Shown: positions 1 to 64,000 of the stretch, piece by piece | Layout: each line of letters starts with the position of its first letter | Numbering within the stretch: the stretch's first letter is position 1 | DNA from: Thermoanaerobaculia bacterium | GTDB lineage: Bacteria; Acidobacteriota; Thermoanaerobaculia; UBA5066; Gp7-AA6 | DNA: 64,000 nt | NCBI GenBank assembly: GCA_035263845.1 | Contig: DATFQY010000005.1 | Location: 6,770 to 70,769 of the forward strand | Reading direction: 5' to 3' | Translations under genes and position numbers: made by a program | The notes under the pieces: generated by a model | Database searches by the model: none | What the model was told of the DNA's origin: nothing | What the model saw: the letters and a program-made list of their open reading frames with translations, nothing else

Positions 1-132
1 CCACGCGCAGGGAACGTGGAAGAACACGATCCGCGAGGACTCCCCGATGAATCCCTGCGCCGGCGCGGGCCAGAGGAACGCCCCGGCGATCACCGCCGCC
101 ATGTAGGGAAGCAGGAGGAACTTCAGGATCTT
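1..132 (-). CDS. ccmC: Heme exporter protein C (CcmC), N-terminal part. The gene continues past the window start.
   Basis: Reverse translation of 1..132 gives MKILKFLLLPYMAAVIAGAFLWPAPAQGFIGESSRIVFFHVPCAW, with the CcmC-type HVPxAW motif. GGAGG lies 5 nt upstream of the ATG at 132. It sits directly downstream of ccmB. Confidence 0.6.
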
Positions 133-142
133 CATCCGCCTC

Positions 143-862
143 CTAATCTTCCCACGCCGCCGACGCCAGGAGATAGGCGGCGCAGGTCGCGGCGCCGTCG
201 TAAGCGACGATGACCCGGATGGGCGTCGAAGCCATCTCGCCTCCCGCGGCCGCGATCGTCGCGGTGATCGCCGAGAGAAGGAGCGGCAAGAGCAGGGGAA
301 AGGAGATCACGACGAAGAGGACGTTCTTCTGCGAGGCCTTCGCGACGAGGGCCGCCAGGAACGTCGAGACCACCGAGAGGCCGTAGCCCCCGAGGACCAT
401 CACGACCACGAGCGCGCCGGCCGAGCCCATCCGCCACTCCAGGAGGATCGCGAAGGCCGGCACGGTGACGGCGGTGATCGCCAGGAAGAGGACGTAATTG
501 AAGAGCGTCTTGCCCGCCAGGGTCAGCGAGGAGGAGACGACTTTGCGCAGCGCGTAGGCGGTCCCCGTCTCCTCCTCGCGCACGAAGGCGCGGGGGAGCC
601 CCGTCGCGGCGCAGAAGAACAAGATGATCCAGAGCAGCGCCGAGCAGACCCGGTCGCGCGCCTCGGCGGGAAGGCCGAAGGGCCCGACGGCGAACGAGAC
701 CAGCGTCACCGCCGTCGCCGCGAAGAAGAAGAGGGACGCCGCCGCGATCCGGCGCCGGAGCTCCTGGGCCGCGTCCTTGGCGCAGACGGCCCAGGCGCGC
801 CGGAGCGGGCCCCAGCCGGAAGACGGAAGAGGTGAGACGGAAGAGGAAACGGAGGCTGCCAT
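143..862 (-). CDS. ccmB: Heme exporter permease CcmB, a polytopic membrane protein.
   Basis: 239 aa hydrophobic protein immediately after ccmA, with only 3 nt between the ccmA stop and its ATG. Length and position are typical of CcmB. Confidence 0.7.
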   Translation of the reverse strand: MAASVSSSVSPLPSSGWGPLRRAWAVCAKDAAQELRRRIAAASLFFFAATAVTLVSFAVGPFGLPAEARDRVCSALLWIILFFCAATGLPRAFVREEETGTAYALRKVVSSSLTLAGKTLFNYVLFLAITAVTVPAFAILLEWRMGSAGALVVVMVLGGYGLSVVSTFLAALVAKASQKNVLFVVISFPLLLPLLLSAITATIAAAGGEMASTPIRVIVAYDGAATCAAYLLASAAWED

Positions 863-865
863 CGT

Positions 866-1510
866 CTACCGTCTAACGTCTGCCGTCTCACGGTCCCCGA
901 GCTCGATCGTCTGGTCGGGCTCCAGGAAATCGCGCGAATCGTTCGAAGCGAGCACGACGAGCCCGGCGCGTCTTTGCGCCCCGACGGCCTTCTCGACGAT
1001 GGCGCGGCCGTCGGCGTCGAGGCCGATCATCGGCTCGTCGAGCAGCAAGATCGGCGGGTCGAAGAGGAGCGAGAATGCGATCTTCAACCGCTGCTTCATC
1101 CCGGTCGAGAAGGCGCCGACCCTCCGGTCGAACGCGCCGGAGAGGCCGACGTCGTCCAGGCGTTGCGCGATCGCGGCTTCGCCGGCCGGCCGCCCGCCCG
1201 CCCTCCCGAAGAAGCGCAGGTTCTCGACCGCCGTGAAATCCTCGTAGAACGCGAGGTCCGGCCCCGCCCACCCCACCGCCAGGCGTCTCTCGTCGCCGGC
1301 CAGCTCCGCGTCGCCGCGGCGGACCGAGACGGAGCCGGAGCTCGCGTGGGCGAGCGACGCGAGGATCTTCAGCAGCGTCGTCTTGCCGCTGCCGTTCCTT
1401 CCCCGGACCGCGAGGAACCCGGACTCGGCGCGAAAGGAGAGCTTCGTGAAGAGAGGCGGCCCCGCGAAGGCCTTCGACAGCTCCCGGGCCTCGAGCGTGG
1501 TTGCGAGCAC
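866..1510 (-). CDS. ccmA: Heme exporter ATP-binding protein CcmA (ABC ATPase).
   Basis: Walker A GRNGSGKTT, Walker B LLLDEP and an ABC signature. 214 aa, first gene of the ccmABC unit. Confidence 0.85.
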   Translation of the reverse strand: MLATTLEARELSKAFAGPPLFTKLSFRAESGFLAVRGRNGSGKTTLLKILASLAHASSGSVSVRRGDAELAGDERRLAVGWAGPDLAFYEDFTAVENLRFFGRAGGRPAGEAAIAQRLDDVGLSGAFDRRVGAFSTGMKQRLKIAFSLLFDPPILLLDEPMIGLDADGRAIVEKAVGAQRRAGLVVLASNDSRDFLEPDQTIELGDRETADVRR

Positions 1511-1674
1511 TCCCGCAAACGTTAGCAGAAGCGCACGCCGTCGCCTTGAAGCGAATGCCTCGCTTCTATATGATCCGGCGGATTCCCGTTCGACTCGAGA
1601 TGTGCGCGTGGGGCGCGCGCCCGGGCCGGGCGCGGATGGGCGAGTTCGTGAAAACTGGATCGAAGGGAGATTGG

Positions 1675-2478
1675 ATGTCGAAGAGGGTCGCGACGTTACT
1701 GCTCGCGCTGGCGATCGCGCTGACGTTCGCCGCGTGCGGAGGCAAGGAAGAGGACGAGGAAGAGGCGGCGGCTCCCGCCAAGCCCGCGGCGTCGACCGCC
1801 GCGGCGGCCCCGGCCGCGGCGCCCGCGGCGGCCCCGGCAGGGGGAGGCGCCACGATCACGGGCAAGGTCGCGTTCACGGGGACGGCTCCGGCCAAGGAGC
1901 AGATCAAGATGGACGCCGACGCGTACTGCAAGGGGGCGCACGCCGAGCCCGTCTACACGCAGGAGGTCGTCGTCAACGGAAACGGGACGCTCGAGTGGGT
2001 CCTGGTCTACGTCAAGGAGGGCGTCACGGGGAGCTACCCGCCGCCCGCCACGCCGGTCACGCTGGACCAGAAGGGGTGCCAGTACTCGCCCCACATCTTC
2101 GGGATCCAGGCGGGCCAGCCGCTGAAGATCGTCAACAGCGACGGGACGCTCCACAACATTCACGCCCTTCCGAAGGTCAACGCCGAGTTCAACATCGGAC
2201 AGCCCTTCCAGAAGATGGAGACGCTCAAGAAGTTCGACAAGGCCGAGGTCCCGCTGCGGTTCAAGTGCGACGTCCACAAGTGGATGGGCGCTTACTGCGG
2301 CGTCTTCAACCACCCGTTCTTCGCGACGACCAACGACCAGGGGACCTTCGAGATCAAGGGCCTGCCGGCGGGCAACTATGTCATCGAGGCCTGGCAGGAG
2401 AAGTACGGGGCGCAGACTCAGAACGTGACCGTCTCCGGTTCAGAGACCAAGACGGTCGATTTCTCGTTCAAGGGCTAG
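1675..2478 (+). CDS. Lipoprotein carrying a type-1 copper (cupredoxin, amicyanin-like) domain plus carboxypeptidase-regulatory-like beta-sandwich segments.
   Basis: The signal peptide and lipobox MSKRVATLLLALAIALTFAAC GG follow an RBS (GGGAGA). Candidate Cu ligands are His in LHNIH (HN motif) and the Cys-x2-His-x2-Met motif KCDVHKWM, the amicyanin loop type. The C-terminal part, TFEIKGLPAGNYVIEA...VTVSGSETKTVDFSF, has a prealbumin-like fold. It lies immediately upstream of coxB. Confidence 0.6.
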   Translation: MSKRVATLLLALAIALTFAACGGKEEDEEEAAAPAKPAASTAAAAPAAAPAAAPAGGGATITGKVAFTGTAPAKEQIKMDADAYCKGAHAEPVYTQEVVVNGNGTLEWVLVYVKEGVTGSYPPPATPVTLDQKGCQYSPHIFGIQAGQPLKIVNSDGTLHNIHALPKVNAEFNIGQPFQKMETLKKFDKAEVPLRFKCDVHKWMGAYCGVFNHPFFATTNDQGTFEIKGLPAGNYVIEAWQEKYGAQTQNVTVSGSETKTVDFSFKG

Positions 2479-2489
2479 GGGTCACTCGG

Positions 2490-3275
2490 GTGAGCGGGCT
2501 TCTCGCGGCGGCGCTTCCGTTCTGGCTCCATCTGCCCGAAGGGGTCTCGAGCTACAGCGGGAAGATCGACGGGATCTTCTCGCTCATCCTCTGGATCACC
2601 GGGATCATCTTCATTCTGGTCGAGGCTCTCCTGCTCTACTTCCTCTTCCGCTACCGGAGCCGGGAGGGGCGCCGCGCCCACTACACGCACGGCAACAACC
2701 GGATCGAGGTCATCTGGACGATCGTCCCGGCCTTCATCTGCGTCGTGCTGGCGCTACTGTCGCGAAGAAGCTGGGCGGAGATCAAGCAGCAGATGCCGGG
2801 CGACGCGATGCAGATCGAGATCCTGGCCGAGCAGTTCGCCTGGAACATCCGGTACCCTGGCCCCGACGGGAAACTCAACACGGCCGACGACATCGTCACG
2901 CTGAACCAGCTGCACTTCCCGGTGGGCCGGTCGGTCGTCGCGACGCTCCGCTCCAAGGACGTCATCCACTCCTTCTTCCTGCCGGAGTTCCGCGTCAAGC
3001 AGGACGCGGTCCCAGGGATGTCCACCCGGATCTGGTTCGACGGGATGCGCACCGGGCACTGGGAGATCGCCTGCGCCGAGCTGTGCGGGCTGGGCCACTA
3101 CCGGATGAAGGGGTTCGTCACGGTCGAGACGCCGCAGGAATTCGAGAAGTGGCTCGCCGAGCAGGCGCCGGCCCAGCCGGCGCAGGCCGCGCCGGGTCAG
3201 CCCGCTCCGGCGGCTCCCGCCCCGGCGGCGCCGACGCCGCACCCGGCGGCACAGGAGGGGAAACAGGGGTCATGA
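2490..3275 (+). CDS. coxB: Cytochrome c oxidase subunit II with a CuA site and no fused cytochrome c domain.
   Basis: CuA motif HWEIACAELCGLGHYRM. An N-terminal TM helix is followed by a cupredoxin fold. Start is GTG at 2490. The C-terminal tail is Pro/Ala-rich and contains no CxxCH. The stop overlaps the coxA ATG (ATGA). Confidence 0.9.
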   Translation: MSGLLAAALPFWLHLPEGVSSYSGKIDGIFSLILWITGIIFILVEALLLYFLFRYRSREGRRAHYTHGNNRIEVIWTIVPAFICVVLALLSRRSWAEIKQQMPGDAMQIEILAEQFAWNIRYPGPDGKLNTADDIVTLNQLHFPVGRSVVATLRSKDVIHSFFLPEFRVKQDAVPGMSTRIWFDGMRTGHWEIACAELCGLGHYRMKGFVTVETPQEFEKWLAEQAPAQPAQAAPGQPAPAAPAPAAPTPHPAAQEGKQGS

Positions 3276-5089
3276 GCACCACGATGCCCGAGCCGCTTCG
3301 CATTCCGGAGCCCGAGGCCGCGCCCGCACCCGCGCACATTCCGGGCGTCCATCCGGCGCCGACGTCCTTCTGGCGGAAATACATCTTCTCGCTCGACCAC
3401 AAGGTCATCGGCAAGCAGTACCTCTTCTACGCGCTCGCGATGCTCATCGTCGGAGGGCTGCTGGCGATTCTCGTCCGCTGGCAGCTCGCCTGGCCCGGCC
3501 GGCCGATCGCGTTCATGGGCAAGCTCTTCCCGGAGGGGATGCCCAACGGCCAGATGCTGCCGGAGTTCTACAACTCGCTGTTCACGATGCACGCGACGAT
3601 CATGATCTTCTTCGCGATCATGCCGATCCTGATCGGCGCGTTCGGCAACTTCGTCGTGCCGATCCAGATCGGGGCGCGCGACATGGCGTTCCCGACTCTG
3701 AACATGCTGTCCTTCTGGACCGCGGTTCCGGCGGCGGTGATCATCATCTGGTCCTTTTTCGTGACCGGGGGCGCGGCACAGTCGGGCTGGACCTCGTACG
3801 CGCCGCTCTCGATCATCCAGCCCAGAGGGCAGACGCTCTGGCTGCTGTCGCTCCTGTTCCTCGGGCTCTCGTCGCTGCTGACGGCGGTCAACTTCATCAC
3901 GACGATCATCAACATGCGGGCGCCGGGGATGACGTTCTTCCGGCTGCCGCTGACGGTGTGGGCGCTCTTCATCACGGCGATCCTGCTGCTGCTGGCGCTG
4001 CCGGTGCTGTCGGGCGCGCTGATCATGATGCTCTTCGACCGGGTGCTCGGGACGACCTTCTTCCTTCCGGCGGGGATGATCGTGTCGGGCCAGCCATGGC
4101 CCAACGCGGGGGGCGGCCAGGCGCTCCTGTGGCAGCACCTGTTCTGGTTCTTCGGGCACCCCGAGGTCTACATCATGATCCTGCCGGCCATGGGGATCAC
4201 CTCGGAGATCCTCCCGGTCTTCTCTCGCAAACCGATCTTCGGATACCGAGCGATGGCGTACTCGATCATGGGCATCGCGGGCCTCGGGTTCATCGTGTGG
4301 GGCCACCACATGTTCCAGAGCGGCATGAACCCGACGCTCGGCACGACCTTCATGATCTCGACGATGGTCATCGCGGTGCCCTCGGCCATCAAGACCTTCA
4401 ACTGGCTGGGGACGCTGTGGGGCGGCAACATCCACTTCACGACGCCGATGCTGAACGCGGTCTCGTTCGTCGCGATGTTCGTCATCGGCGGGCTGTCGGG
4501 GATCTTCATGGCCTCGACCCCGGTGGACATCTTCATCCACGACACGTACTTCATCGTCGGGCACATCCACTACGTGCTCTTCGGCGGCTCGCTCTTCGGG
4601 GCCTTCGCCGGCCTCTACTACTGGTACCCGAAGATGTTCGGGCGCTGCATGAGCGAAAAGTGGGGGAAGGTCCACTGGTTTCTGACGTTCGTGACCTTCA
4701 ACCTCGTTTTCTTCCCGATGCACTTCCTCGGGATGCGCGGGATGCAGCGGCGCATCTACGACTACACGCAGTACGCGCACTTGAAGGGCCTCCAGCCCAT
4801 GAACCAGTTCATGACGATCTCGCTCTTCGTCCTGGGGGCGGCGCAGATCATCCTGGTGTTCAACTTCTTCCTCTCGATGAGGCGCGGCAAGGTCGCGGGG
4901 CCCAACCCGTGGCGGGCCAACACGCTCGAGTGGCAGACATCCTCTCCGCCGCCGCACGAGAATTTCACCGGGCACATCCCGACGGTCTACCGCGGGCCCT
5001 ACGAGTACAGCGCGCCCGAGCGGGCCGACGACCACTGGCCGCAGAACGAGCCGCCCGGGGCCGCGTCTGCTGTGGGAGCCCATGGCTGA
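3272..5089 (+). CDS. coxA: Cytochrome c oxidase subunit I (heme-copper oxidase catalytic subunit).
   Basis: 605 aa polytopic protein with canonical subunit I histidines (for example WGHHMF and HDTYFIVGHIHY). The ATG at 3272 overlaps the coxB stop. Confidence 0.95.
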   Translation: MSTTMPEPLRIPEPEAAPAPAHIPGVHPAPTSFWRKYIFSLDHKVIGKQYLFYALAMLIVGGLLAILVRWQLAWPGRPIAFMGKLFPEGMPNGQMLPEFYNSLFTMHATIMIFFAIMPILIGAFGNFVVPIQIGARDMAFPTLNMLSFWTAVPAAVIIIWSFFVTGGAAQSGWTSYAPLSIIQPRGQTLWLLSLLFLGLSSLLTAVNFITTIINMRAPGMTFFRLPLTVWALFITAILLLLALPVLSGALIMMLFDRVLGTTFFLPAGMIVSGQPWPNAGGGQALLWQHLFWFFGHPEVYIMILPAMGITSEILPVFSRKPIFGYRAMAYSIMGIAGLGFIVWGHHMFQSGMNPTLGTTFMISTMVIAVPSAIKTFNWLGTLWGGNIHFTTPMLNAVSFVAMFVIGGLSGIFMASTPVDIFIHDTYFIVGHIHYVLFGGSLFGAFAGLYYWYPKMFGRCMSEKWGKVHWFLTFVTFNLVFFPMHFLGMRGMQRRIYDYTQYAHLKGLQPMNQFMTISLFVLGAAQIILVFNFFLSMRRGKVAGPNPWRANTLEWQTSSPPPHENFTGHIPTVYRGPYEYSAPERADDHWPQNEPPGAASAVGAHG

Positions 5090-6020
5090 AGCCGGCCGTC
5101 CCGCCAACGTGGGCCTTCACCGCTTCGCGGTGGCCGCGGCGATCGCCACGCTCTTCCTGATCTTCGCGGGAGGGCTGGTCACCTCGACGGAGTCGGGCCT
5201 CTCCGTGCCGGACTGGCCGCTCTCCTACGGCCGGCTGATGCCGCCGATGGTGGGCGGGATCTTCTACGAGCACGGCCACCGGATGGTGGCGACGACGGTA
5301 GGGATCCTGACCGTGATCCTCGCGGTCTGGCTCTCCCGGCGCGAACCGCGCCGGTGGGTCCGACGCCTCGGCTGGGCGGCGCTGGCCGCGGTCGTGGCGC
5401 AAGGAGTCCTCGGCGGAATAACCGTGATCTTCCTCCTCCCGACGGCGGTCTCGGTCGCCCACGCCTGCCTCGCCCAGACGTTCTTCTGCCTCGTCGTGAC
5501 GATTGCCGTCGTGACGTCGAAGAGGTGGCGCGAGGGCCGAGCCGCGGGCGGCGGCGGAGTCACGCGGATCGGCGCCGCGACCGTCGCGGTGGTCTTCCTG
5601 CAACTGTTGGTCGGCGCGCTCATGCGGCACAACAAGGCCGGCCTCGCGATCCCGGACTTCCCGCTGGCGCTCGGCCGCGTGGTGCCGCCGCTCGACTCGT
5701 TCCCGGTCGCAATCCACTTCCTGCACCGCGTGACGGCCGTGCTGGTGCTCGGCTTCGCCGTCGCTTGCGGCGCGCGGGCCTTCGCCTCCCGCAGACCCGG
5801 ATTGAAGAAGACAGCCATCCTGCTGATCGGCCTCGTGTGCGTCCAGATCACGCTCGGGGCGCTGACGGTCCTGACTCACAAGTCCGTCGCGATCACCACG
5901 GCGCACGTCGCGACCGGGGCGCTGATCCTCGGGACGGCGCTCGCGTTCACGCTGGCAACTCTCAAGACCGGGCGCGCCGCGGGCGGCGCCCGCCGGGCGC
6001 ATCTGGAGGCGGTGGCTTGA
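5082..6020 (+). CDS. ctaA: Heme A synthase (CtaA/COX15).
   Basis: Motifs SVPDWPLSYGRLMPPMVGG and EHGHR. 312 aa with 7-8 TM helices. It overlaps the coxA end by 8 nt. Confidence 0.85.
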   Translation: MAEAGRPANVGLHRFAVAAAIATLFLIFAGGLVTSTESGLSVPDWPLSYGRLMPPMVGGIFYEHGHRMVATTVGILTVILAVWLSRREPRRWVRRLGWAALAAVVAQGVLGGITVIFLLPTAVSVAHACLAQTFFCLVVTIAVVTSKRWREGRAAGGGGVTRIGAATVAVVFLQLLVGALMRHNKAGLAIPDFPLALGRVVPPLDSFPVAIHFLHRVTAVLVLGFAVACGARAFASRRPGLKKTAILLIGLVCVQITLGALTVLTHKSVAITTAHVATGALILGTALAFTLATLKTGRAAGGARRAHLEAVA

Positions 6021-6898
6021 GGGCCGTCGCTTCGGCGCTCGCTGCCTCGCCCTCGAGGGTCGGAGCGTTCCTCGAGCTGACCAAGCCCCGGATCACGGCT
6101 CTCGTGCTCGTCACGGCCGCCGTCGGCTACGCGATCGGCGCCGGGAGCGGACTCGATCCCCTCGTCTTCCTCGCGCTGATGGCCGGGACCGCGATGGTCG
6201 CCGGGGGCGCGTCGGCCCTGAACCAGTACTCCGAGCGCGAGGCGGACGCGCGGATGGAGCGCACCCGCCGCCGACCGCTCCCGTCGGGGCGCGTTTCCCC
6301 GGGCGAGGCGCTCGCCTTCGGCCTCGCCATTTCCGGCGCGGGCCTCGTCGTTCTCGCGACGATCAACCCGCTGACGGCGATCCTGGGAGCGATCGCGCTG
6401 ACGAGCTACGCGCTTCTCTACACGCCGTTGAAGCGGATTACGTCCCTCTGCACGGTCGTGGGCGCGGTCCCGGGGGCGATCCCGCCGCTGATGGGCTGGG
6501 CGGCCGCGCGCGGCAGCCTCTCGGCCGGAGCGTGGGCCCTCTTCGGGGTCCTCTTCCTCTGGCAGCTCCCTCACTTCCTGGCCATCGGCTGGATCTACCG
6601 CGAGGACTACGCGCGCGGCGGGTTCCCGATGCTGACGGTGCTCGACCCCGACGGCGCCTCGACGGGGCGCCAGATGATGCTCTACTCGGCCGCGCTCGTA
6701 CCGGTGACGCTGCTGGCCGGCGCCCTGGCGTCGGCCGGCCCCGGGTACCTGTGGAGCGCGCTCGCGCTGGGAGCGCTCTTTTTCGCCGGCTCGGCGAGGT
6801 TCTTCCGGCAGAGGTCGCTGGCCTCGGCTCGGCTGGTGTTTCTCGTTTCGATCCTCTACCTGCCGGTCGTCCTCGGCCTCATGGTGTTCGACCGATGA
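6017..6898 (+). CDS. ctaB: Protoheme IX farnesyltransferase (heme O synthase, CtaB/CyoE).
   Basis: UbiA-family motifs (ELTKPRIT, NQYSEREADARMERTRRRPLPSG). The putative TTG start at 6017 overlaps the ctaA stop. The exact start is uncertain. Confidence 0.85.
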   Translation: MRAVASALAASPSRVGAFLELTKPRITALVLVTAAVGYAIGAGSGLDPLVFLALMAGTAMVAGGASALNQYSEREADARMERTRRRPLPSGRVSPGEALAFGLAISGAGLVVLATINPLTAILGAIALTSYALLYTPLKRITSLCTVVGAVPGAIPPLMGWAAARGSLSAGAWALFGVLFLWQLPHFLAIGWIYREDYARGGFPMLTVLDPDGASTGRQMMLYSAALVPVTLLAGALASAGPGYLWSALALGALFFAGSARFFRQRSLASARLVFLVSILYLPVVLGLMVFDR

Positions 6899-7026
6899 GC
6901 GAGACGCCCGCACCGACCGCCGCCGAGCGGATCGCCAGATGGAGGACGCTGCTCCTCCTGCTCCTGATCATGGGAGGGCTCTTCTTCGGGTCGATCCTCT
7001 TCATCCTTTCCCGGGCGCCGAAGTAA
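6895..7026 (+). CDS. Small single-TM protein (44 aa) inside the cox operon, possibly a small oxidase subunit or assembly factor.
   Basis: The ATG overlaps the ctaB stop (ATGA). Sequence MSETPAPTAAERIARWRTLLLLLLIMGGLFFGSILFILSRAPK has one hydrophobic helix. Confidence 0.4.
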   Translation: MSETPAPTAAERIARWRTLLLLLLIMGGLFFGSILFILSRAPK

Positions 7027-7039
7027 CAAGGAGAAACCG

Positions 7040-7330
7040 ATGACGGAGTCCGGTCACAAGTCCCCGAACTACATGGCCATCTTCTGGTGGCTCGCCGGGT
7101 TCACCGCCGTCGAGGTCGCGTACTCCTCGATCCTGCCGCACAGCCAGAAGGCCCTGTTGATCATCGGGCTCGTCGGCTTCGCGGCGATCAAGGCGACGCT
7201 CGTGGCGCTGTACTTCATGCACTTGAGATTCGAGCGCAAGAGCCTGGGGATCATCGTCGGCTCGACGCTCATCCTGGGCGTGATCCTCGTCTCCGTCGGA
7301 ATGGCGGAGACGTGGCTGCCACGCCCCTGA
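7040..7330 (+). CDS. Cytochrome c oxidase subunit IV (prokaryotic CtaF/CoxD family).
   Basis: 96 aa with three TM helices. The ALYFMHL segment is typical of bacterial subunit IV. It lies between ctaB and coxC. Confidence 0.7.
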   Translation: MTESGHKSPNYMAIFWWLAGFTAVEVAYSSILPHSQKALLIIGLVGFAAIKATLVALYFMHLRFERKSLGIIVGSTLILGVILVSVGMAETWLPRP

Positions 7331-7343
7331 CGAAGGAGTCCTG

Positions 7344-7946
7344 ATGGAAGCGATCGCGGTCCCCCACGGGCACGGGCACGAGGAGGAATACACCACGACG
7401 GGAATCCCCCACGACAAGATGGGGATGTGGGTCTTCCTCTGCTCCGAGGTCATGTTCTTCACCGGGCTGATCGGGTCCTACATCGTCCTGCGGTTCGCGA
7501 CGCCGCTCTGGCCGCCCCCGGCGTCGGTCCTGAACATCCCGCTGACGGCGATGAACACCTTCATCCTGATCTGCTCCTCCGTCACGATGGTTCAGTCGCT
7601 CGCCGCGATCTCCCGCAACGACACGCGGAAGATGAAGCTCTACCTCTGCCTGACGCTGATGTTCGGGGCGATCTTCCTGTCGATCCAGGGGGTCGAGTAC
7701 TGGAAGCTCGTCCACGAGGGGTTCAACCCGCACGTCTCGCTCTTCGGGTCCGTCTTCTTCACGACAACGGGGTTCCACGGGTTCCACGTCTTCTGCGGCG
7801 TCGTCTGCATGGCGTTCGTCACCGGGAAGGCCTTCCTCGGCAAGTACACGCAGGCGAGCCATCAGGGAATCGAGACGCTGGGCCTCTACTGGCACTTCGT
7901 GGACCTGGTGTGGATCGTGCTTTTTACGATCATTTACCTGATCTGA
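7344..7946 (+). CDS. coxC: Cytochrome c oxidase subunit III.
   Basis: 200 aa with a conserved subunit III C-terminus (FHGFHV...LYWHFVDLVWIVLF). Confidence 0.9.
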   Translation: MEAIAVPHGHGHEEEYTTTGIPHDKMGMWVFLCSEVMFFTGLIGSYIVLRFATPLWPPPASVLNIPLTAMNTFILICSSVTMVQSLAAISRNDTRKMKLYLCLTLMFGAIFLSIQGVEYWKLVHEGFNPHVSLFGSVFFTTTGFHGFHVFCGVVCMAFVTGKAFLGKYTQASHQGIETLGLYWHFVDLVWIVLFTIIYLI

Positions 7947-8383
7947 CTTTCCGCTGGGCCGACCTGGCCACCCTCAATGCCTGCCTGAACGCGACGAGCG
8001 CGCTCTTCCTCCTGCTCGGAAGGAGAGCGATCCGGCGGCTGGAGATCGGCCGGCACCGGAGGTTGATGATTTCGGCGGCGGTGACCTCGGGCCTCTTCCT
8101 CGTCTCCTACCTGACCTACCACGCCAAGGCCGGCTCGGTTCGGTTCCCGGGGACGGGCCTCGTCCGGCCGGTGTACTTCGCGATCCTCATCTCGCACACG
8201 CTGCTGGCCGCTGCGGTGCCGCCCCTCGCCCTGAGGGCGCTCTACCTGGGCCTGAAGCGCCGCGATGAGAAGCACCGGCGCGTCGCGCGCTGGGCCTACC
8301 CGATCTGGCTCTACGTGTCGGTCACGGGCGTCCTGGTCTACCTGATGCTCTACCGCCTTTACGCGCCCGGCGGGCTCCGTTAA
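7910..8383 (+). CDS. DUF420/CtaM-like membrane protein, an accessory protein of aa3 oxidases.
   Basis: The C-terminal signature HRRVARWAYPIWLYVSVTGVLVYLMLY matches my memory of DUF420, with 3-4 TM helices. The start is inferred as GTG at 7910, overlapping the coxC end, and is uncertain. Confidence 0.55.
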   Translation: MDRAFYDHLPDLTFRWADLATLNACLNATSALFLLLGRRAIRRLEIGRHRRLMISAAVTSGLFLVSYLTYHAKAGSVRFPGTGLVRPVYFAILISHTLLAAAVPPLALRALYLGLKRRDEKHRRVARWAYPIWLYVSVTGVLVYLMLYRLYAPGGLR

Positions 8384-8403
8384 GGGATAAGATCGTCGGC
8401 GCG

Positions 8404-8733
8404 ATGAAAACGGCCGCCCGCGTCCTGCTCGTCCTCGCGCTCGCCGGCCTCCTGGCCCCGGCCGTTTCGACGGCCTGCCCGCTCTGCAAGGAGGCCAAGT
8501 CCGACACCGACTATCCCGGCGGCGCGGCCTCGCTCCCGAAGGGCTTCTACTACTCGATCCTGCTGATGGTCGGCGCTCCGTTCGCCGTGGTCGGAGGGCT
8601 CGGGTTGAAGATCTTCCTCGCCCGCCGGAGGGCGCTCGCCCCGAACGCCCGGCCGGTGGCGACCCGCGCCGCTTCCGGTCCCGCGGCGGCGGCCTCTCGG
8701 CTCCTTCCCGACTCGCGGGGGGCCCAGCCCTGA
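8404..8733 (+). CDS. Small secreted, membrane-tethered protein with a CPLC motif.
   Basis: Signal peptide MKTAARVLLVLALAGLLAPAVSTA, then a CPLCKEAK motif, a TM helix and a basic low-complexity tail. It is the last gene of the cox cluster. Confidence 0.45.
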   Translation: MKTAARVLLVLALAGLLAPAVSTACPLCKEAKSDTDYPGGAASLPKGFYYSILLMVGAPFAVVGGLGLKIFLARRRALAPNARPVATRAASGPAAAASRLLPDSRGAQP

Positions 8734-8801
8734 ATCGGGTCGGAGCGACGCTCCTGCTCCTCGCCGCCCTCGCCCCTCCGGCCTTCGCAGAAAACCCCGA
8801 C

Positions 8802-9677
8802 TTGAAAGACCTTCTCGCCTCCGCCGCGCGGGAGGTCGTCGCGGAGTTCGCGGACAAGGGGCTTCAGGCGGACGGCCTCTCGATCTCCGTCATCGACCTC
8901 ACGAGCGACGCCGCGGGCTCGTACCGCGGGGACGTCTCCTTCTATCCGGCCTCGGTCGTGAAGGCGTTTTACCTGGCGTACTACGAGAACCAGAAGGAGG
9001 CGGGGAAGCTGAAGGACACGCCGGAGCTCGTCCGCGCCGTCAAGGACATGATCACCGTCTCCTCCAACGACGCCACCGGCTTCGTGGTGGACTCGATCAC
9101 GGGCACGACCTCGGGTCCCGAGCTGTCGGGCAGGGATTGGGACCAGTGGAAAGAGCGGCGCGAGGCTGTCAACCGCTTCTTCGCCTCGCGCGGCTACCGC
9201 GGGTTGAACGCCAACCAGAAGACCTTCTGCGAGGACGCGTATGGCCGCGAGCAGGCGTTCCGCGACGGCGGAAAGAACCGAAACCGGATGACCACGGACC
9301 TCGTCGCGCGGCTCTTCAAGGAGATCGCCCGGGGCGAGCTCGCCGGTCCCGCGGGAACGAAGGAGATGCTGGGACTGCTCGAGCGCGACGTCACGCCCGC
9401 CAAGCCCTTCGACGACTTCGAGCTGGAAGACGCCCGCCTCGCCGGCCAGAAGCTCCCGGCCGGGACCCGCGTTTGGTCCAAGTCGGGCGACGCCTACGAC
9501 GTGCATCACCTCGTGGCGCGGGTGCTTCCGCCCAACGGGGCGGATTTCGTCCTCGCGGTCTTCACGAAAGGGGTCAAGACCGTTGCCGGAGTCATCCCGC
9601 GCGTCTACGAGAAAGTTGGCGAGTACTTCGCCGCGAAACCGATCCGGCTTCCCCCGCCGGCGCCGCGCTCGCAGTGA
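8802..9677 (+). CDS. Class A beta-lactamase-fold serine hydrolase.
   Basis: SxxK (SVVK), SDN-like (SSND) and KTG-like (KSGD) motifs in the canonical order. The first in-frame canonical start is TTG at 8802, but a signal-peptide-like segment is encoded in frame upstream (see findings). Confidence 0.7.
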   Translation: MKDLLASAAREVVAEFADKGLQADGLSISVIDLTSDAAGSYRGDVSFYPASVVKAFYLAYYENQKEAGKLKDTPELVRAVKDMITVSSNDATGFVVDSITGTTSGPELSGRDWDQWKERREAVNRFFASRGYRGLNANQKTFCEDAYGREQAFRDGGKNRNRMTTDLVARLFKEIARGELAGPAGTKEMLGLLERDVTPAKPFDDFELEDARLAGQKLPAGTRVWSKSGDAYDVHHLVARVLPPNGADFVLAVFTKGVKTVAGVIPRVYEKVGEYFAAKPIRLPPPAPRSQ

Positions 9678-10330
9678 GCGTCCTTCCGAAGGTCCTCGGC
9701 GCGGCCATCGCTCTTCACCGGGCGACGCTGAAGGTCGAGCTTCTCCACGAGGACCGCTACCGCGCGCTCGCGCGGCGCGAGGTCCCGATCCTCTTCGTGC
9801 TATGGCACGGCCGGATGTACCTTTCGATCCAGGCCCACCGGCGCCAGGGGATCGTGACGATGGCGTCGCAGTCGAAGGACGGCGAGCTGATCGCGAGGTG
9901 GCTCGAGGCCAACGGCTACGTCGTCGTCCGGGGGTCGAGCTCCCGCGGGGGCGGCCAGGCCCTGCGCGAGATGGTGCGGCAGGTGCGCTCGGGGCGGCAT
10001 GCCGCGTTGACGGTGGACGGCCCAAGAGGGCCCGCGCGAATCGTTCAGCCGGGCGTGGTCCAGCTCGCGCGCCTGACCGGCGCGTGGATCCTCCCGATCA
10101 CGTCCTCGAGCGCGAGCGGCAAGCTCCTCTCCTCCTGGGACCGGTTCCTCTTGCCGCGCCCCTTCTCGCGCAACGTCGTCGCCTACGGTGAGCCCTTCCC
10201 GATCTCCGCGGAGCAGACCGAGGAGGCGGCGCTCTCGCGGGTCGCCGCGGCCCTGGACGGCGCCACCGCGGAGGCGGACGAGGCGGCCGGTCTCGCCCCG
10301 GAGCCCCGGCGGCTGGAGAGGCCCGCGTGA
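9674..10330 (+). CDS. DUF374-type lysophospholipid acyltransferase-like protein.
   Basis: GTG at 9674 overlaps the upstream stop (GTGA). Acyltransferase-like blocks are VLWHGRM, VRGSSSRGG, TVDGPRGP and WILPI. Confidence 0.5.
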   Translation: MSVLPKVLGAAIALHRATLKVELLHEDRYRALARREVPILFVLWHGRMYLSIQAHRRQGIVTMASQSKDGELIARWLEANGYVVVRGSSSRGGGQALREMVRQVRSGRHAALTVDGPRGPARIVQPGVVQLARLTGAWILPITSSSASGKLLSSWDRFLLPRPFSRNVVAYGEPFPISAEQTEEAALSRVAAALDGATAEADEAAGLAPEPRRLERPA

Positions 10331-10710
10331 AGCGCCCGGGCCTGCGCACGCTCGCGCTCTTCGCGGTGGCCCTCGCGCTCGCCGGCGGAGCGGTCTGGTT
10401 CGTGCGCGGCCGCGGCCCGCGGCCCGTCCGGATCTCGGGAAAAACCGTCGCGTCGGATGGGAGACCGCTCTCCGGTGTGGAGGTCACACTCGAGGTGGCG
10501 CCCGACGACACGGAGGAGGAAGGCGCGGTCGAGCGCGCGGGCACGGTCTCCGACGAGAACGGAGACTTCTCCATCGAGTACCAGTCGCACTGGAAGGCTC
10601 CCTCCTATCGTCTCGCCGCGGCCAAGGCCGGCTACCGCGAGCTGTCGGTGGGATCGGCCGAGACGCTCAAGCCGCCGGTCATGCTGCGCCTGGCCCCGGT
10701 CAATCCCTGA
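10327..10710 (+). CDS. Membrane-anchored protein with a carboxypeptidase-regulatory-like domain.
   Basis: An N-terminal TM anchor is followed by ISGKTVASDGRPLSGVEVTL...DENGDFSIEY, a beta-sandwich signature. The start overlaps the upstream stop. Confidence 0.5.
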   Translation: MKRPGLRTLALFAVALALAGGAVWFVRGRGPRPVRISGKTVASDGRPLSGVEVTLEVAPDDTEEEGAVERAGTVSDENGDFSIEYQSHWKAPSYRLAAAKAGYRELSVGSAETLKPPVMLRLAPVNP

Positions 10711-10730
10711 GCCGCTGACCGGAAGCGCCG

Positions 10731-11648
10731 TCAGGGCTCTTCGAGCGTCCGCACACGGGCGAAGTGTAGGTTCGCCGCGAACCAGAACATCGGAATGAGC
10801 GGGCGCTCGGCGCCGTCCGGTCCCCAGGCGCGCGCCGTCCGGAGTTTCGGGTCCCAGCCGACGCGGACCGTCTCGCCCTCGAGGCACGCTTCGAAGCCGC
10901 TGCGCGCCTCGACCTGCTCCGCGGTGAGGGCGAGGGCCTCGTCCCCCGAGGCGAGCACGAGGACGTTGCGCTTGGGCCCGTAGCGGCGGTCCTCGGTTTT
11001 CCGGCCGGAGACGCCCTGCCAGTTCGAGGCCCGGTAGACCCGCATCAGGATCGGCTCGGACGTGTCGTCCTCCAGGTCCATGTAGAGGGTGCCCGGAGCG
11101 GCGCTCTCCCAGTCGCGCGCCCTCGCGACGACGGAGGGAATGGCCCGGAGCGACTCGCCGGCGAGCGGGCCATGGATGGCCGCCCCGGTCGCGGGAGACC
11201 AGTACGTCCCGGTCTCGAGGTCCCGCAGGACGAGGGTGTCGCGCCAGAGAGCCCCGGAGTTCTCGAAGTGGAGGACGCGGCCGCCCGCGCGGCTCTCGTA
11301 CACCGCGGTGATCGCGGTCAGGGCGCAGCGGGCCACGACGAACGGAACGCCGGGGACCGAGTCGTTGACGACCTCGAAGCGGTCGAGCAGCCCGATCGGG
11401 TAGGCCCGCGGGACCGCTCCGATCGTGACGCCGAGGACGCGCGTGTCCGCGTCGGGAGGATCGCTGTGGATGTCCGCGGTGACGAGGCTGGGCTTGACGA
11501 CGACGGGGAACGCCGAGGCCGGCTTCATCTGGACGATCGGGTCGCCCGAGACGACCGCGACTCGCGGGTTGGAGCGATACTGGTGCGAGAAGCAGGCGAG
11601 GGCGCCGGCGGCGGTCAGACAGGCGAGATGCCGAGCGAGACCTCGCAT
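10731..11648 (-). CDS. Secreted DUF3179-family protein.
   Basis: The signal peptide starts at the internal Met (MRGLARHLACLTAAGALA). The conserved block GRVLHFENSGALWRDTLVLRDLETGTYWSPATGAAIHGPLAG resembles DUF3179. Confidence 0.5.
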   Translation of the reverse strand: MRGLARHLACLTAAGALACFSHQYRSNPRVAVVSGDPIVQMKPASAFPVVVKPSLVTADIHSDPPDADTRVLGVTIGAVPRAYPIGLLDRFEVVNDSVPGVPFVVARCALTAITAVYESRAGGRVLHFENSGALWRDTLVLRDLETGTYWSPATGAAIHGPLAGESLRAIPSVVARARDWESAAPGTLYMDLEDDTSEPILMRVYRASNWQGVSGRKTEDRRYGPKRNVLVLASGDEALALTAEQVEARSGFEACLEGETVRVGWDPKLRTARAWGPDGAERPLIPMFWFAANLHFARVRTLEEP

Positions 11649-11658
11649 CGCCGCCGCC

Positions 11659-12792
11659 TCAGACCGGCACCGAGACCGGTTCCGCGCGCGACCCGGACCG
11701 GACCACACGCCGGTAGTGCGCATCCCGCTCGACCGGTTCCCGCCCGGACTCCCGGATCAGCCGCTCGAAGTCGGTCCTCGACATTCCAGAGGCCGTCGTC
11801 GCGCCCGCGGCGTGGGTGATCGTTTCGTCCACGACGGTCCCGACGAGGTCGTCCGCGCCGAAGAAGAGCGCGATCTGGGCCAGCTTGACGCCGATCTGAA
11901 TCCAGTACGCCTTGACGTGCGGGATGTTGTCGAGCAGCAGCCTCGAGACCGCGATGACTCGAAGGTCCGTCTGGCCGGAGGAGGCCGGCAGGTCGGCGAG
12001 CGGGGTGTTCTCCGGATGGAAGGCCAGGGGGATCAGGCCCGTGAGGCCTCCCGTCTCGTCCTGCAGCCGGCGCAGGCGGAGCAGGTGGTCCACCCGGTCC
12101 TCGACGGTCTCGACGTGGCCATAGAGCATCGTGGCGTTGGTCTTGATCCCCTGGAGATGGCACTCCCGCGCGATCGCGAGCCATTCCTCGCCGGTGATCT
12201 TGTTCTTGCAGATACGATCCCGGACGCGCTTCTCGAAGATCTCGGCGCCGCCCCCCGGGCAGGAATCCATCCCGGCTTCGTGAAGCAGGCGGATCGTCTC
12301 GGGGATCGACTTGCCGCCGACCCGGGCGATCCAGTCGATCTCGACCATCGTGAAGGCCTTGAGGTGAACGCCGGGGAAGCGCTCCTTGAGCGCCCGGAGA
12401 AGGCCGGTGTAGTACTCGAACGGCCACGTCGGATGGAGTCCTCCGACGATGTGGAACTCGGTGACGGCCTCGCTGTAGCCCTTGCCCGCCTCCTCGACGC
12501 ATTCCCCGATCGCCATCTCGTAGCCGCCCGGCTCGTTGACCTTCCGGGCCCACGCGCAGAGGGCGCAGTCCACCCAGCAGAGGTTGGTGGGATTCAGGTA
12601 ACGGTTGACGTTGTAGAAGGCGAGGTTGCCGTGCCGCTCCTCACGCACCCGGTTGGCCAGGCGTCCAAGGCCCAGGAAATCCTTCGTCCGGAAGAGGCGG
12701 ACGCCGTCGTCGAAGGTGAGTCGCTCCCCGGCGAAGACTTTCTCGGCGAGCTCCGAGAGCTCCGAGCCGCGGAAGGATTCGAGCCCGCTCAC
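11659..12792 (-). CDS. Radical SAM enzyme of the futalosine menaquinone pathway (MqnC/MqnE family); the CofG/CofH alternative is not excluded.
   Basis: CxxxCxxC cluster CWVDCALC, about 377 aa, global similarity to MqnC/MqnE-type radical SAM enzymes. The GTG start at 12792 overlaps the stop of the upstream small ORF (GTGA). Confidence 0.75.
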   Translation of the reverse strand: MSGLESFRGSELSELAEKVFAGERLTFDDGVRLFRTKDFLGLGRLANRVREERHGNLAFYNVNRYLNPTNLCWVDCALCAWARKVNEPGGYEMAIGECVEEAGKGYSEAVTEFHIVGGLHPTWPFEYYTGLLRALKERFPGVHLKAFTMVEIDWIARVGGKSIPETIRLLHEAGMDSCPGGGAEIFEKRVRDRICKNKITGEEWLAIARECHLQGIKTNATMLYGHVETVEDRVDHLLRLRRLQDETGGLTGLIPLAFHPENTPLADLPASSGQTDLRVIAVSRLLLDNIPHVKAYWIQIGVKLAQIALFFGADDLVGTVVDETITHAAGATTASGMSRTDFERLIRESGREPVERDAHYRRVVRSGSRAEPVSVPV

Positions 12793-13013
12793 GGAATGGC
12801 GGGCTTGGTGACCGGCTGGTAGGGCTCCCGCGACTCGGGCGCGATGTCGTCCACGAAGGGCTGGACGTAGCGATAGCACTCCCAGCAGTACTTCTCCTCG
12901 GCTTGGAACTGGAAGTCCACGACCCTGCCGACGGCCGGGAAATCCAGGATCTCCTTGCCGCAGCGGTGGCAGTGGTCCTTCTGTCCGCGAATCAGTCTCC
13001 AGACGGGACCCAT
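12789..13013 (-). CDS. Small zinc-ribbon protein (74 aa) translationally coupled to the Mqn radical SAM gene.
   Basis: Two CxxC pairs (HCHRCG and CWEC). An RBS AGGATGA lies upstream of the ATG. Its TGA stop overlaps the GTG start of the downstream gene. Confidence 0.5.
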   Translation of the reverse strand: MGPVWRLIRGQKDHCHRCGKEILDFPAVGRVVDFQFQAEEKYCWECYRYVQPFVDDIAPESREPYQPVTKPAIP

Positions 13014-13028
13014 GAGGTTTTCATCCTA

Positions 13029-13186
13029 TCAGCTTTGAGTGATCTCTTTTCGCAGCGTTTCCTTTTCCTTCCGGCGGTCGTACTTCTTCCCCTCGCCATG
13101 TTGCTTCTCGGTTTTGCGGGGGAGAGGGAGACGGACCGAGGGCGGAGCGGGGCCCTTGCTGGCCATCTTCTTTCGGCGGCGGCGTC
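13029..13186 (-). CDS. Possible small, highly basic protein (52 aa, MKPRRRRRKKMASKG...); speculative.
   Basis: An ORF in the 180 bp purine-rich, lower-GC spacer between the MFS gene and the Zn-ribbon gene. The ATG lies 7 nt after the MFS stop. No homology is recognised. Confidence 0.2.
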
Positions 13187-13192
13187 GGGGCT

Positions 13193-14383
13193 TCATCGGC
13201 GCCCTTTCGTCGCGAATCGAAAGAGGAGAAGGGCGGCGGTCGCGACGAGCGACAGAGCGGCTCCGATCAGGAAGGCCGTCCTGGGTCCGAACATCTTCCA
13301 CCACAAGCCGAAGAGAATCGACGCGGGCAGGGCCGCGAGCCCGACGGCGCCGTGGAAGACGCCGAAGGCTCGGCCGCGCAGTTCTCCCTCGGCGAGGTCG
13401 GCGATGAGCGCCCGCTCGGCCCCTTCCGTCGCCGCGAAGAACAGCGCATAGAAGCCGAAGAGCGCCCATGCCGCGAGCGGGCTGGCCGCGAACGCGAACC
13501 CGACGTAGGCGAGAGTGTAGATGCCCCATCCCGCGACGATCAGAGGCGTGCGCCCAACCCGGTCTGACAGGGAGCCGGCCGGGACGCCGACGAGCGCCTT
13601 GGCGCCGTTGAAGAACGCCCAGAGGAGAGGGAGCTGCCAGACCGGAATGCCGCAGTCTTTCGCTCGAAGAAGCAGGAAGGCGTCGGTGGAGTTGGCGAGC
13701 GTGAAGAGGCAGAAGATCCCGATGATCATCCAGAGCCGGCGGGGGAGCTTCGGCGGCCACTCCAGCTTCACATTCGCCGCGCGGCTCTCGGACTTTCCCG
13801 CTGGGATCCGGAACACGAGCACCGCGACGGCCAGGAGCCCCGGGACGAGCGTCAGCAGGAAGACGGTGCGCTCCCCCTGGATGAAGAACTTCAGGAGCAG
13901 CGCGGCGACGAGCGGGCCGACGAACGCGCCCGCGTTGTCCATCGCCCGCTGCAAGCCGTAGGCGCGGCCGCGGTCGCCCGAGGACGCGAGGTCGGCCAGG
14001 AGCGCGTCGCGGGGCGGAGTGCGGAGGCCCTTTCCGAGACGGTCGAAGAACCGGATCGCGAGGATCTGTCCCCAGTTGGCTGCCACCCCGACGAGCGATC
14101 TCGCCACGGTCGCGAGCGAGTAGCCGGCGACGACGAAGGGCTTGCGGCGTTTCGCCCTGTCCGACCACCACCCGGCGCCGATCTTGGCGAGCGAGGAGGT
14201 GGATTCCGCGATCCCTTCGATCAGACCCAGCGCGGCCGGCCCCGCCCCCAAAGTCCTGGTGATGAAGTCGGGCAGGAGCGGGTAAATCATTTCTGATGCG
14301 GCGTCGTTCAAGAAGGAAACCCAACCGAGGGCCCAGATCCCGCGTCCGGCCGCTCCAGAGCCGTTTTTCATTCGGCGATTCAA
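13193..14383 (-). CDS. MFS transporter.
   Basis: 396 aa with 12 predicted TM helices. MFS-like motif GRAYGLQRAMDNAGAFVGP. Confidence 0.8.
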   Translation of the reverse strand: MNRRMKNGSGAAGRGIWALGWVSFLNDAASEMIYPLLPDFITRTLGAGPAALGLIEGIAESTSSLAKIGAGWWSDRAKRRKPFVVAGYSLATVARSLVGVAANWGQILAIRFFDRLGKGLRTPPRDALLADLASSGDRGRAYGLQRAMDNAGAFVGPLVAALLLKFFIQGERTVFLLTLVPGLLAVAVLVFRIPAGKSESRAANVKLEWPPKLPRRLWMIIGIFCLFTLANSTDAFLLLRAKDCGIPVWQLPLLWAFFNGAKALVGVPAGSLSDRVGRTPLIVAGWGIYTLAYVGFAFAASPLAAWALFGFYALFFAATEGAERALIADLAEGELRGRAFGVFHGAVGLAALPASILFGLWWKMFGPRTAFLIGAALSLVATAALLLFRFATKGRR

Positions 14384-14451
14384 TAAGATTTCCTTATTTC
14401 TTTCGGGATCGACGGCCGCTGGCCGGCTCCGCCGATCATCATAATCGGCGC

Positions 14452-15189
14452 GTGCACCACCAGTCCTCCGAGTCCTTCATCCTCGCCACTTATCCCTTGC
14501 GGGAAAAGGACCGGATCGTGTCCTTCCTGACCCGCGACGCGGGGAAAAAGCGCGGGGTAGCCCGCGGAGCGCGCAATCCTCGGAGCCAGTTCGCCGGCCT
14601 GCTCGAGCCGATGACCGAGGCGAACGTGACCTACTTCGAGAAGGAGGGCCGGGAGCTCGTCTCGATCAACTCGCTCGATGCGATCCGTCCATCCTTCCCG
14701 CTCTCGAAGGACCTGGACCGGGCGCTCCTCGTTTCGGCGCTCGCGGAGAGCCTCCAGACGTTCGTTCCCGACTCCGATCCTGCGGAGCCGTTCTACCGGC
14801 TGGCGCGGCACGTCCTCGACGCGCTCTTCGCCGGCGGCGCTCCCGCCGCCGCCCGCGCCTACTTCGACGTCTGGATCCTGAAGCTCTCAGGCCTCTTTCC
14901 CTCACCCTTCGAGTGCGCCGGCTGCGAAGTCCCACTAGATCCGGCTGGGCCGCTCCTCTTCGACGGCCGGCGGCCGGGCTTCATCGGCCCGGAGTGCCGC
15001 TCGGGCGAAGTTGTCCGACTCTCGGCGGAGGCGTGCGAGACGCTCCACGCCTTCCTTCGGGCCCCCTTCGACCCCGCCCGCCATCACAGGGGAGTCGCGG
15101 AGATCTCCGCTGTCGTTTCGCTGGCCCGCCGCCACTTCCTGGGCCACGAGCTGAAGTCCCAGAAAGTGCTCGCCGAAGTGCTGGGTTAG
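14452..15189 (+). CDS. recO: DNA repair protein RecO.
   Basis: An N-terminal OB-fold region ([23 protein letters not shown]) and C-terminal zinc-binding cysteines (CAGCEV...C). The start is inferred as GTG at 14452; 245 aa. Confidence 0.8.
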
Positions 15190-15202
15190 ACTGCGAGTTT
15201 CG

Positions 15203-16090
15203 ATGCTCACTTTGCAACGGCTCATCGCGGAGTTGTCCGCTTTCTGGGAAGGCGAGGGGTGCCTGATCGAGCAGCCCTACGACATGCCCATGGGAGCGGG
15301 AACGATGCACCCCGCGACGTTCCTGAGAGTTCTCGGGCCCGAGCCGTGGCGCTGCGCCTACGTCCAGCCCTCGCGCCGGCCGGCGGACGCCCGCTATGGG
15401 GAGAACCCGTTCCGCCTCGGCAAGCACCTCCAGCTCCAGGTGGTGTTGAAGCCGTCCCCCGAAGACGTCCAAAACATGTACCTGAGGAGCCTCGAGCGCC
15501 TGGGCATCGTCCCTTCGGAGCACGACATCCGGTTCGAGGAGGACAACTGGGAGTCGCCCACCCTCGGGGCCTGGGGCGTGGGGTGGCAGGTCGTGATGGA
15601 CGGGATGGAGATCACGCAGTTCACCTACTTCCAGCAGGCCGGGGGAATCGACCTTGCGCCGATCACGGCGGAGATCACTTACGGGCTCGAGCGCATCGCG
15701 ATGTTCCTCGAGAAGGTGAACTCCATCTACGACGTGATGTGGAACGAGACGCTCTCCTACGGCCAGGTCCGCCGGCAGGACGAGGTCGAGCTGTCTCGTT
15801 ACGGTTTCGAGGTCGCGGACGTGGACTTCCACACTCTGCTCTTCGAGCGAAACGAGGCGGAGGCGAAACGGGCCCTCGAAGCCGGGTGCGTGCGTCCCGC
15901 CTACGAGGCGGCGCTGGCGTGCTCGCACGCCTTCAACATCCTCGACGCGCGGGGAGCGGTCTCGGCGACCGACCGGGTCGGGCTGATCCGCCGCGTGCGC
16001 GACCTGGCGTGCGCTTGCGCCCGGGCGTACCTCGCAGAACGCCTGGCCGTCGCGAGCGAGACCACCCAGCCCGAGCCGGCGGCGGTCTGA
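15203..16090 (+). CDS. glyQ: Glycine--tRNA ligase alpha subunit.
   Basis: Strong GlyQ conservation throughout (for example [27 protein letters not shown]). Confidence 0.95.
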
Positions 16091-16109
16091 CCGCGGGCCG
16101 GGCGTCGGG

Positions 16110-18199
16110 GTGAGGGCCGTGAAGCGCCAGGATTTCCTCCTCGAGATCCGGACCGAGGAGATCCCGGCGCCGGTGCTGGGCGCCGCGCGCGAGGACCTCA
16201 AGACCCGCGTGACCGAGGAGCTTGCCGAGCAGGGGCTCGTCCCTGAATCCGCCGAGTCGCTGGCGACGCCGCGGCGGCTGATCGTGATCCTGCGCGGCCT
16301 CCCGGACAAGCAGGAGGACAAGCTTTCCGAGGTGCTGGGGCCGCCGGCCTCGGTGGCCTTCGACGCCGAGGGCAAGCTCACCCGCGCGGGCGAGGGATTC
16401 GCGAGGGCGCAGAAAGTGGACCCTTCCGAGCTCGTCGTCGTCGAGACTCCACGCGGAAAGACCGCCGCCGCGAGGCGAAGCGTCGCCGGGCGGACCGCCG
16501 CGGAAGTCCTGGCGGAGGCCGTGCCCCGCGCGGTCTCGACGCTGACATTTCCCAAGACGATGCGGTGGGGCTCGGGCGAGCGCGTGTTCGTCCGCCCGAT
16601 CCGCGGCCTCCTGGCGATTCTCGGGGGCCAGGTCGCTCCGATGGAGGTCCTCGGCGTCCCGTCTTCGGCGTTCACCTCCGGCCACCGCGTTCTCTCCGAC
16701 GGCGAATTCGCGGTGTCCGGCGTGGAGGACTATCTCGGCAAGCTCCGCAGCCACGGCGTCGAGCCGGACGGAGAGGCGAGGCGGGTCCTGATTCTCGACG
16801 CCGCGCGCCAGCTGGCGCGGGAGGCGGGAGGCTCGATCGAGAGCGACGCGGACCTCGCGGCGACGCTGGCGGACCTCGTCGAGTGCCCGGGCGTCGTCCG
16901 CGGCTCCTTCGCCGAGGAGTTCCTCGAGCTTCCCGAGGAGATCACGACGACCGCGATGCGGACCCATCAGAAGTACCTTCCGGTCCGGAGCACCTCGGGC
17001 CTGCTGCCGCACTTCGTGGCGGTGATGGACAACCGCGAGGACCCGAAGGGCTTTATCGCCCGCGGAAACGAGTGGGTCCTGAACGCCCGGCTCGCGGACG
17101 CGCGGTTCTTCTACGACGACGACGTCCGGCAGAGCCTCGAATCGCGGCTCCCGGAGCTGGCGCGCCTGTCCTTCCACGAGAGGCTCGGGGACTACGCCGG
17201 CAAGACCGAACGGCTCGAGAAGCTTTCCGAGTCCATCGCCCGGGCGGTCGGGCGGGCGGACCTCGCTCCGGCGGTCAGGGCCGCCGCGCGACTCGCCAAG
17301 ACCGACCTGACGACCAAGATGGTCAGGGAGTTCACCGACCTCCAGGGCGTCGTCGGCGGGATCTACGCGCGCCGCGAGGGATACCCCGACCCTGTCTGGA
17401 AGGCGATCTACGACCAGTACCGCCCGGCCTCGGCTTCCGACGATCCTCCCAGGGAGGCGCCGGGGGCGATCCTGTCGCTCGCCGACCGGCTGGACACGCT
17501 GGCCGGTTTCTTCCAGATCGGCCTCGTTCCGACCGGATCGAAAGACCCGTACGGCCTGCGCCGCGCGGCCTACGGAGCGGTCGCGATCATCGCTGAAAGC
17601 GCGTGGCGGCTGGACTGGCGGCCCGTCGTTGCCGGCGCCCTCGCGCTCCACCCCCAGGGCGTCGCCACGCAGGCTTCGGAAGAGACCCTCGTGGAGCTCC
17701 AGGCGTTCTTCGCCGAGCGGCTTCGGAACTTCCTCGAGCGGCGCGGCCACTCCTACGACGAAATCTCGGCGGTGCTGTCGGTGGACGTCTGGAACTTCGC
17801 CGACGTCGCCGACCGCGCGGCCGCACTGTCCGAGGCGAGGAAGGGGACCGACTTCCGCTCGCTGATCCTCGCCTCCAAGCGAATCCGCAACATCGTCGGG
17901 GACGAGAGGCCGGGTCCGCCCTCGCCGGAGCTCTACCGCGAGGACGCGGAGAGGCAACTCGCCGGGGACTTCCTGCAGGCCCGGCCGGTCATCGGGAGGC
18001 TGGCGTCGAGCCGGCGCTACCGTGAGGGCCTGGAGATGATCGCCTCGATCGCCCCGTCGCTCGACCGTTTCTTCGTGGAGGTCCTCGTCAACTGCCCCGA
18101 GGAGGAATTGAGGCGGAATCGTCTTGCCCTGCTCGCTTCGATTCAGGAAGAATTTTCCCGACTCGCGGACTTTTCGGAAATCGTGGTGGAGAAGGACAG

Positions 18200-18203
<4 letters not shown>
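16110..18203 (+). CDS. glyS: Glycine--tRNA ligase beta subunit.
   Basis: 697 aa immediately after glyQ. The N-terminus LLEIRTEEIP is typical of GlyS. Confidence 0.9.
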
Positions 18204-20913
<2,710 letters not shown>

Positions 20914-20917
<4 letters not shown>

Positions 20918-22569
20918 TCGCGGCGACCGCCGTCTTCCTGCTCGCACAGACTACCGCCGCAATGACGGAGCCCGCCGACCTCGTTCTCGTCTCGGGAAGA
21001 GTCTGGACCGGCGATCCGTCCCGGCCGGAGGCCCAGGCGATCGCCGTCCGCGGCGGCCGGATCGTCGCGGTCGGATCCGACGCCGAGGTCCGCAAGCTCC
21101 AGGGCCCGAAGACGCGGGTGGTCGACGCCGGCGGACGTCGAGTCGTGCCCGGCTTCATCGACTGCCACACCCACATGACGATGGGCGGCTTCAACCTCCT
21201 CGCGGTGGACCTGCGGCACACGAAAGACGAGGCCGACTTCACGAGGCAGCTCGCGGAGTTCGCCCGCACGCGGCCGCCCGGGCAGTGGATCACCGACGGC
21301 GCGTGGGACGAGCAGCAGTGGGCGGTCCCGCGGCTGCCGACCCGCGCGCTCCTGGATCCCGCGACGGGAGACCGGCCCGTCTGCCTCTCCCGCCAGGACG
21401 GACACATGATGGTCTGCAACAGCCTGGCGCTGAAGCTCGCGAAGATCGGGCGCAGCACGCCCGATCCTCCCGGTGGCGTCATCGTCCGGGACTCCTCCGG
21501 CGAGCCGACCGGCGTGCTGAAGGACGCGGCGATGGACGCGATTTCCGCGGTTCGCCCGCTGCGGACTCAGGCCGAGATCGCCGAGGCGCTGCGGGCGGCC
21601 GTCCGGCACGCCGCGGTCAACGGCGTCACGTCGGTCCAGGATCTTCCCGGCGGCCCGGGCGACCTGGAGGGCTGGGAGAAGCTGCGGGCGGCCGGCGAGC
21701 TGACCGTGCGGGTCAACTACCGCCCGTCGCTCACGCGCTGGGAGGAAGCCCGCGACCGCCGCGCCTCGATGAAGAACGACGACTGGCTCAAGGTCGGCGG
21801 GGTCAAGGGATTCGCCGACGGCTCGCTCGGCTCCGGAACCGCGCTCTTCTTCGAGCCCTTCACGGACGAGCCCGGAAACTCGGGAGTCTTCGCCGCCGAG
21901 GCGATCCCGCTCTCGAAGATGGAGGAGCGCGTCGCCGCGGCCGATCGCGCCGGGCTGCAGGTCGAGATCCACGCCATCGGCGACCGCGCGAACTTCGAGA
22001 TCCTGTCGCTCTTCGAGCGGGTCGCGAAGGCCAACGGCCCGAAGGACCGCCGGTTCCGAATCGAGCACGTCCAGCACCTCCGGCCCGCCGACGTCCCGCG
22101 CTTCGGCAGGCTCGGCGTCGTCGCCTCGATGCAGCCCTACCACTCCATCGACGACGGCCGTTGGGCGGAGAAACGGATCGGGCGCGAGCGGTGCAAGACG
22201 TCCTACGCCTACCGCTCGCTCCTCGATTCGGGCTCGAAGCTCGTCTTCGGATCGGACTGGGACGTAGCGCCGCTTTCGCCGATCGCGGGGATCGACGCCG
22301 CCGTGACGCGCCGCACGATCGACGGAAAGAACCCGAAGGGCTGGTACCCGGAGCAGCGCATCCGCGTCGACGAGGCCCTGCGCGCCTACACCTCGGACGC
22401 AGCCTGGGCGGCCTTCGAGGAGAAAGAGAAGGGCACGCTGACGACCGGAAAGCTCGCGGACTTCGTCCTCCTCTCCGCCGATCCGCTCTCCATCGACCCG
22501 GCGCAGATCGAGAAGGTCGCCGTCGTGACGACCGTCGTGGGCGGCCGCGTCGTCTACCAGAGTCCTTAG
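20914..22569 (+). CDS. Amidohydrolase-family metal-dependent hydrolase with an N-terminal signal peptide.
   Basis: Metal-binding HxH (IDCHTHM) after a signal-like N-terminus. 551 aa. The start overlaps the ppdK stop. Confidence 0.8.
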
Positions 22570-22641
22570 TCCGTAGTCCTTTGTCCCTGGTCGGGGCGCC
22601 GACTTAGACTAGGACCAAGCACTGAGGACGAAGGACCAGCA
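22570..22641. repeat. GTCC/GGAC-rich imperfect palindromic element in the amidohydrolase-mutL spacer.
   Basis: AGTCCTTAGTCCGTAGTCCTTTGTCCCTGGTC, then GGGGCGCC, then GACTTAGACTAGGACCAAGCACTGAGGACGAAGGACCAGC. The arms are partly complementary, with four GTCC units facing three GGAC units. Confidence 0.35.
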
Positions 22642-24366
22642 TTGGCCAAGATCCACCGCCTCGCGAGCGACGTCATCGACCGCATCGCCGCGGGCGAGGT
22701 CGTCGAGAAGCCCGCCTCCGTCGTCAAGGAGCTCGTGGAGAACGCGCTCGACGCCGGCGCGACCCGCATCGACGTGGACCTGGAAGGCGGAGGGATCGAG
22801 AAGATCCTGGTGCGGGACGACGGCTGCGGGATGTCGGCCGAGGACGCCCGGCTGGCCGTGGAGCGGCACGCGACGTCCAAGATCTCGACCGACGAGGACC
22901 TGACCGGCATCCGGAGCTACGGCTTCCGCGGCGAGGCGCTTCCTTCGATCGCCTCGGTCTCGAAGCTGACCCTGACGACGTCCGACGGCGCGAGCCCGGA
23001 GGCGGTTCGCCTTCGCCTCGAGTACGGCGGAGCGCCGTCGGAGGAGCCCGCCGCGAGGCCGCGCGGGACCGACGTCCTCGTCGAGGGGCTCTTCGCCCAC
23101 ACCCCCGCGCGCCGCAAGTTCCTGTCCAAGCCCGAGGTCGAGGGCCGCGCCGCCGCGGCCGCGGTGACGAAGGCGGCCCTGGCCAACCCCTCGGTCGCCT
23201 TCACGCTGCGGTCGAGCGGCCGGGAGCTTCTCGAAGCGCCGTCCGCCGTGGACCGGGCCGCGCGCATCCTCCAGGTCTTCGGACAGGAGACCCTCGGGGA
23301 GCTCGAGGAGTTCGAGGCCCGCTCCGGCGCGCTGCGGATCTCCGGCTTCACGACGCGCGGCTCGACGACCTTTCCCAGCCGGCGGTTCCAGTACGTCTTC
23401 GTCAACGGCCGGCCGATCGAGGACCGCTCGCTGACCCGAGCCATCGGCCAGGCTTCCCGGGAGGCGATTCGCACCGACCGCCATCCCGCCGCGTTCCTGT
23501 TCCTGGCCGCCGACGGCGGAATCGTGGACGTCAACGTCTCGCCCGCGAAGACCATGGTCCGCTTCGCCGACGCGGGGACCGCCTACCGCCTCGTCTATCA
23601 CGCGCTTCTCTCCGCGCTGCTCGCGGGAAAAGAGGAGCGGCGGTTGAAGCCCGTGCCCTTCGAAGACACCCTCGCCGAGCCGTCGGAGCCTTACGCGGAA
23701 GCCCCCTCGGATTCCGCCGCCCGCCCGACGCCGACGGTCGCGCGGGTTCCCGCTCCGCAGGCGCCGCCCCCGGCGCCGGCGGAAAGACGGCCGCCGGAGA
23801 TGGTCGCGATCGGGCAGCACCGCGAGTCCTTCATCCTCGCTTCGGGGCCCGAGGGGCTGCTGATCATCGACCAGCACGCCGCCCACGAGAGAATCCTCTA
23901 CGAGAGAATCCGGGACCGCATCGGCTCGGGCCGGGTGCTCTCCCAGAAGCTCCTATTGCGTGCCCTCTTCGAAGCCACGCCGGAGGAGGCGGAAACCCTC
24001 GCCTCCGCGTTCGCCGACTTATCGGCCGCGGGCTTCGAGGTCGAGCCGATGTCCGGGCGATCCTGGGCGATCGCCGCGCTGCCGGCGGAAGCCACGGACC
24101 GCGAGCCCGCGGAGACCCTGCGTGAGGTGCTGGCGGCGCTGGGTGAGCCGGGGAGCTCGGAGACCGTTGCCCGGCGCGACCGGATGGCGGCGAGCCTGGC
24201 CTGCCGGTCGGCCGTGACGATCCGCTACCACCTGGCGCCGGAGGAAATCCGGCGCCTGCTCGCCGACTGGATCAAGACGGCCGACCGCTTCACCTGCCCG
24301 CACGGCCGCCCCGTCGTCCTGTCGATGACCGAGGAAGAGCTCGAAAAGTACTTCAAGCGGCGATGA
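22642..24366 (+). CDS. mutL: DNA mismatch repair protein MutL.
   Basis: GHKL ATPase N-terminus (ELVENALDAGAT, DDGCGM) and a MutL C-terminal dimerisation domain. TTG start. Confidence 0.9.
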   Translation: MAKIHRLASDVIDRIAAGEVVEKPASVVKELVENALDAGATRIDVDLEGGGIEKILVRDDGCGMSAEDARLAVERHATSKISTDEDLTGIRSYGFRGEALPSIASVSKLTLTTSDGASPEAVRLRLEYGGAPSEEPAARPRGTDVLVEGLFAHTPARRKFLSKPEVEGRAAAAAVTKAALANPSVAFTLRSSGRELLEAPSAVDRAARILQVFGQETLGELEEFEARSGALRISGFTTRGSTTFPSRRFQYVFVNGRPIEDRSLTRAIGQASREAIRTDRHPAAFLFLAADGGIVDVNVSPAKTMVRFADAGTAYRLVYHALLSALLAGKEERRLKPVPFEDTLAEPSEPYAEAPSDSAARPTPTVARVPAPQAPPPAPAERRPPEMVAIGQHRESFILASGPEGLLIIDQHAAHERILYERIRDRIGSGRVLSQKLLLRALFEATPEEAETLASAFADLSAAGFEVEPMSGRSWAIAALPAEATDREPAETLREVLAALGEPGSSETVARRDRMAASLACRSAVTIRYHLAPEEIRRLLADWIKTADRFTCPHGRPVVLSMTEEELEKYFKRR

Positions 24367-24374
24367 ATCGCTGA

Positions 24375-25007
24375 CTAGCTGCTCCGCGGCGGCATCCCGA
24401 TTCCTGACTCGTGCTCCTGGCGCTTGCGTCGGATGTGGGAGATGACCAGCACGAGGCCGAGCAGGATCAGGGCGAGCGGCCCGCCCCACTCCTCCATGAA
24501 CGACCAGTCGATGACGATGTAGCGGTCGAGGATCCAGAGCACGCCGATCCCGACGAGGATCACGCCCCACGTCAGCCCGCCCGTCCCCTCGGCCTTGCGC
24601 AGCTGCGCCGCCGGAGCGAAGCCGCTCTCCGCGACGGAGCCGCGGTTGATCGCCTTGGCCTGCCTCACCGCGTCGATGATCGCGAAGAACCACACGAAGG
24701 CGGTGGCCGGGCCCGAGAGCGCCGCCATGCGGCCGTGCGAGTTGAAGGCGATCAGGATGCAGAACGCCGCGGCGAAGCCGAACGCTCTCTGGTAGAGGCC
24801 CAGGTATAGGTGCCCGAGGCCCGGGAAGATCGAAAGGAATCCCGCCAGCCCCGCCGACTTCTGCTCGACGAAGACGGGCGCCGTCACGGCCGGGGCCGAG
24901 ACCGGGGCCGGTGGCGGCGGAGGCGGTGGAACGGCCGGGGGAGGCGGAACCGAGGCGTTCTGATCCATTGCTCTTTGCTCCTCTTGTGGCGGCTTCAGGC
25001 CCGCCAC
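24375..25007 (-). CDS. Polytopic membrane protein with a Pro-rich N-terminus; last gene of the ECF sigma operon.
   Basis: Four hydrophobic helices after a PPPPAVPPPPPPPAP segment. It overlaps the anti-sigma stop by 13 nt; the start may instead be the internal Met at 24968. Confidence 0.5.
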   Translation of the reverse strand: MAGLKPPQEEQRAMDQNASVPPPPAVPPPPPPPAPVSAPAVTAPVFVEQKSAGLAGFLSIFPGLGHLYLGLYQRAFGFAAAFCILIAFNSHGRMAALSGPATAFVWFFAIIDAVRQAKAINRGSVAESGFAPAAQLRKAEGTGGLTWGVILVGIGVLWILDRYIVIDWSFMEEWGGPLALILLGLVLVISHIRRKRQEHESGIGMPPRSS

Positions 25008-25795
25008 ACTTCAGTCCGGGTTTCCTCTTTCCGGAGGTACCCCTTCTCCTCTCCGTTCTTGCCGCGGGAAGGAGGAGGCTGCGATTCGGTTTTCATGACG
25101 AGCTGGATGGCCCGCGAGATGGCGGCGCGCCCGTAGCCGGTCACGTGGCCCTTCCAGACGGCGAGCCTGCGCACCGCGTCTTCCTCGAACGCGCCGATGC
25201 GGTCGCCGAGCGACCGTCCGGCCGTTTCCGCGGACATCTTCGCGGTCTCTTCGAGCCGCGCGACGCCCGCCTTACGCGCGAGATCCGCCGGGTTGAAGCC
25301 GGTCAGCATGACGACGACCGCGGCGGCGTAAGCGAGCGCGATGGCTCCCTTCGGGTTGGCGACTAAGCGCCAGATCGAGGCGCGCGGCTTCTTCTCGGGA
25401 CGGCTCGCCGCCAGGCGGCCTAGGACCCACGGCGCCGGCGCCGGAGCGGCCAGGCCGCGCGCGTCCGCCAGGACGCCGGCGGCCTCGGCGCACGCCTCGC
25501 AGCGCGAGCGGTGAAAGGCCAGGCGCTCGCCGTCCGCCGCGGAGATCTCTCCCTCGAGCTCCGCCGCCGCGAGCAGGTCCGCCGCCTCGCAGTCCACCGT
25601 CCGCGAGGGGATGGCCTGGAGCGAGGCGATGAAGAACCGCGAGGCCTCCGGGGTTCGGAGCGTCGAGAAGATCCGCGCCGCCGAGTCGAGGTCGTTTCCG
25701 AGCGCCGCGCAGGAAGGGCAGCCGGCCCGGTGGGCGCGGGCCTCCTCCTCGGGAGCGCCGGCGACGAACAGCCGCTCGAGCTCGCCGCAGCTCAT
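24995..25795 (-). CDS. Anti-sigma factor with zinc-finger motifs and a TM helix.
   Basis: An N-terminal CPSC and HRSRCEAC (zf-HC2-like) followed by a central TM segment. The start overlaps the sigma stop (4 nt). Confidence 0.6.
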   Translation of the reverse strand: MSCGELERLFVAGAPEEEARAHRAGCPSCAALGNDLDSAARIFSTLRTPEASRFFIASLQAIPSRTVDCEAADLLAAAELEGEISAADGERLAFHRSRCEACAEAAGVLADARGLAAPAPAPWVLGRLAASRPEKKPRASIWRLVANPKGAIALAYAAAVVVMLTGFNPADLARKAGVARLEETAKMSAETAGRSLGDRIGAFEEDAVRRLAVWKGHVTGYGRAAISRAIQLVMKTESQPPPSRGKNGEEKGYLRKEETRTEVWRA

Positions 25796-26400
25796 ACGAA
25801 TGCCCCCGCCACGGCCGCGATCGACGCGAACGTGCCGCCGGAGCTTTCGCGGCGCTCGCGGATCTTCCTCGCGACCTCCGCGCGCGCCCGGAAGAGGCGC
25901 GACTTGACCGTCCCGTCCGGCAGCGCCAGCGCCTGCCCGATCTCCTCATAGGCCATGCCGTCGAGGTCGCGCAGGACCAGGATCTCGGCGAGGTCCTCGG
26001 GGATCTCGGCCAGCGCCGAGAAGAGCAGCTTGGTGCGCTCCTTCTGGAGGGTCTCCGCAGCGGGATCGTCCTGCGAGGTCAAGAGCGGCGCGACCGCGTC
26101 GTCGGAGACGAAGCGGAAGGACTTTTCGCGCTTGCGCCGCCGGTAGCGGTCGATGCAGAGGTTGCGCGAGAGCGACACGATCCAGGCGACCAGGGGGAAG
26201 CCGCCGTCGTAGCGGTGGAGGTTCTCGAAGATCTTCAGGAAGATCTCCTGAGCCAGCTCCTCGGCGTCCTCCCGCTTCAGCGTGAAGTGGTAGGCGACCG
26301 AGTAGATCTTCTGGCCGAAACGGTCCACCAGCTCCCTCCAGGCCTCGTCTTCCCCCCGCCGGCACCGCTCGACGAGGGCTTTTTCCTCGGTGCCGTTCAT
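25792..26400 (-). CDS. ECF-type RNA polymerase sigma factor (sigma-70 family group 4).
   Basis: Sigma region 2 (YSVAYHFTLKREDAEELAQEIFLKIF) and region 4 (LRDLDGMAYEEIGQALALPDGTVKSRLFRAR). Confidence 0.85.
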   Translation of the reverse strand: MNGTEEKALVERCRRGEDEAWRELVDRFGQKIYSVAYHFTLKREDAEELAQEIFLKIFENLHRYDGGFPLVAWIVSLSRNLCIDRYRRRKREKSFRFVSDDAVAPLLTSQDDPAAETLQKERTKLLFSALAEIPEDLAEILVLRDLDGMAYEEIGQALALPDGTVKSRLFRARAEVARKIRERRESSGGTFASIAAVAGAFV

Positions 26401-26416
26401 GGGTTCACCCCCACAA

Positions 26417-26441
26417 AACGCACTTGCGGGACAAAAGTTCG
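26417..26441 (-). promoter_or_regulatory. Candidate autoregulated ECF-type promoter (GAACTT-N14-CGTT, that is AAC-N16-CGT) about 20 nt upstream of the sigma start.
   Basis: The minus strand reads tGAACTTttgtcccgcaagtgCGTTttgtgggggtgaacccATG. Spacing and motifs match the common ECF -35/-10 consensus. Confidence 0.3.
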
Positions 26442-26448
26442 CAGGGGG

Positions 26449-27822
26449 TCAGGGGCCGCCACGGCGCCTTCCGCCCCGGCGGCGCCGGTGCCGGCGGCCC
26501 GCGGGAGCGGCCGGGGGAGGCTGGCCGTGCGCCGCGATGAAGGCCTGCCGGGACTTCTCCAGCCGGGCCGCCAGGGCCCGCCATTCCCGGACCAGGTCAT
26601 CCCCCCGGCCCGTGGCCATGGCCCGGAGCTCGAAGAGCTCGAGGGCCGTCGGGAAGGCCTCGCGGAAGGCGAGGCGGGGAGTGGCCATGCGCGAATCCGG
26701 CCGGTGGGACAGCTTCCCCACGATCGCGAGCGACTGCTTGATCCGGTGAGTCACGGCGTGGGGAAGGGACATCCGGATACCGATCGGCGTGACGAGGTCC
26801 TCGAGCAGGCCCCCCAGCAGTCCCGGCGACGGATCGCCGTCGGGGGCGAGCGAGCGCAGCCGCGCCCGCACGATCGGAAGGAAGAACAGGGCGAACAGCA
26901 CCGCGTCCTCGAAGGTCCGGCCGCGCCGCCTCTCCGCGTCGAGAACGTCGAGGAGGGCCCAGAAGAGGTGCCCCGTGCCGTGGGGGTGCTCGGGGTCCGC
27001 CTCGCGCAGGACGTCGGCGAGCTCCGGCAGGAGGACGTCCAGGAGCCCGACCTCGCGCAGCAGCAGGAACGTCGTCAGCGCGTGCCCGCCCTTGAGCGAC
27101 TGCGACAGCTCCTCGGTGACCCTGGGCGGTGCGGACTTGATGATCTCGCGCCGGTGGTCGAGGATCGCCTCGTAGGCGTCGGGCGTGATCGCAAAGCCCA
27201 GCCGGCTGGCGAACTCCACGGCACGCATCATCCGGACCGGGTCCTCGCGGAATCGGATGTCCGGGTCGCCGATCGTCCGGACGAGGCCCGCCTCGAGGTC
27301 CTCGAGGCCGCCGACGTAATCGATCACTGAGTAGTCGGCGATGTTGTAGAAGAGCCCGTTGATCGTGAAGTCGCGGCGCAGGGCATCCTCGCGCGCCGTG
27401 CCGAAGACGTTGTCGGAGGTCATCAGCAGCTCCGGCGCGTCGGGGTCGAGCGGTTCCGGGCGGCGGCGGAACGTCGCGACCTCGATGACTTTCCCCTCGG
27501 CGAAGAGGATGTGCGCGAGGCGGAAGCGCCGGCCGATCAGGCGGCAGTTGCGGAAGAGCCTCCGGACCGCCTGGGGGTGAGCGTCGGTCCCGATGTCGAA
27601 GTCCTTCGGCACCCGTCCGAGAAGGAGGTCCCGGACGCTGCCGCCGACGAGGTACGCCTTGTACCCGGCGCTGGAGAGCCGGTAGAGGACCTTCAGGGCG
27701 TCCGGGTCGATTTGCCGCCGGGAGATTGGGTGCTCGCTGCGCGGCCGGATGCGCGGCGGGGTCTCCGCTGGACTTTCGATGGGGGTTTCCGTGGCCTCCG
27801 ACGCCGAAGTCGTATCGCTAAT
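26449..27822 (-). CDS. pcnB: Poly(A) polymerase / tRNA nucleotidyltransferase family protein (PcnB-like) with a non-canonical start codon.
   Basis: The conserved N-terminus PRSEHPISRRQIDPDALKVLYRLSSAGYKAYLVGGSVRDLLLGRVPKDFD includes the GGxVRD catalytic motif. It is encoded in frame upstream of the first canonical start (GTG 27612), with no ATG/GTG/TTG back to the stop at 27937-27939. In-frame ATT codons sit at 27822, 27870 and 27882. The 5' end is given at the first ATT. Confidence 0.8.
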   Translation of the reverse strand: MSDTTSASEATETPIESPAETPPRIRPRSEHPISRRQIDPDALKVLYRLSSAGYKAYLVGGSVRDLLLGRVPKDFDIGTDAHPQAVRRLFRNCRLIGRRFRLAHILFAEGKVIEVATFRRRPEPLDPDAPELLMTSDNVFGTAREDALRRDFTINGLFYNIADYSVIDYVGGLEDLEAGLVRTIGDPDIRFREDPVRMMRAVEFASRLGFAITPDAYEAILDHRREIIKSAPPRVTEELSQSLKGGHALTTFLLLREVGLLDVLLPELADVLREADPEHPHGTGHLFWALLDVLDAERRRGRTFEDAVLFALFFLPIVRARLRSLAPDGDPSPGLLGGLLEDLVTPIGIRMSLPHAVTHRIKQSLAIVGKLSHRPDSRMATPRLAFREAFPTALELFELRAMATGRGDDLVREWRALAARLEKSRQAFIAAHGQPPPAAPAGRRHRRRRGGRRRGGP

Positions 27823-27958
27823 CTGGGTTCTCCTCCGCCGCGGCGCGACCGAACGTATTCTATCCGAAATGCTTGTCGGAATTGATCTTTTGACTTTTCT
27901 TCGGGCTCTGCGAAAGAATAGCCCGTTTTCCGGGAATCACCCTCGAGGAGGCGATGCG

Positions 27959-29116
27959 ATGAGGTTGCGCTCGTTGGTCTGGGCCGCGGCGGCGGCGATG
28001 GTCCTGTCCGCCGGCGGCTGCGGCAAGGGTCGAACCACGGATGAGATCCGGGTCGGGGAATACAGCTCCCTGACCGGCACCACGGCGACATTCGGGCAGT
28101 CCACGCACAACGCCATCACGATGGCCTACGACGAAGTCAACGCCGCGGGAGGCGTGCTCGGGCGAAAGATCAAGGTCTTCGTGGAGGACGACCAGTCCAA
28201 GCCCGAGGAGGCCGCGACGGCCGCCACGAAGCTGATCAACCAGAACCACGTGGTCGCGCTGCTCGGTGAAGTCGCCTCCTCCCGGTCGCTCGCGGCGGCG
28301 CCGATCTGCCAGGCCAACTCGATCCCGATGGTCTCCCCGTCCTCGACCAACCCGCGCGTCACGCAGACGGGCGACTACATCTTCCGCGTCTGCTTCATCG
28401 ACCCGTTCCAGGGCGGCGTCATGGCGAGGTTCGCCGCCGAGACCCTGAAGTTCAAGCGGGTCGCGATCCTCGTGGACGTCCGCAACGACTACTCCATCGG
28501 CCTCCAGACATTCTTCCGCGAGAACTTCAAGCGGCTGGGCGGCACGATCGTCTCGGAGCAGTCCTACAGCGAGGGGGACTCGGACTTCCACGCGCAGCTG
28601 ACCCAGATCAAGTCGGCCAACCCCGAGGCGATCTACGTGCCCGGCTACTACACGGAGGTCGGCACGATCGCGCGGCAGGCCCGGGAGCTCGGCATCCCCT
28701 CGACGGTCCCCCTGATGGGCGGCGACGGCTGGGATTCCCCGAGGCTCTGGGAGATCGGCGGCGAGGCCCTGAACGGCTGCTACTTCTCCAACCACTACTC
28801 GACGGACAACCCCTCGCCCGTCGTCCAGAAGTTCGTCAAGGACTACCGGGACAAGTACAAGCAGACCCCGGACGCCCTGGCGGCCCTGGGCTACGACGCC
28901 GCCAAGATCCTGGCCGACGCGATCCAGCGGGCCGGATCCACCGACGGACCCAAGGTGCGCGATGCGCTGGCCGCCACGAAGGACTTCCAGGGCGTGACCG
29001 GCAAGATCTCCGTCAACTCGGACCGCAACGCGGTCAAGCCCGCGGTCATCCTCAAAGTCGAGAACGGCAAGTACGTCTACGCCGCCACGGTCAATCCCGA
29101 AGACGTGAAGATGTAA
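27959..29116 (+). CDS. livK: Branched-chain amino acid ABC transporter substrate-binding lipoprotein (LivK/LivJ family).
   Basis: RBS GAGGAG, then the signal peptide and lipobox MRLRSLVWAAAAAMVLSAGGC. Periplasmic binding protein type I fold. Confidence 0.85.
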   Translation: MRLRSLVWAAAAAMVLSAGGCGKGRTTDEIRVGEYSSLTGTTATFGQSTHNAITMAYDEVNAAGGVLGRKIKVFVEDDQSKPEEAATAATKLINQNHVVALLGEVASSRSLAAAPICQANSIPMVSPSSTNPRVTQTGDYIFRVCFIDPFQGGVMARFAAETLKFKRVAILVDVRNDYSIGLQTFFRENFKRLGGTIVSEQSYSEGDSDFHAQLTQIKSANPEAIYVPGYYTEVGTIARQARELGIPSTVPLMGGDGWDSPRLWEIGGEALNGCYFSNHYSTDNPSPVVQKFVKDYRDKYKQTPDALAALGYDAAKILADAIQRAGSTDGPKVRDALAATKDFQGVTGKISVNSDRNAVKPAVILKVENGKYVYAATVNPEDVKM

Positions 29117-29214
29117 TTGGGGTCGTTCTTGAAACGGCCGGAACACCAGGAGCCGGGGCCGCGTCCCCGGCTCTTTGAATGTCGACTGCCGACTGTAGAC
29201 TGTCGACTTCGTTC

Positions 29215-30138
29215 ATGACCACCTTCCTCCAGCAGCTCGTCAACGGCCTGTCCCTCGGGTCGATCTATGCCCTGATCGCCCTGGGCTACACGATGGTCTA
29301 CGGGGTCCTGCGCCTGATCAACTTCGCCCACGGCGATGTCTACATGGTCGGCGCCTACGTCGGCTATTACCTCTCGAGGAAGTTGCAGGGGAGGGAGCCG
29401 TCCTTCGTGTCGGCCCTTCTCGTCATGCTCGGCGCGATGGTGGCGTGCGCGATCCTGGGCCTCATCATCGAGCGGCTGGCGTACCGGCCGGTGCGACGCG
29501 CCTCGCGGCTGACTCTTCTCATCACGGCGATCGGCGTCTCACTCTTTATCGAGAACGTCGCCCAGCTCGACGTCCGGCGCTACCTCCCCGACTGGATCTT
29601 CGGGCCGGACCCGAAGTTCTTCCCGTCGCTCGCCCCGCACTACGAATTCGTCGTCAGCGGGGTCCACCTGACGAGCGAGCAGCTGACTGTGATCGGAGTT
29701 TCCTTTCTGCTGATGATCCTCCTGCGCTTCTTCATCATGAAGACGAAGACCGGCAAGGCGATGCGCGCCCTGTCTTTCAACCTCGACGCGGCCAAGCTGA
29801 TGGGGATCTCGACGGACTGGATCATTGCCGTGACGTTCGCGCTGGGATCGGCGCTGGCCGCCGCGGGCGGGGTCCTCATCGGTATGCAAATCCCGAAGAT
29901 CGACCCGCTGATGGGGATCATCTACGGCCTGAAGGCTTTCGTGGCCGCGGTCCTCGGCGGGATCGGCAACGTCCCGGGAGCGGTCCTCGGCGGGATGCTC
30001 ATCGGCACCTCGGAGGTCATGGTCGTCGGCTACCTCTCCTCGACTTACCGCGATGCCATCGCCTTCGGGATCCTCATCCTCGTCCTGCTGCTTCGTCCGC
30101 AGGGGATCCTCGGCCGTGTCCAGAAGGAAAAGGTGTGA
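29215..30138 (+). CDS. livH: Branched-chain amino acid ABC transporter permease LivH.
   Basis: The N-terminus MTTFLQQLVNGLSLGSIYALIALGYTMVYG is typical of LivH. The start could be 29179. Confidence 0.85.
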   Translation: MTTFLQQLVNGLSLGSIYALIALGYTMVYGVLRLINFAHGDVYMVGAYVGYYLSRKLQGREPSFVSALLVMLGAMVACAILGLIIERLAYRPVRRASRLTLLITAIGVSLFIENVAQLDVRRYLPDWIFGPDPKFFPSLAPHYEFVVSGVHLTSEQLTVIGVSFLLMILLRFFIMKTKTGKAMRALSFNLDAAKLMGISTDWIIAVTFALGSALAAAGGVLIGMQIPKIDPLMGIIYGLKAFVAAVLGGIGNVPGAVLGGMLIGTSEVMVVGYLSSTYRDAIAFGILILVLLLRPQGILGRVQKEKV

Positions 30139-31145
30139 GGGGCTTTCTACTCTCCGTCGGGCTGGTGGCGGTCCTCTACACGCTCAACGCCGCCTTCACG
30201 GGAGGGCTCGGGCCGGCTTTGGCAATCTCGCCCTATTTTCTCCAGGTCATCTGCCTGGCCGGGATCAACGTCATCCTCGCCGTGAGCCTGAACCTCATCA
30301 ACGGTTTCACCGGGCAGTTTTCGATCGGCCACGCCGGCTTCATGGCGATCGGCGCATACGCCTCGGCGTTCGTCACGGTGACGTTCGGAGAAAAGGTCCG
30401 CTCGGCGCTCTCCTTCCTGCCGATGGAAGCGCGAAACGACATCCTGCTGGTCGTGGCCCTCGCCGTCGGAGCGGTGCTGGCGGCGGTCGCGGGATTCCTC
30501 GTGGGAGTGCCGTCGCTGCGCCTGCGCGGCGATTACCTCGCGATCGTGACCCTCGGGTTCGGCGAGATCATCCGGGTCTTCATCCTGAACATCGACGCCG
30601 TCGGCGGAGCGCGCGGCTACGCCGGAATCCCGAAGCTCGCGAACTTCTTCTGGATCTACTTTTTCGCTGCCGTGACGATCCTCATCGTCTACCGGATCGT
30701 CCGTTCCTCCTTCGGCCGCACGCTCGTTGCCATCCGCGAGGACGAGATCGCGGCGGAGGCCATGGGAGTGGATACGACACGAAGCAAGGTCATCTCGTTC
30801 GTCGTTTCTTCGGCGATGGCCGGAGTCGGCGGAGGGCTCTTTGGCCACTACCTGATGTACCTCCACACCAACTCCTTCACCTTCCTCAAGTCCATCGAGA
30901 TCATCATCATGATCGTCATCGGAGGGCTGGGCTCGATCACCGGCTCCGTGCTCGGCGCGGTCCTCTACATCGCGATGACCGAGGGGCTGCGGGAGGCAGC
31001 CCAGTACCGGATGATCCTCTTTTCGCTCCTGCTGATCGTGATCATGATCGTGCGCCCCCAGGGGATCCTGGGGCATCGCGAGTTCGCCTCTTTCCTGACG
31101 CGGCGGCGGAGGCTCCCGACGGTGCCCCCGGCCCCGATTCGCTGA
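30135..31145 (+). CDS. livM: Branched-chain amino acid ABC transporter permease LivM.
   Basis: The GTG start overlaps the livH stop. LivM-type permease, 336 aa. Confidence 0.85.
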   Translation: MRGFLLSVGLVAVLYTLNAAFTGGLGPALAISPYFLQVICLAGINVILAVSLNLINGFTGQFSIGHAGFMAIGAYASAFVTVTFGEKVRSALSFLPMEARNDILLVVALAVGAVLAAVAGFLVGVPSLRLRGDYLAIVTLGFGEIIRVFILNIDAVGGARGYAGIPKLANFFWIYFFAAVTILIVYRIVRSSFGRTLVAIREDEIAAEAMGVDTTRSKVISFVVSSAMAGVGGGLFGHYLMYLHTNSFTFLKSIEIIIMIVIGGLGSITGSVLGAVLYIAMTEGLREAAQYRMILFSLLLIVIMIVRPQGILGHREFASFLTRRRRLPTVPPAPIR

Positions 31146-31165
31146 GGTACTGAGGCACGGCGGCG

Positions 31166-31927
31166 ATGGCCCTCCTCGATCTCTCGAGCGTCACGATGCG
31201 GTTCGGCGGCCTGATCGCCGTCAACGAGCTGGATCTGCAGCTCGACGCCGGGCACCTCTACGGCCTGATCGGGCCCAACGGCGCGGGCAAGACGACCGTC
31301 TTCAACGTGATCACCGGCGTCTACACGCCGACCTCCGGGAAGATCCGCTTCAACGGAGCGGAGATCGGCGGGCAGAAGACCGTTCGGATCACCCGCCGCG
31401 GCATCGCGAGGACCTTTCAGAACATCCGTCTCTTCGGGGACATGAGCGTGGTGGACAACGTCAAGGTCGCCTTCCACTGCCGCCAGGGGGCCGACGTCGG
31501 GGCGGCGGTGCTTCGGTCGCCCAAACACTCCTCGGAGGAGGCCCGGGTGGAACGGGAGAGCCTCGAGCTCCTGAAGATCTTCCGCCTCGAGTCCCTCGCC
31601 GGCGAGAAGGCCCGGAACCTCCCGTACGGAAGCCAGCGGCGGCTGGAGATCGCCCGGGCGATGGCGACGTCGCCGAAGCTGCTGCTGCTCGACGAGCCGG
31701 CGGCCGGGATGAACCCGCATGAGGCGCAGGAGCTGATGGACCTGATCCGCTGGGTCCGGGACCGCTTCGGGATGGCGATCCTGCTCGTCGAGCACAACAT
31801 GAAGGTCGTCATGGGGATCTGCGAGATCGTGCACGTGCTCGACTACGGTTCGACGGTCGCGATCGGCAAGCCCGCCGAGATCCAGGCCAACCCGGAAGTC
31901 ATCGAGGCCTACCTGGGAGGCGCATGA
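31166..31927 (+). CDS. livG: Branched-chain amino acid ABC transporter ATP-binding protein LivG.
   Basis: Walker A GPNGAGKTT, ABC signature, and the LivG-type C-terminus NPEVIEAYLG. Confidence 0.9.
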   Translation: MALLDLSSVTMRFGGLIAVNELDLQLDAGHLYGLIGPNGAGKTTVFNVITGVYTPTSGKIRFNGAEIGGQKTVRITRRGIARTFQNIRLFGDMSVVDNVKVAFHCRQGADVGAAVLRSPKHSSEEARVERESLELLKIFRLESLAGEKARNLPYGSQRRLEIARAMATSPKLLLLDEPAAGMNPHEAQELMDLIRWVRDRFGMAILLVEHNMKVVMGICEIVHVLDYGSTVAIGKPAEIQANPEVIEAYLGGA

Positions 31928-32658
31928 GCGCCGCACCGTCGGGCTCCGGAGCGCCCCTCCTCGAAATCCGGGACCTGCGTGTCTCCTACGGCGCGATCGA
32001 GGCCCTCAAGGGGATCTCGCTGACGCTATCGGCCGGGGAGATCGTCACGCTGATCGGCGCCAACGGCGCGGGCAAGTCCACGACGCTGCGGACGATCATG
32101 GGGCTCGTTCCGGCGGCAAGCGGCGAGATCCGCTTTCACGGGGAGACAATCCGCTCGACGCCGACCTTCAAGCTCGTCCGCCGCGGCCTGATCCTGGTGC
32201 CGGAAGGTCGGGCGATCTTCGCGAATCTTTCCGTGCGGGAGAACCTCGAGATGGGCGCCTACTCGCGGCGCGACGGCGACACGTCGAAGGACTTCGAGAA
32301 GGTCTTCACGATCTTCCCGAGGCTGAAGGAGCGGGAGAAGCAGACGGGTGGCACCCTCTCCGGGGGGGAGCAGCAGATGCTCGCGATCGGGCGGGCGCTG
32401 ATGTCGCGGCCGAAGGTCCTCCTCCTGGATGAGCCTTCCCTGGGGCTCGCCCCGATCCTGGTGCACACGATCTTCGAGGCGATCGAGGAAATCCACCGGC
32501 AGGGCACGCCGGTGCTCCTGGTCGAGCAGAACGCCATGGCCGCCCTGAAGCACTCCAACCGCGCCTACGTCCTGGAAACAGGCTCGGTCTTCCTGGAAGG
32601 CTCCTCGGCGGAGGTCGCGGCCAACCCCCGGGTCAAGTCCGCCTACCTCGGCGAGTAG
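31924..32658 (+). CDS. livF: Branched-chain amino acid ABC transporter ATP-binding protein LivF.
   Basis: Walker A GANGAGKST, signature LSGGEQQML, Walker B LLLDEPS. The start overlaps the livG stop. Confidence 0.9.
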   Translation: MSAAPSGSGAPLLEIRDLRVSYGAIEALKGISLTLSAGEIVTLIGANGAGKSTTLRTIMGLVPAASGEIRFHGETIRSTPTFKLVRRGLILVPEGRAIFANLSVRENLEMGAYSRRDGDTSKDFEKVFTIFPRLKEREKQTGGTLSGGEQQMLAIGRALMSRPKVLLLDEPSLGLAPILVHTIFEAIEEIHRQGTPVLLVEQNAMAALKHSNRAYVLETGSVFLEGSSAEVAANPRVKSAYLGE

Positions 32659-32731
32659 CCCTCCCCAGGGACACACCCGGGGGGGCCCGGGGATAAGATT
32701 TCGACAACTCCTGAAGAGAAACGCAGGGAGG

Positions 32732-35700
32732 GTGTTGAACTTCGAAGCAGCCGAAGAGGCTTTCCGCGGCACCTCCCGGTTCGAGCTTCGCCGCCGCCTG
32801 GGGGCTGGCGCCTTCGGGGTGGTCTACGAAGCCTTCGACCGGGAGCGAGGCACGTCGGTCGCTCTGAAGACGCTGCGGCGGACCGGCGAGGAGGCGCTCT
32901 ACCGCCTGAAGCGCGAGTTCCGCTCGCTCGCCGACATCGCGCATCCCAACCTCGCGGCTCTCTACGAGCTCCTCTCGGACGGCGACCAGTGGTTCTTCAC
33001 GATGGAGCTCGTCAGCGGCCGGGCGTTCCTCGACTACGTCTGCGGCGCCGAGGAGGGCGCGCCGGCGGTCCTGGAATCGGCCGAGAGCGTAGATCCCGCG
33101 GCGGACACGGCGACGTTCGCGGGGGGCGTGGAAGGAGCGGCGGCGATTGCAGCGCGGACGGCGGCGCCGCGGGCGGCCCGTTTCGACGTCGCGCGTCTCC
33201 ACGCGGCCCTCCGGCAGGCCGCGACGGGCATCCTCGCGCTCCACGCGGCCGGGAAGCTTCACCGCGACATCAAGTCCTCCAACGTCCTCGTCACGGGATC
33301 GGGCCGCGTCGTGCTCCTCGATTTCGGTCTCGTGACGGAAGCGAGCCTGGCCGACAGCGACGAGAGCATGGCGATGGCCGGGACGCCCAGCTACATGTCG
33401 CCGGAGCAGGCCGCCGGCAACCCGGTGACGGAGGCCAGCGACTGGTACAGCTTCGGCGTGATGCTGTACGAAGCCCTGACGGGCCGGAGCCCGTTCGCCG
33501 GCCGGAGCGCCGAGATCATGCGGGAGAAGCAGCGGCACGAGCCCCGCCGGCCGGGCGAGCTCGTCCCCGGTCTCCCGCAGAACCTCGAAAGCCTCTGCGT
33601 CGAGCTCCTGCGGCGCGACCCGCTGCGCCGGCCTTCCGGGGTCGAGATCGTCCGCCGGCTCGGCGGCGAGCCTCATGCGCTCTCGGAGGGCGGATCGGAG
33701 CTGCGCGCCGCTCCGTTCGTCGGCCGCAGCGCGGAACTCGCCAGGCTCGAGGACGCCTGGCGCGAGGCGGAGCGGGGCCATTCCGTCACGGTCGCTCTCC
33801 ACGGAGGATCGGGGATGGGAAAGACCGCGCTGGCCAGGCGGTTCCTCGACTCGCTCCCCGAACAGATCGTCGTGCTGGCGGGCCGCTGCTTCGAACGGGA
33901 ATCGGTGCCGTACAAGGCCCTCGACAGCCTGATGGACGTCGTCAGCCGCCACCTGAAGCTGCTGCCGGACTCGCGAGCCGAGGCGCTGCTGCCCCGCGAC
34001 GTCCTCGCGCTCGCGCGCCTCTTCCCGGTTCTCCGGAGGGTCGCGGCGGTCGCCGGCGCGCGGCGGCGCGTCCTCGACATCCTCGACGCGCACGAGCTGC
34101 GCCGCCGCGCCTTCGCCGCGTTCCGCGAGCTGATGACGAGGCTTTCCGAAGAGGGCCCGCTGATCATTTTCATCGACGACCTGCACTGGGGGGACGTGGA
34201 CAGCGCCGCTCTGCTGGAGGAGCTCATGCGTCCTCCGGATCCGCCGCCGCTGCTGCTCGTCCTCGCCTACCGCAGCGAAGAGGCCGGCACGAGCCCTCTC
34301 TTGCGGAGGCTTCTCCAATCGAGGCTCGGCTGCGAGCGCTGGCGGGAGATCGAGGTTCAGCCGCTCGACCCGCCGCTGGCCCGCGATCTCGCCCGGGCTC
34401 TGCTGGCCGGGACGCGCCGCGAAAGCGAGAGCCTGGCCGAGACCGTCGCACGCGAGTCCGCCGGCAACCCGTTCTTCCTTTCGGAGCTCGTCCGGTCCGT
34501 CCCGCAGTGGAAGCACCCACCGGCCTCGTCGGCCGACAGCGGTGCCTCCGTCGTCACCCTGGACGGCGTGATCCGGTCGAGGGTCGAGCGGCTCTCCCCG
34601 GCCGCGAAGCGGTTTCTGGAAGTGGTCGCGGTCGCCGGGCGCCCGCTGCCGTTCACCGTCGCCCAGGAAGCCGCGGACCCCGCCGCTCGGGAGAACGTCA
34701 TCGACATCCTCCGGATCGCTCACCTGATCCGGACGCGCGAGTCCGAGACCCGAGAGGAGATCGAGACCTACCACGACCGGATCCGGGAGGCGGTCGTCGC
34801 GGCGATCTCCGAAAAGGAGCTCGAGGCCTGCCACCGGCGCCTGGCGCTCGCCCTGGAAACCTCGGGCCACGTCGACCCGGAATGGCTCGCGATTCACTGG
34901 AAGGGAGCGAAGGACTTCGCCCGGGCGGCGGAGCATGCCGCGGCGGCCGCGCGCCAGGCGTCTGAGTCGCTGGCGTTCGATCGCGCGGCCCGACTCTACC
35001 AGCTCGCGCTGGAGCTCTCGACCTCCCCGGATCCCGCGACGCGCCGCTCCCTCCAGACGAGCCTCGCGGACTCCCTGGCGAACGCCGGCCGCGGGGCCGA
35101 AGCCGCGGAGTCGTACCTCTCGGCGGCGCGGGGAGCTCCCACGGGGGAGTCGCTCGAGCTCCAGCGGCTCGCCGCCGAGCAGCTCCTGCGGAGCGGACGC
35201 ATCGACCAGGGTTTCCCGGTCCTGCGCGCCGTGCTCGCCGAGGTCGGCCTCCGCTATCCGAGGACGACCCTCGGCTCGATCCTCTCGTTTCTGTACCACC
35301 GGCTCCGGATCCGCTTCCGAGGCCTCGAATTCCGAGAGAGGGACGCCTCGCAGATCAGCCCCGAGCGGTTGATCCGCATCGACACCTGCTGGTCCGTCTC
35401 CTTTGGGCTGAGCATGATCGACACGATCCGCGGCCGGGATTTCCAGGCCCTTCACCTTCTGCTGGCGCTGCAGGCGGGCGAGCCCTACCGCATCGCTCGC
35501 GCCGTCGCGATCGAGGCTGGCTACTCGGCCACCGGAGGGCCGCCCAACGCGCGCCGCACGGCGGAGCTCGTGGAGAAGTCCACGTCGCTGGCCGAGAGGG
35601 TCGGCCACCCCCAGGCGATCGGCGTGGCCCAGGTTGCCGTGGGGATCACGGCGATCGCGGAGGGGCGGTGGAAGGCGTCCTGGGAGCTCGCTCAAAAGGG

Positions 35701-36526
35701 CGAGACGATCCTGCGGGAACGATGCACGGGAGTCTCCTGGCAGCTGGACACCACGCACATCTATTCCCTGCGGGACCTCTTCTACATGGGAGAGATCGCC
35801 GAGCTCTCTTTCCGCCTGCCGATGCTCCTGCGCGAGGCGAAGGAGCGCGACGACCTGTTCGCGGAGACGAGCCTGCGCAGCCGCCACGGTTACGTCGCGC
35901 TTCTCGCGGCCGGCGAGCCCGCGAAGGCGAGGCGGGAGCTGAAGGATTCGATCGCGCGCTGGTCGAGCCGGGGCTTCTACATGCAGCACTACTTCGCGCT
36001 CGTCGCCGACGCGGACATCGCCCTCTACGCCCGCGAGCCGGACGCCGCGGGACGGGTCCTCGAGGAGACTTTGCCAGCCCTGAAGGGCTCGCGTCTGATG
36101 CGCGTCCATCACCTCCGGGTCGAGTGGCTCCACCTGCGGGCCCGCGCGATGGTAGGGCGGGCCGCGGCGGCCGCGACGAAGGAGGCGGCCGAGCCGCTGC
36201 TTCGCGAGGCCGAGAAGATGGCGCGCCGGCTCGGTCGCGAGCGCGTGCACTGGGCCGACGCCCTCGCGGCCCTGATCCGGGCGGGTATCGCGTCCTGCCG
36301 CGGAGACCCGCAGGCGGTTGCCCGGTCGCTCGGCTTCGCCGTGAGCGTCTTCGCGTTCGCCGACATGGCCCTCTACGCCGCGGTCGGCCGCCGCCGCCTG
36401 GGGGCCCTCTTGGGAGGGGAGAAGGGGCGCCGGCTCGTGGAGTCGGCGGACGCCTGGATGCGCGGCGAGAAGATCCAGGCTCCCGCGAGCTTCGCGGACA
36501 TGCTCGCGCCGGGGAAATGGGAGTGA
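32732..36526 (+). CDS. Large (1264 aa) Ser/Thr protein kinase fused to a STAND/AAA+ NTPase and a TPR-like helical repeat region.
   Basis: Kinase motifs GAGAFGVVYEA, HRDIKSSNVLV, DFG, SYMSPE. A P-loop NTPase follows (HGGSGMGKTALARRF and a hhhhDDLHWGD Walker B-like motif), then a long alpha-helical repeat C-terminus. Confidence 0.8.
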   Translation: MLNFEAAEEAFRGTSRFELRRRLGAGAFGVVYEAFDRERGTSVALKTLRRTGEEALYRLKREFRSLADIAHPNLAALYELLSDGDQWFFTMELVSGRAFLDYVCGAEEGAPAVLESAESVDPAADTATFAGGVEGAAAIAARTAAPRAARFDVARLHAALRQAATGILALHAAGKLHRDIKSSNVLVTGSGRVVLLDFGLVTEASLADSDESMAMAGTPSYMSPEQAAGNPVTEASDWYSFGVMLYEALTGRSPFAGRSAEIMREKQRHEPRRPGELVPGLPQNLESLCVELLRRDPLRRPSGVEIVRRLGGEPHALSEGGSELRAAPFVGRSAELARLEDAWREAERGHSVTVALHGGSGMGKTALARRFLDSLPEQIVVLAGRCFERESVPYKALDSLMDVVSRHLKLLPDSRAEALLPRDVLALARLFPVLRRVAAVAGARRRVLDILDAHELRRRAFAAFRELMTRLSEEGPLIIFIDDLHWGDVDSAALLEELMRPPDPPPLLLVLAYRSEEAGTSPLLRRLLQSRLGCERWREIEVQPLDPPLARDLARALLAGTRRESESLAETVARESAGNPFFLSELVRSVPQWKHPPASSADSGASVVTLDGVIRSRVERLSPAAKRFLEVVAVAGRPLPFTVAQEAADPAARENVIDILRIAHLIRTRESETREEIETYHDRIREAVVAAISEKELEACHRRLALALETSGHVDPEWLAIHWKGAKDFARAAEHAAAAARQASESLAFDRAARLYQLALELSTSPDPATRRSLQTSLADSLANAGRGAEAAESYLSAARGAPTGESLELQRLAAEQLLRSGRIDQGFPVLRAVLAEVGLRYPRTTLGSILSFLYHRLRIRFRGLEFRERDASQISPERLIRIDTCWSVSFGLSMIDTIRGRDFQALHLLLALQAGEPYRIARAVAIEAGYSATGGPPNARRTAELVEKSTSLAERVGHPQAIGVAQVAVGITAIAEGRWKASWELAQKGETILRERCTGVSWQLDTTHIYSLRDLFYMGEIAELSFRLPMLLREAKERDDLFAETSLRSRHGYVALLAAGEPAKARRELKDSIARWSSRGFYMQHYFALVADADIALYAREPDAAGRVLEETLPALKGSRLMRVHHLRVEWLHLRARAMVGRAAAAATKEAAEPLLREAEKMARRLGRERVHWADALAALIRAGIASCRGDPQAVARSLGFAVSVFAFADMALYAAVGRRRLGALLGGEKGRRLVESADAWMRGEKIQAPASFADMLAPGKWE

Positions 36527-36535
36527 GGCGGGCTC

Positions 36536-38095
36536 GTGCGTAGGCTTCGCGTCGGCGTCGTGGACCTGGTCGCCCGCGGCCCGCGGCGCGCGCTCTACGC
36601 CCGCGTGATGAACGCCAACCTCGCGAGCATCATGCCTCAGGCGGTCGCCGCGTGGTGCGAAGCGGAGGGCCACGACGTCGCGTTTCGCAGTTACACGGGC
36701 TTCGAGGACCTGCCTTCGGAGCTGCCGGACGGGCTCGACCTCGTCTTCGTCGGAGCGTTCACCGAGGCCGCCCTGCTCGCCTACGCCCTATCCAACTTCC
36801 TCCGGTCCCGCGGAGCGATCACGGTCCTCGGAGGCCCTCACGCGCGCTCTTACCCCGAAGACGCGCGGAAGTACTTCGACTACGTCGTCGGCTTCACCGA
36901 CCGGGCGCTCGTCTCCGAGATCCTCCGGGATTGCCGCGGGCACCGCCCGCTCGGGGTCTCGCTTTCGGCGCGGCGCCAGCCGTCGTCCCTGCCCGGCGTG
37001 AGGGAGCGCTGGAAGTTCATCCGGAGCAACCTGCGCAAGGCGTCCTTCTTCCAAATGGTGCCGATGCTGGGAAGCCTCGGCTGCCCGTACACCTGCAGCT
37101 TCTGCGTCGATTCCGTGGTGCCGTACCAACCGCTCGACCTCGGCGAGCTCTCTGAGGACCTGCGCTTCCTGGCGCGGACGATGCGGCGGCCGCGAGTGGG
37201 TTGGTTCGATCCGAACTTCGGCGTTCGCTTCGACGACTACCTCGACGCGATCGACGCGGCGGTCCCGCCCGGGACGATCCAGTTCCTGGCGGAGAGCAGC
37301 CTCTCCCTGCTGTCCGAGCCCCACGTCGAGCGCCTCGCGCGGAGCGGCTTCCAGGCGCTTCTGCCCGGCGTCGAGTCGTGGTACGAGCTCGGGAACAAGT
37401 CGAGGACCGGCTCGCTCGTGGGCATGGAGAAGGTCCGGCAGGTCTCCGACCATGTCAACGGAATCCTCCGCCGCATCCCGTACGTTCAGACCAACTTCGT
37501 GCTCGGGCTCGACTCCGACTCCGGCCCGGAGCCGTTCGAGCTGACCCGGAGCTTCGTGGACAGGACTCCCGGCGCCTTCCCCGGCTATTCGCTGCTCTCC
37601 GCGTTCGGGGAGTCCGCGCCCGTCAACCGGGAGTACCAGCAGGCCAACCGCGTGCTGCCGTTCCCCTTCAGTTTCCTCGACAACCACAGCGCGATGAACA
37701 TCCGTCCGAAGAACTACGGCTGGTCCGAGTTCTACGACGCGGTCATCCATCTCTCGCGCCACACCTTCTCGGCGCGGGCCATCACACGGCGTTTCCGCGC
37801 GGTCCGCGGGGCGCTTCCGCGGTGGATGAACGTCCTCCGGGCAGTCTCCTCGGAGGGGTGGGGCCGGATCGCCCGGTTCCGGGAGATTCGCCGCCGGCTC
37901 GATACCGACCCCGAGATGAGGCGGTTTTTCGAGCAGGAGACGACGGAGATTCCGTCCTTTTACGTCGATCGGATCCGCCGCGACCTCGGGCCTTTCTGGG
38001 ACTGGCTGCCCGCCGGCGCGCTCTCGCACGACCCGAACACCTCGCGGAGGCCCGCGAGGAAAGAAGTCCCCGCGGTCCCCGAGGCGGCGACATGA
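36536..38095 (+). CDS. B12-binding-domain radical SAM protein (class B radical SAM).
   Basis: An N-terminal Rossmann-like cobalamin-binding-type domain is followed by the CxxxCxxC motif GCPYTCSFC. 519 aa. It starts 10 nt after the kinase stop. Confidence 0.8.
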   Translation: MRRLRVGVVDLVARGPRRALYARVMNANLASIMPQAVAAWCEAEGHDVAFRSYTGFEDLPSELPDGLDLVFVGAFTEAALLAYALSNFLRSRGAITVLGGPHARSYPEDARKYFDYVVGFTDRALVSEILRDCRGHRPLGVSLSARRQPSSLPGVRERWKFIRSNLRKASFFQMVPMLGSLGCPYTCSFCVDSVVPYQPLDLGELSEDLRFLARTMRRPRVGWFDPNFGVRFDDYLDAIDAAVPPGTIQFLAESSLSLLSEPHVERLARSGFQALLPGVESWYELGNKSRTGSLVGMEKVRQVSDHVNGILRRIPYVQTNFVLGLDSDSGPEPFELTRSFVDRTPGAFPGYSLLSAFGESAPVNREYQQANRVLPFPFSFLDNHSAMNIRPKNYGWSEFYDAVIHLSRHTFSARAITRRFRAVRGALPRWMNVLRAVSSEGWGRIARFREIRRRLDTDPEMRRFFEQETTEIPSFYVDRIRRDLGPFWDWLPAGALSHDPNTSRRPARKEVPAVPEAAT

Positions 38096-38109
38096 AAGGA
38101 GTCGGCCTC

Positions 38110-40480
38110 ATGAAGCGAACCGTCGTCTGCCTGGCTCTGTCGTTCCTGATGCTTGCCCCGAGCGCTCGGGCGCAGCAGGCGCAGTCTCACGACCTGCGGC
38201 AGCCATGCCCGGCTGGCTACATGAAGGGCGGCAAGCAGTGCGACCGGCTCGATCGTCTGACGACCCGCGCGTACCAGGTGGAGATCCCCTCCTGTCCCGC
38301 GGGCAGTTGCGTGCTCGAGGCGGGAGCGGCGCGAGTGGACATCACGCCGCCTCCGGGGTTCCCGATGGGAGGAAACGGTTTCCCGGCGCAATTCGGCAGG
38401 GGCTACTGGAGCCGCCTCTACGCCCGAGCGTTCTTCTTTCGGGACAGCCGGAAGCAGACGCTGGCGCTCGTTTCGTGCGACCTGGGAGCCATGTCCTCGG
38501 GGCTCCAGGCGAGAGTCGCGGAGCTCCTTCAGAAGAGCAAGCGCCCCCTGCACATCACGCGCGACAACCTGGTCCTCTCCGCCACGCACGTCCACCACGG
38601 GCCGGGCAACTTCATGTCTTTCAAGCTCTACAACGACATGGGATCGCGGATGAAAGGCTTCGACCGGCAGCTCTTCGAGATGCTGGCAAGCCGGATCAAG
38701 ACGGCAGTGGAGAAAGCCGAGGCCAACGCCATACCGGCGAAGATCGTCCTGAAAGAGGGCGAGGTCGGCGATCTGCTGCGCAATCGCGCGGTCGAGCCCT
38801 TCCTGCTCAACCTGGACCGCGATGCGGTGCTCAAGGATGGCCCCGTGTATCCCTGCAATCCGCCCGGTCCCGGCTGCCCGTGTCCGGCCGGAGACCCTTA
38901 CCGCAAGGAGTGTCCGCGTTACCGCGCCGTGGATCCCAGGATCTCCGTCCTCGAGATTCGACCGGGGGGCGGAACCGAGGCCTCCGCTTCGCTGGTCTTC
39001 CTCTCGGTCCACCCCGAGGCGATGTCGCACGAGACCCAGCTCTACCAGTCCGATTTCACCGGGCTCGCGATGGCTCTCCTCGAGAAGGACCACAACGGCG
39101 ACGTCGTCGACGGACCCTACGTCTCGGGTTTCTTCAACGGCGCGGAAGGCGACATCTCGGTGCGGTGGGACAAGCAGAACCGCATCGAGGCCGTGCAATT
39201 CGCGACGTCTCTTCATCAGACCATCCAGGGGAAATTGAAAGAGACGTTTACGGTCGGCCCCGACGCGGTCATCGGGCTCGCCCGGGCCGAGCTGTCGTCC
39301 AACTGCTACTTCGCGCAATACCATTCCCAGCGCGAGCAGTACCTGAAGGGTTGCTACGGCCCCGACGGGCCGTGCATCTCCGGCAGGCCCCTTTACGGCG
39401 TGGCGACCCTGGGAGGAGCGGAGGACTCGCGTTCCCCGCTCTTCGAGCTGGGCTGGAACAGCGGTCATCGCGTGCCGCCGCGCGACGAGCAGGGCGTCAA
39501 GCAGGGGGCCCTGGAGTCGGACTTCCTCCCGAATCCGTTCAAGAAGAAGGACCTCCTGGACCTGACCAACCTCATCGGCCCCCCCTGCTACTACCCCGAG
39601 CGGATTCCCGCGACATTGGCACGAATCCAGAGCTCGACCGGAACGCTCTGGCTCGGCGCCTTTCCAGGGGAGCCGACCCGAACGGTCTGGCGGCGCATCG
39701 AGAAGGCTCTCGTGAACCCGCTGCCGGCAAACAACCGGATCCTCCCGGTCGGGATCGCCAACGAGTACATCGGCTACGTTACGACGCGCGAGGAGTTCGC
39801 GGCCCAATACTACGAGGGCGCCTCGAACGTCTTCGGTCCAGAGACAGCGGAGCTGCTCGGAAACGTCTTCAAGGACCTCGCGTCAGACCTTCACGATCCC
39901 GTGAGCGCGAATCACCGGCGGGTGGATGCGGGCGTCTTCTTCCCGGAGGCCTGGTGCTCGGGGAGCACGTTCGGTCCCGACGGGGATTGGATGCGGGCGG
40001 CCCACGGTGACGACGACGAGGCGCTGGAGAACCTGATCGTGGATCCCGACGGCAAGCCCGAGCGGCACTGGCCGCGCTTCCAGTGGCAAGAACGCGGGGA
40101 AGGCGACGTCGCGAAGGAGTGGGACAGCGCCAGGTTCGTCGAGATCGTGGACGCCTCGAGCAAGACGCGATTCGAGGACGAGAGGGGAGGCAACATCCTC
40201 ACGGTCGTCGTCAATCCCTGGGACAAACCCCCGGACCACCTGTGGGAGAGCTACCACCCATTGACCAGCAGTCTGCTCGACATGGTCTCCTGCCTCGTCA
40301 AGGTCCGGCCGAGCTACACCGCTGCCTCGCGCAAGTGGCAGGCCGTCTGGATCGGTAATCCCGCCGACCCGAAGTCCTACTACTTCCGCGTGACGCGCAA
40401 GGACGGAACCATGACCTGCTCGGAGGCCTTCACCGTCGGGAATGTCATGGCTCGCGACACGCCGGTAGTGAAACCCGCTC

Positions 40481-40494
<14 letters not shown>
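38110..40494 (+). CDS. Secreted neutral/alkaline ceramidase-family hydrolase.
   Basis: RBS AAAGGAG, then the signal peptide MKRTVVCLALSFLMLAPSARA. Motifs ARVDITPPPGFPMGG and LSATHVHHGPGNF match the neutral ceramidase N-terminal/zinc motifs (DITGP, THxHxGP). 794 aa. Confidence 0.7.
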
Positions 40495-41770
<1,276 letters not shown>

Positions 41771-41804
41771 GGCGGCCGTTCGTTTCCGGCGGGTTCCGGA
41801 TCGA

Positions 41805-42926
41805 TCAGCGCTGGTCGATGGGGACGTAGGGTTGGGGATAAGGAGGTCCGGTGTATTCCGCCCGCGGACGGATCAGGCGGTTGTTGGAGTACTGCTCGAG
41901 GACGTGCGCCGTCCACCCGGAGATCCGCGAGGCGGCGAAGATCGGCGTGAAGAGGTCCGGCGGAAGGCCGAGCATGAAGTAGACCGAGGCGGAGTAGAAG
42001 TCCACGTTCGCGTTGAGGTTCTTCTCCTCGTTCATGATCTTCTCGACCCGCCGCGACATGTCGTACCACCGGGTGTCGCCCGAGGACTCCGCGACGTGCC
42101 GCGACATCTCGCGCAGGTGCGTGGCCCGCGGGTCCTCCGTCGTGTAGACGCGGTGGCCGAAGCCCATGATCTTCTGCTTGCGAGCCAGCCGCGCGCGGAT
42201 CTCGTCGTCCACCCGGTCGAGCGAGCCGATCTCCGCCAGCATCTTCAGGACCGCCTCGTTAGCGCCGCCGTGGAGCGGCCCCTTGAGCGTCGCGATCGCC
42301 GAGACGACGGCGGAGTGCATGTCCGCGAGGGTCGCCGCGGTGACCCGGGCCGCGAAGGTCGAGGCGTTCAACTCGTGGTCCGCGTGGAGGACGAGCGCGA
42401 TGTCGAGGGCGCGCACCGCGGCCGACCCGGCCGTCTCTCCGTTGAGCATCCTCAGGAAGTCGTCGGCGTGGGTCCGCCCGGGGTCGGGCGGCACGACCGC
42501 CTGGTTGTTCCGCAAGCGGTGGTAGGCCGCGACGAGGGTCCCGAGCTGCCCGGTCAGCCGGACGGCCTTGCGGCGGTTGGCGTCCTCCGACATCGCGTCC
42601 CGGTCCGGGTCGGAGTCCGCGAGGGCCGAGACTGCCGTGCGGAGGGCGTCCATGGGCGCGGACGTCCGCGAAAGCGTCATCAGAAGGGTCAGGATCTCCC
42701 TCGGGACGGCGCGCTCCCGCCCGATCGCGGCACGCGTCACCTCCAGCTCCTCCCGCGAGGGGAGGCGGCCCGCCCAGAGCAGGTGGCAGACTTCCTCGAA
42801 GCTCGAGTGCGCCGCCAGGTCGTGGATGTCGATGCCGCGGTACGAAAGGATGCCCCGCGCGCCGTCGATGTAGCAGATCGAGGAGTCCGCTGCGACGACG
42901 TCTTCGAGGCCCCGGACCTCGACCAT
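41805..42926 (-). CDS. gltA: Citrate synthase (about 373 aa).
   Basis: Motifs GFGHRVY, GxxHGGA (LHGGANE) and a conserved C-terminus. Only the last 374 codons of the 1383-codon track ORF are coding. Confidence 0.9.
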   Translation of the reverse strand: MVEVRGLEDVVAADSSICYIDGARGILSYRGIDIHDLAAHSSFEEVCHLLWAGRLPSREELEVTRAAIGRERAVPREILTLLMTLSRTSAPMDALRTAVSALADSDPDRDAMSEDANRRKAVRLTGQLGTLVAAYHRLRNNQAVVPPDPGRTHADDFLRMLNGETAGSAAVRALDIALVLHADHELNASTFAARVTAATLADMHSAVVSAIATLKGPLHGGANEAVLKMLAEIGSLDRVDDEIRARLARKQKIMGFGHRVYTTEDPRATHLREMSRHVAESSGDTRWYDMSRRVEKIMNEEKNLNANVDFYSASVYFMLGLPPDLFTPIFAASRISGWTAHVLEQYSNNRLIRPRAEYTGPPYPQPYVPIDQR

Positions 42927-42934
42927 GCGGCCGG

Positions 42935-44479
42935 TCAGCTTTCGCTTTCGATCGCCCGGGGGATCACGGCGTCGAGCCCGGGGAACTTCCCAAGCCAGGC
43001 CCGGCGCTCGAGGCGGAGCTTGTTGACCAGCTCGGCGTACTTCTCCGGCGTGTAGTACCGCCGCGGCGTGTACTTCGCGAGGTCGAGCCCGGGGACCTCG
43101 GCCGGCACCTCGTAGCCCCAGTCGGGGTCCTTCTCCCACGCCAAGCCTTCCTTGGCGATCTGCTTCATCAGCTCGGTGGAGACCCGGATCGTGACCTTCT
43201 CGCCGGGGAAGCCGTCTCCGGCCCCGACGGAGCCGGTGTTTAAGATGTAGGCCTGCATGTCCGGGTTCTCCCGGAGGATCTCGAGCACCCGGTTGCCCTC
43301 CTCGGACTCGGGCCCCACGATGAACGGGTTCGTTCCGACCTCGCGCTTGGCCTGCCCGGCCTTCGTCGGGTCGCCGGCCGACGTCTCGATGGACTCGCCC
43401 AGCATGAAGTAGGCGGCGGCCTGCTCGGCCGTCAGGCGCGCGCAGACCGGCACCACGTCGTTTCGCCGGGTGATGAAGACGATCTTGTTGGCCTTGGGCA
43501 GGTCGATGCCCTCGCCCGTCCCGCGGATGAACCGCCGAAGCACGACGCCGCGGCCGTTGGAGGTGATGGACGTGTCGAGGAAGTCCACGTGCCCCGCGTC
43601 GTCCACCTTGATGTTCTCGTACGTCGCGGTCGCGTGGGTCGCGGCGCCCCAGAGGACCGTCTGGGAGGGCTCGAGCCCCTCGGTCTTGATGTAGAAGCCG
43701 TCCTCCGTGCCGAAGGCTTCCCCATCGTGGGTCAGCAACACGACGTCGTCCTGCTTGATGATCGCTCGCTCGGGCTCCTGGAGGCCGTGGTCGTGGAGGG
43801 TCAGGGTCGTCTTGCCGGTCCCGGAGAGCCCGAAGAGCAGGAAGCCCACGTCGCGGAGCTTCCCGTCGGGACCGAACACCCGCAGGATCTTCGAGCCGGC
43901 GTGGAGGCCCAGGCCGCCGCGCCGCTTGATCCAGTACATCGCCTGCCGGAGCATCGACTTCTTGGCCTCGCCGGGGTAGTCGCTGCCCAGGATGTAGGTG
44001 TAGCCCTCGGTCACGTCGCAGAAAATCAGCCGCTCCGGCCACTCCGGCACATAGACGGAGACGAAGTCCGGCTCGTGGGAGGAGTCGGACGGGAAGAGCA
44101 TGTTGTGCCACATGAAGGCGATCCGGGCGTACTCCTTCGGAACGTAGAGCCGGCAGCGCAGCGTTGCCTCGGGCGAGTCGCCCATCCTCCGGTCCACCTG
44201 GACGAGGTCCATGTCGGCCAGCGCCTCCTGGACCTTCCGGACCGTCTCCTGCGCCTTCTCCTGGTCGATCGGCTGCTGCATGACGCCGACTTTGACGTCC
44301 GAAACGATGTAGGTGTTCTTGGCAGACCGGCTCTTGACCCGCGTCGAGTACACGGGCGAGCCGTACTCGGTCGTCTTTTCGCCGGCGCGGGCGAGCTCGC
44401 GAAGGCGCTCGCCGGAAAGGTCCTTGAGGATGGATCTCGCTCGGACGGTCCGGGGCGAGAAGACGTCGACCGTGCTCAT
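42935..44479 (-). CDS. pckA: Phosphoenolpyruvate carboxykinase (ATP).
   Basis: Kinase-1a P-loop GLSGTGKTT and PckA-wide conservation. 514 aa. Confidence 0.9.
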   Translation of the reverse strand: MSTVDVFSPRTVRARSILKDLSGERLRELARAGEKTTEYGSPVYSTRVKSRSAKNTYIVSDVKVGVMQQPIDQEKAQETVRKVQEALADMDLVQVDRRMGDSPEATLRCRLYVPKEYARIAFMWHNMLFPSDSSHEPDFVSVYVPEWPERLIFCDVTEGYTYILGSDYPGEAKKSMLRQAMYWIKRRGGLGLHAGSKILRVFGPDGKLRDVGFLLFGLSGTGKTTLTLHDHGLQEPERAIIKQDDVVLLTHDGEAFGTEDGFYIKTEGLEPSQTVLWGAATHATATYENIKVDDAGHVDFLDTSITSNGRGVVLRRFIRGTGEGIDLPKANKIVFITRRNDVVPVCARLTAEQAAAYFMLGESIETSAGDPTKAGQAKREVGTNPFIVGPESEEGNRVLEILRENPDMQAYILNTGSVGAGDGFPGEKVTIRVSTELMKQIAKEGLAWEKDPDWGYEVPAEVPGLDLAKYTPRRYYTPEKYAELVNKLRLERRAWLGKFPGLDAVIPRAIESES

Positions 44480-44554
44480 CCGGGTCCCTCCTTTTCGGGG
44501 CCTGAGTAAGGTACATCAGGCCGGCACCCTTCCCGGGCTTCCCGGCCGCGAGAA

Positions 44555-44572
44555 TGCACAGAAAATTGTGCA
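44555..44572. promoter_or_regulatory. Perfect inverted repeat TGCACA-N6-TGTGCA in the pckA/glnA divergent spacer; candidate activator or repressor site (resembles NtrC-type TGCACC-N5-GGTGCA).
   Basis: tgcacagaaaattgtgca is an 18 bp dyad centred about 82 bp upstream of the predicted glnA transcription start, and about 85 bp upstream of the pckA start codon on the other strand. Confidence 0.35.
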
Positions 44573-44610
44573 TCCGCGCGGAATTTTCTGCATTTTCATC
44601 AAGAAATCGA

Positions 44611-44638
44611 TTGAATTCCTGCAAAACGACACTAGAAT
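44611..44638 (+). promoter_or_regulatory. Sigma70-like promoter for glnA (TTGAAT-16 nt-TAGAAT).
   Basis: ttgaattcctgcaaaacgacactagaat lies about 30 nt upstream of an AAAGGAGAG RBS and the glnA ATG. Confidence 0.35.
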
Positions 44639-44669
44639 CACGCCGAAAGTGCAAAAAAAGGAGAGCAGA

Positions 44670-46043
44670 ATGGCAAAGGCGAAGATTCTCAAGTTCGACG
44701 CCTCCGGCCCGGGCCTGTCCAAGCCGGAGATCCTGAAGGTCTGCGGGACGGAGAACGTGCGGTTCATGCGGCTGCAGTTCACCGACATCCTCGGCGTCAT
44801 CAAGAACGTCGAGATCCCGCGCTCGCAGTTCGAGAAGGCCCTCGACGGCGAGATCCAGTTCGACGGCTCCTCGATCGAGGGCTTCACCCGGATCGAGGAA
44901 TCCGACATGAACCTGGTGCCGGACCTGAACTCCTTCGCGATCTACCCGTGGGCCCACAACGGCGGCGAGAAGGTCGGCCGTCTGATCTGCGACGTTTACA
45001 ACCCCGACGGAACGCCGTTCCCAGGCTGCCCCCGCATGACGCTGAAGAAGCAGATGGACAAGGCGGCCGCCTTGAGCTACGTCCTCGTGACGGGGCCCGA
45101 GGCCGAGTTCTTCCTCTTCCGCCGCGATGCCAACGGCGACCCGATCGTGGACACCCACGATCAGGGGGCCTACTTCGACCTGACGCCGGTGGACCGCGGA
45201 GAGGAAGCGCGGCGCGACATCGTCCTGGCGCTCGAGCAGATGGGCTTCGAGGTCGAGGCCGCGCATCACGAGGTCGCGCCGGGGCAGCACGAGATCGACT
45301 TCAAGTACGCCGACGCCGTCACGACGGCCGACCGAGTCACGACGTTCCGCTTCATCGTCAAGAAGGTCGCGATGGACCACGGGCTCCACGCGACCTTCAT
45401 GCCCAAGCCGATCTTCGGGGTCAACGGCTCGGGAATGCACACCCACCAGTCCTTCCTCGACTCCAAGGGGAACAACGTCTTCTACGACTCGAAGGCCAAA
45501 TACCAGCTCTCGAAGACCGCTCTCCATTACACGGGCGGGATCCTGCGCCACGCCAAGGCGTTCGTCGCGGTGACGAACCCGCTGGTGAACTCCTACAAGC
45601 GCCTGGTCCCGGGCTACGAGGCGCCGGTCAACGTCGCCTGGTCCATGCGCAACCGCTCGCCGCTCGTCCGCGTTCCGGCCCGCCGCGGCATGGGGACGCG
45701 CATCGAGGTCCGGATGCCGGACCCGTCCTGCAACCCGTACCTCGCGTTCGGCGTGATGCTTGCTTCGGGTCTGGACGGGCTGAAGAACAAGATGGATCCG
45801 GGCGAGCCCGTGGACCGCAACGTCTTCAAGATGAGCGAGCGCGAGAAGCGGCGGCTGAAGATCGACCAGCTGCCGGCCAACCTCTCCGAGGCGCTCGACA
45901 ACCTCGAGCGCGACGAGGTCGTGACCGATGCGCTCGGCGAACACATCCTCCAGCACTTCCTCGAGGCCAAGCGCGGCGAGTGGGCGGAGTACATCTCCAA
46001 AGTCCAGCCCTGGGAGGTGGACAAGTACCTGGATACCTACTGA
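44670..46043 (+). CDS. glnA: Glutamine synthetase (type I-like, 458 aa).
   Basis: GS beta-grasp and catalytic domains (for example GSGMHTHQS, NPYKRLVPGYEAP). Strong RBS. Confidence 0.95.
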   Translation: MAKAKILKFDASGPGLSKPEILKVCGTENVRFMRLQFTDILGVIKNVEIPRSQFEKALDGEIQFDGSSIEGFTRIEESDMNLVPDLNSFAIYPWAHNGGEKVGRLICDVYNPDGTPFPGCPRMTLKKQMDKAAALSYVLVTGPEAEFFLFRRDANGDPIVDTHDQGAYFDLTPVDRGEEARRDIVLALEQMGFEVEAAHHEVAPGQHEIDFKYADAVTTADRVTTFRFIVKKVAMDHGLHATFMPKPIFGVNGSGMHTHQSFLDSKGNNVFYDSKAKYQLSKTALHYTGGILRHAKAFVAVTNPLVNSYKRLVPGYEAPVNVAWSMRNRSPLVRVPARRGMGTRIEVRMPDPSCNPYLAFGVMLASGLDGLKNKMDPGEPVDRNVFKMSEREKRRLKIDQLPANLSEALDNLERDEVVTDALGEHILQHFLEAKRGEWAEYISKVQPWEVDKYLDTY

Positions 46044-46067
46044 TCCGGGTCTTTCGCTGATTTTTGT

Positions 46068-46098
46068 TAGGCCAGAGTCATATCTGGCCTAATTTATT
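46068..46098 (+). terminator. Intrinsic terminator-like hairpin after glnA.
   Basis: TAGGCCAGA-gtcata-TCTGGCCTA is a perfect 9 bp stem, followed by ATTTATT and then immediately the next ATG. Confidence 0.5.
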
Positions 46099-47004
46099 AT
46101 GGCTACGTACGGGTTTCGCGAGAGGGCCCGGCAGGGGCCGCCGCTCCTGCTCGACTCGGCGATGGGGACCGAGCTCGAGCGGCGGGGAGCCCGCGCCGAG
46201 CTGCCCCTCTGGAGCGCGCGGGCCCTGATCGAAAACCCGGAGCTCGTGCTGGCGATCCACCGGGACGAGGTCGCCGCCGGCGCGGACATCCTCACCGCGA
46301 ACACGTTCCGCACGCACCGCCGGACGCTCGCGAGGGAGAACCTCGGCGACCGGTCGGCCGAGCTGACACGGACGGCCGTGCTGCTCGCTCGCGAGGCGGC
46401 CCGCTCCGCCTCCCGGCCGGTCTGGGTGGCCGGATCGCTTTCGCCGCTGGAGGACTGCTACCGGCCGGACCTGCGCCCGCCGGGCGAGGCGCTGGAACGG
46501 GAGCACGCGGTCCAGGCGGAGGCGCTCGCTTCCTCGGGCGTGGACCTGATCCTGATCGAGACGCAGAACTCCGTTCGGGAGCTCGCCACCGCGGCCCGCT
46601 GGGCCCGGGACACCGGCTTGCCGGTCGTGGCCTCGATGATCACGGACGGGAAGGGGCGTCTGCTGTCCGGCCAGCCGATCGAGGTGGCGGTCGCCGCGGT
46701 CGAGTCCCTCCGCCTCGACGCCCTCTCGATCAACTGCGTTGCGACACGAGACCTCGCCGGCGACCTCGCCCGTCTCGCCAGGGCCGCCCCGGGCGTCCCC
46801 CTCGCGGCCTACGGCAACCTCGGCCCTCCCTCCGGCGAGGGTGGCACGGTCTTCACGAAGTTCGTCGAGCCCGAGGAGTACGCCTCGCTCGCCGAGGAGT
46901 GGATCGCGCTCGGCGCGCGCATGGTCGGCGGCTGCTGCGGGACGACGAGCGCCCACACGGCTGCGCTTCGGCGGAGGATCGATTCCGGCGGTCCTACTTC
47001 CTGA
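46099..47004 (+). CDS. Homocysteine S-methyltransferase family protein (MmuM-like).
   Basis: Pterin-binding/Hcy-binding fold with zinc-ligand cysteines (GGCCGTT near the C-terminus, and LSINCV). Confidence 0.8.
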   Translation: MATYGFRERARQGPPLLLDSAMGTELERRGARAELPLWSARALIENPELVLAIHRDEVAAGADILTANTFRTHRRTLARENLGDRSAELTRTAVLLAREAARSASRPVWVAGSLSPLEDCYRPDLRPPGEALEREHAVQAEALASSGVDLILIETQNSVRELATAARWARDTGLPVVASMITDGKGRLLSGQPIEVAVAAVESLRLDALSINCVATRDLAGDLARLARAAPGVPLAAYGNLGPPSGEGGTVFTKFVEPEEYASLAEEWIALGARMVGGCCGTTSAHTAALRRRIDSGGPTS

Positions 47005-48061
47005 CGAAGCTCTTGTGGAGCAGCCGTCCGGATTCGGCGGATGCGTCGCCGGACTCGGTGTACTCGTAGACAACGGTCTTGCCCGTTTCGCGGGTCGTCT
47101 TCCGAACCGAGGCCGTGACGTTCTCGCTCTTCGGCTCCGCCCGCGAGACGGCGGTCAGGAACTCCAGGGCCGCCTCCTTCGAAGGAGGCTCGGGTGACGC
47201 CCTCTTCGGGTCTCGGGCGAGCAGGGCCTCGCGGGCATAGGACTCGACGAGCTTGCGGGCGAGCTTGCGGAAGAGCTCGGGCGATCCGTACACGTCCGCG
47301 GCGACGATCTCCCCGTTGATCGCGACGGCGAGGCCGACGGCGTCTCTGGCCGCCTCGAGGCGGGGGAGCAGCGAGCCGACGTAGTCGGCCGTCCGGGCCT
47401 GGATCTCGCGGTTCGAGACGATCGCGCTGTAGCTGCCGGTGGAAGACATCGTCCGCCCTGGGACGCCTCCCTCCCGCCCTGGGACGCCTCCCTCCACGGT
47501 GACGACGGCAGCCGCCTTGGCGTCGTGTGCCGCCACGTCCGCCCAGACCGCGGTCTGGTTCTTCTCTCCCTGGATGCTCGCCTTCGCCTTCGGGCTCCCC
47601 ACGACGGCGGCGCTGCCGTCGAATGCGGCGTTTCCCGTCCACCGCCCGTGCTCGACGCAGAACGCGCTGATCGGCTGCGGCATCGACCTCGGTGCGATCG
47701 CCACGTCCACCCCGATCGTGCGGTCCTGCCTCCCGCCGATGACGACGTCGCCCGCCTGGAGGAAGAGCCACTGGTCCGACCGGTTCTCGACCTCGAGCTC
47801 GTTGACGGACGCGCCTCCCGAAGAGCTCCGTTCTCGGACGAGCACCGTGCGGGCTTTCATCCCCTCGGCCAATGTGACGTACCGGCGGTCGTCCCTCGGC
47901 CGGTCGAACACCGTGTAAATCGCAAGGTTCTGGTTCGGGAACGGACCCTCGATCCGGAGCTTCTCCGGCGCCGCACGGGCGGGGCCTTCCGGAACGGCGA
48001 GCAGCGCGGCCAGGGCAACCAGCGCGAGACCGATCGGCGGGCGTGTTAGCGAAGGATTCAT
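46994..48061 (-). CDS. Secreted hypothetical protein.
   Basis: A GGAGG RBS precedes the signal peptide MNPSLTRPPIGLALVALAALLAVPEGPARA. No recognisable catalytic motifs. It overlaps the convergent methyltransferase gene end. Confidence 0.5.
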   Translation of the reverse strand: MNPSLTRPPIGLALVALAALLAVPEGPARAAPEKLRIEGPFPNQNLAIYTVFDRPRDDRRYVTLAEGMKARTVLVRERSSSGGASVNELEVENRSDQWLFLQAGDVVIGGRQDRTIGVDVAIAPRSMPQPISAFCVEHGRWTGNAAFDGSAAVVGSPKAKASIQGEKNQTAVWADVAAHDAKAAAVVTVEGGVPGREGGVPGRTMSSTGSYSAIVSNREIQARTADYVGSLLPRLEAARDAVGLAVAINGEIVAADVYGSPELFRKLARKLVESYAREALLARDPKRASPEPPSKEAALEFLTAVSRAEPKSENVTASVRKTTRETGKTVVYEYTESGDASAESGRLLHKSFVRK

Positions 48062-48105
48062 GGAACCTCCGCAGGGTCCGGACACCGCCGGCCGACGGAA
48101 GTTCC

Positions 48106-49152
48106 CTACGCGATGAACATGGCGTCGCCGTAGCTGTAGAAGAGGTATCCCTCGCGGATCGCTTCCTCGTAGGCGGAGAGGACGTTCTCCCTGCCGGCGA
48201 ACGCGCAGACGAGCATGAGAAGGGTCGAATGGGGGAGATGGAAGTTCGTCAGCAGGGCATCCACGGCCTGGAACTCGAAGCCCGGAGTGATGAAGAGATC
48301 GGCTGAAAAATGCCGGGCGACTCCGAGATCGAGACCTCCGGGCAGACGCGCGGCCGCCTCGAGCGAACGCGTCACCGTCGTGCCGACGGCGACGACACGC
48401 CGCTCTTCCTTCCGGGCATGGGCGACCTCCTGCGCCGTTGCGGTGGGGATCTCGACCTCTTCCGGGTCCAGGCTGTGGTTTTCGGTCTCTTCGACCGTCA
48501 CCGGCTTGAAGGTGCCGGCGCCGATCGAGAGGGTCAGGTCGGCGATCCCGACGCCGCGTCCGCGGATCCGCTCCAGGACCTCGGACGTAAAGTGCAGGCC
48601 GGCTGTCGGCGCGGCGACGGCCCGAGTCTCCCGGGCAAAGACGGTCTGGTAGGCCACGCGGTCCTCGGGGCGGTCGGCGGCCCCGGCCTCTCGCCGGATG
48701 TAGGGCGGAAGCGGAACGCTGCCGATCTCCTCGAGGAGGGCGTCGTCGATGTCCCGGTCGAAGCGAACCTGCCGGCGGCCGTTTTCACCGACCGATTCGA
48801 CGATGGCAGTCAGTCGGCTGGCGAACCGGATCTCGTTCTGCGGCTTCGCCCGGCGCCCCGGCCTCGCCAGGGCGGCCCAGCGACGAGGATCGCCGCCGAT
48901 CGGCTGCAGCAGGAAGATCTCGACCAGCCGGCCGGCGGCGTCGAGGCCCCAGAGGCGCGCGTGGCGGACGCGGACGTCGTTGCGCACCATCAGGTCTCCT
49001 CGACAGAGCAGCTCCGGGAACTGGGCGAACCACCGGTGCTCGACGGCGCCGGTCCTCCGGTCGAGAAGGAGCAGGCGGCTCGATCCCCGCGGCCGCGCCG
49101 TCTGCGCGATCCGATCCGCCGGAAGAAAGTAGTCGAACAGCTCGACCTTCAA
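48106..49152 (-). CDS. queA: S-adenosylmethionine:tRNA ribosyltransferase-isomerase.
   Basis: QueA-wide conservation (N-terminus MKVELFDYFLPADRIAQ, later PLPPYIRR, and C-terminus LFYSYGDAMFI). Confidence 0.9.
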   Translation of the reverse strand: MKVELFDYFLPADRIAQTARPRGSSRLLLLDRRTGAVEHRWFAQFPELLCRGDLMVRNDVRVRHARLWGLDAAGRLVEIFLLQPIGGDPRRWAALARPGRRAKPQNEIRFASRLTAIVESVGENGRRQVRFDRDIDDALLEEIGSVPLPPYIRREAGAADRPEDRVAYQTVFARETRAVAAPTAGLHFTSEVLERIRGRGVGIADLTLSIGAGTFKPVTVEETENHSLDPEEVEIPTATAQEVAHARKEERRVVAVGTTVTRSLEAAARLPGGLDLGVARHFSADLFITPGFEFQAVDALLTNFHLPHSTLLMLVCAFAGRENVLSAYEEAIREGYLFYSYGDAMFIA

Positions 49153-49187
49153 GACGCCGAGAATGACATAAGAGGTAATCTGCCTCG

Positions 49188-50036
49188 ATGTCCTCCGACT
49201 ACCTCGAGGGCCGCGGCCGTGTCCGCGTGGACGCCGCGGGAATCGCGATCGAGGGAGTCTCGGTCGCCGGCCGGGAGTCGTTCTACAAGGTCCCCTCCTT
49301 CCATGTCCTCCTGGAGTTCGGCCGCGCTCCTGAAGACACCGTTTCCTACTCGACGGTCTGCCTCACGCACGGCCACCTCGACCACGCCGCCGGCCTCGCC
49401 CACCACGCCTCGCGCCGGCGGCTCGACGGAATGCCCGCCGCACGCGTCTTCGCACCCGAGGAAGCGGTCCCGGACCTGGAAGGGTGGCTGGCCTTCTCCC
49501 AGAGGCTCGAGAACGTGGACTACCGGCTGCACCTGACTCCGGCGTCGCCCGGCGCGACCTTCCGGATGCGAAACGACCTGGAGCTGAAGGTCCTGCCGGG
49601 GAGCCACCGCGTTCCCACGGTCGGCTACCTCTTCTCCGAGATCAAGCACAAGCTCAAGGACGAGTTCCTCGACCTGACCGGGGACAGGATCGCTGCGCTG
49701 CGCGCCGGGGGCACCGAAGTCACGCGACGGGAGGAGATCCCTCTCCTCGCCTACACCGGCGATTGCGGCCCGGGGATCTTCGACGCCGCTCCGGAGCTCT
49801 TCATGGCCCGGGTCCTTCTGATCGAGTGCTCCTTCGTCCTTCCCGAGGACCGCGACCGCGCCCGGACCTACGCCCACCTTCACCTCCAGGACTTCCTCGA
49901 CCGCGCCGCGGATTTCCGAAACGAGGCGATCGTCCTGACCCACTTCTCCCAGCGCTACGGAGTCGAAGAGATCCGCCAAACGCTTGACGCGGTTTCTGAG
50001 GTATTCGCTAGACGGATAGTCCCATTTCTCCCTTAG
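49188..50036 (+). CDS. MBL-fold metallo-hydrolase (RNase Z-like).
   Basis: Motif THGHLDH, 282 aa. The start is only 35 bp from the divergent queA. Confidence 0.75.
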   Translation: MSSDYLEGRGRVRVDAAGIAIEGVSVAGRESFYKVPSFHVLLEFGRAPEDTVSYSTVCLTHGHLDHAAGLAHHASRRRLDGMPAARVFAPEEAVPDLEGWLAFSQRLENVDYRLHLTPASPGATFRMRNDLELKVLPGSHRVPTVGYLFSEIKHKLKDEFLDLTGDRIAALRAGGTEVTRREEIPLLAYTGDCGPGIFDAAPELFMARVLLIECSFVLPEDRDRARTYAHLHLQDFLDRAADFRNEAIVLTHFSQRYGVEEIRQTLDAVSEVFARRIVPFLP

Positions 50037-50141
50037 TCAGCGGAGAGAGGGATGCCAAAATGATGCATCCGCATCTGACAGACACGCGTCGAGCACCACT
50101 AGTCTCACCAGAACTCAGTTGCTATCTCGAGGAGGTGCTCG

Positions 50142-50465
50142 ATGAAGCGGGGTTTCTTTTTGGTCGTCACGGTTGTTGCTTTCATTGTAATGAGCTATCC
50201 AAGTGTGGCCTTCCCGGATCAACTCGACAGCGCAGCGGCTGGAGGATGGGTTACCTACTACGACGAGAACTGGAATCTGGTTGGCGAGTGGTATAAGCCG
50301 TGTCAGGGCCAAGCATCGCGATGGGGCGTTGTCGGAGTCTACGCCTCTATCGATGAGTACTACAGCTGCGAAGGAGGACCGGAACCGCCGTCGTGCACTC
50401 CTTGGATCGTCTACGATGCCCCCTCCGGAAACCTGCCGAATCCATCGTTGGCCTGTTATCAATAG
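50142..50465 (+). CDS. Small secreted Cys-rich, aromatic-rich protein (107 aa, 4 Cys).
   Basis: RBS GAGGAGG, then the signal peptide MKRGFFLVVTVVAFIVMSYPSVA. The mature part is about 85 aa with C53, C76, C84, C105 and many W/Y. No homology is recognised. Confidence 0.5.
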   Translation: MKRGFFLVVTVVAFIVMSYPSVAFPDQLDSAAAGGWVTYYDENWNLVGEWYKPCQGQASRWGVVGVYASIDEYYSCEGGPEPPSCTPWIVYDAPSGNLPNPSLACYQ

Positions 50466-50477
50466 TCTCCGCCGACT

Positions 50478-51510
50478 ATGCCGAAAAGTCTTTATTCTGG
50501 CGATGGCGATCGCCTGCCTTTCGGATGACTCCGCAGGCCAGAGAACGTCTCCCGTTCAGGAGAAGGTGACGGTCGAACGAGTTGTAATAACAGGTCATGT
50601 CATTGACAGATTTGCGAAACCGATTCATGGGCTGACCGTTGATGATTTTGTTCTCCTGGTCGACGGGATTCCGACCCCAATCGAGTCCGTCGATTGGATT
50701 GAGACCGTCCAGTTCTTGGAGACGCGAACGCCGGTCGTTGGAGCTGATAGATCCGGTTCTGCTTCGACAGAACTCGGATTACCCGGTAGTCCGAGGCTAA
50801 CGGTCCTACTCTTTCAGTGGGAGATCTCCGGTCAAAAAGACACCGGCTTCGTCAGAATGATGCGCCAAGCTAAGTCCCTGATCGAAAGCTCCGGTCCGGA
50901 TGATTTGTTCGCCGTCCTGGGCTTTGGCTCCAGCCTTCGGCTGCTTCAGGACTTTACGAACAGCCATGAAACCATTGAACGCGCGATTCTCAACGTCCGA
51001 AGCCTTGGTTGGAAGAGCCCGGTTCCAGAATCAGGACGACCAGCTCTTACAACGGGAATCACCGACTGCGGGCGCACGGATTCGATCGAGGCTGGTCTGA
51101 CTTGTATCGGCAAGGGACTTGATCGCCTGCCTGGACCAAAGTCCCTTCTCTTCTTTGGCTGGAGTGCTGCCACGAATGAACACACTTGGCGCGCGCGGGC
51201 TCCTTCGGTGATCGAGTCGGTGACGAAGGCTGAAACGTCTGTCTTCGTCCTTGATGTCAGTGATGGCAGGCGCTACGGTAAGCGGCTGCTCCTAGAGAGC
51301 CTCAAGACACTCGCTTTTGAAACAGGAGGCCTCTATCAGACTACGTACGATTTCCCGGACCTGGCCCGGAATCGAGTCCAGCGGACCCTCGACGGCTACT
51401 ACGAATTGACCTTCCGGAACCAGCCAACGAGCCGAGGATGGCATCGCGTTGACGTTGAGCTGGCACGGCGGCTCGGAACCGCGCTCTTTCGGCGGTGGTT
51501 TCAGGACTGA
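50478..51510 (+). CDS. VWFA-related Acidobacterial domain protein (TIGR03436-like): an N-terminal beta-sandwich plus a VWA domain, with an apparent frameshift between the signal peptide and the body.
   Basis: The body starts at ATG 50503 and reads VTVERVVITGHVIDRFAKPIHGLTVDDFVLLVDGIPTPIESV, then a VWA-like core. ATG 50478 in another frame encodes MPKSL. Removing one T from the TTT at 50491-50493 yields MPKSLILAMAIAC, a lipoprotein signal peptide. Confidence 0.55.
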
Positions 51511-51902
51511 GGGTCTCGCGGCAGGAGGTTCTCGGGCTTCCCGATGCGGAGGATCCGGCCCTCCAGGACGTAGCCCAGACCGTTCATTCGCAGGATCACG
51601 TCCAGGGCCTGGTCCCAGGGAACGTCGTGCAGGGAGACCGTGACGGAGCCGCGGACGTCCGGATCGACGGCGATGTTGACCTTCGTCAGCTCGGCGAACG
51701 TCCGCAGGACGTCTTTCAAGTCGGCGTCTTTCAGGTCGAGCGAGATTGGCTCGCCGGAGTACGGCGATTGGGAATCCGCCGGCTTCGCAGGCGCGGCCTT
51801 CGTTTTCGCCGGCCGCTTGCGGGGGGACTCCGCCGCCGAAGAAGACGCAACGAACACGCAAAGAAGAAGCGCTGCCAGGAAGCCCTCGAACCGCCTTCTC
51901 AT
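51501..51902 (-). CDS. Secreted protein consisting of a single STN (secretin/TonB short N-terminal) domain, 133 aa.
   Basis: The signal peptide MRRRFEGFLAALLLCVFVASSSAA is followed by an STN-like block ISLDLKDADLKDVLRTFAELTKVNIAVDPDVRGSVTVSLHDVPWDQALDVILRMNGLGYVLEGRILRI. Confidence 0.55.
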   Translation of the reverse strand: MRRRFEGFLAALLLCVFVASSSAAESPRKRPAKTKAAPAKPADSQSPYSGEPISLDLKDADLKDVLRTFAELTKVNIAVDPDVRGSVTVSLHDVPWDQALDVILRMNGLGYVLEGRILRIGKPENLLPRDPQS

Positions 51903-51931
51903 GCGGAAAGGATAAACCTCGGCAGGAGAGA

Positions 51932-52552
51932 ATGCCGGTCGTGCGACCTCTCTCGCCGGCCAGGGTCCTGCCGTGGGTTCTCGTCGCCGCCCTGGGCGCG
52001 GCGACGCTGTTTCTCTTGTCGCGGGCGTTCCTTCCCTGGGGCGAGAGCCGAAGTGTGTCGGCGGCGCCGGTCGTCGCGGCGGTCCGGCACATCGCGCAGT
52101 TCTCGACCGTGGAGATCCAGGTCTCCGACGTCGTCCGCTACGAGGAAGCGAAACACTTCCTGGTCTTCGACTTTCCCAAGAGCGCCACGCTTCGGCTGAG
52201 AGGCCGCGTGCTGGGAGGCTTCGACCTGGAGAACCGGGCATTCAAAGTCCTTCCCGACGCCGACCATCGCATCGTCCGGGTGAAGCTCCCTCAGCCGCGG
52301 ATCCTCGCCGTGGATCCGCGCTTCGAGTGGTTCGACGAGAAGAGCGGCTGGATCAACCCGATCACACCGGCCGACCGCACCCGCTGGATGCTCTGGGCGC
52401 GGGGCGAACTCGCTCGCGCGGCGAAGCAGTCCGGGATCGAGCAGAAAGCGCAGGATCACGCCCGGGAGCTCATCACCTCGGCGGCCGACGGCTTCGGGTG
52501 GAAAGCGGACATTGCTTTTGAAAGAACCGTAGCGGCAGTTTCTTCGGAGTGA
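51932..52552 (+). CDS. Membrane-anchored hypothetical protein (206 aa).
   Basis: An N-terminal TM helix, then a soluble domain. It is divergent from the STN gene across a 29 bp spacer. Confidence 0.5.
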   Translation: MPVVRPLSPARVLPWVLVAALGAATLFLLSRAFLPWGESRSVSAAPVVAAVRHIAQFSTVEIQVSDVVRYEEAKHFLVFDFPKSATLRLRGRVLGGFDLENRAFKVLPDADHRIVRVKLPQPRILAVDPRFEWFDEKSGWINPITPADRTRWMLWARGELARAAKQSGIEQKAQDHARELITSAADGFGWKADIAFERTVAAVSSE

Positions 52553-52564
52553 GCGCCACCGGGC

Positions 52565-52609
52565 GGGAGGGGCAAGCCCCTCCCCTACGGCACGACAAGA
52601 GCTTTTTTT
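52565..52609. terminator. GC-rich hairpin in a convergent intergenic region; possible bidirectional terminator.
   Basis: The perfect 9 bp stem GGGAGGGGC-aa-GCCCCTCCC is followed 17 nt later by T7, which abuts the stop of the minus-strand gene. Confidence 0.3.
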
Positions 52610-53076
52610 CAGCGTCCCGGTTCGACTCGCTCGGCGTCCGCCTGGCGCTCTTTCATGGCCCAGAGCCCGAGGTGGCTGCGCCAGGCGGAGGCGGAGGCGG
52701 GGGAGAGCACGAACTCGTGGTCCGGGCCGTCGGAGCGCGAGATCCGCAGGACCTCCAGGCCGGTCAGGAGGCGCCCGGAGGCGAGCTTGACGCCCGTCAC
52801 GATCTTCTGGATGTCCGAGGTCGGAAGCTGCACGGTTTCCCCGAAGAGACCCGAGAACTGCAGCTCTTCGTCCTTCAAACCGAGCACGCCCGGCACGCGG
52901 CGATAGCGCCCGGCCACCAGATCGGCCCGCGTCAGGAGCTTGTAGGTCTCGCCTTCGCGCCCGATGGTGGCGCCCGCCAGCCGGTCCTGCGCGCTCTTCA
53001 ACAGGTAGCGCGGGACGAGCACCAGCGCCAGGACTGCCGCGACGGCAACCGCGAGGCCCCACAAGAGCAGCGTCAA
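52609..53076 (-). CDS. Small membrane-anchored protein (155 aa); last gene of the MoxR/VWA operon.
   Basis: The TTG start overlaps the VWA gene stop (TTGA). An N-terminal TM helix is followed by a soluble beta-rich domain. Confidence 0.45.
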   Translation of the reverse strand: MTLLLWGLAVAVAAVLALVLVPRYLLKSAQDRLAGATIGREGETYKLLTRADLVAGRYRRVPGVLGLKDEELQFSGLFGETVQLPTSDIQKIVTGVKLASGRLLTGLEVLRISRSDGPDHEFVLSPASASAWRSHLGLWAMKERQADAERVEPGR

Positions 53077-54167
53077 TGCAGGAACTTCTTCCGGTTCCGG
53101 ATGTAATCGGTAAACAGGAACTCGGCAAGATTGTACGGCGAGGCGTAGTACGCGCGCCCGCGGTTGATCTTGGTCAGCTTGTCCACGAAGTCCACGAGGT
53201 AGCTGTCGGTGGCGATCATGAAAGTCGTGATCGTGATCCCGTCGCGCCGGCAGGCGTCGGCTTCTTCCAGCGTCCGGTTGACGATCTTGAGATCCAGCCC
53301 GAAGGGGTTCTTGTAGAGGCGCCCGTGGTCCCAGATCGCCGAGGGCTTTCCGTCGGTGATGAGGAAGACCTGCTTGTTGGGATTCTTCTTGTGCTGGAGG
53401 ATCTTCCTGGCGAGCGCCAGCCCGGCCTTCGTGTTGGTGTGGAAGGGGCCGACCTGGGTCTTCGAGATCTCGGAAATCGGGACCCGCTTCGCGTCGTCGC
53501 CGAAGAGCAGCACCTCGATCGAGTCCTTCGGATACTTGGACTGGATGAGCTCGACTAAGGCCAGCGCGACCTTCTTGGCCGGGGTGAATCGGTCCTCGCC
53601 GTAGAGGATCATCGAGTGGGAGATGTCGATGGCGAGGACGGTCGCGCAGGAGGTCAGGTGCTCCTCCTCGTGGACCTCGAAGTCCTCGGGCTGGAGCGAG
53701 ATCTCTTCGACGTCGCGGCGGACGGCGTTGCCGATCGTGCGCACGCCGTCGATGGCCGTGGGGTTGTCGCCGAACTCGTAGGGGCGCGTCTCGGGAAGGA
53801 GCTCGCCTCCGGAGCCGGCCCGGGGGATCGCGTGGTAGCCGGCGCCCGACTTGGACAACGAGCTGAAGATCTCCTCCAGCGCGGAGCGGCGGATCTGCCT
53901 CTCGCCGGCGGCCGTCAGCGAGAGCTGGCCGTTCCTTTCTTCCACGACCTCGTTTATCTGGAGGGCCTTCGCGAACTCTTCGAGGTCGATCGAGGGGTCG
54001 ATGATGCCGCGCTCTTGCAGGTACTTCATCCACTTGAGCGCTTCCTCGACATCGCCCCCGGTCTGGAGGACGAGTTGGAGGAAGAGCTTCACGAGCTCCT
54101 GGTAGGTCAGGAGAGCGCGGAGGAGATCGACCGGGTAATCGGAGTAGCGGTACCGCACCGGGGCCAA
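53073..54167 (-). CDS. VWA-domain protein, partner of the MoxR-like ATPase.
   Basis: MIDAS motif DISHS with downstream T and D residues. Only the 3' part of the 600-codon track ORF is coding. The start is inferred as TTG at 54167 (MAPVRYRYS), 2 nt after the HpcH stop. Confidence 0.75.
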   Translation of the reverse strand: MAPVRYRYSDYPVDLLRALLTYQELVKLFLQLVLQTGGDVEEALKWMKYLQERGIIDPSIDLEEFAKALQINEVVEERNGQLSLTAAGERQIRRSALEEIFSSLSKSGAGYHAIPRAGSGGELLPETRPYEFGDNPTAIDGVRTIGNAVRRDVEEISLQPEDFEVHEEEHLTSCATVLAIDISHSMILYGEDRFTPAKKVALALVELIQSKYPKDSIEVLLFGDDAKRVPISEISKTQVGPFHTNTKAGLALARKILQHKKNPNKQVFLITDGKPSAIWDHGRLYKNPFGLDLKIVNRTLEEADACRRDGITITTFMIATDSYLVDFVDKLTKINRGRAYYASPYNLAEFLFTDYIRNRKKFLH

Positions 54168-54169
54168 TT

Positions 54170-54901
54170 CTACGGCTTCAAGGCTCCTCGCCACGCGCGC
54201 GCGGCCTCGAGCACGAGCGTGCGGTCGCTCATGGTGAAGAAGGAGTAGCCCAGCTCCCGCAGCGAGGGGATCTGGTCGGCCCGACCGAGCATGATTCCGG
54301 CCGCCTTGCCGGAGGTCTTCGCCTGGCCGGCGATCCGCGCGAGCGCGTCGCGGTAGCTCGGGTGCGTGTACTGCCCCGGCACGCCGAGCGCCTGCGTCAG
54401 GTCGTTGGGGCCGACGTAAAGGACGTCGAGCCCGGGCTCCGAGGAGATCTGCGACAGCTCCGCCAGGGCGCCACCGGTTTCGATCTGGACCACGATCGTG
54501 GTCGCCTCGTTGGCCTCCCGGACCACGCGATCCAGCGGGATCGTCGCGTAGCGGTTCGCGCGTGCGCCTCCGAGGCCCCGTTTCCCGGCCGGCGGGTACT
54601 TCGCCATCTCGATCGCGCTCCGGACCGTCGCGCAGCTGTCGCCGCGCGGGAACAGGATCCCTGCCGCGCCGGCGTCGAGGCTTCGTCCGACTTCGGCGGC
54701 CGTACAGGAGGGGACTCGGACGACCGACGGCAGTCCGGCGCCGTCGGCGGCGATGACCATGGCGGCGATGGACTCGATGTTGAAGAACCCGTGCTCGGAA
54801 TCCAGGACGACGAAATCGAACTCGGCGATGGAAAGAAGCTCTGCGATGCCGGCCGTCGGCCAGGTCAGGAAGCATCCCAGCAGCGGCTCGCGCCGCAGCA
54901 C
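54170..54901 (-). CDS. HpcH/HpaI-family aldolase (2-keto-3-deoxy sugar acid / citrate lyase beta-like).
   Basis: TIM-barrel aldolase motifs (DSEHG, KYPPAGKRGLG). 243 aa. Confidence 0.8.
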   Translation of the reverse strand: MLRREPLLGCFLTWPTAGIAELLSIAEFDFVVLDSEHGFFNIESIAAMVIAADGAGLPSVVRVPSCTAAEVGRSLDAGAAGILFPRGDSCATVRSAIEMAKYPPAGKRGLGGARANRYATIPLDRVVREANEATTIVVQIETGGALAELSQISSEPGLDVLYVGPNDLTQALGVPGQYTHPSYRDALARIAGQAKTSGKAAGIMLGRADQIPSLRELGYSFFTMSDRTLVLEAARAWRGALKP

Positions 54902-54950
54902 CCGCTCCCGGAACGACCGGAGGACGTCCGTTCCTTCTCTCAGACGTTTC

Positions 54951-56564
54951 TCAGTTGGTGGTTCTCGATCGCACCAGGTTGAACTTCAGCATCTCGGTGT
55001 ACGAGACCTTCGAGTCGAGGTCCTCGCGGGCGATCTTCAAGTGCTGGGTCAGGCCTTCGAGGACCAGCTCCATTCCGACGGCGCGCTCCTCGGGGGCCGC
55101 CGGGGCGAAGTGCTCCTCCACCGCCTTGCGGAGACCGGGGACGGACTCCAGCGCCGCCAGGTGCTCCTGGAAGGGAGTGTCATCGGAGAGCGTGATCTTG
55201 TTGCCGGCGGCGAACCATTCGACGATCGGCTCGTAGAGCGGATGGATCTTTTCCGGCGCCGGGTTGTTGCGAAGACGCCGGGCGGGCCCCGCCTCGTCGG
55301 AGTCCTCGGGGTCCTCGCGCCGGCGCTGCGTTGGGCGGCCGGAGTCGGGCGCCGGGAAGCGGCCGTCGAAAAGCTTCTTGACCGCCGTTCCGATCAGGCG
55401 CTTGGCCACGACCTCGGCCCCCTGCTGCTCGCCCTCGTAGACCATCTCGACTTTCCCCGTGATCGCCGGCAGGCACGCGGGCAGGTCGCAGAGGCGCGGC
55501 GCAACGGTCTTTTCGCGATGGCGCAGGCCGCGCCGCTCGAGATTGGAGACGAGGATCTCGACCGCCGAGATCGGCATCCGCGCCGAGACCCCGGAGGACT
55601 GGTCCACGAACTCGCTGCCGCGGGCGGCGAAGGCGATTTCCTCGACGAGCTCTCGGAAGAAGTCGGGCAGCTCGACCCGTGGATCTCCCTCGGCTCGCTC
55701 GACCCATGCTTCCTGAGCTGTGATCTTGGCCGCCGTCTTCACGTCGTCGGGGTAGTGGGTCAGGATCTGGGAAGAGATGCGGTCCTTCAGCGGCGTGATG
55801 ATGTTGCCGCGGTTGGTGTAGTCCTCCGGGTTGGCCGAGAAGACGAGCAGGATGTCGAGCGGGATCCGGACGGGAAAGCCGCGGATCTGCAGGTCGCGCT
55901 CCTCGAGGATGTTCAGCAGGCCCACCTGGATCCGGGGTTGTAAGTCCGGCAGCTCGTTGATCGCGAAGATGCCGCGGTTGGTCCGCGGCACGATGCCGAA
56001 GTGGATGACCTCTTCGTCCGAGTAGGAGCGCTTTTCCGTGGCCGCCTTGATGGGGTCCACGTCCCCGATGAGATCCGCGATGGTGACGTCGGGGGTGGCG
56101 AGCTTCTCCCGGTAGCGCTCCTCGCGCGGGATCCAGTCGATCGGCGCCGCGTCCCCCTTCTCGGCGAGGACACGGCGGCCGTACTTGGTGATCGGGGCAA
56201 AGGGGTCCTCGTTTAACTCGCTGCCGGCGATTGCCGGGATCTCCAAATCCAGCAGGTTGACGAGCATGCGAAGGAGCCGGGTCTTCGCCTGGCCGCGCAG
56301 CCCCAGGAGCAGGAAGTCGTGGCGCGAGAGGATCGCGTTGTGGAGCGAGGGCAGGACGGTCCGCTCGTAGCCGTGGATCCCCGCGAAGGGGTTCTCCCCG
56401 CGGGCGAGTGCCCGCCGGAGGTTCTCGCGAAGCTCCTCCTTGACGCCGCGCGGACGGTAACCGCTGGCCTTCAGCTCGCCGACTGTCGCCGCCCTGGCCA
56501 TCTCCGGTGGGTCCTCCCTGTGAGCCGCCTTACAGACTACCTGTCCGCGTTTCGAGACGTTCAA
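54951..56564 (-). CDS. MoxR-family AAA+ ATPase with a long C-terminal extension (537 aa).
   Basis: IHGYERTVLPSLHNAILSRHDFLLLGLRGQAKTRL carries a GxxGxAKT MoxR-type Walker A. A Walker B and sensor follow. The start may be the internal Met at 56501. The ATG at 56564 overlaps the redoxin gene stop. Confidence 0.7.
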   Translation of the reverse strand: MNVSKRGQVVCKAAHREDPPEMARAATVGELKASGYRPRGVKEELRENLRRALARGENPFAGIHGYERTVLPSLHNAILSRHDFLLLGLRGQAKTRLLRMLVNLLDLEIPAIAGSELNEDPFAPITKYGRRVLAEKGDAAPIDWIPREERYREKLATPDVTIADLIGDVDPIKAATEKRSYSDEEVIHFGIVPRTNRGIFAINELPDLQPRIQVGLLNILEERDLQIRGFPVRIPLDILLVFSANPEDYTNRGNIITPLKDRISSQILTHYPDDVKTAAKITAQEAWVERAEGDPRVELPDFFRELVEEIAFAARGSEFVDQSSGVSARMPISAVEILVSNLERRGLRHREKTVAPRLCDLPACLPAITGKVEMVYEGEQQGAEVVAKRLIGTAVKKLFDGRFPAPDSGRPTQRRREDPEDSDEAGPARRLRNNPAPEKIHPLYEPIVEWFAAGNKITLSDDTPFQEHLAALESVPGLRKAVEEHFAPAAPEERAVGMELVLEGLTQHLKIAREDLDSKVSYTEMLKFNLVRSRTTN

Positions 56565-57043
56565 CCCGGCTTGATCGCCGGGATCTTCTCGCCGGGCGCG
56601 AAGAGCGCCGACGCCGGCCGTCCCCCCATTTCCGAGGCGACCCCGGCCAGTTCTTCCATCTTATCCCGCTGGAATCCGACGACCGCCTCGCGGACGCGGC
56701 CGTCGGCGTCGACGAGGAAGAAGGTCGGGACGCTGTCGAGACCGAGTGTCTCCGAGGCGCTCCAGGGCTCGGGATCGTAGAGAGTCGTGATCGCGACGTT
56801 CAATTCCTCGGCGAAGCGGGCAGCGTCGTCCGGGCTGTCCTGAGAGACAGCGACGACGGAAAGCGGCCCGCCCTGCGCGCGCCGGCGGATCCGGTCGAGA
56901 AACGGCCAGGCGAACTCGCAGGTCGGGCAGGTCGTCTTGAAGAACCCGTACAGGGCGGGGTTGGCGGGAGCGGCGGCCTCCCGCCCTTCTTCGTCCCGGA
57001 GAGTGATGTGTGGGAAACGATTTCCGGGAGCGGGAAGAGCCAC
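56561..57043 (-). CDS. Thioredoxin-fold thiol-disulfide oxidoreductase (redoxin/TlpA-like).
   Basis: CxxC active site FKTTCPTCEF and a redoxin fold (SQDSPDDAARFAEE...VPTFFLVDADGRV). GTG start inferred; 160 aa. Confidence 0.7.
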   Translation of the reverse strand: MALPAPGNRFPHITLRDEEGREAAAPANPALYGFFKTTCPTCEFAWPFLDRIRRRAQGGPLSVVAVSQDSPDDAARFAEELNVAITTLYDPEPWSASETLGLDSVPTFFLVDADGRVREAVVGFQRDKMEELAGVASEMGGRPASALFAPGEKIPAIKPG

Positions 57044-57070
57044 TGCCCGATTATATTCTCCGCGCGTTCC

Positions 57071-58387
57071 GTGATCAGCCGAAGGCACTTCCTCCGCGGC
57101 GCCGCCATCGCGGCGGCTTCGGCCGCCTCGGGCGCCTGCGCGCGCCCCGCACCGGCGGGCAAGCGCAAGACTCTCCGCATCGCGCAGTGGGCCCATTACG
57201 TGCCCCGCTACGACCAGTGGTTCGACAAGGTCTTCACGAAGGAGTGGGGCGAGAAGAACCGGACCGACGTGATCGTGGACCACATCGCCGCGACCGAAGT
57301 CCCGGCGCGCGCGGCGGCCGAGGCGGCGTCCGGCAAGGGGCACGACCTCTTCCATTTCCTCTCTCCGCCCGCCGCCTACGAGCGCAACGTCCTCGACCAC
57401 GCCGACGTCGTGCGCGAGGTCGAGCGCCGGCACGGCGAGATGGTGCCGCTCGCGCGCCGGTCCACCTTCAACCCGAAAACGGGAAAGTTCTTCGCCTTCT
57501 CCGATTCCTTCGCTCCCGACCCGGGCAACTACCGGATCGACCTCTGGGCCGACGCCGGGTATCCGAAGGGACCGGACACCTGGGAGGACCTCCGGCTGGG
57601 CGGCGCTAAGATCCGGAAGAGGTCCGGCCACCCCGTCGGGATCGGGTTCTCGCAGGAGATGGACTCGAACATGGCGCTCCGCGCGCTGCTCTGGTCCTTC
57701 GGCGGCGCGGAACAGGACGAGCAGGGGCGGCCCGCTCTCGATTCCAAAGCGGCAATCGAGGCCCTGAAGTTCGCGCGGGCCCTCTGGCGCGAGGCGGAAA
57801 CGGCCGAGGTCTTCACCTGGGACCCCTCCTCCAACAACCGCGCGATGATCTCCGGGCGCTCTTCCTTCGTCCAGAACGCGATCTCGGTGACGCGCTCCGC
57901 CGAGAAGGACAACCCCGAGACGGCAGCGAAGATCGGTCTGACTCCCGCCCTGGCGGGGCCGGTCCGCCGGATCGCGGCGGAGCACCTCATGAGCTGCTAC
58001 GGGGTGTGGAAGTTCGCCGAGAACCCGGAGGGAGCGAAGCAGTTCCTGGTGGACTTCATCGACGCCTTCCCGGCGGTCTTCCGCGAGAGCGCCTTCTACA
58101 ACCTGCCGTGCTTCCCCTCGACCGTCCCGGACGCGGCGCGTCAGCTCGCCGAGGACCCGGCAGCGCCCCCGGGGAAGTACGCGGTCCTCTCGACGGCGCT
58201 CGATTGGTCCACCAACGTCGGTTACCCCGGCTACGCCACGGCGGCGATCGACGAGGTCTTCAACACGTTCGTCATCCCGACGATGTTCGCCCGCGTGGCC
58301 CGGGACGAGACGACCCCCGAGGCGGCGGTGAAGGCCGCCCACGCCGAGATCGCCCGGATTTTCGGCAAGTGGACCCAGGCCAGTTGA
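57071..58387 (+). CDS. ABC transporter substrate-binding lipoprotein (solute-binding protein family 1) with a Tat signal.
   Basis: A twin-arginine motif ISRRHFLRGAAIAAASAASGAC includes the lipobox. A periplasmic binding fold follows. GTG start at 57071. Confidence 0.75.
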   Translation: MISRRHFLRGAAIAAASAASGACARPAPAGKRKTLRIAQWAHYVPRYDQWFDKVFTKEWGEKNRTDVIVDHIAATEVPARAAAEAASGKGHDLFHFLSPPAAYERNVLDHADVVREVERRHGEMVPLARRSTFNPKTGKFFAFSDSFAPDPGNYRIDLWADAGYPKGPDTWEDLRLGGAKIRKRSGHPVGIGFSQEMDSNMALRALLWSFGGAEQDEQGRPALDSKAAIEALKFARALWREAETAEVFTWDPSSNNRAMISGRSSFVQNAISVTRSAEKDNPETAAKIGLTPALAGPVRRIAAEHLMSCYGVWKFAENPEGAKQFLVDFIDAFPAVFRESAFYNLPCFPSTVPDAARQLAEDPAAPPGKYAVLSTALDWSTNVGYPGYATAAIDEVFNTFVIPTMFARVARDETTPEAAVKAAHAEIARIFGKWTQAS

Positions 58388-58388
58388 C

Positions 58389-59879
58389 TTAGAGCGTTGC
58401 GAGGAGACGGCGAAGGGCTTCTTCCTTGCGGCTCTGCTGCTGCTGGCGGTCGTGGAGGACCGGAGGGGCGGCGCGGTCGTGGCACTCCGAGGGGACCAGG
58501 CGGCATCGCTCGCAGGTCAGGTTGACGTCGGAGCGCGGCACGGCGGGGTCGTCCCAGAAGCGGATCTTCTCGCGAAGCGCGTCGTCCAGGAGGAAGCCGA
58601 GCGAGACGCTGGAGCTCGCGCCGTCGGTCAAGGCGAGCGGGCGGGCCATCGCGATAACGAAGAATTCGGCCCCCGTGTCGAGAAAGCGGGACCGCTGGGC
58701 CATGACGGCGGGGCCGCCGCGCCGCTTGCCGCGCCGGGACATGTCGTGGAGCAGGCGCAGGACCGGCCAGCGCCGGCAGTACGTCTCGGCCGAGCCGACG
58801 CCGTGCGGAACCGGAACCCGCGAAAGGTTGAAGACCTTGGTCAGCGCCGGCCCGCCGGTCCGCGGCGACTGGGAAAACCGCATGAAGAAAATCTCCCGCA
58901 GCCCGAAGAATCGCGGCACGAGCTGCGTCAGCCGGTAGAAGAACGTCTCGGGCGTCGCGTCGTAGCGCCGCATCCCGTCGGCCAGCGCCGCGCCGTCCCA
59001 CTTTGGCCGAGCGAAGAACCGGGCGAGGTCTTCGCGAAGGACGTCCCGTCCGATCAGGAGCGCCCCGGCGAAGTAGGAGGCCTTGAAGTTGTTCAGGACC
59101 TGCTCGAAGGACTCGACCTTGATCCAGGTCGAGGTTGCCGGCCGTTCCTTCAGGCCGAGCACCCGGTAGCCGATCTCGCGGGCCGCGACGAACGCCTTCT
59201 GGGAGGGCATCAGGCGGCCGTTGACGAGCAGGCGCGGCCGCGGGCCGTCCCGGAAGACCGAGCGGAGGCTCTTGAGGTCCGGGTCCGCGGGCAAGGTCTC
59301 GACGTCCAGCTCGTAGCCGTAGTCCCGCTCGAGCACGGCGCGGAGGCGCGAGAAGGACGGCGGTGTCCGGCCGGACCAGCCCCGCGCCCGGCGCAGCGAC
59401 GCCGCGGCGTCCTCCAGCTCCTCGAAGTAGTTGGCGTGCATCTGCTGGTAGGAGCGAAGCGCGGCCAGCAGGAAGTGCTCGGCGTGGACGTCGTAAATCC
59501 TCCCGACCTCCAGGAAGGTCCGCAGGAGCGCCCCAGCCTTCGTCGGGTCCTGGGTGACCAGGTCGAAGAGGTCCTGCGGCTCGACTCCGAAGAGGTCGAA
59601 GGGGAACTCGCGCAGCAGGCTCGAGGAGAAGACGGCCTTGACCGGGTCGAGCTCCTCCCCGACCTGGAGCGTGACGAGCGAGTCGAAGGGGACGTCCAGG
59701 GCGCGGGCGAGCTCGATCAGCTTGCCCGGCTTCGGGTACTTCTTCCCCTTCTCGATCTCCGAGAGGTAGGACACGGAGAGCCCCGAGCGGGCGGCGATGG
59801 CCTTGAGCGGGCGGCCCCGCTCCTTGCGAAGCGTCTTCAGCTTCAGCCCGAGGATGTAGCGGAGCTGCTCGCCGTCGAG
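58389..59879 (-). CDS. XRE-family HTH regulator with a large C-terminal domain and a terminal Cys cluster (RamB/PrpR/ScfR-like). The exact 5' end is unresolved.
   Basis: Cro/C1-type HTH LRYILGLKLKTLRKERGRPLKAIAARSGLSVSYLSEIEKG, then about 400 aa ending in CERCRLVPSECH. No canonical start codon lies between the HTH and the divergent methyltransferase gene. Confidence 0.6.
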   Translation of the reverse strand, partial: LDGEQLRYILGLKLKTLRKERGRPLKAIAARSGLSVSYLSEIEKGKKYPKPGKLIELARALDVPFDSLVTLQVGEELDPVKAVFSSSLLREFPFDLFGVEPQDLFDLVTQDPTKAGALLRTFLEVGRIYDVHAEHFLLAALRSYQQMHANYFEELEDAAASLRRARGWSGRTPPSFSRLRAVLERDYGYELDVETLPADPDLKSLRSVFRDGPRPRLLVNGRLMPSQKAFVAAREIGYRVLGLKERPATSTWIKVESFEQVLNNFKASYFAGALLIGRDVLREDLARFFARPKWDGAALADGMRRYDATPETFFYRLTQLVPRFFGLREIFFMRFSQSPRTGGPALTKVFNLSRVPVPHGVGSAETYCRRWPVLRLLHDMSRRGKRRGGPAVMAQRSRFLDTGAEFFVIAMARPLALTDGASSSVSLGFLLDDALREKIRFWDDPAVPRSDVNLTCERCRLVPSECHDRAAPPVLHDRQQQQSRKEEALRRLLATL

Positions 59880-60005
59880 CGAGGGGGAAGGAGCGGGATT
59901 CGGCGTCTGGGCGATCGCTGGAGGATAGCATCCGCGGCCAGCGAATTTTCGCCGGCCGCGACGCTCGCCGCCCGGGACGGACCGGAATGCCTGTAAGGTT
60001 TCGCC

Positions 60006-60752
60006 GTGGCGTCCTTCGCGGACCATTTCTCGAAGCGGTCCCCGGACTACGCCCGCTACCGCCCCGGCTATCCCGACGCGCTCTTCGACTTCGTGGCGGA
60101 GCTCGCCCCCGGCCGGGCGCTGGCGTGGGATTGCGCGACGGGGAGCGGACAGGCCGCCGCGGGGCTCGCGGGGCGCTTCGAGACGGTCCTCGCCACCGAT
60201 GCGAGCTTCGGCCAGATCCGGAGCGCCGTCCGCCATCCGGCCATCCGCTACGCCGCGGCGACGGCGGAAGCGGCGCCCCTCGCGTCCGGCTCTGCGGCGG
60301 CCGTCACCTCCGCGCAGGCTCTTCACTGGTTCGACCGGCCGCGGTTCTGGGAGGAGGTTCGGCGGGTCCTCGTTCCGGGCGGCGTCGTCGCGATCTGGTC
60401 TTACCACGGGTTTCACGTCACGCCGGAAGTGGAGGCCGTCGTCCACCGACTCTACCGCGACGTCGTCGGCCCGTACTGGCCGCCCGAGCGGGCGATCGTC
60501 GAGAGGGGGTACCAGGAGCTCGAGTTCCCGTTCGACCGGGTGGATCCGCCGGGCCTGGTGCTCGAGAAACGCTGGGACCTGGCGGCGCTCGTGGGGTACC
60601 TGCGGACCTGGTCCGCGACTCAGCGCTACGAGGCGGCGCTCGGAGCGGACCCGATCCCCCTCGTCGCGAAGGACCTGGAGGAGGCTTGGGGGCCTCCCGA
60701 GACGGTCCGGCCCTTCCGCTGGGACCTCGACATCCTGCTCGGCCGGAAGTGA
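60006..60752 (+). CDS. Class I SAM-dependent methyltransferase.
   Basis: Motif I ALAWDCATGSGQAA, a Methyltransf_11-like fold, 248 aa. Confidence 0.8.
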   Translation: MASFADHFSKRSPDYARYRPGYPDALFDFVAELAPGRALAWDCATGSGQAAAGLAGRFETVLATDASFGQIRSAVRHPAIRYAAATAEAAPLASGSAAAVTSAQALHWFDRPRFWEEVRRVLVPGGVVAIWSYHGFHVTPEVEAVVHRLYRDVVGPYWPPERAIVERGYQELEFPFDRVDPPGLVLEKRWDLAALVGYLRTWSATQRYEAALGADPIPLVAKDLEEAWGPPETVRPFRWDLDILLGRK

Positions 60753-60784
60753 CAAAGGGAGGCGCGAGCCCCCCTTTGTCATCC
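60753..60784 (+). terminator. Terminator-like hairpin after the methyltransferase gene.
   Basis: CAAAGGG-aggcgcgagccc-CCCTTTG followed by TCATCC. The GC-rich stem starts right after the TGA. Confidence 0.3.
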
Positions 60785-60875
60785 TGAGGGAAGCGAAGCG
60801 ACCGAAGGATCTACTCGATTGAGCCGCGTGATTCCCTTTCAGACCCGTCTCGCCTCTCTGCCATAGAATCGGGCC

Positions 60876-61898
60876 GTGGCGACGCTGGATACGTTTCGCA
60901 GGCCGCTGAAAAACCTGCGGTTGTCGGTCACGGACCGGTGCAACCTGCGCTGCCAGTACTGCATGCCGGAGAGGGACTACGTCTGGCTGCCGCGCAAGGA
61001 CATCCTGGATTTCGAGGAGATCAGCACGCTCGTGGGCGTCTTCACGGAGCTGGGAGTGGACCGGGTCCGGCTGACGGGGGGCGAGCCGCTGGTCCGGCGG
61101 GACCTGCCGGAACTCATCCGGCTCCTCGCCGCCAGGCCGGCGTTGAAGGACCTCGCGCTGACAACCAACGGGGTACTCCTGGCCGAGAAGGCCCGGGAGC
61201 TGAAGGACGCGGGCTTGAAGCGCGTCACGGTCAGCCTCGACACCTTGCAGCGCGACCGCTTCCAGGCGCTCACCCGATTCGACGACCACGCGCGGGTGTT
61301 GGCCGGGATCGAGGCTTCGGCCGGAGCGGGCTTCGAGTCCGTCAAGATCGACGCGGTCGTCATCCGCGGCGTCAACGAGGACGAGCTGGTGCCGCTGCTC
61401 GAATACGGCCGGAGAGTCGGGGCGGAGGTCCGGTTCATCGAGTACATGGACGTCGGCGGCGCGACCCAGTGGACGAGGGACAAGGTCGTCTCCCGCGCCG
61501 AGATGCTGGGAGCGCTCGCCCGCCACTATGGCCCGATCCAGCCGGTCGAGGAGAAAACCTCGGCCCCCGCCGAGCGGTTCCGGCTCCCCGACGGGACGAT
61601 CTTCGGGATCATCGCCTCGACGACGGCGCCTTTCTGCGGCTCCTGCGACCGCAGCCGGCTGACGGCCGACGGGCTCTGGTACCTCTGCCTCTACGCGGCG
61701 CGCGGGATCGACCTACGCGGGCCGCTGCGCGCCGGGGCGTCGGTCCACGAGATCAAAGAGATCCTCCAGGGCTCCTGGACCCGCCGGGCCGACCGCGGCG
61801 CCGAGGAGCGGCTGGCGCTTCGCGAGCGGTCGCCGCTCGTGCCGCTGACCGCTCTTCGCGGAGACCCTCACCTGGAAATGCACACGCGGGGGGGCTAG
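60876..61898 (+). CDS. moaA: GTP 3',8-cyclase (molybdenum cofactor biosynthesis protein A).
   Basis: N-terminal radical [11 protein letters not shown] and a C-terminal auxiliary cluster [13 protein letters not shown]. 340 aa, GTG start. Confidence 0.9.
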
Positions 61899-61902
61899 GC
61901 GG

Positions 61903-62208
61903 GTGGACGAGCCGGGATCGGATCGGCCCGCGCCCCTCCGAGCGCTCATCAATCCCCAGGTCCAGTCCTTCGAGCGCTTTCTGATCCGGACGCGCGGCGG
62001 CATCAACACCCAGTCGGCATGGCGGCTGTCGGTGACCTGCGGCGAAGGGCAGGGGGCGATCGTCTTCATCGAGATCGGGCCGGGGGAGGCGTTCTACCGC
62101 GGGGAAGGGGTTTTCCTGGGGTGGACGCAGGAGCAGATGGCGGCGGCTTACATGGCGCTGCTGCCGAAGTCGGAGGAGCCGCCGTTCGAGATTCCGCAGC
62201 TGGGGTAG
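61903..62208 (+). CDS. Hypothetical protein (101 aa) immediately downstream of moaA.
   Basis: The ORF starts 4 nt after the moaA stop. No motif is recognised. Confidence 0.4.
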   Translation: MDEPGSDRPAPLRALINPQVQSFERFLIRTRGGINTQSAWRLSVTCGEGQGAIVFIEIGPGEAFYRGEGVFLGWTQEQMAAAYMALLPKSEEPPFEIPQLG

Positions 62209-62220
62209 GCGCGGTAGTCC

Positions 62221-62715
62221 TCAGCCTTTTGGAGCGGCGGCCTCCAGGAGCTTCCACTCTTCCGGCGTGAGGTGGGGGGCGGCGGCGGGGAAGTAGACGC
62301 CGGCCATTTCCGATTCGTGGGCGGAGAAGCGGCGGGCGAGGTTCTCGATCAGGCCGAGCAGGTCCGAGAGTGGCGCGCCGCGCGAGACCTCCTCGGAGAG
62401 GAACCGGGCCAGCTCCCGCACTTGCACGCAGTTGAGGCGCAGCTCCCGCCGGGGATCGCGTCCCGGCACTCCGGCGTGCAGGACCGCGGGAAGAAGCACG
62501 GCTTCCTCCGCCTCGGTCCACCGTTTCACGCACAAGTGAAAGTCGGCCAGCGCGACCCGGTACGCCTCCGTGTCCCGCCGATCGAAGGCTCCCCGGAAAT
62601 CCTCGAACCGGGACCGAAGCGAACTCTGTGCCCCTGTGAGACCCTCGACGCTTCTTTCCACCTCTAACCCTGGACCGTTCTCTGACCCCGGAGCACGGAC
62701 ATCAGAGTCCGGCAA
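62221..62715 (-). CDS. Hemerythrin-like (HHE cation-binding) domain protein.
   Basis: The spaced His/Glu pattern (ADFH...HAG...HESE...PH) resembles a hemerythrin four-helix metal site. Low certainty. Confidence 0.4.
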   Translation of the reverse strand: MPDSDVRAPGSENGPGLEVERSVEGLTGAQSSLRSRFEDFRGAFDRRDTEAYRVALADFHLCVKRWTEAEEAVLLPAVLHAGVPGRDPRRELRLNCVQVRELARFLSEEVSRGAPLSDLLGLIENLARRFSAHESEMAGVYFPAAAPHLTPEEWKLLEAAAPKG

Positions 62716-63448
62716 GTCCCGGCTCGATCCGCGTATACCCCTGTTCCACGGCCCACAGGTCCATTGCGATCGAGAGGAGCTCGTCCACCTCCGGGATCGG
62801 ACGAGCGTCCAGCGAAAGGTCCAGCGACTTCACGTAGCGATGGCAGGTCTCGCATGCCTCGATCCGGACCGCCGGGTGCCGGTCGTTCTGGAACGAGGGG
62901 AGCCGGTACGGGTCCCCCTCGAAGCAGGCGGGACAGAAGATCCGGTTGATCCTCCACTCCAGCCCGCAGAGCGCGCAGGCCAGCGTCCGCCGCGCCCCTT
63001 CCTGGAGCGAGCCCTCCCGTCGAACCGCCATCCACGGCGCGCCGCCGCAGAAGGGGCACTTGCCCTGCTTGTGCACTCGGTCCGGGGCCAGGTTCCAGGA
63101 GCGGAGGAACTCGACGTAGGGACGGAGGATCGCGCGAGAGAGGTAGTCCTCGGTGGAGGGCCGGTCTCCCGCCCAGTACACGAGGAGCCGCGTGCGCGCC
63201 GTCGAAGGCAGGTCGCTGCGCCGCTCTCGCGACTCTTCCGAGAGGGCCGGCGGGCCCTCCTCCTGCGCATACCGGAGGACCGCGGCGCCGATGCCGGCGA
63301 GCCTTTCCGCGTCGTCATCGAGGTGGGCCGTCAGCGCGTCGTCGCGATGCGCCGCGGCAAGGAGGTCGGCCCCGCGGGCCTGGATCCGGTACAGTCCCGC
63401 CGCGAACCGGAGCGGCTCCTCCGCGGCGGCCGCCTGGCGCGCCAGCAA
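62702..63448 (-). CDS. fdhE: Formate dehydrogenase accessory protein FdhE.
   Basis: Four CxxC pairs with FdhE spacing (CPFCGG, CALCG, CPAC, CETCH). 248 aa. Confidence 0.8.
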   Translation of the reverse strand: MLARQAAAAEEPLRFAAGLYRIQARGADLLAAAHRDDALTAHLDDDAERLAGIGAAVLRYAQEEGPPALSEESRERRSDLPSTARTRLLVYWAGDRPSTEDYLSRAILRPYVEFLRSWNLAPDRVHKQGKCPFCGGAPWMAVRREGSLQEGARRTLACALCGLEWRINRIFCPACFEGDPYRLPSFQNDRHPAVRIEACETCHRYVKSLDLSLDARPIPEVDELLSIAMDLWAVEQGYTRIEPGLAGL

Positions 63449-63494
63449 CTCCGCCCGCTCCGCGCGGCGCTCGAATTCCGAGACGAGCTTCGAA

Positions 63495-64000
63495 CTATCC
63501 GCGGTCCGGCTCCTGGCCCGTCACCTCGCGGTACCAGCGCCCGTGGTGCAAGCGCGCCCATCTCTTCGTCACCGTTCCGCGAGTCATCGAAACCAAGGTG
63601 CCAGGCTCGGCGACGGTTCCCAGATAGATGTGGATCACGATCAGCATCGCGAAGAGGATGAACGTGATGTCGTGGATCAGATAGCCGAGTTCCATCAGGA
63701 AACGCGGGAAGACGCCCGGAAACCACATGAGCAGCCCGGAAAGAAGCATGCCGAGCGCGGCGAGACAGACGAGCCAGAACTGGAGCTTCTGACCGCCGTT
63801 GTACTTTCCAACGTTGGAATCATCGGTCTCATAGCGCATGTAACGCATCGGTAATCGCCACCCGATCCATTCGCGCTCCGAAGAGTCGAGTGACATGTCG
63901 GCGAACCAGTGAACGAACATCACGGCGCTGGCGAGGAAGAAAACGACGCCCGCCCACGGGTGGATCACGCGGCAGACGGAGAGCCCGCCGAAAAAAGCAG
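63495..64000 (-). CDS. fdoI: Formate dehydrogenase cytochrome b556 (gamma) subunit, C-terminal part. The gene continues past the window end.
   Basis: Heme-ligand His pattern and TM helices typical of FdnI/FdoI (HWFADM, LIHDITFILFAMLIVIHIYLG). The ORF is open to the window edge. Confidence 0.7.
   Translation of the reverse strand, partial: AFFGGLSVCRVIHPWAGVVFFLASAVMFVHWFADMSLDSSEREWIGWRLPMRYMRYETDDSNVGKYNGGQKLQFWLVCLAALGMLLSGLLMWFPGVFPRFLMELGYLIHDITFILFAMLIVIHIYLGTVAEPGTLVSMTRGTVTKRWARLHHGRWYREVTGQEPDRG

Follow-up and report, generated by a model that had tools for sequence, protein, structure and literature searches.

A predicted lipid-anchored cupredoxin heading an aa3-type oxidase operon in Thermoanaerobaculia is a candidate electron donor to CuA

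The gene directly upstream of coxB in an aa3-type oxidase operon of a Thermoanaerobaculia bacterium raises the question of whether its product, referred to here as cupLipo, delivers electrons to the oxidase, takes part in its assembly, or is linked to it for some other reason. A first-pass annotation had named the protein a candidate dedicated electron donor. The whole stretch of 64,000 nucleotides containing the operon (the window) was analysed, and its relevant features are collected in Table 1.

Table 1. Features of the cupLipo gene, the oxidase operon and the flanking genes, in window coordinates.
Feature	Position	Strand	Basis or remarks
ccmB, heme exporter permease, divergent from oxidase operon	143..862	-	Pfam CcmB 76.1 bits
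ccmA-like ABC ATPase	866..1510	-	Pfam ABC_tran 75.3 bits
Promoter-like site TTGAAG, 17 nt, TATGAT, divergent intergenic region	1546..1574	+	consensus scan
cupLipo, lipoprotein cupredoxin, gene 1 of oxidase operon	1675..2478	+	267 aa; ORF and ribosome-binding site, homologues, AlphaFold
cupLipo signal peptide and lipobox, aa 1-21 (...LTFAAC)	1675..1737	+	sequence pattern; Cys21 = predicted lipidation site
cupLipo flexible tether, aa 22-57	1738..1845	+	17 Ala, 5 Pro, 5 Glu; pLDDT ~33
cupLipo N-terminal strands of split CarboxypepD_reg beta-sandwich, and Cys85 loop (aa 58-124)	1846..2046	+	
cupLipo cupredoxin domain, aa about 125-212	2047..2310	+	
cupLipo predicted copper ligands	His160 2152-2154, Cys198 2266-2268, His201 2275-2277, Met204 2284-2286	+	alignment to amicyanin
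cupLipo C-terminal part of CarboxypepD_reg beta-sandwich, aa 213-267	2311..2475	+	Pfam PF13620; pLDDT 92-96
coxB, aa3-type subunit II	2490..3275	+	TIGR02866; Pfam COX2_TM and COX2; motifs
coxA, subunit I	3272..5089	+	Pfam COX1 526 bits; GHPEV motif at aa 295
ctaA, heme A synthase	5082..6020	+	Pfam COX15-CtaA 144 bits
ctaB, heme O synthase	6017..6898	+	tblastn synteny; UbiA in relatives; start TTG 6017 inferred
Subunit IV	7040..7330	+	Pfam COX4_pro 48.9 bits
coxC, subunit III	7344..7946	+	Pfam COX3 100 bits
ctaM-like DUF420 membrane protein	7910..8383	+	Pfam DUF420 148.7 bits; start uncertain
Small secreted membrane-anchored protein, CPLC motif, last gene of operon	8404..8733	+	no Pfam match

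Inspection of the cupLipo ORF showed an ATG start codon with GGGAG in front and a TAG stop codon at 2476-2478; the protein begins with MSKRVATLLLALAIALTFAAC, and a sequence search yielded 2,281 homologues. The N-terminus follows the pattern MSKR, hydrophobic stretch, FAAC, i.e. a signal peptide with a lipobox as in lipoproteins. Cys21 and Gly22 were unchanged in 38/38 homologues, and a crude lipobox pattern was also found in 68 of 122 distant representatives. Because glycine follows the predicted lipidated cysteine, retention of cupLipo in the inner membrane cannot be predicted from this site. The adjoining tether, 36 residues of predominantly Ala, Pro and Glu, varies in length among homologues.

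The AlphaFold model of cupLipo reached a moderate mean pLDDT of 74.5, with very low confidence in the loop of residues 78-84. The sole match in a Pfam scan was CarboxypepD_reg (PF13620) at aa 217-264, scoring 39.2 bits (cut-off 32.3); both this score, above gathering, and the seven-strand sandwich fold assign the region to the CarboxypepD_reg/transthyretin-like domains. The first-pass annotation had described a cupredoxin fused to regulatory-like segments. The segments are present, but the arrangement is not a simple fusion, as the cupredoxin domain is inserted into the transthyretin-like beta-sandwich.

The cupredoxin itself gave no match when the single sequence was searched against Pfam, NCBIfam and PDB, including the Pfam models PF00127 and PF13473 at E<0.01, and only 7 of 123 family representatives matched PF00127 at this threshold. 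A profile of 38 sequences was likewise too shallow, and detection required the family profile of 123 sequences. When aligned with Paracoccus amicyanin by hhalign, this profile gave a probability of 88% (E 3e-6) and paired all four ligands, His160 with His53, Cys198 with Cys92, His201 with His95 and Met204 with Met98, in agreement with the earlier description of a lipid-anchored protein (here predicted, with its invariant lipobox cysteine) carrying amicyanin-type ligands. An hmmsearch of the profile against PDB returned 9cck (1.8e-5), 5fc9 (3.8e-5) and amicyanin (about 3e-4); AcoP, a cupredoxin of Acidithiobacillus ferrooxidans, was absent among the matches listed. Thus cupLipo shows both the Greek-key cupredoxin fold and the homologous His, Cys-xn-His-xn-Met ligand set.

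The 123 representatives share 41-62% identity with the window protein. His160, Cys198 and His201 were conserved in all 123, Met204 in 122 and the neighbouring Asn161 in 119. That the complete type-1 site is so strictly kept implies selection for redox or copper chemistry in cupLipo. Cys85, His89, Cys135 and His140 were considered as a second metal site, a reading that was rejected: the two histidines were found in 94/123 and 97/123 and the two cysteines in 122/123 and 123/123 of the representatives, so that a predicted disulfide between Cys85 and Cys135 is the probable arrangement. Identity to amicyanin is only about 18%. Amicyanin is a soluble, stand-alone protein that serves methylamine dehydrogenase and cytochrome c-551i, and it has neither the sandwich nor the (predicted) lipid anchor nor the oxidase operon that characterise cupLipo.

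The coxB gene starts with GTG at 2490, 11 nt past the cupLipo stop codon, with AGGGG in front. A scan found no terminator-like site between the two genes, and the close spacing suggests co-transcription. Terminator-like matches inside ctaB were no more frequent than expected by chance. The promoter-like site in the divergent intergenic region is weak evidence, as one such site was found where 0.5 were expected by chance. On the divergent side, the ccmA and ccmB genes of the previously claimed ccmABC cluster lie in the window, and ccmB synteny is retained in close relatives; ccmC is not in the window, its position being beyond the left edge, but a CcmC-like (Cytochrom_C_asm) gene follows ccmB in the closest relative (L001).

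The product of coxB passed the TIGR02866 equivalog cut-off (173.9 against 147.7). Its CuA motif, H-x34-C-A-E-L-C-x3-H-x2-M at 2967-3107, is intact, and Trp118 (codon 2841-2843) lies in an EQFAW stretch. No heme-c motif CxxCH was found in this CoxB, which ends in a Pro/Ala-rich tail, as the first-pass annotation had reported. The same annotation had taken the missing cytochrome c domain as a pointer to a non-cytochrome donor, a step that had to be abandoned: aa3 CoxB proteins normally have no fused cytochrome c, e.g. in Paracoccus and Rhodobacter (PMC9145763), and the trait alone does not imply such a donor. The cupLipo-linked CoxB does differ in this respect from the oxidases of Terriglobia, which have been described as caa3 (PMC8407424).

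Of the remaining operon genes, DUF420 corresponds to the CtaM assembly factor (PMC9145763). The last gene encodes a protein whose CP[LNM]C motif is retained in 52 of 57 homologues (any CxxC in 53/57). No cytochrome c gene was found in the 64-kb window; the only ORF with CxxCH, at 62702-63520, is FdhE-like and was rejected as a cytochrome c. Within 8 kb either side of cupLipo, the loci of the window clade contained no conserved cytochrome c gene, and neither the window nor these loci contained homologues of Rieske protein, cytochrome b or octaheme cytochrome.

The cupLipo family comprises 1,413 clusters at E<=1e-30 from several phyla. Among Acidobacteriota (Thermoanaerobaculia, Vicinamibacterales), aa3 operons headed by cupLipo occur in many metagenome-assembled genomes from soil and sediment, and single named members with such operons come from Gemmatimonadota and Calditrichota. 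Neither Pfam nor NCBIfam has a model that treats the family as a cupredoxin, a literature search on the architecture or the family gave no match, and the proteins are currently named 'carboxypeptidase regulatory-like domain protein' (NCBI) or 'plastocyanin' (IMG).

In close relatives, cupLipo lay directly before coxB in 80/80 cases. For distant relatives, 114 independent metagenomic loci were sampled, 89 of them informative for the downstream gene. A cox or cta gene followed directly on the same strand in 69/89, the next gene being ctaA in 26, coxA in 24 and coxB in only 13, and the operon mostly began with cupLipo. Hence coxB adjacency is a trait of the window clade, and the conserved link of cupLipo is with the whole cox/cta operon. 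Wherever CoxB was a neighbour, it had CuA (102/102) and no fused cytochrome c (0/102), so the co-occurrence with cytochrome-c-less CoxB suggested earlier holds among relatives. Fifteen relatives had initially seemed to encode a CuA-less CoxB; this was rejected, as they carry only a Glu to Gln exchange (CAQLC) with all CuA ligands present. A minority of family members were found in unrelated or copper-homeostasis surroundings, which speaks against a donor role: three loci (L088, L089, L181) had no cox genes, and in L167 the neighbour is CusF.

The linkage to A-type oxidase clusters spans phyla. Its persistence through extensive shuffling of gene order, in loci whose G+C covers 29-69%, speaks against passive synteny. 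This bears on the idea that cupLipo is an unrelated periplasmic redox protein tied to cox by inheritance, or else an accessory protein (AcoP-like in a narrow sense) that docks to CoxB through its beta-sandwich and protects or tunes CuA off the main electron path. No redox function suggests itself for the additional transthyretin-like sandwich, which might serve for docking, and earlier work on AcoP examined it as a partner of the oxidase (PMC4059628). Given the strictly conserved type-1 site and the robust cox linkage, however, either version appears highly unlikely.

In six distant loci (L092, L141, L149, L151, L174 and L188; locus G+C 34-68%), genes for a Rieske protein, cytochrome b6, subunit IV and an octaheme cytochrome c stand in this order ahead of one or two copies of cupLipo, which the cox/cta genes follow; cupLipo thus lies between complex III and cox/cta genes. 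The first cox/cta gene is coxB in four of the loci, ctaA in L151 and coxA in L188. In a further locus (L103), cupLipo heads a Rieske/cytochrome b-c operon. Tandem duplication of cupLipo was observed in nine loci.

Taken with the conserved copper site, these arrangements suggest that cupLipo is probably a tethered type-1 copper carrier feeding CuA of CoxB. From sequence and gene context we infer that cupLipo would bind copper, be lipidated and sit at the periplasmic face of the inner membrane, held by its N-terminal lipid anchor and the flexible tether, which is roughly 36 residues long. The amicyanin-type site (His160, Cys198, His201, Met204) would alternate between Cu(II) and Cu(I), receiving electrons from a quinol-oxidising complex and passing them, perhaps directly, to CuA, from where they would flow to heme a and on to the heme a3-CuB site. 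The upstream partner in relatives may be the Rieske/cytochrome b complex with its membrane-anchored octaheme cytochrome c. Reduction of heme-copper oxidases has been proposed or demonstrated for other type-1 copper proteins, namely sulfocyanin and halocyanin in archaea and plastocyanin with the cyanobacterial aa3 oxidase, and some of these proteins are membrane-tethered.

A separate cytochrome c as the conserved neighbour had been named beforehand as evidence against such a role. None is conserved within 8 kb of cupLipo in the window clade, but 15/66 distant loci informative for the upstream gene had the octaheme cytochrome c gene as the neighbour on that side, and the octaheme protein encoded next door could itself reduce CuA. 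It does not follow, therefore, that cupLipo is the 'dedicated' or sole donor. That part of the original claim was given up, while the candidate donor is retained on the basis of the oxidase linkage, the invariable CuA in neighbouring CoxB and the complex III loci.

The cox/cta context, with ctaA as the commonest distant neighbour and SCO1, ctaB and DUF420 nearby, fits an assembly role about as well. As a copper chaperone or assembly factor, cupLipo might deliver periplasmic copper to CuA (or CuB) or keep the site loaded, in functional analogy to PCuAC or the Bacillus lipoprotein CtaK, which like cupLipo are small copper proteins with a beta-sandwich, either periplasmic or lipoproteins, and with a genetic link to cox (PMC9145763). 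Cupredoxin-like folds do serve as chaperones in PCuAC (PMC9145763), and CupA was among the fold matches listed. Furthermore, cupLipo heads operons with ctaA (directly next in 26/89), ctaB, SCO1 and DUF420/ctaM, the window operon contains no SCO1, PCuAC or CtaG gene by Pfam, and a gene for a CusF-like copper protein follows cupLipo in one distant locus (L167). Unlike PCuAC and CtaK, however, cupLipo has a ligand set of the electron-transfer type, a buried His...Cys-x2-His-x2-Met with Asn after the first His. The Met/His-rich motif H(M)x10Mx21HxM of PCuAC (DUF461) is absent, and no Pfam or NCBIfam match to the PCuAC or CtaK families was found. Copper in type-1 sites is generally tightly bound and slow to exchange. 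Ten loci have a SCO1 gene within the cluster, indicating that cupLipo is no simple replacement for that CuA assembly factor, and both the placement between complex III and cox/cta genes and the tandem duplications suit a carrier more easily. A chaperone function is accordingly regarded as unlikely.

The order cupLipo-ctaA, the single commonest (26/89), was seen even where coxB and coxA lay on the opposite strand (L081, L083, L087). We know of no established physiological electron donor of bacterial CtaA, and the order would be explained if cupLipo exchanged electrons with CtaA, or took part in another redox step of biogenesis, rather than serving the finished oxidase. On the other hand, cupLipo of the window clade directly adjoins a structural gene (coxB, coxA or coxC), as it does in 40 other loci, and ctaA is usually followed by ctaB and coxA, so that cupLipo simply heads the whole operon. 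There is no sign that cupLipo is tied, physically or in evolution, to CtaA proteins of a particular type. That heme A synthesis is the target is considered very improbable, and there is an equally slim chance that CtaA has in cupLipo its missing redox partner in the periplasm, or that cupLipo serves CtaA and the oxidase both.

The role of a tethered carrier has precedents in AcoP and auracyanin (PMC4059628, PMC5982212, PMC10873879). AcoP ('cup') of Acidithiobacillus ferrooxidans is, like cupLipo, a membrane-bound cupredoxin with a single copper, encoded just before COX2 of an aa3 operon and upstream of heme A genes (bioRxiv 10.1101/2020.03.01.968255); the rus operon of Acidithiobacillus is thus a bacterial precedent for a cupredoxin gene beside coxB (bioRxiv 10.1101/2020.03.01.968255; PMC4059628). 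This placement, seen in 80/80 cases in the window clade, is found in only 13/89 distant relatives. AcoP exchanges electrons with a cytochrome c (PMC5982212). It consists of a single domain, and its copper site is green (PMC4059628, PMC10804444), whereas cupLipo has a short amicyanin loop, a cupredoxin domain inserted into a CarboxypepD_reg sandwich and a predicted lipid anchor on a long tether; the likeness is one of description. Auracyanin of Chloroflexus and Roseiflexus is a membrane-associated blue copper protein that receives electrons from the quinol-oxidising ACIII (PMC10873879, PMC3150298). Compared by description, it differs from cupLipo in that its main partner is the photosynthetic reaction centre, its gene lies outside cox operons and it has no sandwich insertion.

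In view of AcoP, auracyanin and plastocyanin, the proposed role of cupLipo would be a variation on a theme known in bacteria. With its predicted domain-in-domain build, cupLipo would also present a type-1 copper site on a new kind of scaffold, and a family missed by the general cupredoxin models deserves a profile model of its own. If cupLipo is the physiological donor, cupLipo and the CuA domain form a defined, testable partner pair, and the final steps of aerobic respiration would proceed through copper, from type-1 Cu to CuA, and not through a small cytochrome c. Genome-based reconstruction of respiratory chains in the lineages that carry cupLipo would then change, and oxygen respiration in these lineages would depend more tightly on the copper supply.

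The first gene of the aa3 oxidase operon encodes the lipoprotein cupredoxin cupLipo (267 aa), with an ATG start and the sequence GGGAG seven bases upstream. Its N-terminus, MSKRVATLLLALAIALTFAAC, is a signal peptide with a lipobox at its end; Cys21 and Gly22 were invariant in 38 homologues. The linker following the lipobox comprises 36 residues (17 Ala, 5 Pro and 5 Glu) and was predicted by AlphaFold to be disordered (pLDDT about 33). In single-sequence searches, CarboxypepD_reg at aa 217-264 was the only match and no cupredoxin was detected. In the sandwich, strands 59-68 and 105-115 combine with those of 216-266; the cupredoxin consists of eight strands spanning 128-211. This strand order shows that the cupredoxin is inserted within the sandwich and not, as the first-pass annotation had proposed, simply fused to it. 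Its coordinates and description of the locus proved correct, because the ORF, the lipobox, the spacing to coxB, the CuA centre and the lack of CxxCH all matched. The architecture, in which a CarboxypepD_reg sandwich on a predicted lipid tether hosts an inserted cupredoxin, is new.

A family profile was built from an alignment of 123 representatives that were 41-62% identical to the window protein. Comparison with amicyanin by hhalign (probability 88%, E 3e-6) paired His160 with His53, Cys198 with Cys92, His201 with His95 and Met204 with Met98, so that the four ligands named earlier align with those of the amicyanin site, which is the closest copper site to that of cupLipo. Among PDB cupredoxins, hmmsearch matched the profile to 9cck (1.8e-5), 5fc9 (3.8e-5) and amicyanin (about 3e-4). 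Conservation of the ligands was far above chance, which indicates that a complete type-1 site with the short loop of amicyanin is under selection. A non-redox accessory role fits poorly with so strictly conserved a copper site and is highly improbable. The pair Cys135-Cys85, probably a disulfide, joins the cupredoxin to a low-confidence loop (aa 69-104). The neighbouring His89 and His140 were less well kept (94/123 and 97/123), and a second metal site formed with this pair therefore seems unlikely.

Features of the window, of cupLipo and of related loci (conservation among 123 representatives)
Feature	Location	Strand	Observation
ccmA, ccmB	window 143-1510	-	divergent from oxidase operon
cupLipo	window 1675-2478	+	upstream of coxB
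Cys85	window 1927-1929		kept 122/123
Cys135	window 2077-2079		kept 123/123
His160			kept 123/123
Asn161			kept 119/123
Cys198			kept 123/123
His201			kept 123/123
Trp203			kept 122/123
Met204			kept 122/123
coxB start	window 2490		GTG, 11 nt past cupLipo stop; AGGGG in front
CuA motif of CoxB	window 2967-3107		H-x34-CAELC-x3-H-x2-M
coxA	window 3272-5089	+	TIGR02891 659.6 bits, just below curated cut-off (670.75)
CPLC protein	window 8404-8733	+	109 aa, last operon gene; no Pfam family matched
Small second ORF	window 10192-10710	+	about 1.5 kb past operon; CarboxypepD_reg 28.9 bits, below cut-off; no cupredoxin seen
Radical-SAM protein	window 11659-13020	-	C-terminal region CofH/MqnC
moaA	window 60867-61898		near FdhE-like gene
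FdhE-like gene	window 62702-63520	-	central and C-terminal domains
ccmC	L001 (closest relative) 5549-6211		next gene beyond: unrelated oxidoreductase
P0271	L089 2267-3910		547 aa; outside any cox context
HEAT-repeat, Rieske, cytochrome b6-like, subunit IV-like, octaheme c	L092 5229-11857	-	also L133, L141, L148, L149, L151, L174, L188, L189
Cupredoxin heading Rieske/cytochrome b-cytochrome c fusion operon	L103 4871-7986		minority context; no cox genes in view
Context with a CusF-like periplasmic copper protein	L167 3063-3580		minority context; the protein follows one family member

No terminator-like site was found between cupLipo and coxB. CoxB scored above the TIGR02866 equivalog cut-off (173.9 vs 147.7 bits), and its Pro/Ala-rich C-terminal tail completes a protein devoid of CxxCH; a CoxB lacking a fused cytochrome c is ordinary among aa3 oxidases (PMC9145763). 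The operon continues with coxA, ctaA, ctaB, a 43-aa ORF, subunit IV, coxC, DUF420/ctaM and, last, the gene of a small protein with a CPLC motif. CoxA is clearly subunit I despite its TIGR02891 score (Pfam COX1 526 bits, GHPEV motif). In the CPLC protein the signal peptide is followed at once by CPLC, with a membrane helix at the C-terminus; CP[LNM]C occurred in 52 of 57 homologues and any CxxC in 53, the distant L115 and L134 included, and the protein may act in CuA assembly by handling thiols or copper. Divergent ccmABC had also been reported: ccmA and ccmB lie in the window, while ccmC falls off its left edge and was seen in L001. As judged with L001, the ccm cluster holds only these three genes, a heme-export module that stays beside an operon without a cytochrome c gene. 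The 64-kb window contains no c-type cytochrome gene anywhere; its only coding-like CxxCH ORF was rejected as FdhE-like. The remainder of the window is housekeeping. The radical-SAM protein hints that menaquinone is made through the futalosine pathway, and hence that the respiratory chain is menaquinol-based.

A genome scan gave relatives in 310 species genomes; the best 80 were all from Thermoanaerobaculia or Acidobacteriota metagenome-assembled genomes, and in 80/80 of these close loci the cupredoxin lay immediately upstream of coxB. Wherever the contig was long enough, divergent ccmB and ccmA formed one flank and coxA, ctaA, ctaB, cox4 and coxC the other. Coding-like CxxCH ORFs within 8 kb on either side of cupLipo occurred in only seven of the 80 loci and none was conserved across them; six lay 4-6 kb upstream, past the ccm genes, and the seventh, antisense inside the ctaB coordinates, is probably spurious.

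Searching 1.84 billion cluster representatives matched 1,413 clusters at E<=1e-30 and 12,475 at E<=1e-3, the latter count probably taking in proteins with the sandwich domain alone. Named members belong to Thermoanaerobaculia, Vicinamibacterales, Gemmatimonadota, Calditrichota and one Anaerolineae bin, and the G+C content of distant loci ranged from 29 to 69%. No model in Pfam or NCBIfam calls the family a cupredoxin, NCBI labels it by the sandwich domain and IMG as 'plastocyanin', and no published description was found in the literature. Its size and phylogenetic spread, its consistent position at the head of aa3 operons and its going unrecognised as a cupredoxin are new. The sandwich-plus-cupredoxin module also occurs repeated or in multi-domain proteins. 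P0271 was read as a tandem double module, judging from its length and from two matched stretches in similar proteins of the cluster search, which also gave three stretches in P0169 (601 aa) and seven in P0227 (3,178 aa); P0243 (1,805 aa) carries a single module at its C-terminus.

Distant members inspected individually were 54-62% identical to the window protein. L085 showed cupLipo followed by coxB; L081 and L087 showed cupLipo, ctaA and DUF420, convergent with a cox operon; L083 showed cupLipo, ctaA, ctaB, an ABC transporter, SCO1 and DUF420. Cox genes were not visible in L088 or L089. For a sample free of bias towards the window clade, metagenomes were scanned for the back-translated family consensus KCDVHPWM, which left out the window clade because its loop reads KCDVHKWM. 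Among the 114 loci harbouring a family member, 77 also contained one or more cox or cta genes. Within 700 bp downstream and on the same strand, the adjacent gene was ctaA in 26 loci, coxA in 24, coxB in 13, coxC in three, SCO1 in two and ctaB in one, with a contig end in 25 and other or unknown genes in 20; a cox/cta/SCO1-type gene thus followed in 69 of 89 informative loci. The frequent cupLipo-ctaA arrangement is the only support for a partnership with heme A synthase, the least probable of the readings considered. Cox genes were rare upstream, so cupLipo usually leads the operon. CuA ligands were present in 102/102 CoxB proteins of these clusters and CxxCH in 0/102. Gln replaced Glu in the motif (CAQLC for CAELC) in CoxB of L083, L124, L130, L145, L161, L170, L184, L189, L195 and L203, whose gene either stands separate from coxA or follows it instead of preceding it; L134 CoxB carries CSQFC. 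The remaining CuA ligands were intact in both types.

A role of cupLipo in copper delivery or assembly would suit its place at the head of operons beside ctaA, SCO1 and ctaM, the absence of SCO1 and PCuAC from the window operon and the CusF neighbour in L167. It is nevertheless unlikely: the ligand set is of the buried electron-transfer type, cupLipo lacks the PCuAC motif, and SCO1 shares the cluster in 10 loci. Tandem duplication also speaks against it; two copies were found in nine loci, and a DNA pattern matched twice showed the copper loop intact in both copies in five (L092, L099, L108, L134 and L141).

Adjacency to complex III genes is a further argument against copper delivery. Immediately upstream, 15 of the 66 informative loci encode octaheme c, a cytochrome of about 930-1,020 aa with an N-terminal membrane helix, eight CxxCH motifs and a charged, helical-looking stretch of ~170 residues. 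Rieske, cytochrome b6-like and subunit IV-like genes preceded it in ten loci (Pfam; tblastn), often with a HEAT-repeat gene ahead of them; the remaining octaheme loci mostly end at a contig edge. This operon looks like an unusual complex III and often forms one superoperon with directly adjoining cupredoxin and aa3 genes. Six loci (L092, L141, L149, L151, L174 and L188) showed the same-strand order Rieske, cytochrome b, subunit IV, octaheme c, cupredoxin (one or two copies) and cox/cta, the first cox/cta gene being coxB in four, ctaA in L151 and coxA in L188. Neither the window nor the 8 kb flanking cupLipo on each side in the window clade contained any of these complex III genes. Of the contextual arguments for a putative role of cupLipo in electron transfer, the strongest is that in such relatives its gene lies between those of the presumed donor complex and the presumed acceptor complex.

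On balance, cupLipo is probably an electron carrier with a lipid-tethered type-1 copper, which would accept electrons from a quinol-oxidising complex and pass them to CuA of the oxidase. The donor-beside-CoxB reading of the first-pass annotation is partly supported and stands as the best candidate; the link is not exclusive to coxB, nor is it without precedent. In function, cupLipo is best compared with AcoP/cup of Acidithiobacillus, its nearest analogue and a membrane cupredoxin whose gene directly precedes COX2 (bioRxiv 10.1101/2020.03.01.968255; PMC4059628; PMC5982212), and the bacterial, membrane-associated auracyanin accepts electrons from ACIII (PMC10873879). A cupredoxin partner of a bacterial oxidase is therefore not new in itself. 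Studies of Terriglobia report caa3 oxidases within superoperons that include bc1 or ACIII, with no mention of a cupLipo-like protein (PMC8407424). By comparison with these caa3 oxidases, the arrangement is consistent with the cupredoxin being a candidate stand-in for the fused cytochrome c domain.

What the first reader, a model, noticed from the sequence alone, without database searches (positions are those of the whole stretch)
50037..51510. A 1.5 kb low-GC island carrying a Cys-rich secreted mini-protein and a VWFA-related Acidobacterial-domain lipoprotein
Between the MBL hydrolase gene and the STN-domain gene, G+C drops from about 68-70% to about 50-54% for roughly 1.47 kb, then recovers abruptly. 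The island encodes a small secreted protein (85 aa mature, 4 Cys, rich in W/Y) with a strong RBS, and a TIGR03436-like protein (beta-sandwich plus VWA). The compositional break argues for recent horizontal acquisition or a hypervariable cassette. The paired small secreted Cys-rich protein and VWA surface protein could be an adhesion or bacteriocin-like module. No integrase, tRNA or direct repeats flank it, so the insertion mechanism is unclear.
Basis: seen in the sequence. Interest (0 to 1): 0.6.

Follow-up and report, generated by a model that had tools for sequence, protein, structure and literature searches.

The report
Low-GC two-gene envelope islet
A real 1.4 kb stretch of foreign-looking, low-GC DNA in a soil acidobacterium (class Thermoanaerobaculia) carries a conserved gene pair of unknown function, a small secreted cysteine-containing protein and a VWA-fold protein, in a chromosomal slot that is empty or decayed in close relatives; it is an ordinary small accessory islet, not a new kind of system.

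Summary
The GC dip is real. The interval has 56.0% GC against a window mean of 68.1%, the lowest value in the 64 kb. GC3 is 0.60 against 0.88 in flanking genes. The same sequence was assembled independently from several metagenomes, so it is not a chimera.

The tract runs from about 49920 to about 51340. It starts in the last 35 or so codons of the MBL gene and ends about 55 codons before the VWA stop.

Both ORFs are real genes under purifying selection: a Pfam DUF6289 small secreted protein and a TIGR03436 VWA-fold protein that lacks a canonical MIDAS motif.

DUF6289→VWA is a recurrent module. It occurs at four different loci and is GC3-poor each time. A conserved upstream motif accompanies it where enough upstream sequence is held.

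The MBL/STN slot is variable:
- empty in two relatives
- VWA only in one
- a 130-nt VWA remnant in another

So a VWA gene has long occupied this slot. The window's low-GC version most likely arrived by homologous-recombination replacement from a relative with lower GC. This step is inferred.

There is no integrase, tRNA or flanking repeat, and no excess strain variation. Nothing supports a bacteriocin role. Function is unknown; I favour an extracytoplasmic binding pair, with low confidence. Interest is modest.

The parts
49920..51340 (.). Low-GC tract (approximate change points), the compositionally foreign segment
   Evidence: 100-nt and 300-nt GC profiles. The sliding GC3 profile falls from about 0.9 to 0.6 at about 49920 and rises to 0.7-0.8 after about 51340.
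49188..50036 (+). MBL-fold hydrolase gene (RNase Z-like, well below the equivalog cut-offs). It is a host gene whose last 32-39 codons (49920-50036) lie inside the low-GC tract.
   Evidence: Pfam Lactamase_B_2, 6.6e-14; weak RNase Z NCBIfam hits. Tail GC3 is 0.59 against 0.72-0.91 in nine relatives. The window's tail is the only one lacking the LPxx[L/I] motif.
50058..50077 (+). Conserved upstream element AATGATGCATCCGCATCTGA (core TGAT-N8-ATCT, i.e. GAT[GC]-N6-[CA]ATC), a candidate operator or promoter element of the module
   Evidence: The core is present in five related loci. Its last base lies 65-66 nt before the DUF6289 ATG in the window and L032, and 35-36 nt before the VWA ATG in the DUF6289-less loci L005 and L036. 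It is also present upstream in L033. The surrounding spacer is not conserved.
50130..50135 (+). Shine-Dalgarno-like AGGAGG, 6 nt upstream of the DUF6289 ATG
   Evidence: Read directly from the sequence.
50142..50465 (+). DUF6289 gene: a 107-aa small secreted protein with an N-terminal signal-like helix and a mature beta-rich domain of about 80 aa. Three Cys are invariant and a fourth is conserved in most members. It is rich in W and Y.
   Evidence: Pfam PF19806, 32.9 bits against a cut-off of 27.3. Family alignment A1. AlphaFold2 model with six strands and pLDDT 82-97 over the mature part. GC3 0.62. dN/dS about 0.1 against L032, L033 and L034. The family is rare: 9 cluster representatives at E<=1e-3 among 1.84e9.
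50416..51510 (+). TIGR03436-type VWA-fold protein gene (364 aa): signal peptide (possibly a lipobox), N-terminal beta-sandwich, disordered linker, VWA fold without a canonical MIDAS, C-terminal beta-strands. Its start overlaps the DUF6289 ORF by 50 nt, and its stop overlaps the convergent STN gene by 10 nt.
   Evidence: TIGR03436, 84.3 bits against a cut-off of 81.25. Pfam VWA_2 reaches only 17.7 bits, below its cut-off of 27. Model pLDDT is 83; Foldseek hits include ITIH1 (1e-8), ArnB, CMG2 and vWF A3. Where DxSxS is expected, F133-Q134-W135-E136 and Q140-K141 are invariant; where TDG is expected, G248-W249 are invariant. GC3 0.60. An identical 364-aa gene call exists in public data (P0001).
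51501..51902 (-). STN/secretin-N0-domain small protein gene (133 aa as called in public data). It is the host gene that forms the right border of the slot.
   Evidence: Pfam STN 6.6e-13 and GspD_N0 1.4e-9; it matches only positions 1-76 of the PilQ model. GC3 0.84. Orthologs of similar short length occur in relatives.

Best explanation
**What it is.** The tract is a small accessory islet. It is a self-contained two-gene envelope module sitting in a variable chromosomal slot between an MBL-fold hydrolase gene and a small STN/N0-domain gene. The host is a soil acidobacterium of the class Thermoanaerobaculia with about 68% GC.

**Parts of the module**
- A conserved upstream element (TGAT-N8-ATCT).
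- A gene for a small secreted DUF6289 protein: beta-rich, four Cys, many aromatic residues.
- A gene for an exported TIGR03436 VWA-fold protein whose metal-binding (MIDAS) residues are replaced by invariant Q-W-E and G-W. In the window this gene overlaps the first by 50 nt.

**Shown**
- Both genes are real and under purifying selection.
- The pair recurs at four unrelated loci and is always GC3-poor relative to its neighbours.
- The slot is empty, decayed or differently filled in relatives.
- A VWA gene already occupied this slot in the ancestor shared with the L008-L010 clade.

**Inferred: how it arrived.** The present low-GC version was imported into the window lineage by homologous recombination, as an allelic replacement. 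The donor would be a related but lower-GC acidobacterium (about 56% GC) carrying the same MBL-[DUF6289]-VWA arrangement. One crossover fell in the last 35 or so codons of MBL and the other about 55 codons before the VWA stop. This explains why no integrase, tRNA or target duplication is present.

**Inferred with low confidence: what it does.** The two exported proteins are made together and act as an extracytoplasmic binding pair. The small aromatic-rich protein would be a partner or ligand-presenting subunit of the MIDAS-less VWA protein. A surface adhesion or complex-formation role is more likely than a toxin.
For: **Composition**
- GC is 0.560 against 0.681 +/- 0.028, the minimum of the window.
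- GC3 is 0.60 against 0.88, p about 1e-41, and codon usage is distinct.
- GC1 and GC3 of the islet (0.56-0.61 and 0.60-0.62) fit the Muto-Osawa / Lawrence-Ochman expectation for a genome of about 56% GC (61% and 62%). The flanks fit 68% GC (formulas from my own knowledge).

**Not an artefact.** Four independently assembled contigs are 99.8-100% identical across both junctions.

**Variable slot**
- L008 and L014 go from MBL to STN with no VWA or DUF6289; L014 has a tRNA-Asn gene there.
- L009/L005 has VWA only.
- L010 has a remnant of about 130 nt.
- L011 goes from MBL directly to the next gene.
- L015 and L016 hold other high-GC genes.
- The species tree is (window,(L010,(L009,L008))).

**Event specific to the window lineage.** The window's MBL tail has GC3 0.59 and is the only one of ten lacking the LPxx[L/I] motif. 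L005's tail is native, with GC3 0.88.

**Recurrent module.** DUF6289 followed by VWA occurs in:
- L032, after an amidohydrolase with GC3 0.93 (module GC3 0.62 and 0.69)
- L034
- L041, before nuoA and nuoE with GC3 0.87-0.90 (module GC3 0.64 and 0.69)
. The upstream element is conserved with fixed spacing.

**A lower-GC reservoir exists.** The L035 host has GC about 0.59 and GC3 about 0.63 throughout, and it carries a DUF6289 gene.

**Homology-driven insertion of a DUF6289 cluster is documented elsewhere.** In L043 the island is bracketed by a 664-nt direct repeat of the host ABC ATPase gene, 92% identical.

**No mobile-element machinery**
- No tRNA.
- No flanking repeats beyond chance.
- No PHROGs or PADLOC hits.
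- No relatives on viral contigs.

**Real genes.** dN/dS is about 0.1. The structure models have pLDDT 78 and 83, and the VWA fold is confirmed.
Against: - No donor sequence was found. The closest VWA outside the species is only 64-65% identical, and the closest DUF6289 is 65-74% identical.
- In the gene tree the window's VWA is sister to L005's. This matches the species tree, so simple vertical descent with uneven amelioration is not excluded.
- Synonymous sites are saturated, so relative ages cannot be read from dS.
- MBL tails in other relatives also show somewhat reduced GC3 (0.72-0.80). Part of the tail effect may therefore be a general gene-end effect.
- Every DUF6289 cluster examined in a high-GC host is GC3-poor despite deep divergence among copies. 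This could point to a maintained property rather than to a recent import.
- The functional proposal rests only on co-occurrence, export signals and the ORF overlap. No complex prediction or experiment is available.
Confidence: 0.55

Rival explanations
1. Single ancient acquisition followed by vertical descent. The DUF6289-VWA module entered the MBL/STN slot once, in the common ancestor of the window lineage and the L008-L010 clade. It has been inherited vertically since then. The window lineage has simply ameliorated less. L009 lost DUF6289 and ameliorated more. L010 and L008 deleted the module.
For: - A positional VWA ortholog exists in L005/L009 (65% aa identity; flanks 70-79%) and a remnant exists in L010.
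- The VWA gene tree agrees with the species tree for window and L005.
- The upstream element is retained in L005, 35 nt before the VWA start. This is as expected if DUF6289 was deleted from between the element and the VWA gene.
- The same with/without pattern is seen at the amidohydrolase locus, L032 against L036.
Against: - The two lineages have had equal time since they split, yet GC3 is 0.60 in the window and 0.77 in L005.
- The low-GC tract extends into the MBL tail only in the window. L005, L008 and L010 have native high-GC tails carrying the family motif.
- The islet's GC1 and GC3 look un-ameliorated for a source of about 56% GC.
Confidence: 0.25
2. Low GC is an intrinsic, maintained property of DUF6289 clusters. 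It might be maintained by selection for rare codons or weak mRNA structure in these exported proteins, or by exclusion from GC-biased gene conversion. On this view it is not a trace of recent transfer.
For: - All DUF6289 clusters examined in high-GC hosts are GC3-poor (0.62-0.74) next to flanks of 0.87-0.93. These are the window, L032, L041, L039 and L043. L034 is too short to show host flanks.
- This holds although the copies are so diverged that synonymous sites are saturated.
- VWA genes of the same clade that lack DUF6289 are intermediate (0.74-0.80). VWA genes of remote clades match their hosts at 0.85-0.90.
Against: - The low-GC tract also covers the non-coding spacer and the end of the neighbouring MBL gene.
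- The clusters sit at different loci in different genomes. One of them is flanked by a recombination-type duplication, which indicates mobility.
- In the lower-GC host L035, the DUF6289 locus is simply host-like.
- I know of no mechanism for such selection in this group.
Confidence: 0.13
3. A bacteriocin or toxin-like module. The small Cys-rich secreted protein would be an antimicrobial peptide or toxin, and the VWA protein its immunity, receptor or maturation partner.
For: - The small protein is secreted, disulfide-capable and of rare family, with a patchy accessory distribution.
- One relative (L033) sits next to a MazEF-like toxin-antitoxin pair.
Against: - No match to any bacteriocin, RiPP, toxin or defence family in Pfam, NCBIfam, PADLOC or PHROGs.
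- No modification enzyme, transporter or immunity-type membrane protein lies in the module.
- The partner is itself exported rather than membrane-embedded.
- In other subfamilies the neighbours are ECF-sigma-like regulators and unknown exported proteins.
Confidence: 0.05
4. Artefact or hypervariable region. The tract would be either a metagenome mis-assembly (a chimera between organisms) or a diversifying, hypervariable cassette.
For: The composition changes abruptly in a metagenome-derived sequence.
Against: - Four independent assemblies from different samples and pipelines span both junctions at 99.8-100% identity.
- Reading frames run intact across both change points.
- Only 2 of 24 strain-level SNPs fall in the tract.
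- dN/dS is about 0.1.
Confidence: 0.02

Closest known systems
TIGR03436 (acidobact_VWFA, 'VWFA-related Acidobacterial domain') paralogous family
   Same: - The protein passes the curated cut-off (84.3 against 81.25 bits) over nearly the whole model.
- All named relatives come from Acidobacteriota/Thermoanaerobaculia MAGs.
- The predicted fold is a beta-sandwich plus a VWA domain.
   Different: - This sub-clade has invariant Q-W-E and G-W where canonical VWA domains have the MIDAS DxSxS and TDG.
- It scores below the Pfam VWA_2 threshold.
- In four loci it is preceded by a DUF6289 gene. A literature search found no paper on that pairing.
- The family itself has no established function.
Pfam DUF6289 (PF19806) small proteins
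   Same: - Passes the gathering threshold (32.9 against 27.3 bits).
- NCBI names the identical protein 'DUF6289 family protein [Thermoanaerobaculia bacterium]'.
   Different: - Nothing is known about the family; no papers were found.
- The sub-family here is rare: 9 representatives at E<=1e-3 among 1.84e9.
- It has an extra C-terminal Cys-containing extension beyond the 43-position Pfam model.
Low-GC surface-structure cassettes exchanged by recombination in conserved flanking genes (for example enterobacterial O-antigen clusters between galF and gnd, or pneumococcal capsule loci). This comparison comes from my own knowledge.
   Same: - A compositionally atypical, low-GC cassette encoding exported or surface components.
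- It sits in a fixed slot between conserved genes.
- It has no integrase or att sites.
- The foreign tract runs into the end of a flanking core gene, as recombination tracts do into gnd.
   Different: - Only two genes, encoding proteins rather than polysaccharide synthesis.
- No alternative alleles were seen within the sampled population.
- The donor is unidentified.
- Among relatives the slot is more often empty or decayed than refilled.
Classical tRNA-linked genomic islands
   Same: - Atypical composition.
- Patchy presence among relatives.
- A tRNA-Asn gene occupies the equivalent slot in more distant relatives (L014, and nearby in L013).
   Different: - No tRNA in the 64-kb window.
- No integrase.
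- No flanking direct repeats.
- Only about 1.4 kb long.
Integrin I-domain-type / MIDAS-containing VWA adhesins (CMG2, vWF A domains, ITIH1)
   Same: The Rossmann-like VWA fold is recovered by Foldseek at E from 1e-8 to 1e-5. The protein is predicted to be extracytoplasmic.
   Different: The canonical metal-ion-dependent adhesion site is absent. Ligand binding, if any, must therefore use another mechanism. Sequence identity is only 10-17%.

Membership tests
TIGR03436 acidobact_VWFA | Score at or above the NCBIfam curated cut-off over most of the model | tested here: met
   84.3 bits against a cut-off of 81.25; residues 50-355 match model positions 4-313 of 324. The margin is narrow. The paired homolog in L041 scores only 62 bits.
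TIGR03436 acidobact_VWFA | Restricted to Acidobacteria | tested here: met
   Syntenic relatives are Acidobacteriota/Thermoanaerobaculia MAGs. Source names on homologs say Thermoanaerobaculia.
Canonical VWA domain (Pfam PF00092 / PF13519) | Sequence match above the Pfam gathering score | tested here: not met
   VWA_2 reaches 17.7 bits against a cut-off of 27; there is no PF00092 hit.
Canonical VWA domain (Pfam PF00092 / PF13519) | VWA (Rossmann-like alpha/beta) fold | tested here: met
   AlphaFold2 model with pLDDT 83 and alternating beta/alpha elements over residues 128-325. Foldseek hits to ITIH1, ArnB, CMG2 and vWF A3 at E from 1e-8 to 1e-6.
Canonical VWA domain (Pfam PF00092 / PF13519) | MIDAS motif: DxSxS after beta-1, plus T and D (TDG after beta-4) | tested here: not met
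   After beta-1 (residues 128-134) the sequence is Q134-W135-E136-I-S138. After beta-4 (242-248) it is G248-W249-S. Q134, W135, E136, G248 and W249 are invariant in 44 homologs. This was judged from the motif position in the predicted secondary structure, not from coordinates.
Pfam DUF6289 | Score at or above the gathering threshold | tested here: met
   32.9 bits against 27.3; residues 37-76 match model positions 4-42 of 43.
Horizontally acquired genomic island (classical) | Atypical base composition and codon usage | tested here: met
Horizontally acquired genomic island (classical) | Absent from the same site in related genomes | tested here: met
   No VWA or DUF6289 gene in the slot in L008 and L014; a remnant in L010. 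The DUF6289 gene is absent from this slot in all nine relatives. The VWA gene is present in L009 only.
Horizontally acquired genomic island (classical) | Integrase or other mobility gene, adjacent tRNA, flanking direct repeats | tested here: not met
   No tRNA in the window. No repeats beyond chance. The islet holds only the two genes. No PHROGs hits.
Bacterial lipoprotein (for the VWA protein) | Lipobox [LVI][ASTVI][GAS]C at the end of a signal peptide, conserved in orthologs | tested here: inconclusive
   The window has ...FILAMAIA-C, with A at -3, which is non-canonical. L005 has MAV-C, with V at -1. Most homologs have short Cys-less signal peptides. No lipoprotein predictor was available.
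Bacteriocin / RiPP precursor | Match to a known precursor family, or adjacent maturation, export or immunity genes | tested here: not met
   No Pfam or NCBIfam family other than DUF6289. The neighbours are a VWA protein and housekeeping genes.
Hypervariable / diversifying cassette | Excess polymorphism or positive selection relative to the flanks | tested here: not met
   2 of 24 SNPs fall inside the tract across three conspecific contigs. dN/dS is about 0.1 between homologs.

The most novel reading that the evidence does not exclude
**Spread.** DUF6289-led cassettes may form a family of small envelope modules without integrases that circulate among Thermoanaerobaculia purely by homology-driven recombination. 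The window would show a double crossover. L043 would show a Campbell-type single crossover that left a 664-nt duplication. The cassettes would stay at about 56-62% GC because their reservoir is lower-GC acidobacteria.

**Regulation.** Each cassette would carry its own conserved operator (TGAT-N8-ATCT).

**Function.** The DUF6289 protein would be the cognate partner or ligand of a new MIDAS-less class of VWA protein. Together they would form a previously unrecognised two-component surface-binding system.
Probability: 0.2. Interest if true: 0.5.

Novelty: new member of a known kind. Interest (0 to 1): 0.3.

Why it matters
- It is a clean, well-bounded example of gene flow into an uncultured soil acidobacterium without any mobile-element machinery. 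The foreign tract ends inside conserved genes, which points to homologous recombination as the entry route.
- It links two uncharacterised families, DUF6289 and a MIDAS-less branch of TIGR03436, as a conserved co-inherited pair with a shared upstream element. That gives each family its first functional context and a concrete hypothesis to test, namely that the two proteins form a complex.
- The practical value is mainly for annotation and for studies of accessory-gene dynamics in Acidobacteriota. It does not open or close a major question.

Tried and rejected
1. **Assembly chimera.** Rejected by four independent assemblies.
2. **Flanking direct or inverted repeats as att sites or target duplications.**
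   - Only chance-level matches were found.
   - A 13-nt inverted repeat brackets the DUF6289 gene (50034-50046 and 50466-50478). My estimate of the chance expectation is 1-2 such pairs per 2.3 kb, and the repeat is not seen in L032 or L034.
   - A 17/23 direct match lies near both GC change points (49890-49912 and 51349-51371). It falls in motifs conserved within each gene family, and by my estimate it is not significant.
3. **tRNA or Rfam element in the islet.** None.
4. **Sigma-70 promoter or terminator scan.** Nothing above shuffled expectation.
5. **Phage or defence origin.** No PHROGs or PADLOC hits, and no relatives on IMG/VR contigs.
6. **Dating by dS.** Synonymous sites are saturated. 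Even the MBL pS of 0.46 is near the ceiling expected at GC3 of about 0.9, so the comparison is uninformative.
7. **Structural identification of DUF6289.**
   - The afdb50 library was unavailable.
8. **YD/RHS-repeat relationship.** The repeat protein P0065 suggested it, but there is no Pfam RHS hit.
9. **Whether the 430-470-aa partner in the second DUF6289 subfamily is also a VWA.** hhalign gives 0.3% probability, so this is not shown.
10. **PDB sequence search with the VWA profile.** No significant hit.
11. **Literature.** No papers mention DUF6289, TIGR03436, or 'VWFA-related' together with Acidobacteria.
12. **Truncated pilQ.** I considered that the STN gene might be a pilQ cut short by the insertion. 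I rejected this because orthologs of the same short length occur in relatives that have no islet.
Full report
**1. Observation**

- The GC dip is real and statistically extreme for this window. The interval 50037-51510 has 56.0% GC. The window mean is 68.1%, and the sd of equally long sliding windows is 2.8 points. The interval contains the global minimum, and it is the only place where a 1474-nt window falls below 60%.
- At the codon level, the two genes have GC3 of 0.60 (275/456). Seven surrounding genes have 0.88 (1601/1828); chi-square is 183 and p about 1e-41.
- Synonymous codon choice differs strikingly between islet and flanks: GCT 0.39 vs 0.03, ATT 0.38 vs 0.04, GAT 0.54 vs 0.16, CAT 0.83 vs 0.19.
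- GC1 and GC3 of the islet (0.56-0.61 and 0.60-0.62) are what the classical Muto-Osawa / Lawrence-Ochman regressions predict for a genome of about 56% GC. The flanks fit 68% (the formulas are from my own knowledge).
  - GC3 falls within the last 35-39 codons of the MBL gene, from about 49920.
  - It rises again about 55 codons before the VWA stop, from about 51340.
- The other brief low-GC spots in the window are ordinary. One is the divergent pckA/glnA intergenic region at 44.4-44.9 kb. The other is a membrane cytochrome-b-type gene at 63.5-63.95 kb.

**2. Not an artefact**

An exact-protein look-up found the small protein on six contigs from different samples and pipelines (ENA/MEGAHIT, Logan, JGI). 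The four whose DNA could be fetched align to the window at 99.8-100% identity across both composition junctions. NCBI labels the identical protein as coming from a Thermoanaerobaculia MAG.

**3. The genes**

*ORF 50142-50465 (107 aa)*
- It is preceded by AGGAGG, 6 nt upstream of the ATG.
- It has a hydrophobic N-terminus and a mature domain with four Cys, and it is rich in W and Y.
- It passes Pfam DUF6289 (32.9 bits against 27.3).
- An exhaustive HMMER scan of 1.84 billion cluster representatives found only nine relatives at E of 1e-3 or better. A profile search of the 5.8-billion-cluster collection found twenty.
- The family alignment shows the conserved pattern GG-W-V-x-YYD-x-NWN-x-VG-x-WYKPC-x-G-...-RWGV-x-G-...-C-x-GG-PEPP-x-C-...-PSL-x-C.
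- AlphaFold2 gives a six-stranded beta domain with pLDDT 82-97 over the mature part.

*ORF 50416-51510 (364 aa)*
- It is the same gene call as public protein P0001, and it passes TIGR03436 (84.3 bits against 81.25).
- The model (pLDDT 83) has these parts in order:
  - a signal-like helix
  - an N-terminal beta-sandwich
  - a disordered linker
  - a VWA fold recovered by Foldseek against ITIH1, ArnB, CMG2 and vWF A3 (E from 1e-8 to 1e-6)
  - C-terminal strands
- The canonical MIDAS is absent. Q134-W135-E136 stands where DxSxS is expected, and G248-W249 where TDG is expected. These residues are invariant across 44 homologs.
- The ATG at 50416 is the only ATG, GTG or TTG start codon that gives the protein a signal peptide. 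It lies 50 nt inside the DUF6289 ORF (my reading of the sequence; N-terminal alignment).
- The lipobox-like LAMAIA-C is not conserved in homologs, so lipoprotein status is uncertain.

*Selection.* Both genes are under purifying selection, with dN/dS about 0.1 against homologs.

*Database checks.* There are no PADLOC or PHROGs hits and no relatives on IMG/VR viral contigs. No paper mentions either family.

**4. The slot in relatives**

Anchoring on the MBL protein retrieved nine syntenic loci from Acidobacteriota/Thermoanaerobaculia MAGs. A queA+MBL tree gives (window,(L010,(L009,L008))), with more distant L011-L016 (L011 was not placed in the tree because its queA match is split).

| Locus | Content between MBL and the next conserved gene (STN or the 155-aa gene) |
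|---|---|
| L008 | Nothing (75-nt spacer before STN) |
| L014 | Only a tRNA-Asn gene |
| L009 (= L005, a 4.46-Mb contig) | VWA only, 47 nt after MBL |
| L010 | A remnant of about 130 nt, closely matching L009's VWA, fused to a DUF4230 remnant |
| L011 | None; runs directly to the next conserved gene |
| L015, L016 | 3.6-5.3 kb of unrelated high-GC genes |

- Between the window and L005, the flanking proteins are 70-79% identical and the VWA proteins 65%.
- Hence a VWA gene occupied this slot in the ancestor of the window lineage and the L008-L010 clade. It has since been lost twice. The slot is variable, but the VWA gene is not a recent newcomer.
- What is peculiar to the window lineage is the DUF6289 gene, the strongly depressed GC3 (0.60 against 0.77 in L005) and an aberrant MBL tail. 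The 32 codons after THFSQRY have GC3 0.59. They are the only one of ten orthologous tails lacking the LPxx[L/I] motif; the relatives have GC3 0.72-0.91.

**5. The pair is a module**

- The closest DUF6289 relatives were traced to their contigs.
  - In L032 the order is amidohydrolase (GC3 0.93), then DUF6289 (0.62), then VWA (0.69).
  - In L034, DUF6289 is followed after 30 nt by a VWA gene.
  - In L041, DUF6289 (0.64) and VWA (0.69) precede nuoA and nuoE (0.87-0.90).
- Together with the window, that makes four different genomic contexts with the same gene order and the same compositional contrast.
- L036 is the same amidohydrolase locus as L032 (amidohydrolase 86% identical, VWA 76%), but it lacks DUF6289. 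This parallels window against L005.
- A short upstream element (core TGAT-N8-ATCT) is conserved in the window, L032, L033, L005 and L036. Measured from the last base of the core, its spacing is fixed at 65-66 nt before the DUF6289 ATG and 35-36 nt before the VWA ATG where DUF6289 is missing. The rest of the spacer is not conserved. It is a candidate operator or promoter element. Nothing more can be said, because the sigma-70 scan and Rfam were both negative.
- GC3 forms a gradient:

| Gene class | GC3 |
|---|---|
| DUF6289 genes | 0.62-0.73 |
| VWA genes paired with DUF6289 | 0.60-0.69 |
| VWA genes of the same clade without DUF6289 | 0.74-0.80 |
| VWA genes of remote clades | 0.85-0.90 (equal to host) |

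- A second DUF6289 subfamily (L039, L043-L045) is followed by an unknown 430-470-aa protein and an ECF-sigma-like gene. These clusters are again GC3-poor (0.67-0.74 against 0.88-0.93).
- L035 links a more distant member with an ECF-like gene, a redoxin-like gene and a protease gene. Its host has GC3 of about 0.63 throughout, so there the locus is compositionally native.

**6. How it got there**

- No tRNA, integrase, target duplication or significant flanking repeat exists in the window.
- The foreign tract ends inside two conserved coding regions, and both reading frames stay intact across the change points. This is what a homologous-recombination (gene-conversion) tract looks like. The donor would share the MBL-(DUF6289)-VWA arrangement but have lower GC.
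- The MBL-tail anomaly is specific to the window lineage. This favours such a secondary replacement over simple inheritance of an ancestral insertion.
- Two observations give independent plausibility.
  - A lower-GC acidobacterial host of DUF6289 exists (L035).
  - In L043 the DUF6289 cluster lies between a 5'-truncated copy and a full copy of a host ABC ATPase gene. This is a 664-nt direct repeat, 92% identical, with 4330-nt spacing. It is the signature of a single-crossover, homology-driven insertion.
- Against this view:
  - No donor was found.
  - The VWA gene tree is compatible with vertical descent.
  - dS is saturated and so uninformative.
- I therefore rate the explanations as follows:

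| Explanation | Confidence |
|---|---|
| Recombinational import | about 0.5-0.55 |
| Ancient acquisition with uneven amelioration | about 0.25 |
| A maintained, intrinsic low-GC property of these clusters | about 0.13 |

**7. What it does**

- No function can be demonstrated.
- The facts available are:
  - both products carry export signals
  - the genes are adjacent at four loci and overlap in the window, which is compatible with coupled translation
  - they share an upstream element
  - the VWA domain has lost its metal site but keeps an invariant Trp-containing face
  - the small protein is an aromatic-rich, disulfide-capable beta domain
- The reading I commit to, at about 0.3, is an extracytoplasmic binding pair. 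The small protein would be a partner or ligand-presenting subunit of the VWA protein, serving surface adhesion or complex formation.
- A bacteriocin or toxin role (0.05) has no positive support.
- The cassette is not hypervariable. Two of 24 strain SNPs fall in the tract.

**8. Verdict**

- The feature is a small compositionally foreign accessory islet in a variable slot, carrying a recurrent DUF6289-VWA module.
- This is a new member of a known kind. It is useful for annotating two uncharacterised families and as an example of gene import without an integrase. It is not surprising to a specialist.
- Interest is 0.3.

Noticed in passing
L043:3957-8991: A 3.7-kb GC3-poor DUF6289 cluster (DUF6289, a 470-aa unknown protein, an ECF-sigma-like gene, a CAP/YkwD-like gene) lies between a 5'-truncated copy and a full copy of a MacB/LolD-type ABC ATPase gene. 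The copies form a 664-nt direct repeat (92% nt, 97% aa identity, 4330-nt spacing). This is the signature of single-crossover, homology-driven insertion.
   Followed up: partly
L014:6904-6979 and L013:7666-7741: A tRNA-Asn(GTT) gene sits in the MBL-to-STN slot in L014, and near the slot in L013. There is no tRNA anywhere in the 64-kb window.
   Followed up: partly
L010:6857-6990: A remnant of about 130 nt of the VWA gene, encoding ...DGTLTPIESVEWIPAGADSEPRPP... as in L009, is fused to a remnant of the DUF4230 gene. The STN gene is deleted.
   Followed up: yes
L005:11525-11543, L008:7352-7370, L009:8421-8439 (- strand); L011:6980-6998 (+ strand): A GC-rich palindromic element of about 50 nt (CGCGGCGCGAGG...CTGCGGTTACTTGGGAGAC...CCTCGCGCCGCG) is conserved in the intergenic region next to the slot in four relatives. 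It is inverted in L011 and absent from the window. Its nature is unknown.
   Followed up: no
window 46994-48085 and 51932-52552: The ARPP-1-domain gene and the DUF4230 gene are present in the window but absent from the syntenic L005 locus, yet both have host-like GC3 (about 0.83-0.88). So not all variable genes here are compositionally foreign.
   Followed up: partly
protein P0065 (684 aa; not in the window): This protein has about ten tandem repeats resembling the N-terminal hairpin of DUF6289 (W-x-x-YDANWNL...). It has no RHS/YD or other significant Pfam match.
   Followed up: partly
L035:2443-6063; L039:6001-8711; L043:4859-8184: More distant DUF6289 genes sit next to ECF-sigma-like genes. 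In L035 there are also a redoxin-like gene and a trypsin-like protease gene. This hints that some family members belong to envelope-stress or ECF-regulated clusters.
   Followed up: partly
window 51501-51510: The VWA gene and the convergent STN gene overlap by 10 nt at their 3' ends. The STN protein consists only of a signal peptide, a linker and a secretin N0/STN domain, and its orthologs have the same short length (122-133 aa).
   Followed up: partly
window 44401-44900 and 63551-63950: Two other short low-GC spots. The first is the divergent pckA/glnA intergenic region. The second lies within a hydrophobic cytochrome-b-type membrane protein gene next to fdhE. Both are ordinary.
   Followed up: yes
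L033:2-606: The one close DUF6289 relative not followed by a VWA gene lies beside a MazF/PemK-like toxin gene and an antitoxin gene.
   Followed up: no

Follow-up and report, generated by a model that had tools for sequence, protein, structure and literature searches.

HpcH aldolases need divalent metals, and the MoxR/VWA systems that have been characterised often serve metal centres. In a contig of a Thermoanaerobaculia bacterium (Acidobacteriota), a gene for an aldolase of this type lies between the genes for a MoxR-like ATPase and a VWA protein, which raises the question of whether the aldolase is a client of the pair or a passenger in its operon. The locus spans positions 52609-57043 of the window, i.e., the whole stretch of 64,000 nucleotides that was analysed, and contains all five genes described in the initial annotation. 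The open reading frames are co-directional on the minus strand, their domain calls could be confirmed, and they are arranged in the order redoxin, AAA+ ATPase, HpcH aldolase, VWA/MIDAS protein and 155-aa transmembrane (TM) protein, with the following features:

56561..57043, minus strand: thioredoxin-fold redoxin gene, 160 aa, GTG start
56918-56929, minus strand: redoxin CxxC motif (CPTC)
54951..56501, minus strand: ChlI/MoxR-like AAA+ ATPase gene, 516 aa, ATG start; Pfam AAA_5
56280-56303, minus strand: ATPase Walker A, GLRGQAKT
55941-55967, minus strand: ATPase Walker B, FAINELPDL, with N-E replacing D-E
55821-55844, minus strand: ATPase sensor 1, VFSANPED
55776-55793, minus strand: ATPase Arg finger, PLKDRI
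55575-55595, minus strand: ATPase sensor 2, SGVSARM
55248..55346, minus strand: ATPase linker, predicted disordered, charged and of low complexity, about residues 386-418
54969..55247, minus strand: ATPase C-terminal winged-helix-like domain, about residues 419-511, family-conserved
54170..54901, minus strand: HpcH/HpaI class II (metal-dependent) pyruvate aldolase gene, 243 aa, GTG start
53073..54158, minus strand: VWA/MIDAS protein gene, 361 aa from GTG 54158; alternative starts TTG 54167 and GVG 54194
53613-53627, minus strand: VWA MIDAS motif DISHS
53421-53441, minus strand: VWA MIDAS Thr within HTNTKAG
53340-53360, minus strand: VWA MIDAS Asp within ITDGKPS
52609..53076, minus strand: small TM protein gene, 155 aa, TTG start in a TTGA overlap with the VWA stop

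The initial description of all five genes as translationally coupled is overstated. The redoxin and ATPase genes are 59 nt apart, the ATPase and aldolase genes 49 nt, and the aldolase and VWA genes 2-11 nt, depending on whether TTG 54167 or GTG 54158 is chosen as the VWA start; VWA homologues of 88-93% identity are called at 361 aa, which matches the start at 54158. The TTGA at the junction of the VWA gene and the small gene is the only clear 4-nt overlap among the five genes, and it recurs in four related loci (L001, L088, L089 and L090). A TTGA overlap had also been assigned to the redoxin and ATPase genes; however, TTG 56564 is not a start. The reported ATPase length of 537 aa has to be corrected to 516 aa, as translation almost certainly starts at ATG 56501: GGAGG/GGAG lies ahead of this codon, the identical database protein (P0001) has 516 aa, and the alignment of homologues of 513-518 aa begins at the same methionine. 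Among relatives, the first three junctions differ, the extremes being a 4-nt overlap and a gap of 214 nt. The entire neighbourhood, including MoaA, SBP, QueA, Lactamase_B_2 and GlnA, is syntenic throughout the clade as well, and the gene order is thus kept because the divergence is shallow.

Both core proteins were assigned correctly at the outset. The ATPase matches AAA_5, carries the GxxGxAKT-type Walker A and is a ChlI/MoxR-like AAA+ protein. Walker A, the catalytic glutamate, sensor 1, the Arg finger and sensor 2 are invariant in the family, and the Walker B aspartate is replaced by asparagine in at least 90% of its members, which is why the behaviour of the ATPase may differ from that of NorQ and CbbQ. 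The initial annotation had further pointed to an unusually long C-terminal extension of 200 aa and proposed its domain annotation, which was carried out and resolved the region past the AAA+ lid into a linker and a winged-helix-like domain; with a length of about 130 aa, however, this region is the norm throughout the family. In the predicted structure, the pLDDT of the linker is below 50 at residues 389-406 and stays low to about residue 418, and linker length and sequence vary across the family. The C-terminal domain is modelled with confidence (pLDDT 92) and gives uniform winged-helix matches. The VWA protein matches Pfam VWA_2 (39.8 bits) and VWA (28.3 bits), has an intact DxSxS...T...D MIDAS and a helical N-terminal half of about 175 aa, and its 88-93% identical homologues carry a precomputed PF27098 Rv0959_3rd domain.

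A survey of related genomes revealed that the ATPase-VWA pair is widespread and highly conserved and that the redoxin, the aldolase and the TM protein are additions in one narrow acidobacterial lineage. The ATPase family comprises 3421 representatives at 50% clustering and more than 8000 word-sharing homologues, and the pair, whose synteny across phyla bears out the original pairing, is found in Acidobacteriota, Bacteroidota, Ignavibacteria, Zixibacteria, Actinobacteria and other phyla. Full-length ATPase matches with 48-64% identity come from Eisenbacteria, Zixibacteria, Ignavibacteria, Bacteroidota (including cultured Olivibacter, Hymenobacter, Mucilaginibacter and Mesonia), Rhodothermales and Planctomycetota; matches also occur in Micromonospora. 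In 57 of 80 species-level genomes, a co-directional VWA gene is found no more than 7 kb from the ATPase gene; in 45 of the 80 the two are directly adjacent (<350 bp), and the estimated ATPase-VWA gap becomes negative (-4 to -14 nt) in several lineages that do not belong to the aldolase clade. The initial annotation had named absence of the aldolase from this position in related genomes as evidence against its proposal, and this is what was found: in 55 of the 57 loci with a VWA gene nearby, no aldolase separates the pair, and the two exceptions are the closest relatives that could be checked. The aldolase-free loci include other Thermoanaerobaculia (59-64% ATPase identity), in which neither redoxin nor aldolase, TM protein or STN protein is present at the locus; among the species loci surveyed, detection of these four was confined to the close clade, where ATPase identity is 83% or higher, the aldolase lies between ATPase and VWA and the redoxin precedes the ATPase. 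When the same genomes are compared, the core proteins are 83-85% (ATPase) and 88-93% (VWA) identical, and the accessory proteins 69-76% (aldolase), 59-65% (TM protein) and 51-62% (redoxin). The ATPase/VWA junction also tolerates other insertions: L007, L009, L013 and L014 have a TPR-like ORF (about 140 aa) there, to which L014 adds an M1 peptidase, and L020 has small TA-like ORFs.

The aldolase itself does not look degenerate. It matches Pfam HpcH_HpaI (89.7 bits), as originally called, and aligns to HpaI (4b5s, 1.3e-31) with the DSEH, VVR, VQIE and GPND positions conserved; with its catalytic and metal-binding positions kept, it is, judged by sequence, catalytically intact. It shares fold family and these positions with HpaI/HpcH and GarL, but represents a distinct subfamily, as it is GarL/HpaI-like at about 135 bits only, compared to cutoffs of 370-440 for GarL, HpaI and RhmA. 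In all 11 contexts examined, which include two contigs ending before the VWA gene, this subfamily (at least 67% identity among the 120 clusters listed) is embedded in the order ATPase-aldolase-VWA inside an operon of the five-gene type, always in one clade; the layout is indeed no described configuration. Its embedding in every context examined, its retained residues and, in L087, a 4-nt overlap with the ATPase stop codon indicate stable co-inheritance and probable co-expression with the pair, which is compatible with a functional link.

For the two remaining genes, the initial calls held as well. The redoxin is a thioredoxin-fold CxxC oxidoreductase according to its Redoxin (38.3 bits) and AhpC-TSA (36.3 bits) matches and its CPTC motif, shows weak similarity to ResA/DsbE/TlpA and is called at the same 160 aa in L002 and L003. 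Neither a signal peptide nor a TM segment was found in its 160 aa, and it is therefore probably cytoplasmic. The small protein is predicted to consist of one N-terminal TM helix (hydropathy 2.65 over residues 1-19) and a soluble domain of about 130 aa. A Pfam search matched it to no family; of its 609 homologues, 120 were listed, all with 58% identity or more and none with a Pfam domain, and those few with a name are hypothetical proteins of Thermoanaerobaculia. By these searches, it is a clade-restricted orphan.

The pair is closest to Rv0958/Rv0959 of Mycobacterium tuberculosis, annotated as 'possible magnesium chelatase' and conserved hypothetical VWA protein, respectively; this likeness is drawn via an actinobacterial member and Pfam domains. 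The Micromonospora member is 46% identical over the full length including the C-terminal domain. Its gene encodes a 481-aa ATPase and is followed at 3 nt by that of a 650-aa protein with PF27532 Mb0984_helical, PF27098 Rv0959_3rd and VWA_2, so that an adjacent VWA partner with Rv0959_3rd is found in this type, and close relatives of the window's VWA protein carry this domain too. However, the actinobacterial partner has an extra N-terminal helical region (about 650 aa compared to 361 aa), and neither aldolase nor redoxin nor TM protein is present at the Micromonospora locus examined. In an RNAP-centred AP-MS experiment, the M. smegmatis orthologue was co-purified but pulled down no DNA (PMC7092591). 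The structure and model of NorQ-NorD, a MoxR-class AAA+ protein with a VWA partner that inserts non-haem iron into nitric oxide reductase, provide a mechanistic analogy (PMC13036017). NorQ consists of the AAA+ module alone (about 260 aa), to which the window ATPase, about 19% identical and with N-E in Walker B, adds N-terminal and internal elaborations, the linker and the winged-helix-like domain; no nor genes lie near the pair. The Rubisco activase CbbQ-CbbO, also of the MoxR class, is likewise distant (17% sequence identity; CbbO is a large VWA protein of about 750 aa), and the locus has no Rubisco or carboxysome context.

On balance, we favour the view that the core is an ancestral two-gene ATPase/VWA machine, to which three genes were added in one clade, and that the aldolase is a passenger rather than a client. 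The core pair, a ChlI/MoxR-like AAA+ ATPase of about 475-516 aa and a VWA/MIDAS adaptor of the family typified by Rv0958/Rv0959, would be older and far more widespread than the five-gene operon. Its mechanism is drawn entirely by analogy to NorQ-NorD, CbbQ-CbbO and ChlI-ChlD: the ATPase would form a hexameric ring on which the VWA protein docks, the MIDAS site would hold an acidic residue of the client, and ATP hydrolysis would remodel adaptor and client, for example for metal or cofactor insertion or for complex assembly or release. The tethered winged-helix domain is probably a docking module for a partner or client. In a shallow Thermoanaerobaculia clade, three accessory genes would have joined the originally contiguous pair, the redoxin upstream, the aldolase between the core genes and the TM protein coupled to VWA. 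The aldolase is most likely a co-transcribed passenger at an insertion-tolerant junction and probably not a client of the machine.

It was also considered that the TM protein tethers the machine and the redoxin keeps a client or adaptor thiol reduced, the aldolase being merely co-regulated. The retained overlap of the VWA and small genes and the placement of the redoxin, which directly precedes the ATPase in all clade members with contigs reaching that far, speak for such a role. It is nevertheless unlikely, as both proteins are clade-restricted and fast-evolving (51-65% compared to 83-93% core identity), the TM protein has no domain annotation and was not found beside the VWA gene in L084 and L085, an SLH protein separates the two in L087, and the ATPase cysteines of the clade (RLCDLPAC) are not conserved in the family.

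Slimmer still are the chances of a dedicated maturation module, one of the two initial proposals, in which the pair would load or exchange the divalent metal of the aldolase or activate it, with redoxin and TM protein as accessories. The strict embedding of the aldolase, its short distance to the VWA gene, the overlap in L087 and its intact residues fit this idea, and the solved MoxR/VWA systems insert metals (PMC13036017). However, the pair lives without the aldolase in 55 of the 57 loci with a VWA gene nearby and is more conserved, and its primary function therefore cannot be aldolase maturation; moreover, the junction holds unrelated genes in other lineages, conservation does not reach beyond a shallow clade with synteny of the whole vicinity, and the ATPase and VWA sequences of the clade show no acceleration hinting at a changed function. 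In E. coli, HpcH/HpaI aldolases have also been produced as active enzymes with no helper proteins present.

A standard Mg- or Co-chelatase I/D (or CobS/CobT) motor of tetrapyrrole biosynthesis, which the initial annotation had named as a possible refutation, is highly improbable: of the solved proteins, ChlI comes closest in a sequence-profile comparison (3.4e-14), BchD/BchI/cobaltochelatase HMMs match weakly and source annotations read 'magnesium chelatase' (database label 'magnesium chelatase subunit I'), but the ATPase fails the equivalog models (22.5 compared to 467 bits for TIGR02030; 28.3 compared to 500), no BchH/ChlH/CobN-type gene was found among the annotated large ORFs at about 37-62 kb of the window or in the gene tables read for related loci, the family occurs widely in non-phototrophs, and the winged-helix domain and the separate short VWA protein, which lacks the N-terminal AAA-like domain of ChlD, are unlike ChlI/ChlD. 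The other initial proposal, a variant of the vWA-MoxR ternary biological-conflict (defence) systems, is effectively refuted: the locus has an AAA+/VWA pair plus extra genes, but these systems are defined by VMAP, iSTAND, FtsH and beta-propeller components and vWA-fused effector domains (PMC7159879), none of which was found at the locus by domain annotation, PADLOC gave no defence match, the short VWA protein is highly conserved (88-93% in the clade, 41-62% beyond) rather than diversifying, and the genomic context is housekeeping and stable.

To our knowledge, no client of an Rv0958/Rv0959-type pair is known in any organism. The five-gene locus is an ordinary member of this uncharacterised family and probably does not encode a new aldolase-maturation machine.

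The window (GC content ~68%) was placed in the Thermoanaerobaculia, Acidobacteriota, by exact and near-exact protein matches. Five co-directional genes are present on the minus strand at 52609-57043, as claimed in the initial annotation, and the domain calls made there are borne out by Pfam and NCBIfam. The Walker A motif GLRGQAKT, the MIDAS motif DISHS and the CxxC motif also lie where they had been placed. The five genes are:

56561-57043, minus strand, redoxin of 160 aa with a CPTC motif (Pfam/NCBIfam)
54951-56501, minus strand, AAA+ ATPase of 516 aa, start codon ATG at 56501 (Pfam/NCBIfam)
54170-54901, minus strand, HpcH/HpaI aldolase of 243 aa (Pfam/NCBIfam)
53073-54158 (alternative starts 54167 and 54194), minus strand, VWA protein of 361 aa (Pfam/NCBIfam)
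52609-53076, minus strand, protein of 155 aa with one N-terminal transmembrane (TM) helix

The ATPase had been read as a protein of 537 aa with a TTG start; however, its start is the ATG at 56501, since this codon is preceded by a GGAGG/GGAG sequence, the database protein that matches exactly has 516 aa and homologues of 513 to 518 aa align from that methionine. Thus, neither the longer reading nor the TTGA overlap with the redoxin gene is real. The intergenic gaps of the operon are 59 nt, 49 nt and 2-11 nt, followed by a 4-nt overlap, and the same pattern is found in relatives. Translational coupling, which had been proposed for all genes, is therefore clear only for the junction of the VWA gene and the small gene (4-nt overlap). 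Within the window, each of the five genes occurs once. A scan of 51400-57400, which is uninformative for a high-GC organism, yielded no promoter-like sites, and terminator-like sites occurred at the frequency expected from shuffled sequence. Upstream, the redoxin start (57043, minus strand) diverges from a solute-binding-protein gene on the plus strand, the start of which is at ~57071 by homology with a 438-aa call in the related locus L002. As only ~27 nt separate the divergent starts (57043-57071), either the promoters must be located within coding sequence or transcription yields leaderless mRNAs.

The ATPase belongs to a large family: more than 8000 homologues share words with it, the best 120 of which are all at least 82% identical, and an exhaustive search retrieved 3421 representatives (50% clustering), including 657 below 1e-30. 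Full-length members (~470-516 aa) have residues 1-385 in common, followed by a linker that varies and a C-terminal block that is conserved; the C-terminal part includes a tethered winged-helix-like domain. What had been described as an unusually long C-terminal extension of 200 aa comprises ~130 aa and is typical of the family. The linker in the clade that carries the aldolase (55248-55346 in the window, ~45 aa, RRREDPEDSDE...) is much longer and more charged than that of most family members. Pfam searches at relaxed thresholds gave no significant match for the C-terminal domain of the ATPase, the N-terminal half of the VWA protein or the TM protein. The core motifs expected of the MoxR class (Walker A, sensor 1, Arg finger and a GxSxR-type sensor 2) are all present, and a cross-phylum alignment of 26 sequences shows little or no variation in GLRGQAKT, ANPED, KDR and GVSAR. 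The Walker B motif FAINELPDL (55941-55967, residues 179-187) reads hhhhN-E instead of the canonical hhhhD-E. Asn182 is at least 90% conserved in the family, Glu183 and all other canonical AAA+ motifs are invariant, and an Asp at position 182 was noted only in the homologue P0207 among the aligned members. Such an N-E pair is unusual for an AAA+ protein that is presumably active. The fold appears closest to NorQ and CbbQ. Phmmer searches of the PDB with the ATPase and with the VWA protein gave no matches; ChlI was reached by the ATPase family profile only and not by single-sequence phmmer. The ATPase is placed between the chelatase-I and MoxR groups, and 'MoxR-like' is acceptable as a description of its kind, but not as a family assignment.

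The genomic neighbourhood was surveyed using one genome per species. The 80 loci with full-length ATPase homologues (48-88% identity) came from Acidobacteriota, Eisenbacteria, Zixibacteria, Ignavibacteria, Bacteroidota, Rhodothermales, Planctomycetota and other groups, and were searched by tblastn with six proteins of the window. A VWA homologue (41-93% identical) is encoded on the same strand within 7 kb of the ATPase gene in 57 loci; both genes directly adjoin in 45 of the 80, an adjacency that is a trait of the MoxR class, and are 0.4-2.3 kb apart in 12. For 16 loci, tblastn found no VWA homologue in at least 3 kb on either side. The VWA gene lies downstream of the ATPase gene in Acidobacteriota, Zixibacteria, Ignavibacteria and Planctomycetota, often with the gap estimated at -4 to -14 nt, and upstream of it in most Bacteroidota. 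All-versus-all clustering of the ORFs of 83 loci, which was used to search for a universal third gene, revealed none, and only the ATPase and VWA clusters were widespread. An apparent cluster of 23 loci containing the small TM protein was spurious and arose from Arg/Pro-rich ORFs in alternative frames of high-GC DNA.

The accessory genes have a far narrower distribution. The aldolase, the redoxin, the TM protein and the STN-domain protein encoded downstream were detected only at ATPase identities of at least 83% (L001-L006), and a phmmer search of the survey loci found the TM protein only in L001, L004 and L005. Beyond these close relatives, the aldolase is thus missing from between the ATPase and VWA genes, which is the very result that the initial annotation had said would refute its interpretation. 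In other Thermoanaerobaculia (59-64% ATPase identity), the VWA gene directly follows the ATPase gene (L010-L012) or different genes occupy the junction, among them a TPR-like ORF of ~140 aa in four loci (L007 4205-4639; L009 7459-7896; L013 1521-1940; L014, in the stretch 4708-7093). This ORF, which matches TPR weakly and may have an RHH-like N-terminus, is conserved directly upstream of the VWA gene in the Thermoanaerobaculia group with 59-61% ATPase identity, and L014 additionally carries a gene for a peptidase of the M1/leukotriene-A4-hydrolase type between the ATPase and VWA genes. In L020, a Bacteroidota metagenome-assembled genome, several small toxin-antitoxin-like ORFs are located at the junction (6036-7486), together with a 122-aa ORF (6557-6925) that is an apparent chimera of VWA-N-terminus-like and ATPase-C-terminus-like segments, which suggests a rearrangement scar. 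The ATPase and VWA genes were ancestrally contiguous, and in several lineages they apparently overlap; insertion of the aldolase gene is specific to one lineage and took place at a junction that is open to such events.

Two lines of evidence indicate that the core pair is probably of the Rv0958/Rv0959 type of M. tuberculosis, a likeness drawn via Micromonospora proteins and Pfam domains. First, PF27098 (Rv0959_3rd) is a precomputed match on VWA homologues 88-93% identical to the window's protein; it was not listed for the window's VWA protein itself in our Pfam scan, which makes this line of evidence indirect. Second, a Micromonospora ATPase (P0145, WP_387116250, 481 aa) is 46% identical to the window ATPase, aligns through the C-terminal domain and is followed, 3 nt on, by a 650-aa protein with PF27532 (Mb0984_helical), PF27098 and VWA_2. 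A literature search found no functional characterisation of Rv0958, Rv0959 or COG4867, and the pair is mentioned only incidentally, in Tn-seq, an antigen screen, AP-MS and an M. marinum transposon insertion. The Rv0958 orthologue MSMEG_5512 appears in an RNAP-centred AP-MS list, and no DNA was pulled down (PMC7092591). In a screen for B12 resistance, a transposon had inserted 49 bp upstream of the M. marinum orthologue (PMC11237697).

Within the shallow Thermoanaerobaculia clade that carries the aldolase, the order redoxin-ATPase-aldolase-VWA was found in every context looked up (L001-L005, L084, L085, L087-L089 and the window), wherever the contig extends far enough. The wider neighbourhood, including MoaA, the solute-binding protein, QueA, a metallo-β-lactamase-fold protein and GlnA, is syntenic as well; a conserved order is therefore what shallow divergence would predict, and it argues only weakly for functional coupling. 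Between the clade genomes, the core proteins are 83-85% (ATPase) and 88-93% (VWA) identical, and identities of the accessory proteins are lower, namely 69-76% for the aldolase, 59-65% for the TM protein and 51-62% for the redoxin. The TM protein is an orphan with 609 homologues; none of the 120 listed has a Pfam domain, and the few named among these are Thermoanaerobaculia hypothetical proteins. Its gene usually overlaps the VWA stop codon by 4 nt, was not seen adjoining the VWA gene in L084 and L085, and is separated from it by a gene for an SLH-domain protein in L087. In some clade members (L085 8024-9676; L087 8104-9756), the gene after the VWA gene encodes 550 aa with a weak SLH-domain match; in L087, this is the gene that separates the other two. 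Just downstream of the operon, at 51501-52552, the window holds one gene for a small STN/GspD-N0 domain protein on the minus strand and one (51746-52552) for a DUF4230 protein on the plus strand, which recur near the operon in L001, L084 and L088-L090 as separate transcription units. The GC content drops to 0.584 at 50001-52000, compared to ~0.68 elsewhere; this stretch, which spans a 435-aa ORF without a Pfam match (50203-51510, plus strand) and the STN/GspD-N0 gene (51501-~51910, minus strand), may be acquired DNA.

The embedded aldolase represents a distinct subfamily, the best 120 clusters of which are all at least 67% identical. It scores 89.7 bits against PF03328 (cutoff 25), and its DSEH, VVR, VQIE and GPND motifs align to LIDGEH, VVR, VQIE and GPAD of 4b5s. 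The catalytic His/Arg and metal-binding Glu/Asp positions of HpaI (His45, Arg70, Glu149 and Asp175) are retained, and the protein is therefore probably an active enzyme. It is not assignable to GarL (135.8 bits, cutoff 406.75), the HpaI equivalog (127.1 bits, cutoff 368.8) or RhmA (90.3 bits, cutoff 441).

At the core of the system are an AAA+ protein whose motifs are intact and a VWA partner that bears a MIDAS site; their genes are conserved together across phyla. By analogy with NorQ-NorD (PMC13036017), CbbQ-CbbO and ChlI-ChlD, a hexameric ATPase ring would engage the VWA adaptor, the MIDAS site of which would hold an acidic residue of a client. Adaptor and client would then be remodelled by ATP hydrolysis, and the winged-helix module may dock a partner. 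The genes for the redoxin, the aldolase and the TM protein have most likely accreted onto the pair, with which they would be co-transcribed, a reading that we favour with modest confidence. An integration of the accessories with the pair, as membrane tether and redox helper, appears doubtful, and it is unlikely that the aldolase is the client of the ATPase/VWA pair. We likewise give little credence to a scenario in which the clade co-opted the Rv0958/Rv0959-type machine into a five-gene module that metallates, activates or gates the aldolase under thiol-redox control at a membrane tether; if true, the aldolase would be the first identified client of an otherwise orphan chaperone family.

A standard chelatase is highly improbable, as the ATPase fails the equivalog models for BchI/ChlI or CobS (TIGR02030, 22.5 bits, cutoff 467; TIGR02031, 28.3, cutoff 500; TIGR02442, 17.8, cutoff 779) and no BchH/ChlH/CobN-type large subunit was found among the ORFs annotated at ~37-62 kb or in the gene tables read for related loci. 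In vWA-MoxR ternary systems, the third component is VMAP, iSTAND, FtsH or a β-propeller fused to the vWA protein, variable effector domains are C-terminally fused to the vWA protein and diversification is rapid (Kaur et al. 2020, PMC7159879). A defence system of this kind has next to no probability, since the operon lacks all four components and instead contains a redoxin, an HpcH aldolase and a 155-aa TM orphan, the VWA protein (361 aa, ending ~25 residues past the VWA domain) carries no fused effector and has not diversified (88-93% identity inside the clade, 41-62% beyond), and PADLOC returned no matches.

The observation behind the initial annotation was thus real, though slightly mis-measured, but its interpretation is supported only in part: the specific claim of a new system, for aldolase maturation or of the ternary MoxR-VWA kind, is most likely wrong, and the locus is therefore of limited importance in its own right. 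It belongs to an ATPase/VWA family that is catalogued but uncharacterised, its operon being decorated in a clade-specific way, and the layout with the embedded aldolase amounts to a local curiosity, not a new system. The role of the widespread core pair is the more interesting question, to which the aldolase-bearing clade is at best a weak lead. The pair is strongly conserved (48-64% identity between phyla, 83-93% in the clade), occurs in cultured Bacteroidota and mycobacteria (Rv0958/Rv0959), is set apart in architecture by the tethered winged-helix-like domain and the Walker B Asn, and is still uncharacterised, its ATPase being routinely mislabelled 'magnesium chelatase subunit I'. Its client, once identified, would fill a real gap in the knowledge of MoxR/chelatase-type chaperones.
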